Positions 1-64,000 of a DNA stretch of 64,000 nucleotides are shown piece by piece. A model generated the notes under the pieces. The model was not told the origin of the DNA. It saw only the letters and a program-made list of their open reading frames with translations, and ran no database searches. A program made the translations under genes and the position numbers. The stretch lies in contig JAHKLY010000002.1 of the NCBI GenBank assembly GCA_020854825.1, positions 112,291 through 176,290 of the forward strand. Direction: 5' to 3'. Each line of letters begins with the position of its first letter. Within the stretch, counting starts at the first letter, position 1. The DNA comes from Candidatus Micrarchaeota archaeon. Lineage in GTDB: Archaea; Micrarchaeota; Micrarchaeia; Anstonellales; JAHKLY01.

Positions 1-127
1 TCTTAAAGGTAAATGTATTCTGTTTAGTTTTATTTTTTCCATAAGTTTTATGTGTTTTTTTATCTTTATAAATGTTTCTATTATCTTTCAAGAATATCAA
101 TTTTCGGATTTTTTAATTATAAAAACA

Positions 128-134
128 TTTAAAA
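128..134 (+). promoter_or_regulatory. TATA box (with A-rich BRE) of SRP RNA gene
   Basis: AAAAACA-TTTAAAA lies about 25 nt upstream of the GGGAGA 5' end of the SRP RNA. Confidence 0.6.
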
Positions 135-156
135 GGGAAACAACCATAAGATTAAT

Positions 157-416
157 GGGAGATAGGTTGGGGGCTAGGGGTCCCTGTCCGCAAATCCCCT
201 TAGGCGGAACCGAAATCCGGTTGCGTTGAATAAAGTTTGTTTAGGCCTAAACTGAAAGCGTTGAAGGTCTGCCTTGATGGATGGTATGACTTATGAAATT
301 GGTCAGGCCGGAAGGAGCAGCCATAAATATTTCATTCCATGCTATTAAGTCTCCAGGCTGGAGCCCAGGTTTGGGGCACCTAGCAGGCTTTATCTCAGCA
401 ATTCCGGGCTTCTCCC
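157..416 (+). ncRNA. ffs: Archaeal signal recognition particle (7S) RNA
   Basis: GC-rich island. Helix 8 motif GGTCAGGCCGGAAGGAGCAGCC at 301-322. Terminal helix GGGAGA/TCTCCC. Long helix 5 pairing (ATAAAG/CTTTAT, TAGG/CCTA, CCTAAAC/GTTTGGG). T-run follows. Confidence 0.93.
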
Positions 417-468
417 ATCCTTTTAAATAAGTTATTGTAGCTAAAACTTAGACTAGGTATAATTTATT

Positions 469-613
469 GTCGAGGTCGCCTAGCCTGGTAGGGCGCTAGC
501 CTGCTAAGCTAGTGTGCTACGCACACGTGGGTTCAAACCTTTTCTCTTTTAAAAAAGAGAAAAACGTTTACGAAAAAGAGAAAACTGGTTGCCTAAAAAT
601 CCCACCCTCGACG
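469..613 (+). tRNA. tRNA-Ser(GCT) with 62-nt intron at position 56/57 (intron 535-596)
   Basis: Acceptor stem GTCGAGG/CCTCGAC, anticodon arm CTAGC-CT-GCT-AA-GCTAG, long variable arm, T-stem GTGGG/CCCAC. Removing 535-596 restores TTCAAAT. Splice motif: helix GGGT/GCCT, bulges TC|A and AA|A, inner helix AACC/GGTT. Confidence 0.92.
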
Positions 614-660
614 TTTTTTTTAAACAAAAGATTTTTATATTCTATTTAAGAGATTAATAC

Positions 661-1572
661 ATGAATAAAGAAGAATTAAAAAAAATAATAAAAAATTCAG
701 GTTTATCAGACAAAGCAAAAGCAGATTTAACTTTATTAATAGACGAAAAAAAAGCTAAAGCAAAAATTGAATTTAAAACATTAACCGAACTAGAAGCAAA
801 AAATGCGGATATTGTAAAATTTTTAGAAAGTTTAAAAAAACAGGGGCTAACATTTAAGTATGAAATTAAAGGAAAAGATGTTGTTTTATATTTATTGTAT
901 CAAGAGTCTGAAATAAAAGAGTTAAACACCTTAAGAGATGAAAAACTTCCGAATATCAAAAGAATAAATTCAAAAACTACTTTTAAACGTGAATACTTAC
1001 AAATTAAAAATAATCTAGCAAATAAACCTGAACTGCCTATATTTAAAGTGTTTGGAGATTCTTTTAAATTTTATACTCATTTTAGAATAAATTTTATGGA
1101 TAGATTAATAGAACATAACCCAAGTTTAGAAGAATTTAAGCACATCATCGACATAGTCTTAAAACAAGCTTTAACTATGACTTCTAAAGAAAAAGTGACT
1201 GAATTATATAAAGGATCTTTATTACAGTTTAACGCAGAAATTGATGAAAATTTCAGAAAAAAACTATTTGAATCTGCAAAAAAAGAACTTTTTTTTAGAT
1301 TAGATTTTAAAAAGAATGAATTTACTACTGAAGATGCAAAGAATACTGCAGATTTATTTGAAATTAATTTTATTAAAAAATTAAAGAGTATTTATGGATC
1401 ACAAGAGGAGTTATTATTTGTTATTTTAAAAGCAGTGGATAAAATTTCTAATACAAAAAATATTAAACAAGCAGATGAATATCTTAAGAATATTTTTCCT
1501 AAAATTTTAGAAGAAGAAAAAAATAATCCTAAAGCACTAACAAAAATAAAGCAAAGAATAGAATCAGTATAA
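661..1572 (+). CDS. hypothetical protein (helical, Lys/Glu-rich)
   Basis: 303-aa ORF with TATA about 25 nt upstream; no recognisable motif. Confidence 0.7.
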   Translation: MNKEELKKIIKNSGLSDKAKADLTLLIDEKKAKAKIEFKTLTELEAKNADIVKFLESLKKQGLTFKYEIKGKDVVLYLLYQESEIKELNTLRDEKLPNIKRINSKTTFKREYLQIKNNLANKPELPIFKVFGDSFKFYTHFRINFMDRLIEHNPSLEEFKHIIDIVLKQALTMTSKEKVTELYKGSLLQFNAEIDENFRKKLFESAKKELFFRLDFKKNEFTTEDAKNTADLFEINFIKKLKSIYGSQEELLFVILKAVDKISNTKNIKQADEYLKNIFPKILEEEKNNPKALTKIKQRIESV

Positions 1573-1600
1573 TTAAAAACCCTATTTGTGTAACAAGATT

Positions 1601-2215
1601 ATGAAAATATATCTTTTAAGGCATTCTGAAACTGAATTAAATGAAAAGGATATAATAAGTGGAGATAAAGATGCAAAATTAACTGAAAGGGGTAAAAAAC
1701 AAGCAAAAAATTTAGGTGAATTTCTAAGAACAAAACATATTTCTAAAATATATACTAGTGACATCAAAGGAAGTAAAGAAACAGCAAAATTAATTGCTGA
1801 AGCCATTAAAAAAAAACCAAAAATAATCAGAATTAAAAAGTTTAATGAAAGGAATTTGGGTTTTTTTCAAGGTAAAAGATGGGATGTTATATCTGTTTTT
1901 TATAAAGAGTATTTATTTAAATCAGAGAATAGATTAATTAAAACAATTTTAGAACCTAAAAATGGAGAGACTTGGGAGGAATTAAAAAATAGAGTTATCT
2001 CTGCAATTAATGATATATTAGAAAAAAATAAGAAACCTATAGTCATAGTAGGACATTTGGATGTAAATAGAATTTTGTTAAGATATATGGGAAATATGAC
2101 TGAAAAAGAGATGTATGAAATTTGGCAAACTTCATCAAGTGTAAATCTTATTGAATATAAAAATGAAAAATTTGAGATTAAAGTAATAAATTATATATTA
2201 AGTAAAAATAGGTGA
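1601..2215 (+). CDS. histidine phosphatase (phosphoglycerate mutase/CobC) family protein
   Basis: LLRHSET (RHG-like), D..LTERGKKQA, YTSD, ER..G..G, GE(T)W, IVGH motifs; ATG at 1601 is the likely start. Confidence 0.88.
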   Translation: MKIYLLRHSETELNEKDIISGDKDAKLTERGKKQAKNLGEFLRTKHISKIYTSDIKGSKETAKLIAEAIKKKPKIIRIKKFNERNLGFFQGKRWDVISVFYKEYLFKSENRLIKTILEPKNGETWEELKNRVISAINDILEKNKKPIVIVGHLDVNRILLRYMGNMTEKEMYEIWQTSSSVNLIEYKNEKFEIKVINYILSKNR

Positions 2216-2219
2216 TTAT

Positions 2220-2663
2220 ATGGATAAAAAAAATGAGCCCTTTAAATTGTATAAAGCAAATAAAACAAATACAGGTTCTGCATTGCAGTTAGATTTGAAT
2301 GTATTAAAAAAATCTGTGTTTTTAGATTGTGCAAAACAAAAAGATGAAAAAATATTTGACTGGGAACATAAATTAACTATAAAACTTTCAGTTTCTGATA
2401 TTTCAAAGATATTAAGTGTCTTAGATAATAAAATAACTAGTGAAAAATTGTTTCATCAGCCATCTAAAGGAGAATATGAAATAGCAAAAGATGTAAAAAA
2501 CAATGTATTAGAAATAACTAAGTCTCAATATGGATATTCATTGAGAATAAGTCAACAAAATACAACTGGAGTAAATGCTATTATGGTCACAATAAGTGAT
2601 AGTGAAAGTATTATAATAAAAATTTTATTACAGAATGCGATATTAAAGATTTATGGATGGTAA
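2220..2663 (+). CDS. Whirly-like single-stranded nucleic-acid-binding protein
   Basis: FKLYK..., FDWEHK..KLSVSDISKIL, LFHQPSKG and terminal IYGW match, in order, plant Whirly motifs (YSIYKGK, YDWSRKQ.FSLS.TE, FFHDP.KG, LLGW); SD AGGTGA upstream. Confidence 0.65.
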   Translation: MDKKNEPFKLYKANKTNTGSALQLDLNVLKKSVFLDCAKQKDEKIFDWEHKLTIKLSVSDISKILSVLDNKITSEKLFHQPSKGEYEIAKDVKNNVLEITKSQYGYSLRISQQNTTGVNAIMVTISDSESIIIKILLQNAILKIYGW

Positions 2664-2664
2664 A

Positions 2665-3408
2665 ATGGCAAGAAAAACTATGAGAAATCCATTTGGAAGA
2701 ATTAAATGGATAATAAAAGAATCAGATGCAATAATCGAAGTAGTTGATGCAAGAGATATTGAAGGAACACGAAATCAAGCAATAGAAAAACTTGCAAGAG
2801 GTAAAAGATTAATTATTGCAATTAATAAATCTGATTTAACAAATGAAAGACCTATCTTAAAAACTAGGTTAGATTATGTTTATGTCAGTTCTAAGAAAAA
2901 ACAAGGTAAAAAAAAGCTTTTAGATTTAATAGTACAAAATACAAAAAAAGATCATTTAAAAGTTGGAATATTAGGTTACCCAGATGTTGGAAAGTCATCT
3001 TTGATTAATTATTTAGTAGGTAGGAAGGCAGTAAAAACAGGTGCAACACCAGGAGTCACAAAAGGAAAGCAGTATATTCGAATTTCAGAAAGAATATTAT
3101 TAATTGATTCACCTGGAGTATATCCAAGAAAAGAAGGTAGAATTTCATTAGTTATGAAATCTGCAGTTGATATTGATAAATTTGAAGATCCTGAAGAAGT
3201 AGCACTAAGAGTAATTAGTTTATTTATTAAAAAGAATCCTAATAGATTGTTTGAATATTTTGATATTAAACCCTCTAATAACCCAAATAAAATTCTTAAT
3301 TCAATTGCAGAGCGAAGAAAACTTATTTTAAAAGCAGGCGAATTAAATATTTATGAAGCAGCAAAAATTTTAATCAGAGATTATCAAAAAGGAAAATTGA
3401 AATTATAA
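2665..3408 (+). CDS. circularly permuted ribosome biogenesis GTPase (RbgA/YlqF/Nog2-like)
   Basis: DARD, G4 NKSD, G1 GYPDVGKSS, G2 PGVTKG.Q and G3 DSPG in permuted order; C-terminal RDYQKGKL. Confidence 0.92.
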   Translation: MARKTMRNPFGRIKWIIKESDAIIEVVDARDIEGTRNQAIEKLARGKRLIIAINKSDLTNERPILKTRLDYVYVSSKKKQGKKKLLDLIVQNTKKDHLKVGILGYPDVGKSSLINYLVGRKAVKTGATPGVTKGKQYIRISERILLIDSPGVYPRKEGRISLVMKSAVDIDKFEDPEEVALRVISLFIKKNPNRLFEYFDIKPSNNPNKILNSIAERRKLILKAGELNIYEAAKILIRDYQKGKLKL

Positions 3409-3489
3409 ATAATTTTGATGTATTTTTAAAAAAGATGTTTACAGATATATTAAGATAGATTTAAAAATATCTCTATTTTGAATACTATT

Positions 3490-3708
3490 ATGGAAGAAGA
3501 AATTGTATCTGATAAACCTATAGCAGTTAAAAAAGGATATATGTACTATATTGATTCAAAAGGGTATGCACATGAAGCAGTTCCTGGGGATATGAATACG
3601 GATAAGAGATTGACTGGGATTCCTCCAGTTAGAAAACAAAAAGGTTATGTATATTATGTAAATCTTAAAGGATACATCTGTAGAAGAAAACCTATGAAAG
3701 GTAGATAG
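3490..3708 (+). CDS. small basic protein with internal duplication (KGY.YY.D/N.KG twice)
   Basis: VKKGYMYYIDSKGY and KQKGYVYYVNLKGY repeats; TATA upstream, T-rich terminator downstream. Confidence 0.75.
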   Translation: MEEEIVSDKPIAVKKGYMYYIDSKGYAHEAVPGDMNTDKRLTGIPPVRKQKGYVYYVNLKGYICRRKPMKGR

Positions 3709-3739
3709 GTTTTAATAGTTTTATTTTTTTATTTTAATT

Positions 3740-4174
3740 ATGAGATTAACTGATTTGATACCGAAAATTGAAAAAAAGGAATCAGTTCAAGATAAATTCT
3801 CAAGACATCTAAATGAAAATGGGAAAGAATATGAACGAGTAGAAGTTATTTTTTCAAAATTTAGGGATGATAATATTAAACTATCTTTTTATGGAATTAA
3901 AAATGGAGAAAAACACGATATTGCAGTTTGGCCTCTTAATTTTGAATCCTGTGCTGCTTTATATACTAAAATACAAGAAGCAAAAAATAAACAAGAAGGG
4001 GGTTTGATAATAGTTTCAAAAAACAGAGGTCTTTTTAGAGATATGATAGGGAATGGAGGAGAAGTAAGAATTACTTTGAATAATGTTAAACATAAATCTG
4101 ATTTTGGAGAATTTAAAGTTGAAGAAATTGTTGAAAATCTTAGAATTAAAGATACTCTAACTATGGGAAGATGA
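3740..4174 (+). CDS. hypothetical protein
   Basis: 144-aa ORF, no motif recognised. Confidence 0.65.
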   Translation: MRLTDLIPKIEKKESVQDKFSRHLNENGKEYERVEVIFSKFRDDNIKLSFYGIKNGEKHDIAVWPLNFESCAALYTKIQEAKNKQEGGLIIVSKNRGLFRDMIGNGGEVRITLNNVKHKSDFGEFKVEEIVENLRIKDTLTMGR

Positions 4175-4179
4175 TTATA

Positions 4180-4893
4180 TTATTTAGGTGCATTTGGAAG
4201 CCCATTAATAGAAAGAATAATTGGAAAAACTGCATCTCCATTTTTAATATATTGCCAGTTTATAGGATTTATAAGTATATATCCAGAAGGATGTACACAT
4301 TTTTCTTTAGTATACCAGTCATTAAAAATTCCTGTATTTTGTAAGTTTTCTTTAGAAGAATATACTTTTTCACGTATTGAATTTTTATAGATAGTATTAT
4401 TTTCAAATTTTAATTCAACATCCTCTAAAATCTCTAAATGAAGATGGGGCCCAGTAATAGTTTTTCCAGTCAAAGGAGTTTGAGGAATTTCATTTGTATC
4501 TCTAATAGATATTCCAGATTCTCCTAATTTTCCTATTTCCTGACCTGCAATTACAATAGTTCCTTCTCTAACATTTATAAAATCTAAATGTGCATAAATA
4601 ATAGAATAATTATGTGTTCCTAATCTGTTTTTAATAATCACAGTTTTTCCAAAACCTTTTAATTCGCCAGAAAAAATTACCTTTCCTGAAAACATTGAAA
4701 CTACTGAAAGACCTTTTTCACCATAAATATCAATGCCTTGATGAATTCTTATCTGTTTGTTTGATAATACTCTAGGTGCGCCTAATAAATAATTTTTATG
4801 CATTTTAGAAAATGACTCTTCCCATTGGGCAATTCTCTTTTCATGTTCTAATTTAGGTCTATATTCTTCCCAAGGGGTCTGCTTTAAAATCAT
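4180..4893 (-). CDS. M23 family metallopeptidase (LytM/lysostaphin-like)
   Basis: HQGID (HxxxD), GKV..G...FGK.VII, YAHL, IG..GESG and GPHLHLEI (HxH) motifs. Confidence 0.9.
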   Translation of the reverse strand: MILKQTPWEEYRPKLEHEKRIAQWEESFSKMHKNYLLGAPRVLSNKQIRIHQGIDIYGEKGLSVVSMFSGKVIFSGELKGFGKTVIIKNRLGTHNYSIIYAHLDFINVREGTIVIAGQEIGKLGESGISIRDTNEIPQTPLTGKTITGPHLHLEILEDVELKFENNTIYKNSIREKVYSSKENLQNTGIFNDWYTKEKCVHPSGYILINPINWQYIKNGDAVFPIILSINGLPNAPK

Positions 4894-4941
4894 AATAATG
4901 TTAAACAAAAGCCTTTTATATTCTTTTTTATTAGTTTAATT

Positions 4942-5496
4942 ATGGAATTCTGTCAAAATATTAATTTAAGCAAAAATATTCTTTCATATAAACGTTCAGT
5001 ATTTGAAATAATATTTTTTTCAATCTTATGTTTTACTATCTCTTTTTTCCTAGTGCATCCCCAATGGGCTGTTGGGACTGTTGTTAACGCAATTTTATTT
5101 AGAGTTGCAATAACTCAAAAAGGGTTAAAATTTTTATTACCAATAGTTATTTTACCTAGTTTGGGTGCCATTTTATCAGGTTTAATATTTGGAACTCCAG
5201 TTTTAAATTTATTTATTTTTGCGCCTTTGATATGGCTAGGAAATTTTTTATATATTTTAATTAATAAATCGTTTATTCTAAAAAATCGCTTAAATCCAGT
5301 TATTAGCTTAGCAAGTGCTTCTATAGTTAAAGGAGGGATTTTATTTATGGGCGCTTTAATTGCAGTGTATGTGTTTAATTTTCCAAATATATTATTAACA
5401 GCAATGGGGCTAATTCAGGTATTAACAGCTGTTTTTGGTGGTTTATTAGCCATTTCATATCAAGAGATTGAAAATATGTTTTTTAAACAAGTTTAA
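4942..5496 (+). CDS. membrane protein, ECF transporter S-component-like
   Basis: About 6 hydrophobic helices; Q..VGTVVNA.L, LPS, IWLGN and Q..TA..GG pattern. Confidence 0.6.
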   Translation: MEFCQNINLSKNILSYKRSVFEIIFFSILCFTISFFLVHPQWAVGTVVNAILFRVAITQKGLKFLLPIVILPSLGAILSGLIFGTPVLNLFIFAPLIWLGNFLYILINKSFILKNRLNPVISLASASIVKGGILFMGALIAVYVFNFPNILLTAMGLIQVLTAVFGGLLAISYQEIENMFFKQV

Positions 5497-5542
5497 AAAA
5501 ATAAAAAGAAGAATAAAAACAATTTAGTTAACAAAACGGCAT

Positions 5543-5578
5543 TTATTTTTTTGGTTTTGCTTTTTTCTTTCCTGCCAT
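5543..5578 (-). CDS. putative 11-aa basic micropeptide MAGKKKAKPKK
   Basis: Perfect SD AGGAGG (5585-5590), TATA-like TTTTTAAA near 5645-5652, T-rich tract downstream. Confidence 0.45.
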   Translation of the reverse strand: MAGKKKAKPKK

Positions 5579-5731
5579 TTTAATCCTCCTTTATACATTT
5601 ATTGTACTTACAACTAATGTTGTGATAAAAATACTTCAAGTGGATTTAAAAACAAATCTTTATTTAAAAAATATAAGGACGAATTTTAGACACTTAAACA
5701 TCAAAAACTACTTTTTATAAAATTTAAATTA

Positions 5732-5748
5732 TTTTAGTAAAACTAAAA
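5732..5748. promoter_or_regulatory. palindromic TTTTAG-N5-CTAAAA site (copy 1 of 4)
   Basis: TTTTAGTAAAACTAAAA, intergenic; recurs at 5844, 9237 and 9855. Confidence 0.5.
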
Positions 5749-5843
5749 TGATTTTAGTTTTAAAGAATAGATTAATTTATATTTATAATCCAAAAAATAT
5801 GTTTATTTTTTTGAATTCAAGTATTTTTCCCTTTCCAATACTT

Positions 5844-5860
5844 TTTTAGTAAAACTAATA
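5844..5860. promoter_or_regulatory. palindromic TTTTAG-N5-CTAAAA site (copy 2)
   Basis: TTTTAGTAAAACTAATA upstream of the 5926 promoter. Confidence 0.45.
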
Positions 5861-5925
5861 CTTTTTTAATAATGATTAAATTTTATTTACAAGCTATTTT
5901 AAAAATTTACTTTTAAAATTAATAT

Positions 5926-6195
5926 ATGCAAGAAACAGTAACTAAATTAATAGGATTATTACTTACATTTAAACAGGAACAAGATCGAAGTAAAAAAGCA
6001 GTTTTAGCCAAACAGGTCTCTAATATTTGTTCACTTAATTTTAGAATTGCCGCTAAAAAAAATCAAAAATTAGCTCAATTAATGCACCCATTAATTGCAT
6101 TAGGATATTTTCAAGTGCATTCTGATAAGTTTGATCCTAATGAAAAAGAATTAGATAGGATAATACAAAAATTAATTCAATTAAATAATACTTGA
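5926..6195 (+). CDS. hypothetical protein
   Basis: 89-aa ORF with upstream TATA. Confidence 0.6.
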   Translation: MQETVTKLIGLLLTFKQEQDRSKKAVLAKQVSNICSLNFRIAAKKNQKLAQLMHPLIALGYFQVHSDKFDPNEKELDRIIQKLIQLNNT

Positions 6196-6232
6196 AGATA
6201 ACTTTAATAACTTACTCCTTTTTTATATAGTT

Positions 6233-6520
6233 ATGATATTTATACTTGGAATAATTGGTTTAAGTTTATTATTATTAGGTTGGATTTATGAAACATTACA
6301 AACTATAAAAGATAGGCACTGTGATGTTAAACTTACCTTTGCAGGGCTTTATTTTATAGGTAGTTTATTACTTTCAATTTACGCATTTGTTTTAGATGAT
6401 GTAATTTTTATGGCGTTGAATGGTACAGCTGCTATAATTGCATTAATTAATATCTATTTTATATTATTTGGGGAAAAATATTCTGCAGAATATAAAAAAT
6501 TACTAAAAAAAAGAAATTAA
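6233..6520 (+). CDS. small 3-TM membrane protein (SemiSWEET/PQ-loop-like)
   Basis: Three hydrophobic helices; G..W..ET..TIK, F..LY.IGS.LL..YA and D.IF..LN pattern. Confidence 0.6.
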   Translation: MIFILGIIGLSLLLLGWIYETLQTIKDRHCDVKLTFAGLYFIGSLLLSIYAFVLDDVIFMALNGTAAIIALINIYFILFGEKYSAEYKKLLKKRN

Positions 6521-9177
6521 AAAAATTTCGTATTAATTAATTTTATTATTTCTGAAAATAATAAAACTCCAATTGCAATAGAAATTGGTAGTATCCAATC
6601 AGATAAAGAAACAGAACTAAATTTGAATATCTCTTTAAAGAATGGGTGATATATCATAGTAATTGTTATTAAAAATACTAAAAATACCCCAAGTAAAAGA
6701 TATTTATTTTTGAATATATTAATTTTGTAAATCGGTTCTTCCAATGATTTAAATGCAAATGGAACACAAAAAATCATTGAGGTTATAGTTATAAAAACCA
6801 TAGTTCTAGCTTTTTGAATGTCTTCTATAGGATCACTAAGGTAAAATACAAAAAAGGCAGAAATTGCCATAAATAAAGCCATGGTTATAATCAATAATGA
6901 ATTCTTTTTATTAAGGAATTTTTCATTAGTGTTTCTAGGAGGTTTATGCATAAGTTTATTTGATGGAGGATCTAATCCAAGTCCAATAGCTGGCATAGAT
7001 TCATCAAATGTATTAATAAATAAAATTTGTATTGCAATTAATGGAAGGTACTCAAATCCAAAAAATACAATTCCTAATATAATTAATATTAATTCAGTAA
7101 AATTTCTTGAAATGAGATAACAAATGAATTTTTCTATATTCTCATATATTCCCCTTCCTTGTTTTATTGCTTCAACAATTGTTGCAAAATTATCATCTTG
7201 TAATATAATTTCACTTGCTTCTTTGGCAACTTCAGTACCTTTTATTCCCATTGCTATACCAATATGCGCTTTTTTTAATGCTGGTGCATCGTTAACTCCC
7301 TCTCCAGTCATCGAGACAATATGTCCTATATTTTTTAATGCTTCAACAATTCTTAGTTTTTGTTCAGGCAAAATTCTTGCATAAATATAAATATATTCAA
7401 CAATACTTTCAAACTCTTCTTTTGTTAATTCATCTAATTCTTTACCAGTTATTACTCCATCTTTAGTTATTTCTATTATTTTTTTGTTATTTTCTTTTAC
7501 TATGGGCGTATCTTGAAATGATAAATTTATTTTTTTGGCAATTGCTTTAGCTGTATTTTCATTATCTCCAGTTATCATAATTACCTTTATACCTGCATTT
7601 TTACACATTTCTATTGATAATTTCACTTCTTCTCTAGGAGGGTCCATCATAGCAATTAGTCCTAAAAATACAAGATCTTCTTCAATTCCTTTTTTATCTT
7701 CAATTATTTTTGTTGCAATTCCAAGGACCCTATATGCATGATTTCCAAATTCAATATTCTTTTTAAGTATTTTTTCTTTATCTTTTTTTGTAAGTTTTTT
7801 AATTCTATTATTCTCTTTTATATACTCACATTTTTCAAGAATAATTTCTGGGGCTCCTTTTGTATAAACTATTTTTGTATTATTTGTTTTATGAAGTGTA
7901 GTCATAATTTTTCTTTCAGAGGTAAAAACAAGTTCTTCTTTTCTCGGAAATATTTTATCTAAATGGTCTTTCCATAAATTTGCTTTTGTAGCTGCAATTA
8001 TCAATGCAGCTTCAGTTGGATCTCCAATAATATTAGGCGCATTTGATACAAATTTGACATTAGCATTATTACATAGTATGGATCCAGTCAAAAGGTGAGT
8101 AAGTTCCTTTTCTTTAAGTAAATCAATAGATTTATTATTTAAAGTTATTACGCCTTCTATTGAATATCCATTTCCAGATATTTCAAATGTTTTTCCATTA
8201 ACATATACTTTTTCTACAGTCATCTCATTTTTAGTTAAGGTTCCTGTTTTATCTGTACATATTACTGTAACCGAACCAAGTGTTTCAACCCCAACCATTT
8301 TTTTAACTATTGCATTATGTTTTCCCATTCTATCCATACTAAAAGCAAGAGTTAAAGTCAAAGTTAAAGGTAAACCTTCCGGTACTGCTGCCACCATTAA
8401 AGCTAAAGCAACAACAAGTGTTTCCCCAAGTGATCCTCCCCTAAATATGCCCAAAATAAAGGTTAAAATACACAAAAAAAATGCTATGACTGCTAATTTT
8501 TTTGCAAGTGAATCAATTTTAAGTTGTAATGGAGTTTCTTCCTTTATTTCTTGAACTAACTCTGCAATTTTTCCAAGTTTTGTTTCCATACCTGTTTTTA
8601 TGACTACTACTCTCCCTTTTCCATATACAACTTGAGTTCCAGTATATACATATTCACCAATAGTTTTTTCTATTGAAATACTTTCTCCAGTTAATGCAGA
8701 TTCATCAACCTTAAAGCTTATTGCTTCAAATATAATACAATCTGCTGGTATTTTATCCCCTGCTTCTAAAATTAAAACATCTCCAGGTACTAATTCTTTA
8801 GTATCTATTTCAATTAGTATATCATTTCGTATTACTTTTGCGATAGGAGTTATAATTTTTTTAAGTGAATCCATTGTTTTTTCTGCTTTATACTCTTGTA
8901 TAAACCCTAACAATATAACAAAAACTATGGTTGTTAATATTATCCAAAAATTAAGCATTTCATCAATTAAAATTGATATTATTGCAGCACCAAATAGAAC
9001 ATATAATATAAAATTTTTAAATTGATTAATAAAGAGCTTTAATATAATTGACTCTTTTTTCTTTTTTAATTCATTATATCCATATTGATTTAAACGTTTT
9101 TTTGCTTCTATATCTTTTAACCCTTTTTGAGAACTTTCTATATTTTTAAATACCCATTCAATTTTCTTATTAACCAT
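6517..9177 (-). CDS. cation-transporting P-type ATPase (type IIA, Ca2+-like)
   Basis: DES.LTGES, PEGLP, DKTGTLT, KGAPE, DPPR, MITGD and TGEGVND motifs; about 10 TM helices. Confidence 0.95.
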   Translation of the reverse strand: MVNKKIEWVFKNIESSQKGLKDIEAKKRLNQYGYNELKKKKESIILKLFINQFKNFILYVLFGAAIISILIDEMLNFWIILTTIVFVILLGFIQEYKAEKTMDSLKKIITPIAKVIRNDILIEIDTKELVPGDVLILEAGDKIPADCIIFEAISFKVDESALTGESISIEKTIGEYVYTGTQVVYGKGRVVVIKTGMETKLGKIAELVQEIKEETPLQLKIDSLAKKLAVIAFFLCILTFILGIFRGGSLGETLVVALALMVAAVPEGLPLTLTLTLAFSMDRMGKHNAIVKKMVGVETLGSVTVICTDKTGTLTKNEMTVEKVYVNGKTFEISGNGYSIEGVITLNNKSIDLLKEKELTHLLTGSILCNNANVKFVSNAPNIIGDPTEAALIIAATKANLWKDHLDKIFPRKEELVFTSERKIMTTLHKTNNTKIVYTKGAPEIILEKCEYIKENNRIKKLTKKDKEKILKKNIEFGNHAYRVLGIATKIIEDKKGIEEDLVFLGLIAMMDPPREEVKLSIEMCKNAGIKVIMITGDNENTAKAIAKKINLSFQDTPIVKENNKKIIEITKDGVITGKELDELTKEEFESIVEYIYIYARILPEQKLRIVEALKNIGHIVSMTGEGVNDAPALKKAHIGIAMGIKGTEVAKEASEIILQDDNFATIVEAIKQGRGIYENIEKFICYLISRNFTELILIILGIVFFGFEYLPLIAIQILFINTFDESMPAIGLGLDPPSNKLMHKPPRNTNEKFLNKKNSLLIITMALFMAISAFFVFYLSDPIEDIQKARTMVFITITSMIFCVPFAFKSLEEPIYKINIFKNKYLLLGVFLVFLITITMIYHPFFKEIFKFSSVSLSDWILPISIAIGVLLFSEIIKLINTKFF

Positions 9178-9236
9178 ATTCTCTCCATTTTAATTTTATA
9201 ATCAATATTTATAAAATATATGTAAGTATAAAATAC

Positions 9237-9253
9237 TTTTAGAAAAACTAAAA
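9237..9253. promoter_or_regulatory. palindromic TTTTAG-N5-CTAAAA site (copy 3)
   Basis: TTTTAGAAAAACTAAAA upstream of the P-type ATPase promoter. Confidence 0.45.
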
Positions 9254-9389
9254 GAGTTTTTTTATTTCTTTTTAGACTTTTTAATTTATCTTCTTAAAAT
9301 ATAATACTTTATACAAGTTTTATTAAAAAGGCATACTAATATGCAATTAAATACATACGTTTTTTAATATTTTCAATTAAAAAAAATTT

Positions 9390-9845
9390 ATGATTAAAGT
9401 TCCAAACTTAAATTTACCAGAAATTCAAATTCAACAAGCAGGTGTTGATTTAACATTAGATAAAATTTTCGAATTTACATCAAAAGGCCAAATAGATTAT
9501 GATAATTCAAAAAGAAGGATAGCAGAAACTAAAGAATTAGAATTTGATGATGAAATTTTTTTAAAACCAGGAACATATAAAGTTCAATTAAGTGAAATAA
9601 TTAAAATTCCTGAAGACTGTTTAGGCATATGTTTACCTAGATCCACTTTGTTAAGATGTGGCGCTACTATACATACTGCTTTTTGGGATCCTGGTTATGA
9701 AGGTAAAAGTGAAATATTATTAGTTGTTTATAATCCAGAAGGTTTAATTTTATGTAAAAAAGCCAGAATTGCACAAATGACTTTTGTTAAAGTAGAAGAT
9801 TCAAAAGGATCTTATAAGGGCGCATATTATAAAGAAAACCTTTAG
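9390..9845 (+). CDS. dut: trimeric dUTPase / dCTP deaminase family protein
   Basis: AGVDLT, PRSTLLR, WDPGYEG, RIAQ and terminal YKGAY motifs. Confidence 0.88.
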   Translation: MIKVPNLNLPEIQIQQAGVDLTLDKIFEFTSKGQIDYDNSKRRIAETKELEFDDEIFLKPGTYKVQLSEIIKIPEDCLGICLPRSTLLRCGATIHTAFWDPGYEGKSEILLVVYNPEGLILCKKARIAQMTFVKVEDSKGSYKGAYYKENL

Positions 9846-9854
9846 GAAAAAGAG

Positions 9855-9871
9855 TTTTAGTAAAACTAAAA
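9855..9871. promoter_or_regulatory. palindromic TTTTAG-N5-CTAAAA site (copy 4)
   Basis: TTTTAGTAAAACTAAAA upstream of the 9931 promoter. Confidence 0.45.
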
Positions 9872-9930
9872 GACTTGTTTTTATAGTAAAAATCATAGAT
9901 TATTTAAAATGTATATAATCTAATTAATTT

Positions 9931-10107
9931 ATGAAAATCAAACAGAAAGTGATTCATAAGATAGATAAAAAAATTGAAAAAAATATAATTAAAAGAAATT
10001 TTTGTATTGGATATCACGCAGATGAACTAGCAGATAAATTTAATAATCGCGCTAAACGTTGGTATGCTGTAAAAATATTTATTGATCCATTAGTAGATAA
10101 AATATAA
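9931..10107 (+). CDS. small hypothetical protein (58 aa, MKIKQKVIHK...DPLVDKI)
   Basis: Below the ORF-track cutoff; TATA TTTAAAA about 25 nt upstream of the ATG. Confidence 0.45.
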   Translation: MKIKQKVIHKIDKKIEKNIIKRNFCIGYHADELADKFNNRAKRWYAVKIFIDPLVDKI

Positions 10108-10110
10108 ATA

Positions 10111-10349
10111 AAAACCGCATATAAGTAAACTACTGTGCGTTTCAGAAACCATAACAGTAAACTCTTAATAATTCCAAAAACTGGAAATTTAATGTTTGGT
10201 TTACTGTAATGATGTTATATATCAAAAGTGTGTCGCAAAAGCGGGCTTAATTTTTAAAATAGGGTAAAAAGCGCTGTTTTTAATAAATTTCATATAATTC
10301 AGTTTACTATAATGGGGTTTTTATCTTCATTGGTTTACTATATTGATGT
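10111..10349. repeat. cluster of five 13-21 bp iteron-like repeats (GTTTACTnnwwTG), two inverted and three direct
   Basis: Minus-strand copies at 10118-10130 and 10150-10162; plus-strand copies at 10199-10211, 10302-10314 and 10333-10345; non-coding, followed by a T-rich tract. Confidence 0.75.
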
Positions 10350-10502
10350 ATTTTTTTACATTTTAAATACATTAATTTTGCACTGTTTTTTGCTTGTGTA
10401 AGTAATTCTTTTTGATCAATTCTTTACTCTTTTTTATCTTTTATTTACTCTTTTATTATATTTTGATTAGTATTATAAATAAAATGTTATAAATATACTT
10501 TT

Positions 10503-11216
10503 ATGCAAAAACAAACTTCTAATGTTGAATCTTTATCAAAATCTCTAATAGTAATAACTAGGGGAGCACATGTTGCTGAAACTATTTCTTTTATAACTGC
10601 AAAACTTTTAGTCGATAGAATGAAAAAGCAAGGTTGTAATGTTGTACTAGAAACAGAGGACTATAGAAACTCCCCAACTTACAGGATCAGAATGAATAGA
10701 TTACATAATACGAAGTTTAAGATTGATGATGAAGAATTTCAAAAAGAAGCACAATCAAATATATTTTGGACTAGGCAAATAGAAGATAAATATACTATTG
10801 ATTATAAAAAACCATATATTTTTGATATGCACACTTCAGAAGAATATTTTTTTGCCACAACCAATGTTGAATTATATAAGTAGAATGCAGAATTTAATGT
10901 GGGGGGAAATAGTTCTAAATTTAAAGGCCAAATTGCAAGTTTTAGAGGTTGGGTTTGGCCTGTAGCAGATAACCATTTTGCAATTGAAATGCATGGACCT
11001 GTTAAATTAGATAAAAATGGAAATAAACTTACATATTGGAATCTACAAGATATTGAAGACTATAAAAAAAGAAGAATTAATAGAGATTCTCCAATATACG
11101 ATAATAAACTAGCATGGAAAAAAGGATACTTTAGTAAAGTAATTTTAGATAAAATAATAAGATTAATTCATGCTATTATTAAAACTGAAGGTAAAGAAAG
11201 CTTACTAATTACTTAG
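10503..11216 (+). pseudogene. M14/AstE-AspA-like Zn hydrolase gene interrupted by an in-frame TAG (10881-10883)
   Basis: ORFs 10503-10883 and 10899-11216 are in the same frame, separated by one TAG; the joined protein has GAHVAE (HxxE), FDMHT and FAIEM motifs. Confidence 0.55.
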
Positions 11217-11258
11217 TTTTAACTTATATGTTATTAAGTATTTTATAGTCTTTAAATA

Positions 11259-12416
11259 TTATCTAGTTAATTTTTCAAATTCTTTTATATATGTGTCATC
11301 TAATTCAGGATTAGAAAATTCACTTAGTTTGTTTATTTTTATACTAAGTAAATATGTTATTTTCATTAATTCTTGTTTTAACTCGTCTTTATCCTTTGGA
11401 TCTATTAGTTCATCATTAAGATATCTAGTGTAAATATCCATTGCATACCCTAAACAGTGTTCACGATACTCTGTAGGTAACGTAGAATCACTGGAAATTA
11501 TTAAACTTGCATATATCATTTGAGATATTTCATTTGTTGCGTGTGAACTATCATGAAATGATTCATAATTAATTACTCCAAACATGTCTTTAAAATAATT
11601 AACTGCGTCTTTAATTCCTTTAAGCTTATATTTTTCAATTGAATAATCATAAATAGTAGTTTCAAATTGTTTGATTGCACCTGCTTTTAAATAAAAATAT
11701 GCAGCGTCTATTGAATTAATACTTTCAGCAGTTTCAAAATACATTACTTTTGCATCAAATTTTGTAAATATTTGTTTATTATGTTCTCCTTTTTCGTTTT
11801 TTGTTATAAAGATCCCAGTTTTTCCATCTTCTAAAAAGGTTATTTCATTTTCTAAGATGTCTCCTGCCATGTAAGTTATAAATGCATAATTAAAATGTTT
11901 TTTTGGATCTATTTCTCTTTTTTCGTTTTTATTTTGTCTGTATTGAGCTATTGACATTAATGCCATATTTTGATTACCTGCATTATTTTCAATTTTTAAT
12001 AGAATATTTGAATAAACGATTGCGGCACCATAATTATGTTCTTCCCAAAGTGCTTTATTTATACAGTTTTTTAAAAATTCTGTTACTTCTATTTCATTTA
12101 ATTCCTTTAATATATTATCTTTATTCTTTGAAGAAAATATTTCATTAATTATTGGATCAATTCTTAATAATTCTAATTGAGTAGTTAATGTTTTTTCAAT
12201 TGAATAAAACGAAGAAAGAAAAGGATTTTTTCTTATTTTTCCATTATTAAATGCTTCATCTATCAAACTAAATAGATTTGCAAAATTACCTGCTGCCATT
12301 TCTTCTTCTACAATTGTTATAATATTTTTTGAATATACATTCATACTTATACTAGTTGTATTTTTTTTAGTGGATTTATCTTCACTATGACTAGGGATAG
12401 CAACATAAAATAACAT
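11259..12416 (-). CDS. hypothetical alpha-helical (TPR-like) protein
   Basis: 385-aa ORF whose start overlaps the stop of the upstream gene (TAATG). Confidence 0.7.
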   Translation of the reverse strand: MLFYVAIPSHSEDKSTKKNTTSISMNVYSKNIITIVEEEMAAGNFANLFSLIDEAFNNGKIRKNPFLSSFYSIEKTLTTQLELLRIDPIINEIFSSKNKDNILKELNEIEVTEFLKNCINKALWEEHNYGAAIVYSNILLKIENNAGNQNMALMSIAQYRQNKNEKREIDPKKHFNYAFITYMAGDILENEITFLEDGKTGIFITKNEKGEHNKQIFTKFDAKVMYFETAESINSIDAAYFYLKAGAIKQFETTIYDYSIEKYKLKGIKDAVNYFKDMFGVINYESFHDSSHATNEISQMIYASLIISSDSTLPTEYREHCLGYAMDIYTRYLNDELIDPKDKDELKQELMKITYLLSIKINKLSEFSNPELDDTYIKEFEKLTR

Positions 12417-13006
12417 TATTTAGCCTCTTTTAATGATTCTAAAATTTCATTACAGTCTTCAATACCTTGAGAATTACCTGTTTCTTCAAATAATTTTTTA
12501 GCTCTTTCTAAGTATTCTTCTGATGTTATCATACCTCTTCCTGGTTTTCCATTATAGGCTTTTGAACCTATATGCATCAAATATTCTGCAAATTGTTTAT
12601 AATTCTCAGCTGCCCTATTAGTATTTTCATTTATTTCTTCTTCAGTATCTAAGTATTCATTAAATTCTAATCCCATTGTTGCTGCGTTTAAATATTCTTT
12701 TTCCTCTTCTAATTTTGATAGTGCTGATTTTATTTTTTCTTTTCCGTCTTTTATATTTAAATTTAATTCCATTGTATTAAATATTAAAAATATGGCAGTC
12801 ATTGGTTTGTTATTATTCATATAAAATTCATAATCTTTCAAATATTGAGTACTTAAAATATTTTCTTCTTCTTGGGTGAAAGTTATTTCTTTTAATGGTT
12901 CTTTTTTAGGAAATGGATCAGCAAGTGTAGAAGTAGCTAATGTTAAGCCAACTAACCCAATTCGCATAATTCTATTAATTTTATTTTTAAGTTTTGCTTT
13001 TTCCAT
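12416..13006 (-). CDS. hypothetical exported TPR-like protein
   Basis: Basic N-terminus and hydrophobic signal ending TLA-D; helical repeats. Confidence 0.7.
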   Translation of the reverse strand: MEKAKLKNKINRIMRIGLVGLTLATSTLADPFPKKEPLKEITFTQEEENILSTQYLKDYEFYMNNNKPMTAIFLIFNTMELNLNIKDGKEKIKSALSKLEEEKEYLNAATMGLEFNEYLDTEEEINENTNRAAENYKQFAEYLMHIGSKAYNGKPGRGMITSEEYLERAKKLFEETGNSQGIEDCNEILESLKEAK

Positions 13007-13049
13007 ACTTTATTTATAAATAGTGATATATTTATACATTTTTATAGGA

Positions 13050-13715
13050 TTATTCATGTCCAAAAATATTTCTTAGTTTTTTAATTATAAATTCTTCAAG
13101 AAATCTTCTTAGGTCTTCTGTTTTTAAATATTCTTCTTTAGCTTGTTCAAAAGCAATATTATAATTTTTATCCTTTGAAGGAAGTCTAGTGTGTAATTGA
13201 TTTATTGTTAAAGCTCCTAATAATTCACAAAATCCTTCTCCTCTATAACCATAGCTTGATCTTTCTGGATCAAAAACAAGTCCACTAATCTCATTATCTA
13301 ATAATTTTGGAAAAAATAGAAGTGCGTATTTAAATATTAATTCATGACCTAATTCATGACTCATTACATTTTCTATCCCATTTTTGCAAGGAGAAGGATA
13401 TGCAAAAACATATCGAATTTTAACTACTTTTGTTGGTTTTATACCAGTAAATTCTATTTGAGTAAAATGTTGAGTATATGCATGATAATCATTTTTTAAT
13501 GTAGATTTTAGTTTAATAATTCTATCTTCCGAAGCAGGTGTTCTATATTTTTCTTCAATTTGTGTATTAAGTTCTTCAAATGTCAATCCTATCTTTGATT
13601 CTATTATTCTTTGTTGTTTTAAAAATAAATTAGCCATAAAATCATTTACTTTTTTGCCAAACTTACCTTTTATTCTAAGTTTTGTTTTTCCTATTTTATA
13701 TACATTTGAAACCAT
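13050..13715 (-). CDS. hypothetical zincin-like protein (HExxH)
   Basis: SHELGHE plus downstream EGFCE (gluzincin-like third ligand). Confidence 0.6.
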   Translation of the reverse strand: MVSNVYKIGKTKLRIKGKFGKKVNDFMANLFLKQQRIIESKIGLTFEELNTQIEEKYRTPASEDRIIKLKSTLKNDYHAYTQHFTQIEFTGIKPTKVVKIRYVFAYPSPCKNGIENVMSHELGHELIFKYALLFFPKLLDNEISGLVFDPERSSYGYRGEGFCELLGALTINQLHTRLPSKDKNYNIAFEQAKEEYLKTEDLRRFLEEFIIKKLRNIFGHE

Positions 13716-13756
13716 ATTTTTATTGTGTTTTTTTGAGTTTATAAATGTATCTTAAT

Positions 13757-15004
13757 CTATAAAAGAAGTGTGGCTAAACCTAGGAATACAAAGAATCCAA
13801 GAACATCTGTAGCAGTTGTAATGAATATTGTTGCAGAAGATGCAGGATCTTTTCCTAATTTAGTCATAACTAATGGAATTAATGCACCAAATAGGCCTGC
13901 AATCATTAAATTAGTAATCATTGCAATACCAATGATTAATCCTAATAATGGGTTATGATTCCATAAACTAGCGATTATTGCTACTAAAATACCATTTATT
14001 ATACCATTTATTGCTCCTGCAGTAAGCTCATTAATAATAACTTGCTTAGCAGTTTTAGAATTAATTTTATTTAATGTAAGTCCTCTAACCATTACTGCTA
14101 ATGTTTGAGTTCCTGCGTTACCTCCCATTCCTGCAACTATTGGCATATAAACTGCTAATAACACAAATGCAGATATTGTTTCTTGAAATAGACTAACAAT
14201 AGACGCAGCTAAAAATGCAGTTCCTAAATTTATTATTAACCATTTATATCTACTTTTAACTTTAGTTAAAGGCGGATCTAAAACTTGTTCCTCTTTTTTA
14301 ATTCCTGCAAAATCACGAAGACTAGTAGAAGTTTTTTCTTCTATTATTCTTAAAATATCATCTGAATAGATTATCCCCAATATGCATCGATTTTCATCTA
14401 AAACTATTATTTTAGAATGTGCGTTTTTTTTGAATATTTCAATTATTTTATGTTTATGGGTGTCATGTTTAATTGTAGGTATCTTTTTAATATATTTAAA
14501 TATTTTTTCAGTCTTCCTTTTTGAAATAAATATTAATGGAGATAATTCTCCTTTTAAATAACCATTTTTCATTACAAGAATCGTGGGAAACTTTCCAGTT
14601 CTCTTTTCATGGTATCTAACCATTTTAGAAATTTCTTTAAAAGTTGTATCTATATCAACTTCAACAAATTCCAAACTCATTAAATCTGCTGCTGTTCTTA
14701 AATCAAATCTAAGTAAATATTCTACTTTTTCTTTGATTTCCTTTTCTAATTCACGTAATATTGGTTTTTGTCTCTTTAAATTAATATTTTTTAATAATAT
14801 ATATATGTCATCAAAATCTAAAAATTCAATTAATCTAAGTATTTCATTATTGGTTAGATTATTCATTAGTTCTATTTGTAATTTTTTGGGTAATTTTAAT
14901 AAAACAAACCCTTGATTATTAGTAGGTATTTTTTTAAATATTTTAATCCTATCAGATTTTGAATTAATTAACTTAGTTATGACATTTTGTTTGTTAATTT
15001 TCAT
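13757..15004 (-). CDS. mgtE: magnesium transporter MgtE
   Basis: N-terminal domain, CBS pair, R..WL.INL, MGGNAGTQ, DPA.SA.IFITTATDVLGF. Confidence 0.95.
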   Translation of the reverse strand: MKINKQNVITKLINSKSDRIKIFKKIPTNNQGFVLLKLPKKLQIELMNNLTNNEILRLIEFLDFDDIYILLKNINLKRQKPILRELEKEIKEKVEYLLRFDLRTAADLMSLEFVEVDIDTTFKEISKMVRYHEKRTGKFPTILVMKNGYLKGELSPLIFISKRKTEKIFKYIKKIPTIKHDTHKHKIIEIFKKNAHSKIIVLDENRCILGIIYSDDILRIIEEKTSTSLRDFAGIKKEEQVLDPPLTKVKSRYKWLIINLGTAFLAASIVSLFQETISAFVLLAVYMPIVAGMGGNAGTQTLAVMVRGLTLNKINSKTAKQVIINELTAGAINGIINGILVAIIASLWNHNPLLGLIIGIAMITNLMIAGLFGALIPLVMTKLGKDPASSATIFITTATDVLGFFVFLGLATLLL

Positions 15005-15035
15005 TGTACTTTTTAATTTAAGTTATTTTTTAAAT

Positions 15036-15224
15036 TTAACTCTTAAAAAACTTGTATGTTGGTCTTACTGCCAAAATTAAAGCAATTAATAAAAATATAT
15101 GCCATTCAATAAATAATATCTTGGGAAACAAAATAACAATACATAAGGTTGCAAAAAAAACTGAACCTTTTGTTAGTATAATATCTAAAATATCCATATT
15201 TTTAACTTTTTTATTTAAATTCAT
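15036..15224 (-). CDS. small membrane protein
   Basis: 62 aa, 2 TM; SD GAGGTGA upstream; in operon with tspO and mgtE. Confidence 0.7.
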   Translation of the reverse strand: MNLNKKVKNMDILDIILTKGSVFFATLCIVILFPKILFIEWHIFLLIALILAVRPTYKFFKS

Positions 15225-15235
15225 ACACTCACCTC

Positions 15236-15499
15236 TTATTTACTAGTTGCAGATCTAAAAAATCCTGCTATAAATCCCAACATTGCTCCAATTGCAATTA
15301 AATCAGGATTTGTTATATCAAAAATCTGTTCAAATCCTTTTAAAACAAAAACATTTAAAAATGGAATAATACTTACAATTGCTCCACTAATTGCACCCAT
15401 AACTGCACCAATACTAGCAAATATAAAAATTGCAAGAATTCCTATTAATATTGCAAAAACACTTCCTAATGCAATATCCCAATTTTTTAAAAAATTCAT
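15236..15499 (-). CDS. small Gly-rich membrane protein
   Basis: Hydrophobic, ends GAMLGFIAGFFR; SD AGGTGA upstream. Confidence 0.7.
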   Translation of the reverse strand: MNFLKNWDIALGSVFAILIGILAIFIFASIGAVMGAISGAIVSIIPFLNVFVLKGFEQIFDITNPDLIAIGAMLGFIAGFFRSATSK

Positions 15500-15509
15500 A
15501 TTTATCACC

Positions 15510-15986
15510 TCAATTAAGTATAAAGATATAATAATTTAATATGGTTGCAAAAGAAACCCATAATATATACGGTATGAGTAGGTATGCTGCCTTTTTATCA
15601 AGTTTATAGAATAATTTCATAATTAAAACTATAAATAACCATAAAAAAATTATACATATTAAACCAAATAATGGAGAAGTTAAACCAAAAAATAGAATTG
15701 ACCATAAAGTATTCAAAACTAATTGAATTCCAAAAATAATTAATGCCAATTTAACTTCTTTTTTCTTAATCCCTTTTGAATAAATTAAATATGCTGAAAT
15801 TCCCATTAAGACATATAATATAGTCCAAACTGGTCCAAATACCCAATTTGGAGGATTAAAAGAAGGTTTATTGATACTTTCATACCAGGTAGGTATATTT
15901 TGAGTTGTAAATATTGAACCTATTATTCCTGCTAACAAACAGAGGATTATAAATCCTATTAAAATTCCTGCATTTTTTAACTTCAT
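15510..15986 (-). CDS. tspO: TspO/MBR tryptophan-rich sensory protein
   Basis: WY.SI.KPSFNPPNWVFGPVWT.LY, QLVLN.LWS.LFF and LIPYILWVSFA.LN motifs. Confidence 0.95.
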   Translation of the reverse strand: MKLKNAGILIGFIILCLLAGIIGSIFTTQNIPTWYESINKPSFNPPNWVFGPVWTILYVLMGISAYLIYSKGIKKKEVKLALIIFGIQLVLNTLWSILFFGLTSPLFGLICIIFLWLFIVLIMKLFYKLDKKAAYLLIPYILWVSFATILNYYIFILN

Positions 15987-16037
15987 AAGTTATACTACTT
16001 TGATTAACTATAAAAAGCTTTTGCGTATTAAAAATAT

Positions 16038-16610
16038 ATGGAAAATATTTTGAAAATTCTTAAACTTTATAAATTAAAGACAATTTATCGTGAAAATTCT
16101 GTTGAAAATAGAAAAGAAAGTGTTGCATAATATACTTGGAGTAGTATGCTTCTTGCAGATTATTTTTTAGATGTATTTAAACAAAAAGGATTTGAACCTA
16201 AAATAAACAGAGAAAGAGTATTTCAACTTCTTTTATATCACGATGTAGTTGAAATTGAAACAGGAGATATTTCTATACATTTAGAAGATGCGAGAGAGGG
16301 AAAAGAAGAAAAAGAAAAATTGGCAATTCAAAAATTGAGTAAAGAAGTCCCAAAAGAATTAGAAGAAAAACTTATTGAAATGTTTTATGAGTATGAAAAT
16401 CATAAAACAATTGAAGCAAAATTTGCTAAAGCTATTGATGTTTTAGATGCTCAAATTCATGAAATAGATTATAAAAACGATTGGATAGGATGGACAGCAG
16501 ATATTTTATATAAACATAAAAAAAATAAGGTTAAAGAATTTCCAATCTTGGATGAATTTTTTGAAGAATTAATTGATTTTCTTAAAAAAGATGGGTATTT
16601 TGATCAATAA
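16038..16610 (+). pseudogene. HD-domain 5'-deoxynucleotidase (YfbR/HDDC2-like) with nonsense mutation
   Basis: Frame from ATG 16038 reads KLK.IYR...RKESVA*YTWS (expected ESVAEH.W); TAA at 16128-16130; downstream HD..EI.TGDI and EAKF.KAID motifs intact. Confidence 0.8.
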
Positions 16611-16677
16611 ATTATGAATATGTTTATAACACATTTATATATTTTCTTATTCTAAATATTTAATAGGAGGTGGGGTT

Positions 16678-17079
16678 ATGAAAGAAATAACTGTAATAAC
16701 AAAAAATGAAATTGGTGCGTTAGCTGAAGTATGTAGTATTCTAGGTAAAGCAGGCATTAACCTCCAAGGGATATCTGCTAATGGAGTTGATAATAAAGGT
16801 ATTATCAAAATTATAACTAGTGATCCGATCTCAAGTGAAAACTTCTTAAATAAAAAAGGATATAAAACAAAAATAAATGATGTGATTGTTGCTAAAATTA
16901 ATGATCGACCAGGAGAATTAAGTAAACTAATTGAAAAACTATCTAGAGAACGAGTAAATTTGGAATCTGTATACTTGTTAAATAATACAAAAGGAATAGT
17001 GGAAATTGCTATAATACCAGAAAGAACAGAAGATATCGAAAAAATAACAGATATGATAGGCAAAGGATATATTGCTTAG
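16678..17079 (+). CDS. tandem ACT-domain protein
   Basis: N..GALAEV..ILGKAGINL and DRPGELSKL...L....VNLESVY; SD GGAGGTG. Confidence 0.88.
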   Translation: MKEITVITKNEIGALAEVCSILGKAGINLQGISANGVDNKGIIKIITSDPISSENFLNKKGYKTKINDVIVAKINDRPGELSKLIEKLSRERVNLESVYLLNNTKGIVEIAIIPERTEDIEKITDMIGKGYIA

Positions 17080-17081
17080 TA

Positions 17082-18260
17082 TTAATTATTTGAATGTGCT
17101 TTGTATAATTCTTCAAAATGTTTGGACATCGCAGAAAATGCTTCTGAAAATAAAGAATAATTAGTTAATTTTTTCATAATATAATCTATTTCTTTTTTTA
17201 ATTCTTCTTCAGTTATATTTGTAGTTTCAGCTAATGAAATAACCCAATTTGCCATATCCCATCTTAACCAATAAGAATTTTGTGGATCATTAAAAACTCC
17301 TTCTTTTGATTCAGTTGCTTCAATAATTTTACCAGTTAAATGAAGCAAACAGGTTTTCATTTTTTTATTTTTTTCCATTTTTTTTATAGTTTCTTCAGTT
17401 AAAGGAATATTTGCTTTTTCAAATAAGGGGGCAGATTCTTCAAATATCATTTTATCAAATTCTTCAAAAACTTTTGAAAATAATTCAATAGCTTTTCTAA
17501 GTTTTGATTTAAAGAATAAGAATTTATTTCCTTTTATATTTTCAGGGAGGTCCATTTTATCAATAAGTTCTCTTGTTTTTTTCTCTCCTTTTAAATATAC
17601 TAAAATAGTTATTCTACCAATTCTTTCAGCATCTAATATGATGTCATTTGAATATAATTTATACTCTTTTAAAATTTCATCTGCTTTTTGAATAGATTCT
17701 ATAAAATATTTCTCACTTTCATTTTTATGAGTCAATAATATTCCATATGTAGATAATAACGTGTTAACATATTTAGGATATTTTTTATTTAAAAATTCGA
17801 CAATAGGACTAAAACTTATTTTGTCTGTTTTTAATTTTTCATACCTGTTTAACATAGATAATTCATTAATTCCAAAAAGATCTTCTTTATAATTTAAGTC
17901 ATCATCAAAAATAATCTTTCCAGTTTTTAATGCTGCTACAAATACAAATGCTTGATCTTGAGAATCTAAAGTTAATAATTGTTCATATTTATTTTCAGTA
18001 TTTAATAATTCTACAAAATCTTCATAACGTTTAAGTGTATATATTTCTAATATTTTTTCTCCTTCGAGAGTATTAAAGTTAATGTTTTTAAGTTCATGTC
18101 CCGTATAATTTTTGAATTTTGTAGTATTAATTTCATTTCTATTAATTGTTAACCAGTATTTCATATAAAATTGTACTTTATTTTTATCTAAAGTTTGCTG
18201 TTGTACGGACCTATGCTTATGAGTCTTTGAAGGGTATGGCATATATTTATCTAGATACAC
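17082..18260 (-). CDS. hypothetical protein
   Basis: 392-aa ORF, no motif recognised. Confidence 0.65.
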   Translation of the reverse strand: MYLDKYMPYPSKTHKHRSVQQQTLDKNKVQFYMKYWLTINRNEINTTKFKNYTGHELKNINFNTLEGEKILEIYTLKRYEDFVELLNTENKYEQLLTLDSQDQAFVFVAALKTGKIIFDDDLNYKEDLFGINELSMLNRYEKLKTDKISFSPIVEFLNKKYPKYVNTLLSTYGILLTHKNESEKYFIESIQKADEILKEYKLYSNDIILDAERIGRITILVYLKGEKKTRELIDKMDLPENIKGNKFLFFKSKLRKAIELFSKVFEEFDKMIFEESAPLFEKANIPLTEETIKKMEKNKKMKTCLLHLTGKIIEATESKEGVFNDPQNSYWLRWDMANWVISLAETTNITEEELKKEIDYIMKKLTNYSLFSEAFSAMSKHFEELYKAHSNN

Positions 18261-18273
18261 AAATTTATAATAC

Positions 18274-19434
18274 TTATTTAAAAAATAATTTTAGTTTTTG
18301 CAAAAACCCTTCTTGTTTTTGTTTACTTTCCATTTTATTTAAAAGAGACAATAATTCTTGACATCCCACAAGCTCTTGTTCTAATTTATTTTTTGAATAC
18401 TCTTTTAATTCTTCTTTTTTGATTATGTATGTTTCATACTCGTTAAAAGAATAAATACTATCTCCATAAAGAATTATCTCATTAATAATTTCTTTAGAAC
18501 ATTCTATTGATTTAAAAAATTCAATTAGATCATTACTCATTTTTTCATTTTTTTTCAAATTTAAAAAATTGGTTTTATCTAAATTAAATATTTTATCAAA
18601 CCATACTCTTTCTTTACGTATTACTCTATTGAATTTTGATACTTCTGGATATACATATGCTAATTTTTGGTCTGAATAATCGAAATATTTATATAATTCT
18701 TGAAGATCCATATTACTAAAGAATGTATCTTTATTAAATAAATTTTCTAACTCTTGTAATGTATCTAACTTAATAAAAGGAAAATCAAATTTAAAAAGAT
18801 CTTCTGATTGTATCTTTTTAATTAAATCTTTAATTTTTAAATTCATTAAACTATAGATATACTCTTTTCTAATTTCTTCTAACTTATTGATGTTATCTAA
18901 GTATTTTTCTACTAATTTAATATGTTCAATATTTATATTCTCTAATTCAATTAAATTATTTAAAAGTAAGGTTATTTTGTTAATTCTTGTTTCCAAATCA
19001 ATTTTTTCATTTTTTAATTGTTGCCCTAATGTGAGATATTTTTTATTTAAATTTTCAATTTCTTCAAAATACTTAAATTTATTTTTAACTTCTTCAATTT
19101 TTCTTTTTTTAAGTAATTCTATGATTTCTTTAAACTTTTCCCCTATATTACTAGATATTTTTCCTTCTTCCATCGCATTTAAAATAGTTGCTTCAAAAGA
19201 AAGATCTGTTTTATATGCTCTCTGCAGTTTTCTTCCTAATTTAAATTTTTGTCTTAAATCTTGATTTGATATTTCTTCTTGTTTTTTGATTCTTTCGGTT
19301 TTTTCAATTAATTCTTCTAACCATTTTGTCAATTCTAATATATCTTTAAATTGTTCTTCTCCAAACTCGTTTATCTCTTCTAAGGTTCGAGAATATTGAT
19401 TTTTTAAATTAAGAAGATCTTGTTTTTTATACAT
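18274..19434 (-). CDS. hypothetical coiled-coil protein
   Basis: Long heptad-rich ORF; ATG at 19434 is the likely start. Confidence 0.7.
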   Translation of the reverse strand: MYKKQDLLNLKNQYSRTLEEINEFGEEQFKDILELTKWLEELIEKTERIKKQEEISNQDLRQKFKLGRKLQRAYKTDLSFEATILNAMEEGKISSNIGEKFKEIIELLKKRKIEEVKNKFKYFEEIENLNKKYLTLGQQLKNEKIDLETRINKITLLLNNLIELENINIEHIKLVEKYLDNINKLEEIRKEYIYSLMNLKIKDLIKKIQSEDLFKFDFPFIKLDTLQELENLFNKDTFFSNMDLQELYKYFDYSDQKLAYVYPEVSKFNRVIRKERVWFDKIFNLDKTNFLNLKKNEKMSNDLIEFFKSIECSKEIINEIILYGDSIYSFNEYETYIIKKEELKEYSKNKLEQELVGCQELLSLLNKMESKQKQEGFLQKLKLFFK

Positions 19435-19515
19435 ATACTTTATTAGATATAGATTACTTATAAAACTATTGTTCAATGCGCTATGTTTTTAAACGTTTAA
19501 GTATATTAATATATA

Positions 19516-20424
19516 ATGTATAACACATTTGAAAAAAAGTTTATAGAACCTTTAACTAAATCTGAAATAAAACTCATAGGGGATAAAGGCCCCATGTTTA
19601 AAACAGATAAAGAAACTATCCGAGGAGTTGCTTATTTTGAAAGATTACATGAATTAGCTACAGATGAAAGAGGCAACTTTAAAAGAAATGGTATAGATTT
19701 TAGTAGTATATTTTATTATTTTCCAAAAAAATCAAGTCCACACATAGTTCTTCTGCCTTCTGGATTTAGTTTTAATGAAAGAATTAGACATCATCCTTCT
19801 AGTTTTTTAAGATTTTTAAAATTTAAATTATCCAATTTTGATACTACTGATGAAAAAGAATTATACCATTTGTCTTTAAAATATCTAGCAGCAGAGTTAG
19901 CAAGTATGTTAGATGAAGAATATTCTTTTATTTTACCTATTTGTCATTCAAAAGGTTTTTCAATACATCTAGGGACTCAATTATCTAAAGTATTGGGTAT
20001 TAATATAGAATATGAATATGTTGAAACATTGAAAAATATAAAAACTCAAAGCACATTAAATACTTCAAAAAGATTATCTAATTTAAAAAAGTCTTTAAGA
20101 CTTAAAAAGAAATTTCCGTTAAATTCAAAAATACTTCTTATTGATGATGTTATTACTACTGGAGCAACAATTCAAGAGTATCTTAGATTACTAGTTGGAC
20201 AAGATGTAAAAACTATTATTAATTATAAAACAGAACCTATATTTGAAGAACATAGGATTTTCAATTCAAATTTAAAAAATTCTAGATTAAATTTTGTAGG
20301 AAATATTAATGGAAACCTTGTTTATTGTCTTGATCTTCCTTTTTTTGAAGCAATAGAGACAATTGAAAAAGATTTAAAAGTTTTAGAGTTTGATAATGAT
20401 ATGCATTTTTGTAATTATCAATAA
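19516..20424 (+). CDS. ComF-like phosphoribosyltransferase-domain protein
   Basis: ILPI.HSKGF, Q..L....R..NL and ILLIDDVITTGAT (PRPP-binding) motifs. Confidence 0.75.
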   Translation: MYNTFEKKFIEPLTKSEIKLIGDKGPMFKTDKETIRGVAYFERLHELATDERGNFKRNGIDFSSIFYYFPKKSSPHIVLLPSGFSFNERIRHHPSSFLRFLKFKLSNFDTTDEKELYHLSLKYLAAELASMLDEEYSFILPICHSKGFSIHLGTQLSKVLGINIEYEYVETLKNIKTQSTLNTSKRLSNLKKSLRLKKKFPLNSKILLIDDVITTGATIQEYLRLLVGQDVKTIINYKTEPIFEEHRIFNSNLKNSRLNFVGNINGNLVYCLDLPFFEAIETIEKDLKVLEFDNDMHFCNYQ

Positions 20425-20437
20425 AAAAAAGAAAAAA

Positions 20438-20590
20438 TTATTCTTCTTCTGCAAATCTCTTAATTTCTTCGATATGTTCAACTATTAATTGTGCTTTTCT
20501 TTTTCCAAATTTAAATGGATATTGATCTGCATCATCTTTTTTTAGAACAATTAATTTATTTCCTTTAAATTCATCATATTCTACTACCAT
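20438..20590 (-). CDS. small 50-aa protein, PC4-like pattern (MVVEYDEFKGNKLIVLKKDDADQYPFKFGKRKAQLIVEHIEEIKRFAEEE)
   Basis: Not in the ORF track; SD AGGTGA, T-rich terminator; beta-beta-beta-alpha pattern. Confidence 0.75.
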   Translation of the reverse strand: MVVEYDEFKGNKLIVLKKDDADQYPFKFGKRKAQLIVEHIEEIKRFAEEE

Positions 20591-20608
20591 TTCATCACCT
20601 ACAAAAAA

Positions 20609-21088
20609 TTATTGTTTAACATTTATGATTGTTAAATTACTAAAAGTAATATTATTTAAAACTATGTTTGCCGTAATTGTATAATCCCCTTCTTTAATTC
20701 CTCCACAAACATTACATTTTGGTAGTTTAAATAAATATTTTTCACTATTATTTCCAATTGTTAAATCTATTGTTCTATCTTCTTTGAATCTATTATTTAT
20801 TGCTCTAATAGATAAACTAGCATTTTTAAAATCCATATTTGATTCTATATTGATACTAATATTTACTTGTTGAGAAGACTTATATTCAAGTTTATCTGTA
20901 GAAATATTAATTACCAAGTTTGGTTCAAGATCAAATTCATCATTTATATTGGAATTATTAGTTTCAGATATATTAATATGATCAGTTTCATTAGCTAAAT
21001 CTTTATCGATAGTATCTCCATTTAAGTTAGTTAAACAACCAAAAAATAAAGAAAAAAGAATAAAAATAAAAAGTAAGTTTTTTTTCAT
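20609..21088 (-). CDS. putative lipoprotein with Ig-like domain and CxxC
   Basis: MKK-hydrophobic-FFGC signal; ISTDK..Y..; PKCNVC.GI..GDY. Confidence 0.7.
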   Translation of the reverse strand: MKKNLLFIFILFSLFFGCLTNLNGDTIDKDLANETDHINISETNNSNINDEFDLEPNLVINISTDKLEYKSSQQVNISINIESNMDFKNASLSIRAINNRFKEDRTIDLTIGNNSEKYLFKLPKCNVCGGIKEGDYTITANIVLNNITFSNLTIINVKQ

Positions 21089-21117
21089 TGAATTACACTT
21101 CCATAAACCATGAAAAT

Positions 21118-21309
21118 TTAAACTTTTTTGACATTTACTGCTTTTGGTCCTTTTTCACCATCTTCAATTTCAAAGGATACTTTATCTCCTTCGTTTATTC
21201 TTGTTCCAGGAACTAAACCTGTTATGTGAACAAAATAGTCTGTTCCATCTTCGCCAGTAATAAAACCAAAACTTTTTACTGGATTAAAGAATTTTACTGT
21301 ACCTTCCAT
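21118..21309 (-). CDS. cspA: cold-shock protein
   Basis: GTVKFFN..KSFGFI (RNP1), YFVHIT (RNP2), KGPKAVNV. Confidence 0.95.
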   Translation of the reverse strand: MEGTVKFFNPVKSFGFITGEDGTDYFVHITGLVPGTRINEGDKVSFEIEDGEKGPKAVNVKKV

Positions 21310-21402
21310 TTACTTTACACCTCTTTTTAAAGAATAACCCTTTCATTATATATATTAATGAAAAGTATTACTCTCAATACTACTAGAATTCTGAATGACA
21401 CA

Positions 21403-22797
21403 TTATTTAAAACTATGTTTTATTTCATTTCTATAAAAAGGAGCGTTTACGACAAGAGTTTCATACTCTCCACCTTCTCCCATTACATTCAGGTTATATG
21501 TTTTAGATAATTTTTTTAATTCTTCTAGAGTGTGTTTATCTAATATTCTACCTATCCATTTTTTATCAAAACCTTCTGCTGCAGTTTTTGTGATAATAAT
21601 TGTAAAACCTTTATTTATCATTTCATTTAATAATTGTTCTTGATCTTCTCCCCATAAAGGAGTATAAGACTTTATTCCTAGTTTATTACAGATATTATGG
21701 ATTCTTTTTTTTTGGTATTCAGAAGCTATTGCACCAGATATAATTCCTTGAATTTTATATTGTTCTATTGCAGTTTTAATCAATTTTTCTAAATCTTTTA
21801 ATTCATCCTCTTTATTTCCATCTGTTTTTTGAAATATAATTGGTATACCTATGGAATTTGAGATATCACTAGCTAATTCAATAGTTGGAGTATGAAACAT
21901 ATAACTATCTTCATTTTTACTTTTAATAGTCATTAAACATGATATCTCATACCCTTTTTTCATCATTTTATACATAGCAAAAAGTGAATCTTTACCTGTA
22001 CTTATCAAAGCACCCACTTTAATATTTAATAAATCACCAACATAATCTGATTTAAATTTAAATCCTTTGGATTTAGCAAGCCGTTCTATATCTTTATCTA
22101 TTCCACTTCCATACTGTACAGCAAGTTTTTGTCTCCAAGCATATTCTTTGGGTACTCCTAATTCTTCTGAAACTTGTCTAAGGATATATTTTTTATGTCC
22201 ATCTTTAATTTTTAAATTTCCTGGAATTTTAAGAGAATGAGATATGAGGTCTTTATTTAAAAATGGAGTTAATAATGCAATATTAAAATATTTTGCTAAA
22301 GAATTATCCCTATCTAGATCTCTTTCTTTTAATGAATCTAACCCGCGTTTACATTCTTCGTTTATATTTTTTGCATGTGCATGTCTTTCGTATCCTGCGT
22401 AAAGTTCTTCTGTTCCCAATCCAGAAAATAAATGAGTAATCCCATCTTCACTTGCTTTTTTTATAGATAAATACAATGGTAGTGCAATACTTACAGTAAC
22501 ATAAGTGACATTTTCTATAATATTAGAAACTTCAATTAATTCTTTTTCTAAATTTTTTGGTTTCACAATTTCAAGTTCAAAACCTAGTTCTTCAGCTGCT
22601 TTTTTTGCAAAAATACAATCTTTATAATCTTCTTCAGAAGAAGTAGTATAACATATGAAATCTATATTATTATCTTTTAGAATTTTAGCTATTAAAGTAG
22701 AATCAACTCCTCCTGAGAATAAAACTCCTATTTTACCATGTTTAGGTATCTCATTAAGTATAGATTTAGTTATTAATTGCTTGAGTTCATTATGCAT
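21403..22797 (-). CDS. fusion of asparagine synthetase C-terminal (PP-loop) domain and diphthine--ammonia ligase (Dph6)
   Basis: N-half: LFSGGVDS, SGLGTEELYAGY, PFL, KYILR, K.A.QYGSG. C-half: STGKDS, SYMFH, GAIASEYQ, PLW, GEGGEYETLV..AP. Confidence 0.88.
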   Translation of the reverse strand: MHNELKQLITKSILNEIPKHGKIGVLFSGGVDSTLIAKILKDNNIDFICYTTSSEEDYKDCIFAKKAAEELGFELEIVKPKNLEKELIEVSNIIENVTYVTVSIALPLYLSIKKASEDGITHLFSGLGTEELYAGYERHAHAKNINEECKRGLDSLKERDLDRDNSLAKYFNIALLTPFLNKDLISHSLKIPGNLKIKDGHKKYILRQVSEELGVPKEYAWRQKLAVQYGSGIDKDIERLAKSKGFKFKSDYVGDLLNIKVGALISTGKDSLFAMYKMMKKGYEISCLMTIKSKNEDSYMFHTPTIELASDISNSIGIPIIFQKTDGNKEDELKDLEKLIKTAIEQYKIQGIISGAIASEYQKKRIHNICNKLGIKSYTPLWGEDQEQLLNEMINKGFTIIITKTAAEGFDKKWIGRILDKHTLEELKKLSKTYNLNVMGEGGEYETLVVNAPFYRNEIKHSFK

Positions 22798-22835
22798 ATT
22801 TATATTATGTGAGAATATCCTTATAAAAGTAAGTT

Positions 22836-23975
22836 TTAAATTGTAGCACTAATATTGTCTTTAGATTTTCCCAAAGGTATAGGTAAATATTTTTGAGCAG
22901 GCATAGTTTTTTTTTCATTTAACCAATTTCTGATTATATTCATTGTTTCATCAATAACAGGAGGTAAATATTTTTTTGAATTTACCCTTTGCTTTTTTTG
23001 AGATTTTAAAAAATTTAATGCATCTTTATCACCTAACATATCAAAAAAAACTTTTGCATATTCATATTTAGTAGAATAAAATATTTTAGCTACTTTTTTC
23101 ATAACTCTTCTTTTGCAGATTAAATTTTTTTGACTTATTTCATACAAAATATCGAGTGAGTAATACCTTGAAAGAGTAAAAGTTTCATTATTTAATATGG
23201 AAGAACATAAAGCATCTATAACAATATTACTTTTTTTATGGGAACAGTTTGTTCCCATTTTAATTAGTACTTTTTTAAGATAATCTATTTTCCATTTTTG
23301 TTCATTTTGATTATCTAATACTAAGATAGCCTCAATTAATTTCCCACAATTTTTTTTGGTTATATTTTTTTCAAAGAAATATGTATATCTCAAAAAACCT
23401 TCTTCTATATTACAATTTAACATTGAATTCCAAATGATATTAAAGTCGTTAAAAAGTAAATTACTTTCAATTTCATTAATTACAAATTTAAGTCGATCAT
23501 CTTGTAGATTCTCATTTGTTAAACAATGAATAAATTTTGGAATATATAATTTTTTTTCTAAATTAATAATACCATTTTGAACTAAGGGTAATAACGAATC
23601 ATTTCCTTTAATTAAAAATAATAAAACAGGGTATATAGGGGGAATTTTAGAATCTCTCATACATTCTTCCATAAACTTTTTTTCTTCAGAATTTGCTACT
23701 GGATAAAATTTGAAGAAATGTACTAATCCAGAATCACAAAGGTGTTCAGTTATTATCCATTTTATTGTATATAATTCATTAAAAGAATCGTTTCTTATTG
23801 CATGATGGATACGAGTTACAATAATTTTTGCCACTAAATCTCTAAGTTCCCAGTTTATATCAGAAATAAAGATTGCAAATTCTTTCATTGATTCTTCATT
23901 AGATTGCTCAAATAAATAAGCAATAAATTTTTTTAATTCGTGTTTGTTGACATCATTTGAAAATTGTAAACTCAT
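22836..23975 (-). CDS. hypothetical alpha-solenoid (HEAT-like) protein
   Basis: 379-aa helical ORF. Confidence 0.65.
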   Translation of the reverse strand: MSLQFSNDVNKHELKKFIAYLFEQSNEESMKEFAIFISDINWELRDLVAKIIVTRIHHAIRNDSFNELYTIKWIITEHLCDSGLVHFFKFYPVANSEEKKFMEECMRDSKIPPIYPVLLFLIKGNDSLLPLVQNGIINLEKKLYIPKFIHCLTNENLQDDRLKFVINEIESNLLFNDFNIIWNSMLNCNIEEGFLRYTYFFEKNITKKNCGKLIEAILVLDNQNEQKWKIDYLKKVLIKMGTNCSHKKSNIVIDALCSSILNNETFTLSRYYSLDILYEISQKNLICKRRVMKKVAKIFYSTKYEYAKVFFDMLGDKDALNFLKSQKKQRVNSKKYLPPVIDETMNIIRNWLNEKKTMPAQKYLPIPLGKSKDNISATI

Positions 23976-23983
23976 AAATTTAA

Positions 23984-24628
23984 TTAAACTAATTTATAAA
24001 GTTTCTTTTGCTCTTCAATTATGGATCCAATTTGAATAAGATCACTGATCATATAATCTGGAATAAATTCAGGTGTTTTTTTAGGTTTTCTTATCATCCA
24101 TGCAGTTTTTATACCTAGTGTACTGGCTACCACAAGGTTTTTTATTTTATCATCAATAAATAATATTTTATTTGGTTCACAATTACATTTCTTTATTAAA
24201 ATATCATAAACTTCTGGTTCTGGTTTTGAGTATCCTTCTTTACCTGTTAACACATTCACATCAAAAATGCCTTTTAATTGTGGAGAGATTAAAACTTCTT
24301 CTCCCCAAGATTCTGAAATATTACTTAATAATCCAATTTTTATTTTTCCTTTTAAATTTAAACTTAATTGTTCAAAAGTGGGATCAATTAAAGATAAAAC
24401 TTTATTCATAAAATTTTTTCGTATTTTTTCATAGTCTTGCACATCTATCTCTCTCCAAAATTTAGATTCAGATAATTGTCCTTTATCAAATTTATGGATT
24501 TTATCCATTAACACATCATAATCAACTAACTCACCATTTGCTTGTAGAATTGTAAATAATAAATCTCCTAAACTACCTTTTTCTAAGATTACTCCGCCAA
24601 AATCAAAAATTAAGTATTCATACCTCAT
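23984..24628 (-). CDS. HAD-superfamily phosphatase (YihX-like)
   Basis: IFDFGGVI, LLSN, SKPEPEVY and LFIDDK..N...A..LG motifs. Confidence 0.9.
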   Translation of the reverse strand: MRYEYLIFDFGGVILEKGSLGDLLFTILQANGELVDYDVLMDKIHKFDKGQLSESKFWREIDVQDYEKIRKNFMNKVLSLIDPTFEQLSLNLKGKIKIGLLSNISESWGEEVLISPQLKGIFDVNVLTGKEGYSKPEPEVYDILIKKCNCEPNKILFIDDKIKNLVVASTLGIKTAWMIRKPKKTPEFIPDYMISDLIQIGSIIEEQKKLYKLV

Positions 24629-25242
24629 TCTATCAAATCCTCCAGTTGAATTAATTTAGGAACAATTAAATCTGCTTTACCGCTACATTTTTCAATGGGT
24701 TTTCGTAATAATAATACAGTTTTAAGACCTTTGCTACTAGCCATATTAATATTATCTACATCTTGATCAATGACTAATGCATTTCCTATTTTATTTTTGA
24801 TTATATCAAATGCGATGTCATTTGGAAACATTGCCTCTAAATCTGATGATAAAATAGATAATTGAATCATTGAAGATAATCCAGATGAATCAAATATTTC
24901 TTCTGCCCATTCTTTGGGTATATTACCATATACTCCTATTTTTTTATCCATAAACCCAGATATTAAAGGCAAAAAATCATTATCAAAAGAATATTCAAGT
25001 TTTTCTAGGACTAATTTCCTTGGCATATGTATATCTGTTATACCAATATTTTGCCAAAATTCTTTTTCAATTATTTGTCCTTTACAAAACTTATCAAATT
25101 CAGTATTAAGTTCATTATTATTTTTCATTTTGCAATTTCTGATTGTATCCTTTATTATTTGAGGAATGTTTGAAAAAGTAAATACTCCTCCCTCTAAATT
25201 AAAGAAAACCGAATTACACCTTATTTTTTCCATACTGGTCAC
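24625..25242 (-). CDS. degenerate HAD-like protein (probable pseudo-enzyme)
   Basis: Paralog of the neighbour, but motif I is FNLEGG, KP is replaced by FP and DD by DQ. Confidence 0.65.
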   Translation of the reverse strand: MTSMEKIRCNSVFFNLEGGVFTFSNIPQIIKDTIRNCKMKNNNELNTEFDKFCKGQIIEKEFWQNIGITDIHMPRKLVLEKLEYSFDNDFLPLISGFMDKKIGVYGNIPKEWAEEIFDSSGLSSMIQLSILSSDLEAMFPNDIAFDIIKNKIGNALVIDQDVDNINMASSKGLKTVLLLRKPIEKCSGKADLIVPKLIQLEDLIE

Positions 25243-25293
25243 AAATTAATTTCAAAAGAAAACTTAATAAGCCTTTCAGTTTAATATATCAAT

Positions 25294-25590
25294 ATGGGAA
25301 AAGTATATTTTACAAAAGACACAGAACCAACAAAATTTGTGATTGAACAAATATATGATCTTGCTGGTCGTTTAATTTTACATGGAACCGTAATGCACGG
25401 AGTCATAAAACCTGGAATTGAAGGCAAAGTTAAGGGTAAAGAATTTATATTAGAACATATTGAACAAAAAAATATTCGATTAGATTATTTAGAAAAGGGA
25501 GAAACGGGCGATTTAGTAATAAAAAGTAGAGATACACTTAAAAAAATTCATCCTGAAGATTTTGGAGTAGGTAAAATACTATTATTTTGA
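25294..25590 (+). CDS. stand-alone translation-factor beta-barrel (EF-Tu domain II / Pbp11-like)
   Basis: F.IE.IY.L.GR.IL.GTV..G.IKPG ... IE.....D.L..GE.G.L pattern. Confidence 0.6.
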   Translation: MGKVYFTKDTEPTKFVIEQIYDLAGRLILHGTVMHGVIKPGIEGKVKGKEFILEHIEQKNIRLDYLEKGETGDLVIKSRDTLKKIHPEDFGVGKILLF

Positions 25591-25696
25591 CGCTAATTAA
25601 CTCATACTATAACTTTCTTATAGTTTTGTGTTCATTTATGTTTGAATAAATCAAAATAATGAATAATATTTTTAAATATATTTATTATAATACATA

Positions 25697-25772
25697 TGCT
25701 CTTACCTTTATGGAGAGCAAGGTGGGAGGTAAGGAAGGAGCCAGCGTGGTTAACCTGCCTTACCCTTCTTTT
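25697..25772 (+). ncRNA. candidate structured small RNA (two hairpins) upstream of serS
   Basis: GC-rich island in AT-rich intergenic DNA; TGCTCT/AGAGCA and GGTAAGG/CCTTACC stems; TATA at about 25669-25676 and T-run at the end. Confidence 0.55.
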
Positions 25773-25835
25773 TATGTCAATTCTTTTTTTAAACGAACAA
25801 AAGCCTTAATAAACTTTATTTACTGAAATACTTCT

Positions 25836-27113
25836 ATGATTGATATAAAATATATAAGAGAACACACAAAAGAAGTGCGTGATAACTTAGCTAAAAGAAA
25901 AAATCCAGAGATATTAGAGATGTTTGATGAACTAATTGAAAAAGATAAAAAAGAAAGAGAAATGAAAATAGAACTAGATAAAATGCGAAAAAGAAGAAAT
26001 GATATTTCTAAAGAAATTAATGAAAAAAAGAAAACAGGAGAGCCAATTGAAGAATTTCTTAAAGAAGTAAAAGAATTACCAGATAAAATAAAACAAGAAG
26101 AAGAACAGTATGAAAAACTTACAGAAAGAATTACGGAATTAAGAATGAGAATACCTAATATTTTACATGAAAGTGTTCCTTATGGAGAATCTGAAGAAGA
26201 TAATGTAATTATAAAAACTTGGGGAACTCCAAGAAAAAAAGAAGAATGGATGCTGCCACATGCTGATTTAGTAACTATGTTTGATCTTGTTGATACTGAT
26301 AAGGCTTCTGAAATATCTGCTTCTAGATTTTATTATTTAAAGGGCGATTTTGTACTATTAGAACAAGCTTTGCTAAGATATGGATTAGATAAAATGGTAA
26401 AAAAAGGATTTATTCCTTTAAATCCCCCATATATGATAAGAAAAGAAATAATTCAAGGTGCAACAGATGCATATAAATTTGGAGAAGATATATACAAGAT
26501 AGAAGGAGAGGATTTATATTTAATTGCAACAGCTGAACACGGAATTATTGGATATCATAAAAATGATATTTTACCAGAAAAAGATTTGCCTCTTAAATAT
26601 GTGGGATTAACCCCTTGTTTTAGAAAGGAAGCAGGTTCGCATGGAAAAGATACTAAAGGAATATTTAGAACGCATCAATTTCATAAAGTTGAGATGATAA
26701 TTTTTTCAAAACCAGAAGATTCCTGGAAATTTCATGAAGAACTAATTAAAATTAATCAAGAAATAATGGAAGAATTGGAATTACCATATAGAATAATAAA
26801 CACATGTACTGGGGAATTAGGAGTTGTACATTCTAAATTATATGATGTTGAAGCCTGGTTTCCAGTACAAGAACAATATAGAGAGGTAATGTCTTGTACA
26901 AATGCGTTATCTTATCAAGCAGTAAGATCAAATATACGATATGAAAAAAAAGAAGGAGATAAAGAGTATGTACATATATTAAATGACACAGTTATAGCAG
27001 CAGGTAGAACGATGACTGCAATAATAGAAAATAATCAACAAAAAGAAGGAAATATTAAAATTCCTAATGTCTTAGTGCCATATATGAATGGAAAAACTGA
27101 AATTAAAGCATAA
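25836..27113 (+). CDS. serS: serine--tRNA ligase
   Basis: N-terminal coiled coil, IPN, LIATAE, CFRKEAG, GIFR.HQF.KVE, YDVEAWFP, E..SCTN. Confidence 0.97.
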   Translation: MIDIKYIREHTKEVRDNLAKRKNPEILEMFDELIEKDKKEREMKIELDKMRKRRNDISKEINEKKKTGEPIEEFLKEVKELPDKIKQEEEQYEKLTERITELRMRIPNILHESVPYGESEEDNVIIKTWGTPRKKEEWMLPHADLVTMFDLVDTDKASEISASRFYYLKGDFVLLEQALLRYGLDKMVKKGFIPLNPPYMIRKEIIQGATDAYKFGEDIYKIEGEDLYLIATAEHGIIGYHKNDILPEKDLPLKYVGLTPCFRKEAGSHGKDTKGIFRTHQFHKVEMIIFSKPEDSWKFHEELIKINQEIMEELELPYRIINTCTGELGVVHSKLYDVEAWFPVQEQYREVMSCTNALSYQAVRSNIRYEKKEGDKEYVHILNDTVIAAGRTMTAIIENNQQKEGNIKIPNVLVPYMNGKTEIKA

Positions 27114-27149
27114 TTACCTTTATATTGATTATCTAAATAAGCATATCCA

Positions 27150-28484
27150 ATGTATGACTATATTATACAAAAATTAGATACAATCAAATGTGATTATTGG
27201 GACATAAGATTAGAAGACACAAATACTTTATCTTTAAATTTAGAAAATAGTGAATTTAAAGTCCAAAAAAATTATTATGAAGGATTAGGAATTAGAATAT
27301 TAAACCAAGGATCTTGGGGTTTTGCGAGCATAAATCAATTAAATAAATCTTCTTTTGATGAAGCACTATGTCATGCTATTAGATTATCAAAAATTAAATC
27401 AAATAAAATTCAAATCAATAAATATAAAAAACAGAAATATAAAGACAAAAGAAAAGATATTGAAATAGATTTAGAAGTATGGACAAATAGATTAAAAAAG
27501 ATAGAAAAAATAACCAAAGGAAAATATATCATTTCAACAGCTTTTAATTTAATACATAAAGATACTTATTCTATATTCCTTAACTCTGAAGGATCATCAA
27601 TTTCACAAAAAGATAATTTCTCTTATTGCGGACCTAGGATTATTGCAAAAAAAGGAAAAATATTACAGAGTTGGACTGACAGACAAGGAAAACTTGGAAT
27701 TATTGAAAAGTTAGATAATCTAGAGGATATGGCAATTAATGCAAAAAACAAAGTTATCAATTTATTAAATGCAAAACCTTGTCCTAAGGGAATTCAAAAT
27801 GTTATATTAGATCCACAAATGGTGGGGGTTTTTTGTCATGAAGCAATAGGTCATGCAGCAGAAGCAGATATAATTTCAAAGGGGGATTCAATTTTAGAAA
27901 AATTAATTGGAAAACAGATTGGAAACAATGAAGTTACTATAATTGATTCACCAAATGAAAAAAACGGATTTGGTAACATTAATTATGATTCAGAGGGAGT
28001 TAAAGCAAAAAAAGTAGTAATAATAAAAAAAGGCATTGTTAATTCATTTTTACATTCAAGAGAAACATCTAAAAAGTCAAATGAAAAACTAACTGGAAAT
28101 GCAAGAGCATCAAATTATAATAATTTCCCAATAGTTAGAATGAGAAATACTGTAATGTTACCTGGAAAACATTCAAAAGAAGACGTATTTGACCTAAAAA
28201 CTGGAGTATATCTTAAAGGAATGAAAGGAGGACAAGTTAAAACATTAGATGGAAAATTTATGTTTGCTGCTAGAGAAGCTTATAATATTAAAAATGGAGA
28301 AATACAAGAACAATTAAGAGATGTTTCAATTTCAGGCAATATAACAAATACCTTATATCATATTGAAGCGATTGGAAAAGATTATGACCCAACAGGTGTT
28401 GGTTTCTGTGGAAAAGATGGACAAAGTATAAGAGCAGGAGATGGTGGGCCGCATATCAGAATAAAAAATATATTACTGGGTTGA
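27150..28484 (+). CDS. tldD: TldD metalloprotease
   Basis: GVFCHEAIGHAAEAD, YDSEG, GNAR, RMRNT, CGKDGQ, GGPH. Confidence 0.93.
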   Translation: MYDYIIQKLDTIKCDYWDIRLEDTNTLSLNLENSEFKVQKNYYEGLGIRILNQGSWGFASINQLNKSSFDEALCHAIRLSKIKSNKIQINKYKKQKYKDKRKDIEIDLEVWTNRLKKIEKITKGKYIISTAFNLIHKDTYSIFLNSEGSSISQKDNFSYCGPRIIAKKGKILQSWTDRQGKLGIIEKLDNLEDMAINAKNKVINLLNAKPCPKGIQNVILDPQMVGVFCHEAIGHAAEADIISKGDSILEKLIGKQIGNNEVTIIDSPNEKNGFGNINYDSEGVKAKKVVIIKKGIVNSFLHSRETSKKSNEKLTGNARASNYNNFPIVRMRNTVMLPGKHSKEDVFDLKTGVYLKGMKGGQVKTLDGKFMFAAREAYNIKNGEIQEQLRDVSISGNITNTLYHIEAIGKDYDPTGVGFCGKDGQSIRAGDGGPHIRIKNILLG

Positions 28485-28488
28485 TTAA

Positions 28489-29754
28489 ATGATTGAAGAA
28501 ATATTAAAAAAATTAAAAAAATATAACATAAAAGATTATGAAATATTTAATTCAACTAATAGTATTACTTCTATTGATACAGATAAAACTAATTTCGATA
28601 AAAAAGAATTTGAATATGACGAAGGATATGGATTAAGAATATTAAAAAACAATAAAATAACTTTTACATATTTTTCAGATAAAAATCATATTGAAAGTTC
28701 TATTCAAAATGCATTAAAAATTATAAAAATAAAACCTAAACTCCATAATTTTACATTTAATAATAAAAACCCCAAAATAAAAGTTAAAACATATGATAAA
28801 AAAATAATTGATCTTGATGAAAAAGATATAAAAGAACTAATTAAAGATATGATTCAAAATATTAAATATACTCCAATAAGTTGTTCTGTAATTAAAAATA
28901 TTTCAGAGGTTAGAATAATTAATTCAGAAGGATTAGACTGTTCTCAAAAAGAAACAAGTTTACTTGCTTTCGCTTATTGTTCAAAAGAGGGACAAACAGG
29001 TTCAGAATTTTATGAATCATATAAATATGATAGAAATACTATTTTAAATTTATCAAAAATAGCTTCTAAAAAAGCAAACCAAAAAACAAAACAAATATCT
29101 TCTGTTAAATTACCTGTGATATTGGAAGATGACGCTCTGATTAATATAATTGATAATTTATTTTTAACACAAATAACTGGAGATAAAAAACACCATAACT
29201 CTTCTTATTTAATAGGAAAAGAAAATATGAATATTGCATCTAATAATTTAACTATTTACGAAGACCCCTTTTGTGAAGGTCATTCAAAAACAAACTTTGA
29301 TGGTGAAGGAATAGAAGATGATATTTCTGTATTAATAGATAAAGGAAAATTTACTGGGTTTGTTTATGATAAAGAAACAGCTGCTTTAAGTAAGGTAGAT
29401 AAAAAAGGCTTTTGTTCTAGATCAAATTATACACAATATCCAACTATTGGTTACTCAAATATACTAATCAAACCTGGTAAGACAAAAAATTTAGAAGAAA
29501 TACATAGGGAATATGTTGTTATTAATAATTTGTTTGGATTTCATACTGTTAATACAACAACAGGTGATTTTAGTTTAATAATAGGAAATGGATACCTTGT
29601 AAAGAATAATAAAAAACAATTTATTCAAGGCAATATCTTATCGGGTAACACTTATGCGCTTCTTAAAAATATTCAAGATATTGAAAAATCATTAAAAATG
29701 AAAGGCAGTTATATTGTTCCACGCATTCTAGTAAAAGGTCTAACTATATCTTAA
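28489..29754 (+). CDS. pmbA: PmbA/TldE family protein
   Basis: Paralog of TldD lacking HExxH; FDGEG, HTVN.TTGDFS; directly follows tldD. Confidence 0.88.
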   Translation: MIEEILKKLKKYNIKDYEIFNSTNSITSIDTDKTNFDKKEFEYDEGYGLRILKNNKITFTYFSDKNHIESSIQNALKIIKIKPKLHNFTFNNKNPKIKVKTYDKKIIDLDEKDIKELIKDMIQNIKYTPISCSVIKNISEVRIINSEGLDCSQKETSLLAFAYCSKEGQTGSEFYESYKYDRNTILNLSKIASKKANQKTKQISSVKLPVILEDDALINIIDNLFLTQITGDKKHHNSSYLIGKENMNIASNNLTIYEDPFCEGHSKTNFDGEGIEDDISVLIDKGKFTGFVYDKETAALSKVDKKGFCSRSNYTQYPTIGYSNILIKPGKTKNLEEIHREYVVINNLFGFHTVNTTTGDFSLIIGNGYLVKNNKKQFIQGNILSGNTYALLKNIQDIEKSLKMKGSYIVPRILVKGLTIS

Positions 29755-29838
29755 TATTTAAAAAGGGCTCTATATATTAATTATATACAGTAATGGATAT
29801 TAAATTAACATATTATTTAGTATTAATTTGGTGTGTAA

Positions 29839-31899
29839 ATGGAAGATTATAAATCAACTGAAGAGATTAAAGTTCCTGAGAAATTAATAGATCAAATAAT
29901 AGGGCAAGAAAAAGCTGTTGAAATAGTTAAAAAAGCAGCTAAACAACGAAGAAATGTCCTATTAATAGGTAGTCCAGGAACAGGCAAATCAATGTTAGCA
30001 CAAGCTATGGCAGAATTAATGCCAGCAGAAGATTTAGAAGATGTTTTATGTTATCCAAACAAAGTAGATGAAAATAATCCTAAGATTGTTGTTGTTAAAA
30101 CTTATCCTCCAAAAGAAGAAATAGAAAAAGATCCCAAATTAAAGTCACTTTATCATAATGATTTAATATTAGCTAAAAGTAAAAAAATGCTAAAAGATAT
30201 GGAAAGTAAAGTTAAAACTGAAAAAGATAAGAAAAGGATAGAAGAAGAAAAAAAGAAATTAGAAAAAAAAGAAGATATAGGACAAGGAAGAAAAATTTTA
30301 AATTTAACACAAAGAGTAAGAGGAAGCCCTTCTTCAGATAAAGGTCCAAATCCATTATTAGTCGTTATTTTAATAGCAATAATAGCAATTATTGCCTTGT
30401 ATATGACAAATGCATTACAAGATGATTCTAAATGGTTCATTTTAGCTTTTATTTTCGGATTAGGATTTATGTATTTCTTATTTAGTTTTTCAAGTAGATT
30501 AAGTTTAAGAATGGGTATTGGAGGTTTTGGAACTGATGATCCAAAATTAATAGTTGATAATTCAGGAAAAAGAACAGCACCTTTTGAAGATGCAACAGGA
30601 GCAAAATCAGGAGCTTTATTAGGCGACGTCCGACATGATCCCTTGCAAAGCGGTGGGTTAGGAACTCCTCCACATTTAAGAGTAGAAGCAGGAGCAATAC
30701 ATATGGCAAATAAAGGAGTTTTGTTTATGGATGAAGTTACTTCATTAACAAAACACTTTCAACAGGAATTATTAACTGCAATGCAAGAAAAAAAATATCC
30801 TATTACTGGACAAAGTGAAATGTCTTCAGGAGCAATTGTTAAAACAGAACCTGTCCCATGTGATTTTGTTTTAGTAGCAGCAGGAAATGTTCCAGATATA
30901 CAAACTATGCACCCTGCATTAAGATCAAGAATTCGTGGTGCAGGATATGAAATCTATGTTGAAGATCATATGGATGATACTTTAGAAAATGAAGAAAAAT
31001 TAGTTAAATTTGTAGCACAAGAAGTTAAAAAAGATAAAAAAATACCTCATTTTACAAAAGAAGCTGTAAATGAAGTAATAAATGAAGCAAGAAGAAAAAG
31101 TACTAAAAAACATTCATTTACTTTGAATTTAAGAGAATTAGGAGGAATTGTTCGTGCTGCAGGAGATATGGCAAGAGAAGAAAATGCACAATATGTTTTA
31201 CCTGAACATGTTAAAAAAGCTAAAAAAATATCAGGAACATTAGAACAACAAATAGCTGAACAATATATTGAATTAAAGAAAAGTTACAAAGTTTTTCAAA
31301 CAAAAGGTTATGAGATAGGCCGCGTAAATGGATTAGCTGTTTTAGGAGATCCTTCTTCAGGATTAGTATTACCAATTGTAGCTGAAGTTACGCCCTCATT
31401 TGGAAAAGGAACTGGTAGATTTATTGCTACTGGTAAATTAGGAACTATTGCTAAAGAAGCCGTAGATAATGTTTCTGCAATTATTAAAAAACACGTTAAA
31501 AAAGATATGTCTAAAAAAGATGTTCACATACAATTTTTACAAACTTATGAAGGAGTAGAAGGAGATTCTGCATCTATTGCTGTTGCAGTATCAGTTATAT
31601 CAGCAATGGAATCTATACCTATTGATCAAACAATAGGTATGACTGGTTCATTATCAGTACGTGGAGAAGTACTCCCAGTAGGTGGTATAACAGGCAAAGT
31701 ACAAGCGTGTGTTGAAGCAGGATTAGAAAAAATTATAATACCAAAATCTAATTTTGAAGATGTTTATACATCTAAAGAAGATAAAAAGAAAATACAAATA
31801 ATTCCTGTAGAAAGTATCAGTGATGTTCTAAAACATGTTTTGAAAAAAGGCGCCAAAACAACTAAATTTATCAAAGGAATAAAAAACAATAAGAAATAA
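29839..31899 (+). CDS. lonB: archaeal membrane-anchored Lon protease LonB
   Basis: GSPGTGKS, two TM helices, GDVRHDP.QSGG, HPALRSR, GDSAS (catalytic Ser), GG...K (catalytic Lys). Confidence 0.96.
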
Positions 31900-31902
31900 T
31901 AT

Positions 31903-33114
31903 TTAAAAATGACTTAAAAATATATAAAATGGTAGTTTAAAAACATCTTTATTTTGTATTTCTACCCCTTCAAAAACAATAATTTTTTTCCCTTTAAAAT
32001 CAATTTCTTTAAATTGTTTTAAATCTTTATTTTGCCCACCTATTTCAAATAATGTATTTTTCCATACAAAATCTGGTCCTGTTTTTAAATAATATAATTC
32101 TTCAGTATGCATTGCAAAAAGATCTTCTTTAGATAATCTAATAGCCCTTTCTTTTTCTCCTAATAAATCTAAAAGTACCATCCTTATAACTGGAGAGACA
32201 AATAATACTTTTGGTTCTTTTCTTATTTTTGATTTTCCTTTTTTGTATATTTGTGCTTTATGTATAACACTTGCTTTTTCAAGATAATCAATCATTTTTA
32301 TAATAGTGCCTTTACCCACATTTAGATCATTGGCTAATGCATCATAACTTATTTTTTCTGAAAGAGCTAAAAGTTTTAATAAAGGCCAAAATTTAGATAA
32401 AACTTCCTCATTAAAAGAACTAGTTCCCCCAATATCTTCATAAATTATTCTTTGTAATAAATCTAAAATAGTTGATGTTGGTTTTTCTAATAAATATGGG
32501 ATATTCATTTCTTTATATTCTAAAATTATTTCATTTATATTTTTTAATTTATCCCTTGCATCTAATTCAGTTTTCATTGCTTCGGTAAATAAATCTTTAG
32601 AAAATAAATTAAATTTTCTTATTTTTATATTATGCTTTAGTTCTAAAAATTCATTAAAAGTTAAAGGTTTTAAATTTATGAATACTGCTCTCCTAGCAAG
32701 TGTTCTTCTAGCTTCTTGAAGATTAACAGCAGAAGAACCAGTTACTATTATTCTTATTTTTGGGTACATATCAGAAAATACTTTTAATTCTTTATCCCAA
32801 TTTTTTAATTTAGTAATTTCATCAATAAATAAATAGCCTTCTCTAAAAAAATGTTTTTGTATTGAAATTAAATCTTTTATTGTATATCCTGCCATATTTA
32901 GATGTTCTCCATGAAGTGCTAATCTATCTCCTTTTACTTCTAAATATTTTTGTGCGAGTAATGTTGTTTTTCCCGTTCCTCGTAATCCATATAGTATAAT
33001 AATATTTGATTTGTTTAATTGAGGATATATTTCTCTTTTAAACGGCTGATTTTTATCTTTAAACAATTCTTCTAATAAGTATTTTTCCTCTTTAAAAAAT
33101 TGTATAGTTTCCAT
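31903..33114 (-). CDS. AAA_14 ATPase with winged HTH and DUF4143-like C-terminus
   Basis: GLRGTGKTT, LFIDEI, TGSS, L.PLTF.EFL, HTH-like SYDALANDLNVGKGTIIK.IDYL, PDF...FEIG. Confidence 0.85.
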   Translation of the reverse strand: METIQFFKEEKYLLEELFKDKNQPFKREIYPQLNKSNIIILYGLRGTGKTTLLAQKYLEVKGDRLALHGEHLNMAGYTIKDLISIQKHFFREGYLFIDEITKLKNWDKELKVFSDMYPKIRIIVTGSSAVNLQEARRTLARRAVFINLKPLTFNEFLELKHNIKIRKFNLFSKDLFTEAMKTELDARDKLKNINEIILEYKEMNIPYLLEKPTSTILDLLQRIIYEDIGGTSSFNEEVLSKFWPLLKLLALSEKISYDALANDLNVGKGTIIKMIDYLEKASVIHKAQIYKKGKSKIRKEPKVLFVSPVIRMVLLDLLGEKERAIRLSKEDLFAMHTEELYYLKTGPDFVWKNTLFEIGGQNKDLKQFKEIDFKGKKIIVFEGVEIQNKDVFKLPFYIFLSHF

Positions 33115-33149
33115 ATATTAGTTAATGGTGTGAATGTTTTTAAAGGTTT

Positions 33150-33197
33150 GGTCAAAGTTTTGACCGATTTTGCTTGTTTTCGGTCAATCTTTTGACT
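33150..33197. repeat. two palindromes GGTCAA-N4-TTGACC/T, 32-bp period, next to the AAA_14 promoter
   Basis: GGTCAAAGTTTTGACC (33150-33165) and GGTCAATCTTTTGACT (33182-33197); TATA at 33137-33144 on the minus strand. Confidence 0.8.
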
Positions 33198-33342
33198 AAG
33201 ATAAAATTAATTAGTTATTTTTCCTCTTAATATATCTAAATCAGGACATGCATCTTTACCTTTATTTACTCCTATCCATTTATCTTCACCTTGATCTGCA
33301 TAATAGCATTTCAATCCTCCATTTATTTCTTAATTGTCAGAA

Positions 33343-33636
33343 TTATATTTTTAATATACTTTTAATAATTGTAAAGATTTCTGTCATTTCTTTTTCATCT
33401 ATTTCTTCTTTATATTTTTCAGGTTCAAGTTCTTTTAAAATTGCAAGATAATCACTTTCATATTGGGTTTTTAAGCAATGAAAATATATTGCAGACATAT
33501 ATCCACCAGGCCCATTTATTATCCAATTTTCTAATTTTCTAAGCTGTTGCATATCATGACGCATGTCCCCATCAAAAGGAATCTCTCTAAATAGATTTTT
33601 TAGATATTTAGATTCAAACTTAATTTTATATCTCAT
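33343..33636 (-). CDS. hypothetical protein
   Basis: 97-aa ORF with SD GAGGCG; may be truncated. Confidence 0.5.
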   Translation of the reverse strand: MRYKIKFESKYLKNLFREIPFDGDMRHDMQQLRKLENWIINGPGGYMSAIYFHCLKTQYESDYLAILKELEPEKYKEEIDEKEMTEIFTIIKSILKI

Positions 33637-33720
33637 TTATATCGCCTCACACAAACCTTTATAATTCTCTTTATATAAATATTCTTGAATAAAATATTCT
33701 GATTGGAATATGGTGAATAT

Positions 33721-34260
33721 ATGCTACCTGAACTTAAACAATTAATTATCTCGCTCAAGCAAAAGAGAAAACAGTTAGATTTATCTCAAAATGAACTAGC
33801 CAAAAAATCAGGAGTTTCTCAATCTTTAATAGCCAAACTTGAATCAAACAAAGTAGTGCCAAGCTATAATGCAATTCAAAAAATAGAAAACACATTGGAA
33901 ATGATATTGTATGAAAAAGAAAAGAAAGTCGCTGATATAATGCACTCTCCAATACTTTCTGTTGACGCCGGCGACACTGCTGAAAAGGCAGCAGGGATAA
34001 TGAAAAAGCATGACTACTCGCAGATCCCTGTTAAAAAAAACAGTGAATTTGTAGGAAGCATATCTGAAAGAGAGCTAATCAGTGTAAATAAGAATGTAAA
34101 AACATTGGATATAATGGGGCCATTATTTGATATTGTGAGTTGGGACACACCCATTTCATCTATTAAAGCAATGTTTAAAGATAGAAACAAGAAGGCAATT
34201 CTAATCCGAAATAAAAAAGGAGAAATAAAAGGAATTGTCACTACTCAGGATTTAATTTGA
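33721..34260 (+). CDS. XRE-type HTH plus CBS-pair transcriptional regulator
   Basis: LSQNELAKKSGVSQSLIAKLES..V.PSY followed by two CBS domains (M...DYSQIPV; GIVT..DLI). Confidence 0.92.
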   Translation: MLPELKQLIISLKQKRKQLDLSQNELAKKSGVSQSLIAKLESNKVVPSYNAIQKIENTLEMILYEKEKKVADIMHSPILSVDAGDTAEKAAGIMKKHDYSQIPVKKNSEFVGSISERELISVNKNVKTLDIMGPLFDIVSWDTPISSIKAMFKDRNKKAILIRNKKGEIKGIVTTQDLI

Positions 34261-34265
34261 TAATT

Positions 34266-34349
34266 TTGTTTCCTTTAAGAAACAAGTTATACAGTATTTG
34301 TTTCCTTTAAGAAACAAAAAGAACTTATTTTGTTTCCTTTAGGAAACAA
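34266..34349. repeat. three tandem palindromes TTGTTTCCTTTA(A/G)GAAACAA, 32-bp period, upstream of the second AAA_14 gene
   Basis: Copies at 34266-34285, 34298-34317 and 34330-34349, separated by 12-bp non-identical linkers. Confidence 0.9.
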
Positions 34350-34377
34350 TTAAAAACTTATCGTGTATATATTTATT

Positions 34378-35643
34378 ATGCAATCAATGAAAAATGAAAT
34401 TAAAAAGATAATTTTAGAATTTCAACAAAATGGAATCCCTGACTTTATTTCTAGGGAAACAAAAATCTCCTCATTATTAAAAACAGGTATGGCACTTATT
34501 ATTACTGGTCCCCGTAGAGCGGGAAAATCATATTTAATGTTTCAATTGATGAAAGAAACAAAACTTCCTATGGAACAGATCGTATATATAAATTTTGAAG
34601 ATAATAGATTGGCAGAATTTAATTATAAAAATTTTGAAGATATTATAGATGCATATAAAGAATTATCAGAGTTAAAACCTGTTTTCTTCTTAGATGAAAT
34701 CCATATCATTGATAAATGGTGGCTTTTTATAAGACGTCTTGTAGATCAAAAATATGTTGTTTGTATAACCGGCTCAAATGCAAAATTATTAAGTAAAGAA
34801 TATGCAACACATCTTGCTGGAAGAGGAATTGAACATTTACAATTACCTCTTACATTTACAGAATATTTAAAATTTAAGAAGATTAAAAAACCAGATAAAA
34901 ATATTCTTTTTTCTAATAAAAGATTTGAAATTAATAATTTATTTAAAGATTATTTAATATATGGTGGTTTTCCTTCAGTTGTACTGTCAGAAGAAAACCA
35001 AAAAAAAATACTTAACAGTTATTTTAATACAGTTGTATATAGAGATATTATTACCAGATACAACATAACTGATGAAGGAGCATTTAATATTTTTTTAAAA
35101 AAACTTGCAGAAAATATTGGTAATCCATTTAAATATGCGGGTATTGAAAGACTTATGCATCAGGTAGGATTAGATATAACCCGTAAAACATTGATAAATT
35201 ATTCACAATATGCAAATAATGCATTTTTTATATTCAAATCTATAGATATTCGTTCATCAGTTAAAAGAAGAGAAATGGAAAGAAAAATTTATCTAGTAGA
35301 TAATGGATATCTCCATTTATTCTATTCAGATAATGATTTAGGTAAACCATTAGAAAATGCGGTGGCTATCTGGATTTATAACCATTATAAAGAATTAAAT
35401 TATTTCAGAGAAAATGAAGAAATTGATTTTATTCTTCCAAATGGTATACCTATTCAAGTGTGTTGCGATACAACAAACGAAAGAGAAATAAAGTCTCTAT
35501 TAAAATATATGGAGTATAGTAAGCAAAAAAAAGGATATATAATAACTCTAGATGAAGATAAAATTATTAAAGAAAATAATATTGAGATCCACATACTTCC
35601 AGCATATTATGCATTTCTATATCCTGAAAATATATTAAAATAA
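34378..35643 (+). CDS. AAA_14 ATPase with winged HTH and DUF4143 (PD-(D/E)XK-like) domain
   Basis: GPRRAGKS, YINFED.RL, FLDEI, ITGSNAKLLS.E.AT.L.GR, YGGFP, KIYL.DNG, LEN.V, EIDF..IQVC. Confidence 0.9.
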   Translation: MQSMKNEIKKIILEFQQNGIPDFISRETKISSLLKTGMALIITGPRRAGKSYLMFQLMKETKLPMEQIVYINFEDNRLAEFNYKNFEDIIDAYKELSELKPVFFLDEIHIIDKWWLFIRRLVDQKYVVCITGSNAKLLSKEYATHLAGRGIEHLQLPLTFTEYLKFKKIKKPDKNILFSNKRFEINNLFKDYLIYGGFPSVVLSEENQKKILNSYFNTVVYRDIITRYNITDEGAFNIFLKKLAENIGNPFKYAGIERLMHQVGLDITRKTLINYSQYANNAFFIFKSIDIRSSVKRREMERKIYLVDNGYLHLFYSDNDLGKPLENAVAIWIYNHYKELNYFRENEEIDFILPNGIPIQVCCDTTNEREIKSLLKYMEYSKQKKGYIITLDEDKIIKENNIEIHILPAYYAFLYPENILK

Positions 35644-35717
35644 TTATGCAATCAAATACAATTGAACCTTTCACTAAAAATAGGTTTAGTTAACTTTCAT
35701 TAATTTAAATTAAACAT

Positions 35718-35741
35718 AGTTTCCTTTTTGAGAAAGAAACT
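35718..35741. terminator. imperfect hairpin between convergent genes, probable terminator
   Basis: AGTTTCCTTTTTGAGAAAGAAACT; shares GTTTCCTTT...AGAAAC with the 34266 array. Confidence 0.35.
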
Positions 35742-35791
35742 TTTAATAAATAATCTCCTTTTAAAAAACTTCGATATTAAATATAAATAAA

Positions 35792-38700
35792 TTAATCTTC
35801 GTGTTTTGGGCAGTAAAATTTATACCCGCAATTTCTACAAGGCCAATCATCTATAGTAGGTGTAAACGTATGTTCATAATCGTTAACTATATTTTTAGCG
35901 CAATCAATTAGCGCAGTTCTAATGTCATTAATATTAAATCCGTTAGTTGCGCCTTCAAATGATACTTCTCCATTATCATCTATAATCCCAGTAATTGGTT
36001 TATCAAGTCCAAGCATTTCTAATGTAATTTTCTTAGGTTTATATCCCATTTCAGTTAAAGCAACTGCATAAAATCCTAACTGCCATGCACGTTGTGTAGA
36101 AGTAGGTGCAACGCCTGTTTTATAATCAACTATTTCAACCTCTTTTTTATCTAAATTTAAAAAATCTATTCTATCTGCTTTTCCATAAAATCTGAAACCT
36201 TCTAATTCAAATGAGAGTTCAACTTCAACTTTAGAATTCTCGTCATATTTATCTTTATTTCTTTCCCAAAAAATTGTTAACATATCTTTAACTTCATTTA
36301 TATCAATTTCTTTCCAATTTGGCTCTTTACTCATATCTTCGGCAATACTAAAAAACTCTTCTTTAGTTCTTACATTTCTATCAACACCTTTTTCAAGAAC
36401 TTCATGCACAAAAGAACCTACTGATGCTCTATTAAAATCAAATCCTCCTCTTTCAGGCATATGAAATAACTTACTAAATTCATATTTTTTAGGACATTCT
36501 AAATATGTCATTGTAGCTGTAGGACTAAACGTAAATGAAGAAGGAGTAAATTTAAGTCCTGAAGAACAGGTTTCACACATTTTAAGCTGTTCTTTCATCT
36601 CATCTTTATCAATTAATGTATTTAAATCAACTGATAAATCAATTATTCTGCCTTCTCTCATTGTATAATAATTCGCAAGTCTAGACATTAATGAATCTAA
36701 ATTCTCACTATCTAATGCTTTAATAAATTGGTCTTTTAATTTATATTTAAACTGTTCGTATTCAGACACTGGAGCTAAGAAAGTATATCTTTCTTCTTCA
36801 TCAACAGTAAATTCAATATCATTATTTTCCAAATAATTCATTTCATCTAAAAATATAGATTGTTGTGTTGAGTCTTCATCATTATTATAAGATCTAGCAT
36901 ATGTTAAAACTAATTCTTCTTTAGTTCTTGTTAATGCAACATAACATAATCTTCTTTCTTCTAATAATAAACTATCTTTTTCATATTCTTTAATAGCTTT
37001 TTCAATATCAACATCTCCTAATGTATTAATATATTCTTTAATTGCTGGATTAAGAACTTTAGGTATTAAAGGTTCTTTATATGTTCTTTCAACAGGAAAT
37101 CTTTTGTATGCAAGATTAGTAAAAATTACTTTCTTAAATTGTAAACCCTTAGTTGCGTGAATAGTCATTAATCTAACTGCATCAATATCCTTAACTTTTG
37201 ATGCAGGAATACTAACATTTAACTTATCTAAAATTTCAATATAATGTATAAAAGAACTTAATTTTTTAGAATGTGTGTTATAATAATTCTCGGCTATATC
37301 ATAAAACTGTTTAAGATTCATTAATGCTTCAGTATTTTTAATATTTCTTTCATGTGAAAAAGCACGGCTTAATCCTGTAAATTCATATATATCTAAAATA
37401 ATTTCTGGAAAAGGTTTATCTGATGAATCATTAACTTTTTGTAATCCATCAACAACTCGTTTAACAATTTTTTTACCTTCCTCAGATAACTCAAGATTAG
37501 TTAAATTATAGAGCATTGTATAATCTACAGATTCATCTCTTTTTTTCTTCAAATACCTCCCTATTTTTATACTATCTTTAGGAGATAAATTATTTTTTTT
37601 AGTAAATAAACTCCACCATGACTGTTCTCCAGTACCTGTTCGTTCAATTAAATTATTAAGTATTGATAAATAAGCAACAACTGTTTTTATTTCAGATTTT
37701 TCCATCATATCTGTTTGTCCTACTGAGACAAACAAAATATTTCTTGCTTCTAATGCTTTTTTCATAAGCTTTGCTTGTTTGTGTGTTCTGCATAATACAC
37801 AAATTTCTTTTAATGGAGTTCCTTTTTTAATTTCTTCTTCTACTAATTCTGCAACCTTACATGCTTCTTCATCTTTATTTTTTAATTCAATTACTTTTAC
37901 TTTTTCTCCTTCTTTTTCTTGAGCGTTTTCAATTAAAAAACAAGTATCTGTATCATCAAAATTATTTTTAATTAATGTATGTGCTGTCCTAAGAACAGTA
38001 TTGGGAGATCTATGACTTTTATTTAATTTAAAAATATTAGTTGTTTCTAAATTAAATTCTTGTTTAAAATGTTTAAAATTATCCATATATGCTCCTCTAA
38101 ATGCATATATAGATTGATTAGGATCACCAACAACTGTTATATTCCCATGATCTTTTGCTAAAAAAGAAATTAATTCAAATTGAAGTTTATTTGTATCTTG
38201 AAATTCATCAATTAGAATATATTTATATTTTTTTGCGACTTCTTCAGCACCAAAAGTTCTAAATAATGAAACAACATTTGAATTAAGATCAGAATAATCC
38301 AAATAATTTTTTTCTTTTTTCATATCTACATATCTTTTCCAAGCAGAAACAAAATTTGAATATTTTTCATATTCATTATAATTATCTAAATATTTTTTTA
38401 TCTCTCGTTTTCTATCTCTTAATATTTTTCTCTGTTCTTTTGTATCTGAAGGTTCTAGGTGAAGTAATTTTATTTCAACATTAAGTTCTCTAATATATTC
38501 TTCTAAATTTCCTATGTCTTTGAACTCCTTACCAATTTCTTCAGTATACTTTTCTATATCTTCTAAAGAAATACCAAAATCTTTTGCTGTTGAAATTGAA
38601 GATTCATATAAATCTGCATTATATGCAGATACATCTAAATCTTTATGTAAAAATACTTTTGCGTCATCAGGTAATAGAATCTCAAAACCTGAATTTATCC

Positions 38701-39004
38701 CTATTTTATCCCCAAATTCTTTAAGAACATCTGCTGAAAATCCATGAAAGGTTCTAATAGTAATATTTGTTCTTTGTTTTAATTCTTTTTCAACTTCTTC
38801 TTTTAGATTATTTGTAGCTTCATTTGAAAATGTAAGACATAAAATTTCAGATGGATCATAAATATTATTTTTAATCAAATGTGCTATTTTTTTAGTTAAA
38901 GTAAAGGTTTTTCCTGTTCCTGGACCTGCAATTATTAAACAAGGTCCTTTTGTTTCTTCAACAGCTTTTTTTTGTTCAACATTTAACTCTTTTTTAATAT
39001 CCAT
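35792..39004 (-). CDS. UvrD/PcrA-family helicase fused to a PD-(D/E)XK (AddB/Cas4-like) nuclease
   Basis: AGPGTGKT, TFH, DEFQD, VGDPNQSIYAFRGA, MTIHATKGLQF, EERRL.YVALTR; nuclease part C-PKKY, ADRID, VDYKTG, QL.FY, CxxCxxxxxC. Confidence 0.93.
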   Translation of the reverse strand: MDIKKELNVEQKKAVEETKGPCLIIAGPGTGKTFTLTKKIAHLIKNNIYDPSEILCLTFSNEATNNLKEEVEKELKQRTNITIRTFHGFSADVLKEFGDKIGINSGFEILLPDDAKVFLHKDLDVSAYNADLYESSISTAKDFGISLEDIEKYTEEIGKEFKDIGNLEEYIRELNVEIKLLHLEPSDTKEQRKILRDRKREIKKYLDNYNEYEKYSNFVSAWKRYVDMKKEKNYLDYSDLNSNVVSLFRTFGAEEVAKKYKYILIDEFQDTNKLQFELISFLAKDHGNITVVGDPNQSIYAFRGAYMDNFKHFKQEFNLETTNIFKLNKSHRSPNTVLRTAHTLIKNNFDDTDTCFLIENAQEKEGEKVKVIELKNKDEEACKVAELVEEEIKKGTPLKEICVLCRTHKQAKLMKKALEARNILFVSVGQTDMMEKSEIKTVVAYLSILNNLIERTGTGEQSWWSLFTKKNNLSPKDSIKIGRYLKKKRDESVDYTMLYNLTNLELSEEGKKIVKRVVDGLQKVNDSSDKPFPEIILDIYEFTGLSRAFSHERNIKNTEALMNLKQFYDIAENYYNTHSKKLSSFIHYIEILDKLNVSIPASKVKDIDAVRLMTIHATKGLQFKKVIFTNLAYKRFPVERTYKEPLIPKVLNPAIKEYINTLGDVDIEKAIKEYEKDSLLLEERRLCYVALTRTKEELVLTYARSYNNDEDSTQQSIFLDEMNYLENNDIEFTVDEEERYTFLAPVSEYEQFKYKLKDQFIKALDSENLDSLMSRLANYYTMREGRIIDLSVDLNTLIDKDEMKEQLKMCETCSSGLKFTPSSFTFSPTATMTYLECPKKYEFSKLFHMPERGGFDFNRASVGSFVHEVLEKGVDRNVRTKEEFFSIAEDMSKEPNWKEIDINEVKDMLTIFWERNKDKYDENSKVEVELSFELEGFRFYGKADRIDFLNLDKKEVEIVDYKTGVAPTSTQRAWQLGFYAVALTEMGYKPKKITLEMLGLDKPITGIIDDNGEVSFEGATNGFNINDIRTALIDCAKNIVNDYEHTFTPTIDDWPCRNCGYKFYCPKHED

Positions 39005-39066
39005 AATATAAATATATTTAATATGTTTTTAAACCCTTCTTAAGAGTACATTTCCGGATGAGATAA

Positions 39067-39740
39067 TTAATTACTCCAAGTATCTGAAATTTCATCATAT
39101 CCCATACTAAAATAATTTTCTCCTTCATCTAAATTTACATAACAATGTAAAAGCTTCTTACCATCCATCATATGAGTATACTGATTATGTTGTGACATTT
39201 CTCCTGTATCTTTACAAACATTTGTTTCTAACATAAATGATACATGGTCTCTGTTATCATAATGCTGTTTTAATGTATTATAATAATTAAAAGCTAAATT
39301 TCCATCTGTTGTTCTTAAAGTTAACTTATACATATAATCTTCCCAGGTTTTACTTGATGGATTAACAAAACTTAAGGTAGGCAAATTACATCAAAATAAT
39401 GTTTTCCTTCATCTACATTTTGAGTTAAATATAAATATTTTACATTTGCATTTGAGGTCCAAAAACTTGCTTTAAAATCAGTTCTTGCTAATGCCACTTC
39501 TTGTTCATTCATTATTGAATCCTCCATGGGTGGAATTCCTTCTTCAAATATCTCTTCATGAAATTCTTCATTCATTTCCTCTTCAAAAATTTCTTCATCA
39601 GATTCAGCATAAATCATATCTTCTGGATATATTTCTTCTAATACATCATAATAACTAAATAATTCTGAAAATACAAACGAAGAAAATATAAATAATATTA
39701 AAATCATAATAAAACTGATATAAATCTTATTTAAATTCAT
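39067..39740 (-). pseudogene. frameshifted exported protein gene (ORFs 39372-39740 and 39067-39384)
   Basis: Overlapping ORFs; adding one T in ATTTG near 39385 gives continuous ...HYFDVILPTLSFVNP...; signal peptide and acidic repeat at the N-terminus. Confidence 0.5.
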
Positions 39741-39826
39741 TAAATCTCCCCCTATTTAATTTTAATTTAATAAATAACAAACCAAAACTTTTTATTTGTT
39801 CTGTGCTTATTTTAACTGGTGATATA

Positions 39827-40525
39827 TTGGCAGAAGAAGAAAATTTGCGCAAAAGACCAAGTTCTTCATTAGGTGGAACTACTATCGAGCCTTATGAAGA
39901 AAAAAAAGAATTTCCTAAAGGAAAACCTCCTGCATATCCATATGAAGAAAAAACTGAAGAAAAAATAGAAAAAATAAAAAAGAAAATAGAAAAAATAAAG
40001 GAAAAACCAAAGCCGCACCAAATTCATGAAAAACACGAAAAAAAATTTACAACTAATATTTTACCTATCTTAGCAATCATCTTATCATTAATAGCAATAT
40101 CTTTAGTATTAACCCAAGGAATAGACAAAAACGAATTAAAGGGAATTGCAAGCGACTTAAGAGCATTAAATAATAAACAAATTTCAATTAATATACCAAT
40201 TGAATCAAATTTAACTTTTAATGATATACCCTCAAATCAATTATTTAATGGAAAACAAATAATTCCAGTATATTTTGAAATACCTATAACACAAACAATG
40301 AAAGGAAAAGATATAAGGACGGGTATATTAATGGAAGTTGAAATAAATGATAATATACTAGTACAAGGAGACATCACTATTGATTTAACAAATTCAAATG
40401 TATCTTTACAGTTAAACAAACCTGCAAAAGCAGTTGGAGAAACAACTTCAATAATACTTGTCAGAGACGTTTATGGAAATGAAATTTCTTCAATTGCTGA
40501 AAGATTAGATAGATTATCAGAATAA
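39827..40525 (+). CDS. hypothetical single-pass membrane protein
   Basis: TTG start after SD GGTGA; charged N-terminus, one TM, beta-rich C-domain. Confidence 0.7.
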   Translation: MAEEENLRKRPSSSLGGTTIEPYEEKKEFPKGKPPAYPYEEKTEEKIEKIKKKIEKIKEKPKPHQIHEKHEKKFTTNILPILAIILSLIAISLVLTQGIDKNELKGIASDLRALNNKQISINIPIESNLTFNDIPSNQLFNGKQIIPVYFEIPITQTMKGKDIRTGILMEVEINDNILVQGDITIDLTNSNVSLQLNKPAKAVGETTSIILVRDVYGNEISSIAERLDRLSE

Positions 40526-41451
40526 ATAATCTGATACTCAAAAATATTTACTATCTCTCCTTTATCTACTAATAAAGTTAATTTAACTTGTATACTTTCA
40601 TTAAGTTCGTGTAATTTAGAAGACTGCACTACAAAATCCATAGGGATATATATCCCTTCTTGTTTAGAAGGTAAAAGTAATACATTCACTGTTTGACTTG
40701 TTTTTATTGAATACTCATATCCTTCCAATTCATTGATAATCTCTTCATACTCTTCTTTTGGATTAATTAATTCAAAAACCGCAGAAGAATCAATAAAAGA
40801 TACATTATATTTGTCTTCCAAAACTCCTTGTTTTTCAACATCTTCTAAATTTAAAGTTAGTTTAGTATTTTTGATTTGTTTAACCTCTGCATCTAGCGTG
40901 ATTTCTGTTAAATGGGGAGCTAATTCAAAACCTACTAACTGAATAATTTTTTCGTATTGAACATACGCTGCAAATTCAATTGTAATGTTATCTCCGATAT
41001 TGTATATTGGTGCAGTTTTAATTACTACATATACATCTTCTGCTTCTACTTCTCCAATTTTTTCAGGGAATTTAAGATTTACTCCAGTAATTACTGAATA
41101 TCCATTTTCAATAAGAAGGTCAGAAACATTTTTTGTATATTGGCTACTTTTTAGATTGAATATTGTTTCATTATTACTAATATATGTTTCAGAATCTAAC
41201 CAATCATTATCTTTTAATTGTTCTTTAATTTGTTTTAATTCACCAATATTTCCAGAAACTGTTATTGAACTTGAATAACTCGAAACAGTGACTTGTGTTT
41301 CACCTTGAATTACATATATTTCTTTTGAAACTTCTTTTTTTGGAGTACTGCTTTCTCTAATACCTTGTAAAAAAGGCATTGCAATCATTTGTAAAACAAA
41401 AATTCCAATTATTGCTAATACTGCTATCTTTAATAATAATTTTTTATCCAT
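40471..41451 (-). CDS. hypothetical membrane-anchored protein
   Basis: N-terminal TM, acidic beta-rich remainder; SD AGGTGA. Confidence 0.7.
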   Translation of the reverse strand: MDKKLLLKIAVLAIIGIFVLQMIAMPFLQGIRESSTPKKEVSKEIYVIQGETQVTVSSYSSSITVSGNIGELKQIKEQLKDNDWLDSETYISNNETIFNLKSSQYTKNVSDLLIENGYSVITGVNLKFPEKIGEVEAEDVYVVIKTAPIYNIGDNITIEFAAYVQYEKIIQLVGFELAPHLTEITLDAEVKQIKNTKLTLNLEDVEKQGVLEDKYNVSFIDSSAVFELINPKEEYEEIINELEGYEYSIKTSQTVNVLLLPSKQEGIYIPMDFVVQSSKLHELNESIQVKLTLLVDKGEIVNIFEYQIIYSDNLSNLSAIEEISFP

Positions 41452-41526
41452 ACATATATTCACCTTAAAAACTTAATGTTTTAATATATAATAAAATACT
41501 TTTAAATATCTATAGGAGGTTTTAAA

Positions 41527-42114
41527 ATGGATGAAAAAGACATCATACAAATAACGTATACAACAAAAGATGCGGATACAAAAGAGATAATAGAAGATAG
41601 AAAGGAACCCTTATTATTACAATTAAAAAATAGTAATTTACCGGATAAAGTTAAAGATACATTAAAAAACATGAAACAAGGAGAAGACAAAGAAGTTTTT
41701 GCTGAAAAACCATTTGGAGAAAGACAAAAAGATTTAATCAATGTAGTTTCATTAAAACAATTTACATCTAATAAAATTAATCCGTTTCCTGGCTTAATTG
41801 TTGATTTAGACGGTCATAGAGCATTAGTTAAAGCAGTTAGTGGCGGAAGAGTAGTTGTTGATTTTAATCATCTATTGGCTGGTAAAAATCTATTATATAA
41901 TCTAAACGTACTTAAAGTTATAGAAAAAGATAAAGAAAAAATAGAAGCATTAGTTGAATCTCAAGATATGAAAGGAGAAATTGACATTAAAGAAAAAAAA
42001 GGTACTATTAAATTGACTGATAAAGGAGATGTAAAAACAGCTACCCAACGAAAAAATGCATTGTTTATTGCACTTAAACAATTCTTACCAGAATTAGAAA
42101 TCAAATTAGAGTAG
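41527..42114 (+). CDS. FKBP-type peptidyl-prolyl isomerase (SlyD/long archaeal FKBP)
   Basis: PFGER..DLI, P.PG..V..DG, V..VSGGRVVVDFNH.LAGK.L.Y. Confidence 0.9.
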   Translation: MDEKDIIQITYTTKDADTKEIIEDRKEPLLLQLKNSNLPDKVKDTLKNMKQGEDKEVFAEKPFGERQKDLINVVSLKQFTSNKINPFPGLIVDLDGHRALVKAVSGGRVVVDFNHLLAGKNLLYNLNVLKVIEKDKEKIEALVESQDMKGEIDIKEKKGTIKLTDKGDVKTATQRKNALFIALKQFLPELEIKLE

Positions 42115-42120
42115 GTACAT

Positions 42121-42834
42121 ATGTTTGATATTGAAAACGTAAATAATACTAATTACTTGTCTCTAATAAAAACAATGCAAGAAAAAGATAAGATTATTTT
42201 AGAAAAATCAAAAGAGGATGAAGATTCTCTTTTATTTTCTTCTTTTGAAAATGGGTTTGAATCTATAGATTATATACTACTTGAACCAAGAACTGCATTT
42301 GCAACACCTGTAAAATATTTTCAAAATTTATATATAAATACTGAAAAATGGCCATTTATATGGAGACATAATTCAACAAGAGCAATTGGATTTAAAAAGT
42401 CTAATATTTTTTTAATTTCAAAACACATGTATGCAGATGAAAGTGGTTTTTCACATTATTTATTTTTAAAATTTAGTAAAGATGAAATAAAAGTACAAAA
42501 AGATTTAAATTTAAGTTTAAGTTTTGACGGAGATAAAGAAGTTTTTGATCTAAAAACAGGAGAAACTAAAAAAATTTATATACAATTTAATTTTATCCAA
42601 AAACCATTTCATAAAACTCAAAAACAAAGAGCACAACATACTGCCATGTATAAAAATGCTTATAGGGGGGGAAACATAACCCAAGCTGCTTCTAAATTTG
42701 AGGACTATATAGTAACTGTCCCTCATTTTTCACCTCATCCATATTTATTATTAAATGGGTTTGAAAAATTAGGGTTTGAAAAACGCTCTGATATGCAAAA
42801 AGCTGTTTTTGATTATTTATTAACAAAATTATAA
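42121..42834 (+). CDS. hypothetical protein
   Basis: 237-aa ORF in operon; C-terminal YIVTVPHFSPHP motif. Confidence 0.7.
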   Translation: MFDIENVNNTNYLSLIKTMQEKDKIILEKSKEDEDSLLFSSFENGFESIDYILLEPRTAFATPVKYFQNLYINTEKWPFIWRHNSTRAIGFKKSNIFLISKHMYADESGFSHYLFLKFSKDEIKVQKDLNLSLSFDGDKEVFDLKTGETKKIYIQFNFIQKPFHKTQKQRAQHTAMYKNAYRGGNITQAASKFEDYIVTVPHFSPHPYLLLNGFEKLGFEKRSDMQKAVFDYLLTKL

Positions 42835-42879
42835 ATCCAAGGGACAGATTTATAAATAAATTCCTTGTAATTAAAACAT

Positions 42880-44544
42880 ATGGTAGAAGAAGAGCTTAAG
42901 AACAAAGGAACACCTGATGCAAAAAATTATTATCACAAAGGAAACGTTTATTTTGAAAAAGGGAATTATGAAAAAGCTATTGAAAATTATAATATGGCCA
43001 TAATTCTAAACCCTAATTTTTCAGAAGCATATTTTTCAAGAGGGCTAGCATATTATAATTTAAAAGACTTCACTAAATCTGCAAGAGATTATACTAAATC
43101 TATGGAACTAGACCCTAATAATCCTGTTATATACAATAACAGAGGAGATGCATATTACAGAAAACAAGAATTTGATAAAGCAATAAAAGATTATGATAAA
43201 GCACTTTCATTAAATCCAAGATATTTAAAAGCATACTACAATAGAGGATTAGCATATGCATGTAAACAAAATTATGAAACAGCTATTGAAGATTTTAATA
43301 AAGTAATAGAATTAAATCCAAACTTTGCAGAAGCATATCATGTACGAGGATTAGCATATGATTATATGAATCAAATGGATAAAGCTATGCAAGATTATGA
43401 TAAAGCAATAGAATTAAACCCCAATTTTACTGAAGCTAAACAACACAGAGAATTAGCAAAAAGTAAAGCAGAAGGAGGAGAATATGAAACTTCCTCAATT
43501 GGAGGAGGAGAAAAAGGAAAAGGAGTAAATGCAGCTAAATTATTAGAAAAACCTAACATGTCTTTTGATGATGTTGCGGGCATGAAACAATTAAAAGAAA
43601 CAATTAGAGAAAATATTGTTTATCCTATGATGAAACCTGACTTAGCTAGAAAATATGGTAGGCTAGGGGGCGGGGGATTAATGCTTTATGGCCCTCCAGG
43701 TTGTGGTAAAACATTTATATTAAAAGCAGCAGCAGGAGAATGTAAAGCATCATTTATGAATGTAAAATTATCAGATGTTTTAGACCAATATGTTGGGGGA
43801 ACTGAAAAAAATATACATAATATTTTTGAAATGGCAAGAAAAAATGCACCTTGTATCTTGTTTGTAGATGAAATAGATGCACTAGGAGGAAGAAGAGATA
43901 AAATGGGAGAAAGCGGCCAATATATGAAAGCAGCTGTTAATCAATTATTATATGAAATGGATGGAGTAGAAGCAAATAATGAGGATGTACTTGTAATAGG
44001 AGCAACAAACGCACCTTGGGATGTTGATCCTGCATTAAGAAGATCTGGAAGATTAGGTAAAACTATTTATGTAGGTGAACCAGACTTTACTTCTAGAAAA
44101 GCAATATTAAAAATTCATGCAAAAAAAAGACCATTGGGTAGGGCAGTTGGTTGGAATAGATTAGCAATAGCAACTTGTGGATATGCATCTGCAGATTTAA
44201 AGGCAATTGTTGATGATGCATGTGCAATTCCTTGGAGAGAAGCTTTCCATAAAGGAAATGAAAGAAATGTAGGAATGAACGATTTCTTAAAAGCAGTAAA
44301 AAAGAAAAAATCTTCTCTACCCCCTTGGTATGCACAAGCAAATAAACAGATTGGACAACAAGAAGAAAAAACAATTGTAGATGGAAAAGAACATTTGAAG
44401 ATAACAGAAAGTAAGATGGGACCTGCAGAAAAAGCGGCATTTAAAGAATTATTAGATGTTATAAAAAAGAATAATAAGTGGTACTACAAAATATATCGGT
44501 GGATAGTAAAATACTTTGGATTATATTTCCCCATTCCAATATAG
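42880..44544 (+). CDS. TPR-repeat plus single AAA+ ATPase (Vps4/Cdc48-like)
   Basis: About 5 canonical TPRs (AY.NRG.AY...AI.DY.KA.ELNP), then GPPGCGKT, YVG pore loop, FVDEID, ATNAPW.VDPALRRSGR. Confidence 0.92.
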   Translation: MVEEELKNKGTPDAKNYYHKGNVYFEKGNYEKAIENYNMAIILNPNFSEAYFSRGLAYYNLKDFTKSARDYTKSMELDPNNPVIYNNRGDAYYRKQEFDKAIKDYDKALSLNPRYLKAYYNRGLAYACKQNYETAIEDFNKVIELNPNFAEAYHVRGLAYDYMNQMDKAMQDYDKAIELNPNFTEAKQHRELAKSKAEGGEYETSSIGGGEKGKGVNAAKLLEKPNMSFDDVAGMKQLKETIRENIVYPMMKPDLARKYGRLGGGGLMLYGPPGCGKTFILKAAAGECKASFMNVKLSDVLDQYVGGTEKNIHNIFEMARKNAPCILFVDEIDALGGRRDKMGESGQYMKAAVNQLLYEMDGVEANNEDVLVIGATNAPWDVDPALRRSGRLGKTIYVGEPDFTSRKAILKIHAKKRPLGRAVGWNRLAIATCGYASADLKAIVDDACAIPWREAFHKGNERNVGMNDFLKAVKKKKSSLPPWYAQANKQIGQQEEKTIVDGKEHLKITESKMGPAEKAAFKELLDVIKKNNKWYYKIYRWIVKYFGLYFPIPI

Positions 44545-44554
44545 GAGAGATCAA

Positions 44555-46039
44555 ATGACATTTAAAAATATAATACTCACAATCTTTCTCTTAATTCTAT
44601 TTATCCCAATACATTATGCATTATTAAATATTCCCGTCAATCAAATAGATGAAAGTTTAAATGCATCTGTATTAATTAAAGAAAAAGAATTTACTAAACC
44701 AATAGAAGAAATAACAATATTAGCAACTATTGAAAATCCAGTAAATAAACGATTTGTTTTATATTTATTAAAAAAAGAAGATATTGAATATAAACCTATC
44801 CAAACAATGGGAATTGCCGAACCTTATTCTATAATTAATTTAAATATAACTATTAAAACCGAATATTTGGGAACTCCTTATAAAAATAATACTTATGCTT
44901 TAGTACTATCAGACGAAGCAGGAATAATTAAAGGAAAAACTTTTTTATTACAAGAAGACTGGTCAAAATATGAATCAAATACTGCAGAAACAATTGCAAA
45001 AGCGCATATACTTTTAGTCCCTGCAATATCTTTAATTTCAATATTAATTCTAATGATATTAATAGAATCTGCATTTCATAGACATATTAAAGGACTATTA
45101 GTTAATGAATATACCTTAAATTCATTATTTTTTCCAAAATTAAAAGATAGACCTTATGAAGAAAAAATAGCAAGTATAATGATGAATCCAATATTTTGGA
45201 TTTTTGAACTATTATTAGTAGGAGTATTATTTTATTTTATATTTAATTCCATAAATAATAAATTAAGTTTTGATATTACGGCACAATTATTTGCAATATC
45301 TGGTTTATCTGCGTTTTTATTTCCCTTAATCTACTTAGGATTGGTTTGGTTTTTAGAAATGAAACCTTTGAGATTTTTATGGTCATTATTTCTTTTTGGT
45401 TCAGTATCTGCATTATTTGCATTTATTTTGAATACTCTCATAGGAGAATTTATATTATCTACTTTCTTTTCAACATTAGCAAGTGGTTCTTTAATTTTAG
45501 TAAGTGCTGCTTTAATCGCACCAATAATTGAAGAATCTGTAAAAGGATTAGGATTATTAGTAATGTCAGGACACCATGAATATGATGATATACTTGCTGG
45601 TTTATTCTTTGGTTTTGCAATAGGAGTCGGATTCTCATTTGTTGAAAACTGGTTTTATTTTGCATCAAAGACTAATCCTTTTGAAATAGGATTTTTAGCA
45701 TGGATTCAATTAATTATATATAGATCCTTCTTTAATTCATTAGCACACGGTGCAATAACTGGAACGGGGGGTGCAATAATTGGATATTTAAAATCTTACA
45801 CTCCTGCCAGAAAGTATATACGACTAGGATTTTTAGCTGCTTTATTAATAGCTATACCCTTACATTCATTATTTAATATTACTGCATTATTAGATGGAAA
45901 TATAAAATCAATTGATTTATCTTTAGGATTACCTTTTGTGTTTAATCCATTATTCGTTGTTTTTTTAACAATAATATTTGTTTGTATTTATTTTATAGGA
46001 ACAAGTAATAGATTAAAAAGTATGGTGAATTCAAGATGA
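44555..46039 (+). CDS. PrsW-family intramembrane glutamic protease with N-terminal exported domain
   Basis: APIIEESVKG, GFSFVEN..Y, R.....AHG, LHSLFN; multiple TMs. Confidence 0.88.
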   Translation: MTFKNIILTIFLLILFIPIHYALLNIPVNQIDESLNASVLIKEKEFTKPIEEITILATIENPVNKRFVLYLLKKEDIEYKPIQTMGIAEPYSIINLNITIKTEYLGTPYKNNTYALVLSDEAGIIKGKTFLLQEDWSKYESNTAETIAKAHILLVPAISLISILILMILIESAFHRHIKGLLVNEYTLNSLFFPKLKDRPYEEKIASIMMNPIFWIFELLLVGVLFYFIFNSINNKLSFDITAQLFAISGLSAFLFPLIYLGLVWFLEMKPLRFLWSLFLFGSVSALFAFILNTLIGEFILSTFFSTLASGSLILVSAALIAPIIEESVKGLGLLVMSGHHEYDDILAGLFFGFAIGVGFSFVENWFYFASKTNPFEIGFLAWIQLIIYRSFFNSLAHGAITGTGGAIIGYLKSYTPARKYIRLGFLAALLIAIPLHSLFNITALLDGNIKSIDLSLGLPFVFNPLFVVFLTIIFVCIYFIGTSNRLKSMVNSR

Positions 46040-46998
46040 AATTTGAAGAATTAAAAAATAAAAAAATACTTATTACATTTCATATTAATAGCGATATTGA
46101 TGCTGTTGCTTCTGCTTGCATTTTACAAAATATTTTAGGTAATAATATTACATTATCCAATTATGGAAGGATGGATCATGATGCAAAAAAGTTAATTGAA
46201 TTTTATAATAAAAAAATTGAAAAATGGGAAAACATTAATTTATTAGAATTCGAATATCTAATAGCAGTAGATGGACAAAATTATGGGATGTTTCCACATC
46301 TTAAAAATAAGAAAGTTGATCTTTTAATTGACCATCATAATTCCTCAACTGAAAAAATGCAAACTAAAAATGATATTATAGACCCAAATGCAATTTCAAC
46401 AACTGAAATAATATATTCCCTTATTAAAAAACAAAACATTAATATTAATTCAGAAACCGCCGAATTAATTTTATGTGGTATAATATCGGATTCATTAAGA
46501 TATAAAGAAGTCTCAAAAAATTCGTTTTTATATTCAGAGGAATTAATAAAATTAATAAAAAATAAATATGAAAAACTAATAGAACTTTCAGTTCCTAGAT
46601 TACCAAAAGAAGAATGTATAGGATTTATTAATTCTGCAAAAACTTTCAAATATGCAATTGAAAAAGAAATGATTATTATAACTGCAAAATGCCCTTCTTA
46701 TACTGGAGATATTGCTACTGTTTTGAGTGAAACTGTGGCAGATGTGGTATTTACTACTGCACCAAAAGAACATAATACACTTATTAAAATTTCAGGAAGA
46801 ACCTGGGTTGGATCAGGAGTTGAAATTACAACAATATTAAAAAAATTAGAAAAAAAATATAACGGAACTGGTGGGGGACATCCTTATGCTGCAGGTATGG
46901 ATTTTCCTGCAACTCCAGAAACCATAAATAAATTACAGAATAAAATTTTACACAACTGTATGCAGTTATCAATTAAAGAAATAAAAAAGAACAAATAA
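46036..46998 (+). CDS. DHH/DHHA1 phosphoesterase (NrnA-like)
   Basis: H.N.D.DA, VD, IDHH, GIISDS, S.R and GGGHP.AAG motifs. Confidence 0.92.
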   Translation: MKFEELKNKKILITFHINSDIDAVASACILQNILGNNITLSNYGRMDHDAKKLIEFYNKKIEKWENINLLEFEYLIAVDGQNYGMFPHLKNKKVDLLIDHHNSSTEKMQTKNDIIDPNAISTTEIIYSLIKKQNININSETAELILCGIISDSLRYKEVSKNSFLYSEELIKLIKNKYEKLIELSVPRLPKEECIGFINSAKTFKYAIEKEMIIITAKCPSYTGDIATVLSETVADVVFTTAPKEHNTLIKISGRTWVGSGVEITTILKKLEKKYNGTGGGHPYAAGMDFPATPETINKLQNKILHNCMQLSIKEIKKNK

Positions 46999-47031
46999 AA
47001 ATGCTTTCATATTTAATTAACTGGGATTAAT

Positions 47032-48495
47032 ATGGCAATAAATGAAACTATTCAAGATAAAATTGAAAAATTAAATAAATTACATATTCTTGGAATTAAT
47101 CCTTATGCTTATTCTTTTAATACAAATACTAAAACCATAGATTTACATAAAACGTATGACAATAAATTAACTCCTGAAGAAAAAACAAATATAGAAGTTA
47201 AAATCGCCGGTCGTTTGATGACAATAAGACGATTTGGAAAATTAATATTCTTAGACCTAGATGATGGGTATGGGAAAATTCAATTATGTGCAAAACAAGA
47301 TGAAATGAAAGAATCTTTTAATTTATTAGATTTATTAGATAGAGGAGATTTTATTGGTACTGAAGGAATTATTTTTAAAACAAAAAAAGGAGAATTATCC
47401 ATTTTGATAAAAACAATAACTCTCTTGACAAAATCTCTTGCATTATTACCAGATAAATGGGCAGGTTTAAAAGACATAGATGATAGATTCAGAAATAGAC
47501 ATGTTGATTTAATTATAAATTCTGAAACAAAAGAAGTATTTATTAAAAAAGCTAAAATATTAGAGTATATTAGAGACTTTATGACTTCAAAGGAGTTTTT
47601 AGAAGTTGAAACTCCAATACTCCAGCCATTATATGGTGGAGCTAGTGCAAGACCATTCAAAACTTATTCTCACGCCTGGAAATCTGATTTTTATTTAGCA
47701 ATTTCTCCAGAATTATACTTAAAACGTCTTTTAATTGGAGGATTCCAAAGAGTGTATACAATATGTAAAAACTTTAGAAATGAAGATGTAGATAAAACGC
47801 ATAATCCAGAATTCACAATGCTTGAATGCTATGCTGCATATTGGGATTATAATGAAGTTATGAATTTAGTAGAAGAATTATATGAAACTCTTGCAATTAA
47901 ATTAAATAATAGTACAAAAGTACTATACCAAGGAACAGAAATTGATCTTAAAAGACCTTGGACAAGAATTACAATGAAAGATGCCCTTAAAAAATATGCT
48001 AAATTAAACGTAGATGAATTAGAAAATGAAAAATTAAAAGAATTATTAATTGAAAATAAAATCGAATTAGATGTATATAAAAGAGGCCTTGCCATAGCAG
48101 AATTATTTAATAAATTATGTGAACCTCACTTAATACAACCTACCTTTGTTTATGATTATCCAAAAGAAACTACGGGATTATGTAAATTAAAAAGAGGAGA
48201 TCCAGAATTAATTGAAAGATTTGAATTTTTTATAAATGGTAGGGAACAAGGTAACGCATATTCAGAATTAACAGACCCAAAATTACAAGAAAAATTCTTT
48301 ACAGAACAAAAAAACCAAGGTAAAATGAAAGGAGAACAACAGCCAATTGATGTTGAATTTATACATGCATTAGAATATGGAATGCCTCCTGCAGGAGGAT
48401 TAGGTATTGGAGTTGATAGAATCATAATGCTATTCACTGATAGCCCCTCAATTAGAGAGGTTATATTATTCCCTCAATTAAAACCTAAAGAATAG
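47032..48495 (+). CDS. lysS: lysine--tRNA ligase (class II)
   Basis: OB-fold AGR..R.FGK..F.DL, EVETP.LQ..YGGA.A.PF, ISPELYLKRL, FRNE..D.THNPEF, YGMPP.GG.GIG.DR. Confidence 0.97.
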   Translation: MAINETIQDKIEKLNKLHILGINPYAYSFNTNTKTIDLHKTYDNKLTPEEKTNIEVKIAGRLMTIRRFGKLIFLDLDDGYGKIQLCAKQDEMKESFNLLDLLDRGDFIGTEGIIFKTKKGELSILIKTITLLTKSLALLPDKWAGLKDIDDRFRNRHVDLIINSETKEVFIKKAKILEYIRDFMTSKEFLEVETPILQPLYGGASARPFKTYSHAWKSDFYLAISPELYLKRLLIGGFQRVYTICKNFRNEDVDKTHNPEFTMLECYAAYWDYNEVMNLVEELYETLAIKLNNSTKVLYQGTEIDLKRPWTRITMKDALKKYAKLNVDELENEKLKELLIENKIELDVYKRGLAIAELFNKLCEPHLIQPTFVYDYPKETTGLCKLKRGDPELIERFEFFINGREQGNAYSELTDPKLQEKFFTEQKNQGKMKGEQQPIDVEFIHALEYGMPPAGGLGIGVDRIIMLFTDSPSIREVILFPQLKPKE

Positions 48496-48517
48496 GATAT
48501 AATAAAAGAATAATATA

Positions 48518-49306
48518 CTATTGAGTAAGTACACATAATACTTCTTTTAAGAAATTTAATGCTTTTTTAATATTATCTTTTGTATACACATTAGAAATCC
48601 GATTACTTGGATAAACTTTTTCACTTATCTCAAATTCCTTAATCTGTTCTAATTCATATTCATCTGGTATCCATAATCCTCCAATATCTAACCTAGTAGC
48701 ATTTTTACTATTTAGTATTTCACAAATAGTTAATAATTCATCAAAGTTGAATCCTTCTTCAAGCAAAACCCACGTTTCATTAATTTCAATATCTGTATAC
48801 ACAGGGTAAAAATTTAATATATCTAAATCAATTGTTGCTTGTATCTTTCCTTCAAAAGACTTTAATTTAGATATATCAAAATATGAAACATTTGGAAGCC
48901 AGCAATCTCTATTACTCATCTCATTTAAAAATATCATTTGTTTTTTCTTACATTTAAATTTTTCAGGCATAATTAATCCAATTTGTAATCCAATAAGTGC
49001 AGAAAAGGCTATATGGTTCCAGCATCTAGGAATTTGTTCATCATCATAAACATTAAGAAGAGTATCTGAATGTTGGTCAATATTTACCTTTAACCAATTT
49101 TTATCTGCATTAGTAATTAATTCTGGCTTTGGATCTCTTTTAGCAGAAAAATGATGTTGTGTACCATCACCCCATAATAAAATACTGTCCTCAGGTATTT
49201 TTGGGATATCTTCTGTTCTAACCGGTATAAAATTAAATCTTGTATCAGATAATCTTCTAACTACTTTCTGACATGTATAAGAGTTTAAATGAAAAACATC
49301 TATCAT
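48518..49306 (-). CDS. arginase/ureohydrolase-fold protein (divergent)
   Basis: GDG..HH.S, NIDQHSD, TIDLD and LDIGG motifs. Confidence 0.6.
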   Translation of the reverse strand: MIDVFHLNSYTCQKVVRRLSDTRFNFIPVRTEDIPKIPEDSILLWGDGTQHHFSAKRDPKPELITNADKNWLKVNIDQHSDTLLNVYDDEQIPRCWNHIAFSALIGLQIGLIMPEKFKCKKKQMIFLNEMSNRDCWLPNVSYFDISKLKSFEGKIQATIDLDILNFYPVYTDIEINETWVLLEEGFNFDELLTICEILNSKNATRLDIGGLWIPDEYELEQIKEFEISEKVYPSNRISNVYTKDNIKKALNFLKEVLCVLTQ

Positions 49307-49441
49307 ACATATATTACAACACTTTTTATTTATAAACCTTTTGAAAAACCTATTTGTGCAATAATTTTACACTAATTAATTCCAAATGTATAAGTATAAT
49401 AGTACTTTCTTTTAATTTATCTGATAATATATAGAATATAA

Positions 49442-49532
49442 CGAGATTTTTAAATATATCTTGATTAGTAGAATTTAGAAAAGATTTATAAAGGTTTCTA
49501 CATATAACTGATATACAAAACATTTATAAATC
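49442..49532 (+). promoter_or_regulatory. three tandem BRE-TATA elements, 38-bp period, upstream of tfb
   Basis: GAGA-TTTTTAAA (49447), AAGA-TTTATAAA (49485), AACA-TTTATAAA (49523). Confidence 0.55.
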
Positions 49533-49573
49533 TAATGCTGATTTTGAAAAAATTGTGGAATAGAGGTGAATAA

Positions 49574-50479
49574 ATGGGTAAAAAATGTCCAAATTGTGGC
49601 GCAGAAGAATTTGTTCGTGATTATGAAAAAGGAGAACTCATTTGCAAAAAATGCGGCTGTGTTGTTAAAGACGAAATAGCAGATGAAGGCCCAGAATGGA
49701 GAGCTTTTGATGCTCAACAAAGAAACCAAAGAGCAAGAGGAGGCGCACCAATTAAATATATGAGACCGAATAAAGGATTAGTAACTGAAATTGATCAATA
49801 TAACAGAGATATTAGGGGAGCTAAAATATCTCCAAAAAAACAAGCACAATTACATAGAATTAGAAAATGGCATAAAAGAGCTTCTATTGCATCATCAATG
49901 GAAAGAAATTTAGCAATAGCATTAGGAGAACTAGATAGAATTGCTTCTTATTTAGGCTTATCTGATAGCACAAGAGAGAGCGCAGCACTATTATATAGAA
50001 AATGCGTTAAAGCTGAATTGATTAGAGGAAGATTAATTGAAAGCGTAGTAGCTGCAGTTATATATGCAACATGTAGATTACAAGAAATTCCAAGAACATT
50101 AGACGAAATAGCAAGAGTTGCAGGATTAGAGAAAAAAGAAATAGGTAGAGCATACAGATTTATTAGAAGAGAACTAGATTTAGATGTTCCTTTAACAAAT
50201 CCAGGAAGTTATGTACCTAAATTCTGCGCATCATTGAAATTAAGCGGAAAAGTACAAGAAAAAGCAATACAAATCTTGAAAAAAGCAGTTAAAAAAGGGC
50301 TTATCTCTGGTAGAGGCCCAACAGGAGTTGCAGCAGCAGCTGTATACATTGCAAGTGCAATGTATGGCGAAAGAAGAACACAAAAAGAAGTTGCTGACGT
50401 AGCAGGAGTAACAGAAGTTACTATCAGAAATAGATACAGAGAACTTAAAAAAGAGCTTAAAATCAAAGTAGAGCTGTAA
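49574..50479 (+). CDS. tfb: transcription initiation factor IIB
   Basis: Zn ribbon CPNC..CKKCG, GPEWRAF B-finger, two cyclin repeats, RTQKEVADVAGVTEVTIRNRY. Confidence 0.98.
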   Translation: MGKKCPNCGAEEFVRDYEKGELICKKCGCVVKDEIADEGPEWRAFDAQQRNQRARGGAPIKYMRPNKGLVTEIDQYNRDIRGAKISPKKQAQLHRIRKWHKRASIASSMERNLAIALGELDRIASYLGLSDSTRESAALLYRKCVKAELIRGRLIESVVAAVIYATCRLQEIPRTLDEIARVAGLEKKEIGRAYRFIRRELDLDVPLTNPGSYVPKFCASLKLSGKVQEKAIQILKKAVKKGLISGRGPTGVAAAAVYIASAMYGERRTQKEVADVAGVTEVTIRNRYRELKKELKIKVEL

Positions 50480-50490
50480 TTTACAGCCAA

Positions 50491-50512
50491 CTTTTCTTTT
50501 TTTTTATTTTTT
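50491..50512 (+). terminator. oligo-T terminator after tfb
   Basis: CTTTTCTTTTTTTTATTTTTT. Confidence 0.5.
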
Positions 50513-50535
50513 AATGATTAAAGATTAGGATAATC

Positions 50536-52614
50536 CTAATTAAAACACATGTTTTCATAATACCAATTGCATTCTATACCTAAAAGATAGCTATGATAAT
50601 TTTTCATAAATTCTTTAGATTCAAAACCATAATTAGATTTTATATTAGATACTAAATTATCTGGACTAGAAGAACTTAAAACTAACGTCTCTATATCTCC
50701 ATCTCCAAAATAATCATAAACTGCTAGTCCTAATATTTGCCATTCTCTTGTTTTCCAGTGTAAATCACTTGAAAATTTAGAAGGATGTTTTTTAGATAAG
50801 TTGTAACTTTTCATATATGAATTATAAAAATTATAAGATTTATCATCTAAATTATCATACCCTGTTGTTTTTGCTAATGTTCTTATTAAAAATACATCAA
50901 ATTCATATTTATCAGCATATCCTGCTGTTGTAAATGTTGCCTCAAGAAATTGATCTCCAGTATTATAATCATATAAAGAACAGTCTTCCCTTGAACGTGA
51001 ATATGAACCATACTCTGTAAATCCAGAACTAGCAGTATGTATATTACAAACAAAGGCAGGGGCACATTTGTCATACTCTCCATAATTAAATACATTATCT
51101 CCATACCCCATTAAATTATTATATATATTATCATAAAAAGAATACTCTATGTCTGATGGAGATCTATCTTCTGTTATTTCTAAAAATCTATCTGGAGCTG
51201 CCCATTTTAAATTAACTAATCCTAAACAACCAGAACTATATCCTCCATTATCTGCAAAAACCAAGGGAGAATGTGCCCCTATATCTATATACCCCCATGA
51301 ATTGACTGTCCAAACCTTGAATAATTTATCCTTATTATATCCTTTATTTAATGAATAATCTTCACTATAACAAAATGGATTTGCATTTGAAGTTACAGTC
51401 ACTATTGAAGGATTACATGCCTGAACTGATAAATAACCTGCATGTGTTAAAAATGGAATCTCCCTCATTAGAAGTTCATAAGTATTTGCTAAATCTGTTT
51501 CAAACCATTTACATGAACTATCATAATTAAATCCTTCCCTTCCCCCAAAAGTAAATATAATTGAAGGTTTAGAATAATTCCTTAAATTATACAACCCGTT
51601 TTCAAATAATTTAACCATTATATAATTACCATTACATTTATCAAAATTGTTAAAAATAATGTCCTCTGCTATCATATCCACACAATATTCAGTTTTACCA
51701 GATCCAATTGCTCCAACTCCTCCCATAGGATTCGGACATGTTAATGAGCCAGGAAATACCAAATCTGTACCATAAATTATTCTATCTAAAAATTCTATTC
51801 TATTTTCTTTTGGAGGATCAACAGCAACTAAAATTTCAGGGTATTCATCTTTAATCCTCCATGCTTCTTGCAATACAAAATTTGCATCATCTAATTCTGC
51901 ACCAGTTTCTAAAACAAGGACTATTGGGCCAATTATTTTCCCATCCTCCTTTACAAAAGAATAATTTATTAATTTCATTATTTCTTCTTCTCTATTTTTC
52001 TTTGTACTTCCAGGTAATAACGGGCCTAATTCTGCGTCTCCTTTAGGTATCACAATTACTGGAATTTGTCCTTTATCAAGCATACTTTCTAAACGTGCTC
52101 TATTTGGATAAGGATAAATAGAATTATCAGGATTTGACATAAGCCATTTTTGATGCATAGTATTAGAACAATTAGTATAATAATCTCCATAGATTCCTTC
52201 TAAAAATGAAGATCCCATTCCAATTCTAAAAAAATCATAATTTGCATCTAATGTATTTAATTTCTCAGATAATAAGGTACTATCAATATCTGTAAAATGA
52301 TTTGAAGAATTTCCTTTTATTACCCAACATTGTCCACCTTTTAATGTATTTTTTGTCCAAGGTAATAAATCAATCAACCAATCTCTAGATTGATTTTTAC
52401 ATACAAATGCAATACAAACTCCAGATTCATCACAAAAATCTTTTATAAAATTAGATAAGTTAGTTTGTTCAGGCCCCTCCCCAATAGCTAAACCTTCAGT
52501 AGTATATAATAAATTCCTATCTACTCCTGTTGTATTATAAAGAATATCAGTTCTATCAACACAACCAAGAATAAATAAAAAAATAAAAACTCCTATTAAA
52601 TAGCTTTTTTTCAT
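50536..52614 (-). CDS. large Cys-rich putative lipoprotein
   Basis: MKK-hydrophobic-FILGC signal; many Cys residues; no catalytic motif recognised. Confidence 0.7.
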   Translation of the reverse strand: MKKSYLIGVFIFLFILGCVDRTDILYNTTGVDRNLLYTTEGLAIGEGPEQTNLSNFIKDFCDESGVCIAFVCKNQSRDWLIDLLPWTKNTLKGGQCWVIKGNSSNHFTDIDSTLLSEKLNTLDANYDFFRIGMGSSFLEGIYGDYYTNCSNTMHQKWLMSNPDNSIYPYPNRARLESMLDKGQIPVIVIPKGDAELGPLLPGSTKKNREEEIMKLINYSFVKEDGKIIGPIVLVLETGAELDDANFVLQEAWRIKDEYPEILVAVDPPKENRIEFLDRIIYGTDLVFPGSLTCPNPMGGVGAIGSGKTEYCVDMIAEDIIFNNFDKCNGNYIMVKLFENGLYNLRNYSKPSIIFTFGGREGFNYDSSCKWFETDLANTYELLMREIPFLTHAGYLSVQACNPSIVTVTSNANPFCYSEDYSLNKGYNKDKLFKVWTVNSWGYIDIGAHSPLVFADNGGYSSGCLGLVNLKWAAPDRFLEITEDRSPSDIEYSFYDNIYNNLMGYGDNVFNYGEYDKCAPAFVCNIHTASSGFTEYGSYSRSREDCSLYDYNTGDQFLEATFTTAGYADKYEFDVFLIRTLAKTTGYDNLDDKSYNFYNSYMKSYNLSKKHPSKFSSDLHWKTREWQILGLAVYDYFGDGDIETLVLSSSSPDNLVSNIKSNYGFESKEFMKNYHSYLLGIECNWYYENMCFN

Positions 52615-52627
52615 AAACAACATCCTT

Positions 52628-55600
52628 TTATTCAATTCTTATTCTACCTAAACGTATAAGATATTTAATCTTTTCCATCATAACTGGATCCTCGTAAGAT
52701 TTAACTCCTGAAATCTTACCTATATACTCTAATCCATTAATTGATGAATAGTCATATTCTTTAGAAGGATCAAATTTCTCTACTTGTTCTTTTTGGTTTG
52801 TAAATTCAAAATTACATTTCTCACATTTTTTACTATCTATATCATTATTATGACCACAGATAGGACATTTTTGTTTAACTGGAGTTAAATTAATATTTAA
52901 CATTCCTCCAATAATTGGAGGTACATTTGTATTAATCATATTTGGTCTTAACTCCCCAAATCTTTCTTCTCTTTCTGCTAAAAATCCTCTATTAACCCAA
53001 GTATCAATGTCATCAACCGGCTTATCTGAAAACACTCTTAATTTTAATGACTCTGATAATTTTTCTTCCATTTCTTTAATTGGTTCAGATCCTGCATATA
53101 CCACCCTATAATTCCCATTTTCATACACTAATTTAATTCCTTTATCTGAACCTACTACCTCTCCTGGATGTTTTGTTAAATACTTAGTAAATTCATTCAT
53201 AGCTTCTAAATTAATTCTAACCATCTCTTCTTGTGCTTCTGCAACTCTTCCTTCTGCTTTTTCAATTTTATCTAAATAACCCTCTCTTTGCAAAGTATCA
53301 ACATACTCTTTTTTTGATAAAAATGCCGCAGATTTTTTTTCATAAGAATACTCTTTTGAAGTGCCTCTTTTATATTCTTCTTTGAAAACTTCATCATAAA
53401 ATATTAAAAACGAATCTATATCTCTAATTGCTTTGGAATATTCTTCATTAAAATTAGTTCCAGTTCTATTCTTATTATATTTATAGAATTCATTTGTTAT
53501 TTCATCTAAAAATTTTATTGGGTCTCTTCTACTCCAATTGTTATATTTTTTTTCTAATTTTTTATATGTATCATTATATGTAACATCTTTCCCTTCTCTT
53601 TTTTGTTTTGCATATTCATGCCCTGCAATTAAATTAACAAGTTCGTGTCTTATATCAGTTATTCTAGTTTGAAGTGCTCCATTGTGTTCTTTATTTGATT
53701 CATTTAGTGCTTCTTCAAAAGAAATTCCTTTGGATCTTACTTTATTTTCTGCTTGTTCATGAATACTCTTTTTAAATTCAATACTTGAAGGTAAACTGGG
53801 ATCTGAAAAACCTAACGTTTCAGTAAAACCTAGTGCTGTTGTTAATGCCTGCCATTTAAACTTTCCTTCATTTAATAAAATATCTACTGCCTCTTTAGCA
53901 CCAGAAGACTCTTGCACAAATAACTCAAGATATCTTTGTTTATCTTCTTTTTTACCTCTTGTAGAGTCCAAAAGAAGTTTTGCTGCATCATATCTTCTTG
54001 CTAATGACCGTACATAATTAACTTGTGCAAAATCGTATTTATTTCCATTTCTTTCATAATTATCTAAAGTAGCATTAATTTCCGAATATGTGTTTAATAG
54101 TAATTTTGATTCCGCTCCTGCAGTTTTCCTAAATTTTATATCCTTAAACAGCCTTAATATAATATCCACTCTTTTTCTTTCTGTTAATTGAGTATTAATA
54201 TTAATTTCACCTTTTGTTAAATAACCAGTTTGTTCTAATTCTTTTATTAATTGATTTTTTTGAGTTCTTGATAATTCATCAAATACTAGTATTTTTTCTA
54301 TATCTCTTGTATTTTTCTTACCTTTTGGATTTGATATTTCTCCATAATTTTTCCCAGTAAATAATATTATTGAATTGTTCATTCCCTTATATAAATCATG
54401 TTCAACATATGTTCTTTTTAACTTAGTCATCATATCAGAAGGCGATTCAATCGGTACAGATAAGGGTTTTAATGAACCTGCTACAACTACTCCTAATGAA
54501 CCTTCATAATTTTTTTTGATCATAGATTTAAATCCTTTTGCAGGGTTTTTCCAAAACTTAAGTGAATCTGTTATGTCTTTTTTGAACCCTCCTAAAACTT
54601 GTTGACCTAATGAAACTGACAATCCAACTAATGGAACTCTCCTGACTTTACCTACATATATAGGTGATTTTATAACTCCTCCTTTTCCATCTGGTGCTCC
54701 TTCTATTAATTTATTACTTTTAGAATCAAGCATTGTTCCAGTTACGCCTACTCCCATTAATGATTTAACATATTTACCTTCAATAAACACTCCATTCTTA
54801 TCATAATATCCTATTTGCTTTTCAAGTAATTTTTTTCTCAAATATGCTTGTCTTAACTCTATTGGTGATTTACTTGATTCATATGCAATCATTTTAGATA
54901 ATCCAATATAATCTGAAGGAAGAGTTATACTGCCATTTATCATTTTTCTTGCTCTGGCTAATTCTCCTCTAGAAATTAATTGATATAAATAGATTTTTTG
55001 CAATGAATTTAATCTTTTATTATTTCTTACTGTGGATAATAAATTTGATTTATCTTTATCTCGTTCTTTTTTTGCTATTCTATCTGATACAGAATATACT
55101 GAAGCAGAAAGTGCAGCAACCTTTGCAGTTGCTTTTGCAGCATTATGAGAATTTAAAATTACGCCTGCTTTTGCTTCTAATTTAATTTTCCCTACTATTC
55201 CCCCTAATCCTTCCATAGCTTTAGGAAGTCTTGGTTGAGTAATATCAAATACTTGTAATGGATTATCTCCTTGAAAAAACATTGCTGCAAAAATAATACC
55301 TGATAAAATAATAACAAAAATACATAATGGATTTCTATTTACATCTGATATTACTTTAACAAGAATTAAATATAATGAATTAAATGAATCTGCAGTAAAT
55401 GGAGTATTAGAAACATAAAATATATGTTCTAATGCCCCATATTCATTACTCCCTAAAAATACAAATTTAATTGCTGCATATTCTGAAAGATTTTTACCAC
55501 ATTCTACATTAAAATCTGTAATAATTAACTGTCCATTAGAATTTGTTATTTTATTTGAACACAAATAAAAGTCAGGCATAGTTTCACTTACATATATTTT

Positions 55601-55867
55601 TATCTCCTTATTTGCTAAAGGATTTTTTGCTGAAAGTAATGGAGTAAAGTACCACTGATATTGTGAATATTCCTTTAAGTATTCTTGATCAGAAGATAAA
55701 GATACATTTCTCCAAGTAAAATTTGCATTTATGGATCCATGGCCTTTAAGAGAAACATCAGTTATATGAACTTCTGTTTTATATTTTTGAGGTATTATAT
55801 TTGAATAACTAATTGAAATTAGTAATAACATAACCACACTAAGTATGATAATATTTATATTTTTCAT
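52628..55867 (-). CDS. large membrane protein: signal peptide, Ig-like exodomain, TM, long cytoplasmic region with zinc ribbon
   Basis: Signal peptide, TM followed by GDNPLQVFDITQPRLP, C-terminal CPIC...CEKC. Confidence 0.75.
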   Translation of the reverse strand: MKNINIIILSVVMLLLISISYSNIIPQKYKTEVHITDVSLKGHGSINANFTWRNVSLSSDQEYLKEYSQYQWYFTPLLSAKNPLANKEIKIYVSETMPDFYLCSNKITNSNGQLIITDFNVECGKNLSEYAAIKFVFLGSNEYGALEHIFYVSNTPFTADSFNSLYLILVKVISDVNRNPLCIFVIILSGIIFAAMFFQGDNPLQVFDITQPRLPKAMEGLGGIVGKIKLEAKAGVILNSHNAAKATAKVAALSASVYSVSDRIAKKERDKDKSNLLSTVRNNKRLNSLQKIYLYQLISRGELARARKMINGSITLPSDYIGLSKMIAYESSKSPIELRQAYLRKKLLEKQIGYYDKNGVFIEGKYVKSLMGVGVTGTMLDSKSNKLIEGAPDGKGGVIKSPIYVGKVRRVPLVGLSVSLGQQVLGGFKKDITDSLKFWKNPAKGFKSMIKKNYEGSLGVVVAGSLKPLSVPIESPSDMMTKLKRTYVEHDLYKGMNNSIILFTGKNYGEISNPKGKKNTRDIEKILVFDELSRTQKNQLIKELEQTGYLTKGEININTQLTERKRVDIILRLFKDIKFRKTAGAESKLLLNTYSEINATLDNYERNGNKYDFAQVNYVRSLARRYDAAKLLLDSTRGKKEDKQRYLELFVQESSGAKEAVDILLNEGKFKWQALTTALGFTETLGFSDPSLPSSIEFKKSIHEQAENKVRSKGISFEEALNESNKEHNGALQTRITDIRHELVNLIAGHEYAKQKREGKDVTYNDTYKKLEKKYNNWSRRDPIKFLDEITNEFYKYNKNRTGTNFNEEYSKAIRDIDSFLIFYDEVFKEEYKRGTSKEYSYEKKSAAFLSKKEYVDTLQREGYLDKIEKAEGRVAEAQEEMVRINLEAMNEFTKYLTKHPGEVVGSDKGIKLVYENGNYRVVYAGSEPIKEMEEKLSESLKLRVFSDKPVDDIDTWVNRGFLAEREERFGELRPNMINTNVPPIIGGMLNINLTPVKQKCPICGHNNDIDSKKCEKCNFEFTNQKEQVEKFDPSKEYDYSSINGLEYIGKISGVKSYEDPVMMEKIKYLIRLGRIRIE

Positions 55868-55934
55868 AATAATATTCCTGCTTTTGTATTTTAAAACCTT
55901 TTTGATATGTTTTTATACATATATTTCTATAAAA

Positions 55935-56441
55935 TCAAATTTCATTCCAGTCTTGTTCAAAAACTGATATAAAATTTTGCACTGAACATGAAGTTAAAAC
56001 TGCTGCTTCTCTATTAGAAGTAATAGCAGAATAACTAAAATTAGTACTCCCAACAAAAACTTTTTTTCCATCAATTATCATAAATTTTGAATGAGTTCTA
56101 CTAAATTTTCTTGGGGCCCATTTTACATCTATCTCATTTGAAATTAAATTATAAAAACAGTCTTCATTTGATTCTATTTCCTGCTCCAATATAACTCTCA
56201 CTTTAACTCCCCCATTGTTTGCATCAATTAATGCTTGCCTTAAACTATTACTAGAAAAAACATACATTTCAACATCAATGGATTTTTGTGCATTATTGAT
56301 TATATCTAAAATTCTAGCTTCAGAGTTAGGAGAAAATATAGGTTCTACATAACAATTCGTGTTAAAATTTATAAAAATAATAAAACATAATACTAATGAA
56401 ATAAAAAAACCAATTACTGCTGATTTCATATCAATTTTCAT
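55935..56441 (-). CDS. phospholipase D-family nuclease (single HKD, Nuc-like), N-terminally anchored
   Basis: THSKFMIIDGK.VFVGSTNFS, NRE, GVKVRVIL; N-terminal TM. Confidence 0.88.
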   Translation of the reverse strand: MKIDMKSAVIGFFISLVLCFIIFINFNTNCYVEPIFSPNSEARILDIINNAQKSIDVEMYVFSSNSLRQALIDANNGGVKVRVILEQEIESNEDCFYNLISNEIDVKWAPRKFSRTHSKFMIIDGKKVFVGSTNFSYSAITSNREAAVLTSCSVQNFISVFEQDWNEI

Positions 56442-56455
56442 AAAAACACCAAAAA

Positions 56456-56706
56456 CGGGCCTGATGTGATTGTCAGATCTTTTTTAGATAATCTACCTAA
56501 GCAAAATCATTTGAATTCGTGAACCATTATCCTTTTGGAGTAAAAGCTTTTTCTTTTGGTAAAGAAAAAGGGTTACACACGACCTATTGCTTAGGAGGCA
56601 ATCGCTCTATTCTCGCTTTCTTTCTTTTATTTAAAGATCTTTCTTTTTAATGAAAATTTCTTTCTTTTTTAAAAAGAAAGAAAGTTCCAAGCTGAGCTAC
56701 AGGCCC
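56456..56706 (-). tRNA. tRNA-Arg(CCT) with three introns (D-loop 56685-56610; 53/54 56575-56516; 59/60 56509-56470)
   Basis: Exons join to GGGCCTGTAGCTCAGCTTGGA|TAGAGCGATTGCCTCCTAAGCAATAGGTCGTGTG|TTCAAA|TCACATCAGGCCCG, a complete cloverleaf. Each junction has a BHB/hBH motif (CTTG/CGAG, CGTG/CACG, TTCA/TGAC) with 3-nt bulges. Confidence 0.9.
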
Positions 56707-56707
56707 G

Positions 56708-56956
56708 TTAATTATTAATTTTTAAATTAATCTCATCATCTAATATTTTTTTATTTAAAGAAAAAACAATATACATTCTATAATTATTTTCTTTAAGACC
56801 TTCAAAATATTCAGTTATTTGCGCTTTCAACTCTAAAATATCTGAAAAGTTTCTTTTCATTTTTAAGTTTGCATTAAACATAAGAATATCCTTCTTTGTT
56901 TGTTTATATTCTTCACTCCGTACAAAATTTTCTAAATCTTTTAGATCTTCAAACAT
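56708..56956 (-). CDS. hypothetical protein
   Basis: 82 aa; SD GGGGA; overlaps the upstream ORF; stop codon ends 1 nt before tRNA-Arg. Confidence 0.6.
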   Translation of the reverse strand: MFEDLKDLENFVRSEEYKQTKKDILMFNANLKMKRNFSDILELKAQITEYFEGLKENNYRMYIVFSLNKKILDDEINLKINN

Positions 56957-57197
56957 ATTCTCTTCCCCTAACTTCTTTTTTTAATGCGTATAGAATTTCT
57001 ATGCTAGTATCCATCTTATCTAAATTTAATTTATTATTTAAATCCCCTAATGTAGTTAAATTATTTGTTATCTTTCTCAATAATATATTCGTCTCATGTT
57101 CGATTGGAAATTCTTTTGAATTTAAATTCCCATATAAAATATATTCTAATACATTTTCACAAGCTTTGTCCTTTTTAGGATTTAAAGAAAATCTCAT
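56949..57197 (-). CDS. hypothetical protein
   Basis: 82-aa ORF downstream of the presenilin gene. Confidence 0.55.
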   Translation of the reverse strand: MRFSLNPKKDKACENVLEYILYGNLNSKEFPIEHETNILLRKITNNLTTLGDLNNKLNLDKMDTSIEILYALKKEVRGREYV

Positions 57198-57219
57198 ATT
57201 ATTAATACTTCAAAAAACT

Positions 57220-58158
57220 TTATAACCCTAATGTTAATCTTAATATATAAAATATTCCTAATCCTAATAAGCAACCCGCAGTTAAAGGAGGCAATGCAGG
57301 CAAAAATATTTTTTTATTAAGTATATAATATATTAATACTATAAATGCCGTTGTTGCACCTATTATTACTGATAAAGTCCCAAGTAAACCAAAAACATAA
57401 TATGAAGAAACTGAAACCATTATTGGCATAATTAAATCTCCTGTACCTAATTCCATTTTTTGTCTTTTATTATCTTTAAAAGAATAATTATCCTCTTTGA
57501 TATTTCCTTTAATATTACTCTTTTCTTCATTAATTTTATTAACTTCCGTTATTTTAACATCTGAATTTCCAACTTGTAAAGAAAAAGATAAATTTCTCTC
57601 ACTTAATGCTTTTGCAAAAGTTATCATATGTTTGGTTTTAAATACTGCAATATAGTCATAAACTGATAAACATATCATCAATAAAATAGCTGGCCAAAAA
57701 CCTAAAGAAAATCCAAAAATAGCACCAACTCCTGCACTAGATAAAATTGCTGCGATGTTTCTTGCTTTATGCGTAATCCATTTAGTGCTTGCAAAAATAA
57801 ACGCAATAATAAATGCAAATATAAAGGACCAATCAATTCCAAAAATTGGAAAAAATGAATATAATAAAATAAAAAATACTATATTTGAAGAAAATAAAAT
57901 AATCATAAATTCTATAGACCTAAAAACAAATACTCCTTTATAATATTTAATAATTAAATAAAATACTAGCGCACCAAATAACATATAAAAAATAAAAAAT
58001 ACTGCATTCCATAAACTCCCAGTTTCTCCTATAGGATTTACACGCATATCTTCAAATTCAGGTACTAACTCACTTTTTGTTATTAATAAAACCCCTACTA
58101 ATGCGCCAAGTAATTGGGCAATTATAAAGAAAAATATTAATTTATATACAAAATTCAT
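57220..58158 (-). CDS. presenilin/signal peptide peptidase family intramembrane aspartyl protease
   Basis: YDYIAVFKTKHM (YD), LGTGD (GxGD), LPALPP (PAL); about 9 TM. Confidence 0.93.
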   Translation of the reverse strand: MNFVYKLIFFFIIAQLLGALVGVLLITKSELVPEFEDMRVNPIGETGSLWNAVFFIFYMLFGALVFYLIIKYYKGVFVFRSIEFMIILFSSNIVFFILLYSFFPIFGIDWSFIFAFIIAFIFASTKWITHKARNIAAILSSAGVGAIFGFSLGFWPAILLMICLSVYDYIAVFKTKHMITFAKALSERNLSFSLQVGNSDVKITEVNKINEEKSNIKGNIKEDNYSFKDNKRQKMELGTGDLIMPIMVSVSSYYVFGLLGTLSVIIGATTAFIVLIYYILNKKIFLPALPPLTAGCLLGLGIFYILRLTLGL

Positions 58159-58170
58159 ACTAGCTACTCC

Positions 58171-60225
58171 TTAAAATTGATCAGCAATTTTTACATACCC
58201 TGTTTTTGGTTTATATAACTCTCCTTTATATATTAATTCTTCAATCAATCTTTTTGCAAGGTCCTTATCAATATCAAATTCACTAGCCCTTTCAATTACT
58301 TCTTTTATTTCTGCCATTTCATTTGTCTTATTTATCTCTTCAACTATCTTAAGTATTATCTGAATCTTATCAATTTGTGATTTTGGTTTACCTGTTGCAA
58401 GAATATCTATATCATAAACTCCTGTTTCTTGATCCATACCTATTTTTTGCATCATCCATTCCATAAGTGAAATAGCAAGGTCTGAATCTTTTAACATAAC
58501 CTTATCACTCAATCTTAATTTTGCTCCTGCTTCTGCCATTCTTACTAATCCTTCAATTTGTCTAGGAGTAATTGGGATTGCTCCTGTTTTTTTACCCATT
58601 TTTCTCATTTTTGAATAATAATCTTTAATCTTATTAGATGCCTCTTCGGTTAAAATAGGTCTAATATGTTGTCTTGAATATGCAATATATTTTTTAAGAA
58701 ATTCTCTTTGAACTAAAGATTCATCTGCAATAACTTGAGTATCATCTGCAGATAATTTATGTGAACTTAAAATTTTTTCAGCTAGTTCTCTATCTCTTGT
58801 TTCATCTAAAATATCCATAATCGGAAAAATTAAATCAAACCTAGATAATAATGTTGGTGGTATATTGAACTGTTCTGCAGGAAATTTATTGGGATCAAAT
58901 CGTCCATATTTAGGATTTGCTGCTGCTAATATTGATGTTTTTGATTTTAATCTCGCAACTATACCTGCTTTCGCAACACTGATTGTTCCACTTTCCATTA
59001 CTTCATGCAATGAAGATCTTTCATCTTTGTCTATTTTATCAAATTCATCAACACCTACAATCCCACCACTTGCTAATACTAGTGCTCCTGCTTTTAATGT
59101 CCATCCTCCATCACTTAATTCATCTTTTTCAACTGAAACTGTTAAACCAACACCAGAAACTGATTTACCTGAAACATACAAACTTTTTGGAGCCAAATCT
59201 ACAACATATTGAAGTAATCTTGATTTAGCTGCACCAGGATCCCCAATTAATAAAATATGTATATTATCCCTGATTTTTGCTCCTCCTACCATCTCTTTAC
59301 CTTTTGTTCCTCCAAATAATTGAAGTGCAATTGCTTGTTTAATTTCATCATGTCCATAAATTCCAGGTGCAATAGACTTTACAACCTTTTCAAATAATTT
59401 AGAATCTTTTGAAAATTCTAATATTTTTTTCTTATCATCTTCTGTTATTTCTAATTCTTCAAAATCCTGCTGTATGCCTTTAACATAAATTACATCTAAA
59501 TATCTAGTATAAATTAAAGACGTTGCATTTTTTGAAAAAGTAGAAGGCGGTCTTAATCTCAATACTCCAGTTATTTCTACGGTATTCCCAGGTATTGTTG
59601 AATTAACTAAATCGTCTTCCATCCATAATTCTAATCTTGCAGGAGGAGTTCCTCCTTTCACTCTTTCTAAAAGTTCTTGAATCTCAGCTCTTTGAACATC
59701 TAAAAACTCAGAATCCTCTTCAATTAGTTTTAATGCTTTTCTTTTACATGCATCACAAAAAGTGGGAATACTAATACTAGAAGACAAAGGAACTTTATAT
59801 ATTGCATCACAAACATCACATTTATATACTGCAATTTTAACTCTATGTTTTATTTCAGCCCTCTTTGTTACTACTCCTTTAATATTAATTAATTTGCCCA
59901 AGTATTTTGAACCCATACTTTCTATTAACATCCCTGACTCTGGAAGATTAAAAAAACGTACATGTGGTTTAAACTCAATTCCAGGAGCAACAGCTAAATT
60001 CATATCTAATAATGCTTTAACTGCAGCTTTCAAAATCATATCTGGTTTTTCAATTAATTGATCTGCTAATTCTGGACTAAATTTTTCAAAATCTTCATAA
60101 TCAACAGATAAACTTTTTTGGGTAGGGTATCTAGAAACCAAAGAGTATATCTTTTTTTTGTAATTCGATTCAAAAAAATCTTGAATTTCTTTTATTACTG
60201 GTTCTAAATTTAACTCTTCTGCCAT
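58171..60225 (-). CDS. mcm: replicative helicase MCM
   Basis: Zn finger CDVC..CDAC, GDPGAAKS, AGALVLA.GG...DEFDK, AAANP.YGR, LLSRFD, TPRQ.E, C-terminal wHTH; no intein. Confidence 0.97.
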   Translation of the reverse strand: MAEELNLEPVIKEIQDFFESNYKKKIYSLVSRYPTQKSLSVDYEDFEKFSPELADQLIEKPDMILKAAVKALLDMNLAVAPGIEFKPHVRFFNLPESGMLIESMGSKYLGKLINIKGVVTKRAEIKHRVKIAVYKCDVCDAIYKVPLSSSISIPTFCDACKRKALKLIEEDSEFLDVQRAEIQELLERVKGGTPPARLELWMEDDLVNSTIPGNTVEITGVLRLRPPSTFSKNATSLIYTRYLDVIYVKGIQQDFEELEITEDDKKKILEFSKDSKLFEKVVKSIAPGIYGHDEIKQAIALQLFGGTKGKEMVGGAKIRDNIHILLIGDPGAAKSRLLQYVVDLAPKSLYVSGKSVSGVGLTVSVEKDELSDGGWTLKAGALVLASGGIVGVDEFDKIDKDERSSLHEVMESGTISVAKAGIVARLKSKTSILAAANPKYGRFDPNKFPAEQFNIPPTLLSRFDLIFPIMDILDETRDRELAEKILSSHKLSADDTQVIADESLVQREFLKKYIAYSRQHIRPILTEEASNKIKDYYSKMRKMGKKTGAIPITPRQIEGLVRMAEAGAKLRLSDKVMLKDSDLAISLMEWMMQKIGMDQETGVYDIDILATGKPKSQIDKIQIILKIVEEINKTNEMAEIKEVIERASEFDIDKDLAKRLIEELIYKGELYKPKTGYVKIADQF

Positions 60226-60332
60226 TTAATTACCCCATCTATCCACAACAACTAAAATATTATATACAATACATATTTAAATTAGTAATTAAACGGAAAA
60301 GCTTATAAAGAAAAAAAACCATAGTTAAACAC

Positions 60333-60743
60333 ATGGAGTGGGATGTATTTTGTGAAATGATAATTCAAACAACGGATTTTAAAGAAGCAAAAGAAAGTGC
60401 TAAATTAAAAACAGAAGAAAAAACTAAATTACCAACGGCTGAACGATTAAAAGACTTAGATAACACTTTTAGCGAAACAAGGGAGATACTCTTTTTTAGG
60501 AGATTCACTCCAAAGTCAAAATATAATGATTTTAAATTAATAGAACCTTGTTTGGGTTTTTATGCAGATACTCAATTTTCAGAGTTATTTTTAGATTCTA
60601 TTAGAGATTCTAAAACAATTAAAGAAAAATTAAACACAATTTGTGTTTTTGGAAAAAATTTAAATTTAAAAAGAGTTAAAACAACTCTTAAATCAATTAA
60701 AAAAAGAAAATTAAAGGAATTAATTTCTATTCAGAATATCTAA
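60333..60743 (+). CDS. hypothetical protein
   Basis: 136-aa ORF with TATA upstream. Confidence 0.55.
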   Translation: MEWDVFCEMIIQTTDFKEAKESAKLKTEEKTKLPTAERLKDLDNTFSETREILFFRRFTPKSKYNDFKLIEPCLGFYADTQFSELFLDSIRDSKTIKEKLNTICVFGKNLNLKRVKTTLKSIKKRKLKELISIQNI

Positions 60744-61392
60744 TCAATTCATATATCCTTTCCATTTCATTAATTGCTATTTCTCTTAATTCTTTTTCTC
60801 CTGCATTTCTAAAATATAAAGAAGCATAAGCAAAAGCAAGTTTTGAATTATTATAATCTTTCTTCTCTTCTAATTCTTTGCCCAATAACATATAAACAGA
60901 TGCTGCAGACATATTAAACCTTTTTTCAATATCTACATCTCTAGGATAATTTAAAAGAACTCTAATAATTAAATGGTGTGCTGCACCATACTCCTTTTTA
61001 CACATTAAATTTTCAATACATTTAATTGCTTCTATATGTAATTCATTCATTCGTATAGATAAATCAATATCCTTTTCACGTTCTAATCTTTTTGCAGATT
61101 CATATGAATCCATAAAATAATTGCCTAATTCATAAAAATCCATAAACTTCAATTTCTTATCCCAACCTAAATATCCATTTAACTCCTTAGGTTTTTCTGA
61201 GCTTAATCTAGAAACTGAATTTGATTCAATAAATCCAAATGGGATATCAGACTGTTTTGTCTTCATGTAAGACAATGAAGTTATGGGCATAATATTAACA
61301 AATGTTAAATATGCACTAGTAATAATATTAAATATCCTAAAACCCTTTATTTTATTCTTATTTGTTTTATTCATGTTATAACTAATGAACAT
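60727..61392 (-). CDS. hypothetical TPR-like protein with N-terminal hydrophobic segment
   Basis: Helical repeats EYGAA..., AASVY..LG, A...F..AG. Confidence 0.65.
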   Translation of the reverse strand: MFISYNMNKTNKNKIKGFRIFNIITSAYLTFVNIMPITSLSYMKTKQSDIPFGFIESNSVSRLSSEKPKELNGYLGWDKKLKFMDFYELGNYFMDSYESAKRLEREKDIDLSIRMNELHIEAIKCIENLMCKKEYGAAHHLIIRVLLNYPRDVDIEKRFNMSAASVYMLLGKELEEKKDYNNSKLAFAYASLYFRNAGEKELREIAINEMERIYELIRYSE

Positions 61393-61469
61393 ATGAGAAT
61401 TTAAAGTCTCTTATTATATATGATCTTGAATTAATAAAGGTTTTTAAATCTGAATGTATTAGTTAAATT

Positions 61470-63881
61470 ATGGATAAAAAAATAATTTGGATATTATTTA
61501 TATCCCTATTGATTTTTGGATGTACTTCTCCAATATTACAAGAAGGAGGAAATGCTGAATTAATACAAGAAGTGTTTGAAACGGATATAAACAATGACGG
61601 TTTAATTGAAAGTACTACATATGTTTTTCATGAATCCGAATACAATGAAACTAAAATTCAAAGAATTCTTATAATCAAACCAAAATTTGATTTATCAAAA
61701 ATAGAAGCACAGATTCAAGGAAACGCAAGTGATAAATATTATTTCCAAGATTTAACAATTTCAGATCTCAAAATACATTTAACTAATTTTAATAATAAAA
61801 GAAGTAATGAAATAGCAATAACTGGTGAAGCTCAATGTAAACAATATTTGGGTTTAGGTAGAACTGACTTACCCTGCGTTAGTTTAGACTCTTGTGCCAA
61901 AGCCTGTATGGGTGCACCTTTATGTATGTATATCTACCAATTTGTTGGTGATCCATTTTCACAAGATTTATATGAACTAAATACTGGATTTAATAAAATG
62001 GATACTTATATTTCAGAACTTAATAGTATTTTTGAGGACATAGAAAATACAGAAAATAATTTAAACAAACAAAAAATTGAAGAAATAATTAAAAAAATTG
62101 AACAAATATCTGTTTTAGGTAATGAAATTAATAATAATCCAATCATTAACAAACAAGTTTATTATTTATGTAACAGAATAAACTATGATAATTATGAACT
62201 TCAATCTATGATGGATAAAATTTCTGAAAATTTAAAAACTAAAGATTCTAATACTGCCCAAATAAAAAAAACAGGTCTAGAAATAGATAATGTAGAATAT
62301 AAAATATACTTACAAATAAAAGAAAAAAGTGATCGTTCATTTTCAACAATTAAAATAACAGATATAATTCCTAAAACTTTAAATATTAACATATCAAGTT
62401 TAGTGGTCAGTTCTAATTTTTCAAAAGTAAATATAACTACTCCTTCTGTAGAATGGAAAATTAATAAAGCAGGAGGGGGAGAAATACAAAGTTTTATGAC
62501 CTATTCTTTCAAATCTAAAGAATTCGTTAATAAAACCTGGATTGAAAACAATATAAAAACTCCTTATGTTTCAGTAGAAACATTCTCACTTGGCACAACA
62601 CCAATAACCTTTGGTATTTTAGCATTTATTAATAGTGTGTTTACATTTTTTTTTGATTTTTCTAATTATTTTATTGCATTAGCATTAACTGGTGCTTTAA
62701 TTATAATTTTACTAAGATTGTTTCAAACCATAGTATCACTAATATGGAATACTATAATTGGTACTTCTAAAGGAGAAGATTTTTCTTTAATTAAAAAAAA
62801 ATTATTTGGAAAAGCAAATCCTAAGTTCAAACAATACTTTATATTGGGAATTATTCTATCTTTAATCGGAACAATTATACTTCTTATTTCAAACTCTCAA
62901 ATCAAAGAAGAAATTATAATTTTAGAATTAATTGGATATAATTTAACTTTAGAACCATTAAACGGAATAAGTGCATTTTTGCTTTCATTAGGCATAATTT
63001 CTATCTACTTTTCTGCTGAAGACTTCTTCAAAGGAAGTGTATTAAAAACAGGATATTATGAGAGTGCACAGAAAATAGCAAAAAAAGTTAATTTAGAAAA
63101 CTTAAAAGAACTCGAAAAAAAAATAGAAGAAGTTGATATTAAAATAAAACAAGCCCTTGAATTAAAAATTGATGTTTCTGATGAACAAGACTTGATATAT
63201 TCCATACCTATTTCTAGAATTAAAGCCTTGATTCAAAAAAATGATCAAAGAACCGCAAAAAATATTATAGAACAAAGTATCAATAGATGTGACTTTAATA
63301 TTGGCACGATAGATAAAAAAATACAAACTGCAACTGATATATGGAAAAATTGGAAAATTAAATTTGATTTATTATTAAAAGAGAAAGGAGAAATTAGAAA
63401 AGAAATGTTAATTGATATCCCAAGAACTTGGAGAAGTTGGACAATTGAAAAATATTTAACAGAAAACTTAGATGAAAATTTGATAATAGAAGGGGGAATC
63501 CTTAAGAAAACGACTATGCCTGTAGTTAAGAAAAAAGGGATAGTTGATATTTTAAATTCTTTAAAAAACGAAAAAATAAAAAATGCATCAATAATACAAA
63601 TGGATGGAAAAACACTTGCGTCATCATTTGATAAAAACATTAATAAATCCCTCGTTGCAGTATTAGTATCTAGAATGATCAAAGCAGTTAAAATAATTGA
63701 GACAAAAGCAAAAACTGGAAATACTGATTATTTAGTTGCACGTTCAGGTAAAGATCTTTTTTTCGTAAGACCAATAAATAATTTAATCCTATTTTGTATT
63801 ACTGATTCTAAAATATCCTTAACTACTCTAATAGAATTAACAAATAAAACTGCTGAAGAATTAGATAAAACAGATTCTTAA
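61470..63881 (+). CDS. lipoprotein-type multi-pass membrane protein with C-terminal Roadblock/LC7 domain
   Basis: LIFGC signal, DINNDG loop, Cys-rich exodomain, about 4 TM, coiled coil, C-terminal IKNASII..DGK.LAS...VA.L...G..DYL.......F......LILFCIT pattern. Confidence 0.75.
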   Translation: MDKKIIWILFISLLIFGCTSPILQEGGNAELIQEVFETDINNDGLIESTTYVFHESEYNETKIQRILIIKPKFDLSKIEAQIQGNASDKYYFQDLTISDLKIHLTNFNNKRSNEIAITGEAQCKQYLGLGRTDLPCVSLDSCAKACMGAPLCMYIYQFVGDPFSQDLYELNTGFNKMDTYISELNSIFEDIENTENNLNKQKIEEIIKKIEQISVLGNEINNNPIINKQVYYLCNRINYDNYELQSMMDKISENLKTKDSNTAQIKKTGLEIDNVEYKIYLQIKEKSDRSFSTIKITDIIPKTLNINISSLVVSSNFSKVNITTPSVEWKINKAGGGEIQSFMTYSFKSKEFVNKTWIENNIKTPYVSVETFSLGTTPITFGILAFINSVFTFFFDFSNYFIALALTGALIIILLRLFQTIVSLIWNTIIGTSKGEDFSLIKKKLFGKANPKFKQYFILGIILSLIGTIILLISNSQIKEEIIILELIGYNLTLEPLNGISAFLLSLGIISIYFSAEDFFKGSVLKTGYYESAQKIAKKVNLENLKELEKKIEEVDIKIKQALELKIDVSDEQDLIYSIPISRIKALIQKNDQRTAKNIIEQSINRCDFNIGTIDKKIQTATDIWKNWKIKFDLLLKEKGEIRKEMLIDIPRTWRSWTIEKYLTENLDENLIIEGGILKKTTMPVVKKKGIVDILNSLKNEKIKNASIIQMDGKTLASSFDKNINKSLVAVLVSRMIKAVKIIETKAKTGNTDYLVARSGKDLFFVRPINNLILFCITDSKISLTTLIELTNKTAEELDKTDS

Positions 63882-63955
63882 GTTCCGAACAATAGTATCA
63901 ATATTTTTAAATGAAAGAGTTCACAAAAGATAATATAAATCTTGGAGGAGATTAA

Positions 63956-64000
63956 ATGAGAAAAATAATTTTAGTATTTGGATTGACTGCATTTATTTTC
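63956..64000 (+). CDS. partial ORF (signal peptide MRKIILVFGLTAFIF...)
   Basis: SD GGAGG upstream; runs off the end of the window. Confidence 0.6.
   Translation, partial: MRKIILVFGLTAFIF

Follow-up and report, generated by a model that had tools for sequence, protein, structure and literature searches.

In plasmid iterons, helically phased repeats lie beside the Rep gene, and Rep reads them and autoregulates. A comparable arrangement in archaea is that of Ss-LrpB from Sulfolobus solfataricus, which is described as having three similar, regularly spaced palindromic boxes in its own control region, bound cooperatively by one dimer per box with ~100 bp of DNA wrapped (PMC1802622). Proteins of the NtrC type combine an AAA+ module with a helix-turn-helix (HTH), and at glnAp2 their dimers are reported to bind two palindromes 32 bp apart (-140 and -108) and to nucleate a hexamer (PMC5159524). 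The genes studied here belong to PDC-S01 (AAA_14-DUF4143), reported as the fourth most common prokaryotic 'defence' gene in a survey of 7,747 archaeal genomes, and as very abundant and archaea-enriched (PMC12988326). DUF4143 appears in a list of PD-(D/E)XK families as one whose function is unknown (PMC3424549), and a PDC-S01 representative challenged in E. coli with phages T7, T5 and T4 was outside the four of eight candidates reported to protect (10.1101/2024.09.26.614923). PDC-S01 is an unvalidated defence candidate, and its role in defence is unproven. In its available portions, the PDC-S01 literature that we searched is silent on cis arrays, DNA-sequence specificity, autoregulation and cassette behaviour, and our literature searches found no description of arrays of the kind reported here.

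The window, by which we mean the whole 64,000-nucleotide stretch of Micrarchaeota DNA that was analysed, contains two such genes, B and F (Table 1). Gene B matched the Pfam families AAA_14 (E=9e-34; 116.8 bits versus a cut-off of 27) and DUF4143 (E=2e-14; 53.8 bits, above the cut-off) as well as the PADLOC model for PDC-S01 (E=7e-91). Gene F matched AAA_14 (E=2e-23; 83 bits versus 27) and PDC-S01 (E=2e-30), with a DUF4143 score of 26.9 bits that is slightly below the cut-off of 28.1; its alignment with family members is nevertheless full-length, and its residues 246-291 gave weak matches to HTH_36/HTH_11. The two proteins are 23% identical to each other, which together with the Pfam and PADLOC matches bears out the description, in an earlier note made from the sequence alone, of two distantly related AAA_14/DUF4143-type genes.

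Table 1 Features of the B and F loci (positions in the window; operator assignments are putative)
Feature	Position	Strand	Remarks
Gene F, 403 aa	31903..33114	-	AAA_14 ATPase + wHTH + DUF4143-like C-terminal domain; PADLOC PDC-S01
F TATA-like box CTTTAAAAAC	33136..33145	-	~25 nt 5' of ATG; read by eye
F operator palindrome 1 (putative), GGTCAA-AGTT-TTGACC	33150..33165	.	promoter-proximal
F operator palindrome 2 (putative), GGTCAA-TCTT-TTGACT	33182..33197	.	32 bp from palindrome 1
B operator palindrome 1 (putative), TTGTTTCC-TTTA-AGAAACAA	34266..34285	.	
B operator palindrome 2 (putative)	34298..34317	.	32 bp from palindrome 1
B operator palindrome 3 (putative)	34330..34349	.	32 bp from palindrome 2; promoter-proximal
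B TATA-like box TTAAAAAC	34350..34357	+	abuts palindrome 3; ~25 nt 5' of ATG; read by eye
Gene B, 421 aa	ATG 34378..35643	+	AAA_14 ATPase + wHTH + DUF4143; PADLOC PDC-S01
Degenerate B-like palindrome AGTTTCC...GAAACT	35718..35741	.	longer centre; ~75 nt 3' of gene B stop

Upstream of gene B, TTGTTTCCTTTARGAAACAA was found at 34266, 34298 and 34330, exactly 32 bp from start to start. The B pattern, allowing up to three mismatches, occurs six times in the window versus 0.71 expected, a count that was reached in none of 100 shuffles, and GGTCAA-N4-TTGAC, allowing up to one mismatch, gave four strand-matches versus 0.52 expected, which two of 100 shuffles reached. Re-location and shuffling thus upheld the palindrome arrays as first described, both with a period of exactly 32 bp. 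Across the 828-kb genome, the B palindrome (up to three mismatches) and the F palindrome (up to two) are each confined to their own locus. The earlier claim that the arrays lie directly against BRE and TATA elements holds for A/T-rich boxes ahead of both start codons, with the TATA/BRE assignments at B and F being a by-eye reading of these boxes. The B array begins 6 nt past the stop codon of an HTH_3+CBS gene. Alignment of the regions upstream and downstream of gene B revealed no significant similarity, and the degenerate palindrome beyond its stop codon may be a decayed downstream copy of a site or a chance hairpin.

Overall, the 0.83-Mb genome encodes six paralogs of the family, all matching PDC-S01 (E from 1.5e-105 to 5e-29, PADLOC). 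Five of these carry mutually unrelated palindrome arrays with a 31-32 bp period that end at a TATA-like box, and the sixth has a single long palindrome instead. A genome-wide scan for palindromic direct repeats returned 11 matches over all offsets, and all five with an offset of 32 were upstream of family genes; two more 32-bp palindrome arrays in the genome adjoin no family gene. The paralogs are only 21-36% identical, indicating that they are old and do not reflect a recent burst. An HTH gene adjoins just one of the six arrays (the HTH-CBS gene at B), and the only element to change together with every array is the family gene itself.

The same period, which the earlier note had proposed to seek upstream of homologs as a 31-33 bp spacing, recurs across the phylum. 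Taking the best self-similarity period within 200 nt upstream of each gene, we obtained 31-33 bp for 44 of the 98 distinct homologs and, in a second set fetched separately, for 15 of 39, compared to 42 of 666 other genes of the same genome and 20 of 166 other open reading frames of the same loci (Fisher p=5e-21 and 5e-9, respectively, for the 44 of 98, values that overstate the significance because relatives are non-independent). By this measure, the remaining 54 of 98 homologs lack the period, as do all five bacterial plasmid homologs. Array units are palindromic (at least 7 pairs) in 17 of the 44 cases versus 14% of random 26-mers. The centre of the proximal site falls at -35 to -58, abutting the TATA box, in 18 of the 44 arrays and at -8 to -19 in another 14, where the pair of sites sandwiches the TATA box.

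Protein B was modelled with AlphaFold2 (pLDDT 94.4). Top Foldseek matches were the archaeal AAA+ protein SSO1545 (2fna) and Orc1/Cdc6 (2qby, 2v1u; E=8e-7 for 2qby_A, with 2v1u_A and 1fnn_A also matched), and the best of all were SSO1545 and PAB2304 (2qen), with TM scores of 0.43-0.44 normalised to the query. The predicted fold is that of an AAA+ module, lid and winged helix, as in SSO1545, Orc1/Cdc6 and STAND proteins. All 59 of 59 sequences share Walker A, Walker B, S133 and R149 without exception, which fits an ATPase acting as an oligomer. The nuclease-like domain is less clear-cut: of the PD-(D/E)XK-like motif noted earlier, E326 and D350 are also invariant in 59 of 59, but the canonical (D/E)xK lysine occurs in at most eight of 59 members. 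In the third motif, the first position is mostly Q (38; E 15, N 5) and the third position is variable (C 21, T 11, S 10, K 8, G 6), reading Q-V-C in B and E-I-G in F.

The predicted recognition helix of protein B spans residues 268-281; in this helix, buried positions are conserved and exposed ones (269, 270, 273, 274 and 277) hypervariable. The predicted helices of B and F had been said to differ, and they do so at these exposed positions, which track the half-sites. For example, TGTTTCC-N4-GGAAACA is common to B and two homologs (L042 and L100) that are 32-34% identical overall, all with [RK]269-K270, while in closer relatives of B (L040, 46%; L037, 41%) both the helix residues and the motifs differ. 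Similarly, L045 is 52% identical to L042, yet has RQ versus KK in the helix and a different half-site. Helix groups have half-sites in common. For the co-variation that the earlier note had proposed to check, a partial Mantel test gives r=0.30 (p=0.0005), with pairs below 40% identity showing no trend. Half-sites appear to track exposed recognition-helix residues, including one case across distant lineages, in a pattern not statistically separable from shared ancestry.

Judging from these sequence patterns, we give a probability of about 0.6 to the reading that the arrays are cognate, helically phased operators, cooperatively bound by the product of their own gene, giving autoregulation. Each PDC-S01 gene would carry a paralog-specific cis operator array of two to four palindromes on its own promoter, with site centres 31-33 bp apart and, because this is about three helical turns, presumably on the same DNA face. 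Dimers of the gene's own product would read the half-sites through the winged-helix recognition helix, and adjacent dimers would touch through their AAA+ modules, with the phasing permitting cooperative, possibly ATP-dependent, higher-order assembly. With sites placed directly against the TATA box and start site or on both sides of them, occupancy would probably throttle the gene's own transcription (negative autoregulation). Gene and array would together form a self-contained cassette, with gain, loss and duplication affecting both at once. We infer the identity of the binder, the dimer or oligomer stoichiometry and the direction of regulation, as we would any nuclease or defence role.

Several loci do behave as cassettes. 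On a rival reading, the arrays would also, or instead, be sites at which a one-gene selfish element recombines or attaches, with the protein assembling on the phased sites and its nuclease-like domain helping to duplicate, insert or excise gene plus array, leaving array-flanked copies and solo arrays. Gene and array are present or absent as one unit between congeneric genomes: a congener (G001) contains a 1.3-kb gene-plus-array insertion where the present genome (G000) has 9 nt, and its F ortholog is 92% identical across gene and array versus 81-82% for flanking genes, with breakpoints of identity at both ends. The F arrays of the two genomes keep their GTCAA/TTGAC arms and vary in their centres, with four copies in G001. 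Along with the arrays at five of six paralogs and 44 of 98 homologs, this unit gain and loss agrees with the original view of gene plus array as one module. On either side of gene C stands an 82-nt direct repeat comprising the whole 2x32 array, and the difference from the syntenic locus of G001 amounts almost exactly to array-gene-array. Gene A lies between the copies of a ~95-nt repeat, 75% identical, that contains its palindrome. Significant upstream/downstream direct repeats were found at 20 of 93 homolog loci, of which ~9 contain the array by our reading, the others being host sequence. Genomes of ~1 Mb carry anywhere from 0 to 41 copies, with tandem clusters among them. A solo B-type array with conserved half-sites occurs in G001 upstream of an unrelated gene; this genome yielded no B ortholog, its best match being 38% identical. 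This solo array and the two family-gene-free arrays in the present genome imply either that other proteins share the geometry or that arrays outlive their genes. We nevertheless regard recombination or attachment sites as unlikely, if far from negligible. Flanking repeats are absent from genes B, D, E and F and could elsewhere come from ordinary recombination, neither an array nor a visible target duplication marks the empty site in G000, the within-genome paralogs are old rather than products of a recent burst, and most members lack the canonical catalytic lysine; contigs of four runs contained no circular or excised form, which is uninformative. We consider it somewhat less probable still that the arrays, beyond being operators, are the assembly and recognition sites of a minimal recombinase-less selfish cassette, whose ATPase would oligomerise on its own array and whose atypical PD-(D/E)XK-like domain would drive duplication, insertion or excision. 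Such a cassette would account for the array-gene-array units and 2+2 arrays, for solo arrays that keep their half-sites, for precise gene-plus-array indels and for 0-41-fold swings in copy number. Among the options put forward in the earlier note, the selfish cassette gains support from the flanking direct repeats, and the initiator is disfavoured.

An initiator-like module, in which an Orc1/Cdc6-type protein and ORB- or iteron-like repeats mark a chromosomal or integrated-element origin, would fit the Orc1/Cdc6-DNA complexes among the best structural matches (2qby, 2v1u and 1fnn), the repeats adjoining the gene and a B half-site that resembles the mini-ORB dyad. This is very improbable, however. 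The 0.83-Mb genome has six copies and a relative has as many as 41; the sites are symmetric palindromes located on the promoter of the gene itself, and inverted sites enclosing an AT-rich unwinding element are absent; and the motif differs in every paralog, so that the TTCC/GGAA resemblance concerns a single specificity class. No Cdc6 Pfam family reached its cut-off (ORC-CDC6-like scored 18.4 bits versus 27 for F, with no match for B), and structurally the nearest proteins are SSO1545 and PAB2304, two uncharacterised ATPases, rather than Orc1. Binding by another regulator, with the ATPase non-binding, is improbable too. XRE-type HTH proteins commonly bind palindromes as dimers, the neighbouring HTH_3-CBS protein is one candidate, its gene closely preceding the B array, and the geometry recurs at two promoters without family genes. 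Yet this neighbour, which the earlier note had named as a possible binder, adjoins one of six arrays only; G001 keeps a B-type array but has no HTH-CBS ortholog (best match E=2e-5, CBS part only); the association holds family-wide (44 of 98); and a motif that differs per paralog would demand a separate unlinked regulator each time. We find it hardly credible that the palindromes work at the RNA level, as leader or terminator hairpins, instead of as DNA sites. Each unit is foldable and some loci carry a copy after the gene's stop codon, but no Rfam family reached threshold, the B and F arrays are probably untranscribed with the gene because they lie upstream of the TATA-like box, and a strict three-turn centre-to-centre period with a free spacer is a property of a DNA face, not of RNA folding.

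If the arrays are operators of their own genes, paralog-specific phased sites give the family a concrete candidate activity, namely sequence-specific, cooperative DNA binding by the wHTH. Helix positions 269, 270, 273 and 274 set against the half-sites would offer a natural specificity code, the arrays are ready-made substrates for biochemistry, and tight self-repression would explain a possible failure of heterologous tests. The cassette behaviour is also relevant to the spread of single-gene 'defence' genes among ultra-small archaea in the absence of recognisable recombinases, and if the selfish cassette were true, the family's top ranking among defence candidates would partly reflect its mobility into variable islands.

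The six paralogs have the same ATPase and PD-(D/E)XK-like architecture as PDC-S01/COG1373. The Ss-LrpB operator resembles the B array in cis-architecture only: Ss-LrpB is a single-copy Lrp/AsnC HTH-RAM protein with no ATPase or nuclease-like domain, whereas B and F are AAA+/wHTH proteins (by Pfam and fold search) of an expanded, mobile family with a new motif per paralog. The 32-bp geometry matches that of NtrC-type sites, but NtrC-type proteins contain a Sigma54_activat domain that Pfam did not detect in B or F, and archaea are not known to have sigma-54; the location on the promoter suggests repression rather than remote activation. Plasmid iterons are direct asymmetric repeats read by a protein of unrelated fold, while the repeats here are palindromes with no replicon context. 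SSO1545 and PAB2304 belong to another Pfam family, bear entry titles that name no function and, judging by alignment lengths, do not include a DUF4143 domain. Orc1/Cdc6 with its ORB elements shares the AAA+/lid/winged-helix fold and gene-adjacent repeats, but the B/F family differs in its many copies, symmetric dimer-type sites, promoter location without an unwinding element and extra C-terminal nuclease-like domain.

Both arrays described in the earlier note were confirmed, with GGTCAA-N4-TTGAC(C/T) at 33150 and 33182 upstream of the minus-strand gene (F) and TTGTTTCC-TTTA-(A/G)GAAACAA at 34266, 34298 and 34330 upstream of the plus-strand gene (B), and so was their identical period (start-to-start, exactly 32 bp). 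The F pattern matched four times in the window versus 0.52 expected (2 of 100 dinucleotide-preserving shuffles as high) and the B pattern six times versus 0.71 expected (0 of 100). Across the source genome (G000; 828 kb in seven contigs, 28% G+C, tool-estimated completeness 97.6%), the F palindrome was confined to F and the B palindrome, allowing up to three mismatches, to B. Read by eye, an A/T-rich TATA-like box lies a few bases from each array end and ~25 nt 5' of the ATG, suggesting that F and B transcripts are leaderless. The two proteins share 23% identity and both match the PADLOC PDC-S01 models. An archaeal SRP RNA and an archaeal-type LonB in the window mark its source as archaeal.

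The interval separating the F array from the HTH-CBS gene (33203-33636, minus strand) contains a 97-aa ORF with no match in Pfam or PADLOC and a candidate 38-aa Cys-containing ORF, and an 85-nt stretch within it (33320-33404) shares 85% identity with an unlinked site in a congeneric genome (G001). No Rfam family scored above threshold in 32900-34600. Contigs of four DNA runs compared with 29500-39500 gave no convincing alternative junction, every joint listed having sides of 20-33 nt and possibly deriving from other organisms.

Features of the window, the upstream regions of the G000 paralogs (A to F) and related loci elsewhere (C3 and C26, contigs; G030, a further relative; unprefixed coordinates are those of the window)
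Feature	Location	Strand	Description
Archaeal SRP RNA	155-418	plus	Rfam RF01857, 98.7 bits
F	31903-33114	minus	403 aa; AAA_14, DUF4143 score marginally below cut-off (Pfam); upstream, 2 sites, period 32
HTH_3+CBS gene	33703-34260		Between F and B, with two small ORFs
B	34378 (ATG)-35643	plus	421 aa; AAA_14 + DUF4143 (Pfam); upstream, 3 sites, period 32
UvrD-helicase/PDDEXK_1 (AddA-like) gene	35792-39004	minus	1070 aa; convergent with B
A			Upstream, single long palindrome ATCGTCAAAG-N11-CTTGACGAT
C	C3:190724-191995		Upstream, two contiguous 32-nt palindromic units
D			Upstream, 4 related copies, spacing 31, 50, 31
E			Upstream, TTGTTCGTTCAAAAGAACAA four times, spacing 32, 50, 32
Palindrome array	C3:145790-145845		ATCGTTTTTTCACAGAACGAT twice, 32 bp apart; divergent promoter of phosphotransacetylase-like gene and 266-aa gene
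Palindrome array	C3:11455-11570		AATTGGTCG-N6-CGACTAATT three times, spacing 63, 32; 330-nt gap upstream of ScpA-like gene
L133, homolog locus	G030:C26:23500-35461		Four family genes in tandem, gaps 45-115 nt, plus divergent pair with a short gap in common

G000 encodes six strong AAA_14 paralogs, and reading all six upstream regions revealed a 31-32 bp period at five, with a different motif at each; the motifs of D and E, the two most similar paralogs, are related. Genome-wide, 11 palindromic direct repeats occur at offsets 15-60, and all five at offset 32 adjoin family genes. Also in G000, ATGTTTACAAACAT palindromes with a 15-bp period lie at contig C7:29685-29717, at the 5' end of a distant 'archaeal ATPase'-type gene (425-aa frame, weak AAA_14 match).

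We surveyed the window's own phylum together with plasmids, finding a family match in 172 of the 301 genomes sampled from the phylum (a tally that counts the unpublished G205 and G060, from which no sequence was used). The family is patchy and expanded, ranging among 41 relatives from 0 to 41 copies per ~1-Mb genome, with 41 matches in the ~1 Mb of one relative (G017). Period was measured over the 200 nt 5' of the start as the offset between 12 and 70 giving the best 20-nt self-match. The 31-33 bp period for which the earlier note proposed a test upstream of homologs was recovered, being the best offset in 44 of 98 distinct homolog regions (31: 4, 32: 20, 33: 20) versus 42 of 666 other G000 ORFs of at least 150 aa and 20 of 166 other ORFs of the same loci (Fisher, p=5e-21 and p=5e-9, which are upper bounds on significance given the non-independence of relatives). 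A second, separately fetched homolog set gave 15 of 39. Units were palindromic (at least 7 pairs) in 17 of the 44 arrays versus 14% of random 26-mers. The proximal site was centred at -35 to -58 in 18 arrays, abutting the TATA box, and at -8 to -19 in 14, where a palindrome pair sandwiches the TATA and the second covers the start (L013, L042 and L100 are clear examples). None of the five bacterial plasmid homologs examined, too small a sample of the 231 matching records for generalisation, had a best period of 31-33 bp; a 7-bp tandem repeat occurred in one, and single or paired promoter palindromes in two or three. The observation is real and generalises beyond F and B: the array is a property of the family.

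An AlphaFold2 model of B (59-sequence alignment, pLDDT 94.4) shows an AAA+ core with its lid, then a winged helix and a C-terminal alpha/beta domain. Two uncharacterised archaeal ATPases, SSO1545 (2fna) and PAB2304 (2qen), were its best Foldseek matches, with Orc1/Cdc6-DNA complexes and CED-4/Apaf-1 ranking next. The Walker A and Walker B motifs and residues S133 and R149 do not vary across the 59 aligned sequences. In the C-terminal domain E326 and D350 are also invariant, no more than 8 of the 59 members have the (D/E)xK lysine, and the third motif of the nuclease-like domain reads Q-V-C in B and E-I-G in F. In the predicted recognition helix (B 268-281) the buried positions are conserved while 269, 270, 273, 274 and 277 are hypervariable, and the helix differs between B and F (TRKTLINY versus GKGTIIKM), as the earlier note had claimed.

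Members of the same helix group have half-sites in common, and four such groups were tabulated: KSSTS.. with TTCTTT, SK[DN]xLY with TTTCC, SY[KD].. with TGTTAC and ..TIERF with ATCGTCAA. The most telling match crosses lineages, with L042 and L100 only 32-34% identical to B, yet having [RK]269-K270 in common with it and carrying B's palindrome, TGTTTCC-N4-GGAAACA, twice, 33 bp apart. L040 (46%) and L037 (41%) are closer to B and differ from it in both helix residues and motifs; in L045, 52% identical to L042, RQ replaces KK and the palindrome is ATGTCTT-N6-AAGACAT. A partial Mantel test of helix against half-site was positive (r=0.30, p=0.0005, 27 sequences) but showed no trend among pairs below 40% identity, and for that reason we regard their co-variation as suggestive rather than proven, since shared ancestry may account for it. 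The possible mini-ORB resemblance raised for one palindrome is relevant to one motif class only.

Gene and array also behave as a cassette. An 82-nt direct repeat consisting of the array itself flanks C, and its downstream copy overlaps the C stop codon; relative to G001, the variable G000 segment is almost exactly array-gene-array, and the syntenic G001 locus lacks an array and holds an unrelated ORF of 249 aa. A lies in a segment missing from G001 and is flanked by a ~95-nt, 75%-identical repeat containing its palindrome. Significant upstream/downstream direct repeats occurred at 20 of 93 homolog loci, by reading, approximately nine of them representing array plus promoter and the remainder resembling host sequence outside the array. 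F with its array is 92% identical between G000 and G001, versus 81-82% for the flanking LonB and UvrD genes, and synteny breaks at both ends of this block; the G001 copy of the array is arranged 2+2, with spacing 32, 50, 32. Between uvrD and its neighbour, G001 carries a 1.3-kb insertion consisting of a family gene and a 33-bp-period array, whereas the corresponding G000 interval is 9 nt long and lacks an array. In G001 a different family cassette sits at the 5' end of uvrD, opposite to B, so both uvrD flanks host cassettes. Family genes also form tandem clusters of four in which every gene has a short array of its own.

Arrays also occur without a family gene. We found no B ortholog in G001 (best match, 38%), which nevertheless keeps a solo B-type array of three sites whose half-sites are conserved (L072:1500-1590, G001:C14; spacing 32, 31) between a Fic+HTH_17 gene and a 245-aa gene, lying upstream of the latter. 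This 245-aa gene has no Pfam match, is unrelated to the family and was not found in G000. Compared with the B array by script, without register correction, identical positions number 33 of 42 in the arms and 20 of 50 outside them, and by reading ~40 of 42 arm positions agree after a 1-nt shift of the third unit. G000 itself has two further 32-bp palindrome arrays with no adjoining family gene, both on C3. The one at C3:145790-145845, with no AAA_14 gene nearby, could be a solo array or belong to another regulator with the same geometry. The outer GGTC...GACC at C3:11455-11570 resembles the F palindrome.

The best-supported reading is that family proteins bind their own sites cooperatively and repress their own genes. 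Each protein would use its wHTH to dock, as dimers, on the palindromes of its own gene, three-turn phasing would place the dimers on one DNA face for cooperative contact between AAA+ modules, and occupancy over BRE, TATA and TSS would repress the gene itself. Three palindromes amount to six half-sites, which, speculatively, would fit an AAA+ hexamer. The neighbouring HTH-CBS regulator is disfavoured as the binder, as it adjoins only one of six arrays and is without an ortholog in G001, which keeps the B-type array. The initiator-like unit proposed in the earlier note is likewise disfavoured, given the copy number, the location on promoters, the symmetry of the sites and the variety of motifs. 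In a heterologous phage test a PDC-S01 gene was not among the protective candidates, according to the accessible part of that report (10.1101/2024.09.26.614923). What stands of the earlier note's protein-and-site module is gene plus array as a unit, supported by the family-wide arrays and the cassette behaviour; binding and function are what we infer. A more radical possibility is that the arrays additionally serve the cassette's mobility.

In the accessible portions of the literature on DUF4143, PDC-S01 and COG1373 we found statements of classification and prevalence and no array descriptions. The arrays would represent a previously undescribed form of phased autoregulatory operator, carried by a gene family that ranks among the most abundant of those still uncharacterised; PDC-S01 numbers about 40,000 public loci (PMC12988326). 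The Ss-LrpB operator has the same cis-architecture of three regularly spaced palindromes, where, in the part of the source available (PMC1802622), one dimer binds per palindrome and ~100 bp are wrapped. The geometry is also that of the NtrC enhancer, with sites at -140 and -108 at which, in the excerpt consulted (PMC5159524), bound dimers nucleate hexamers.
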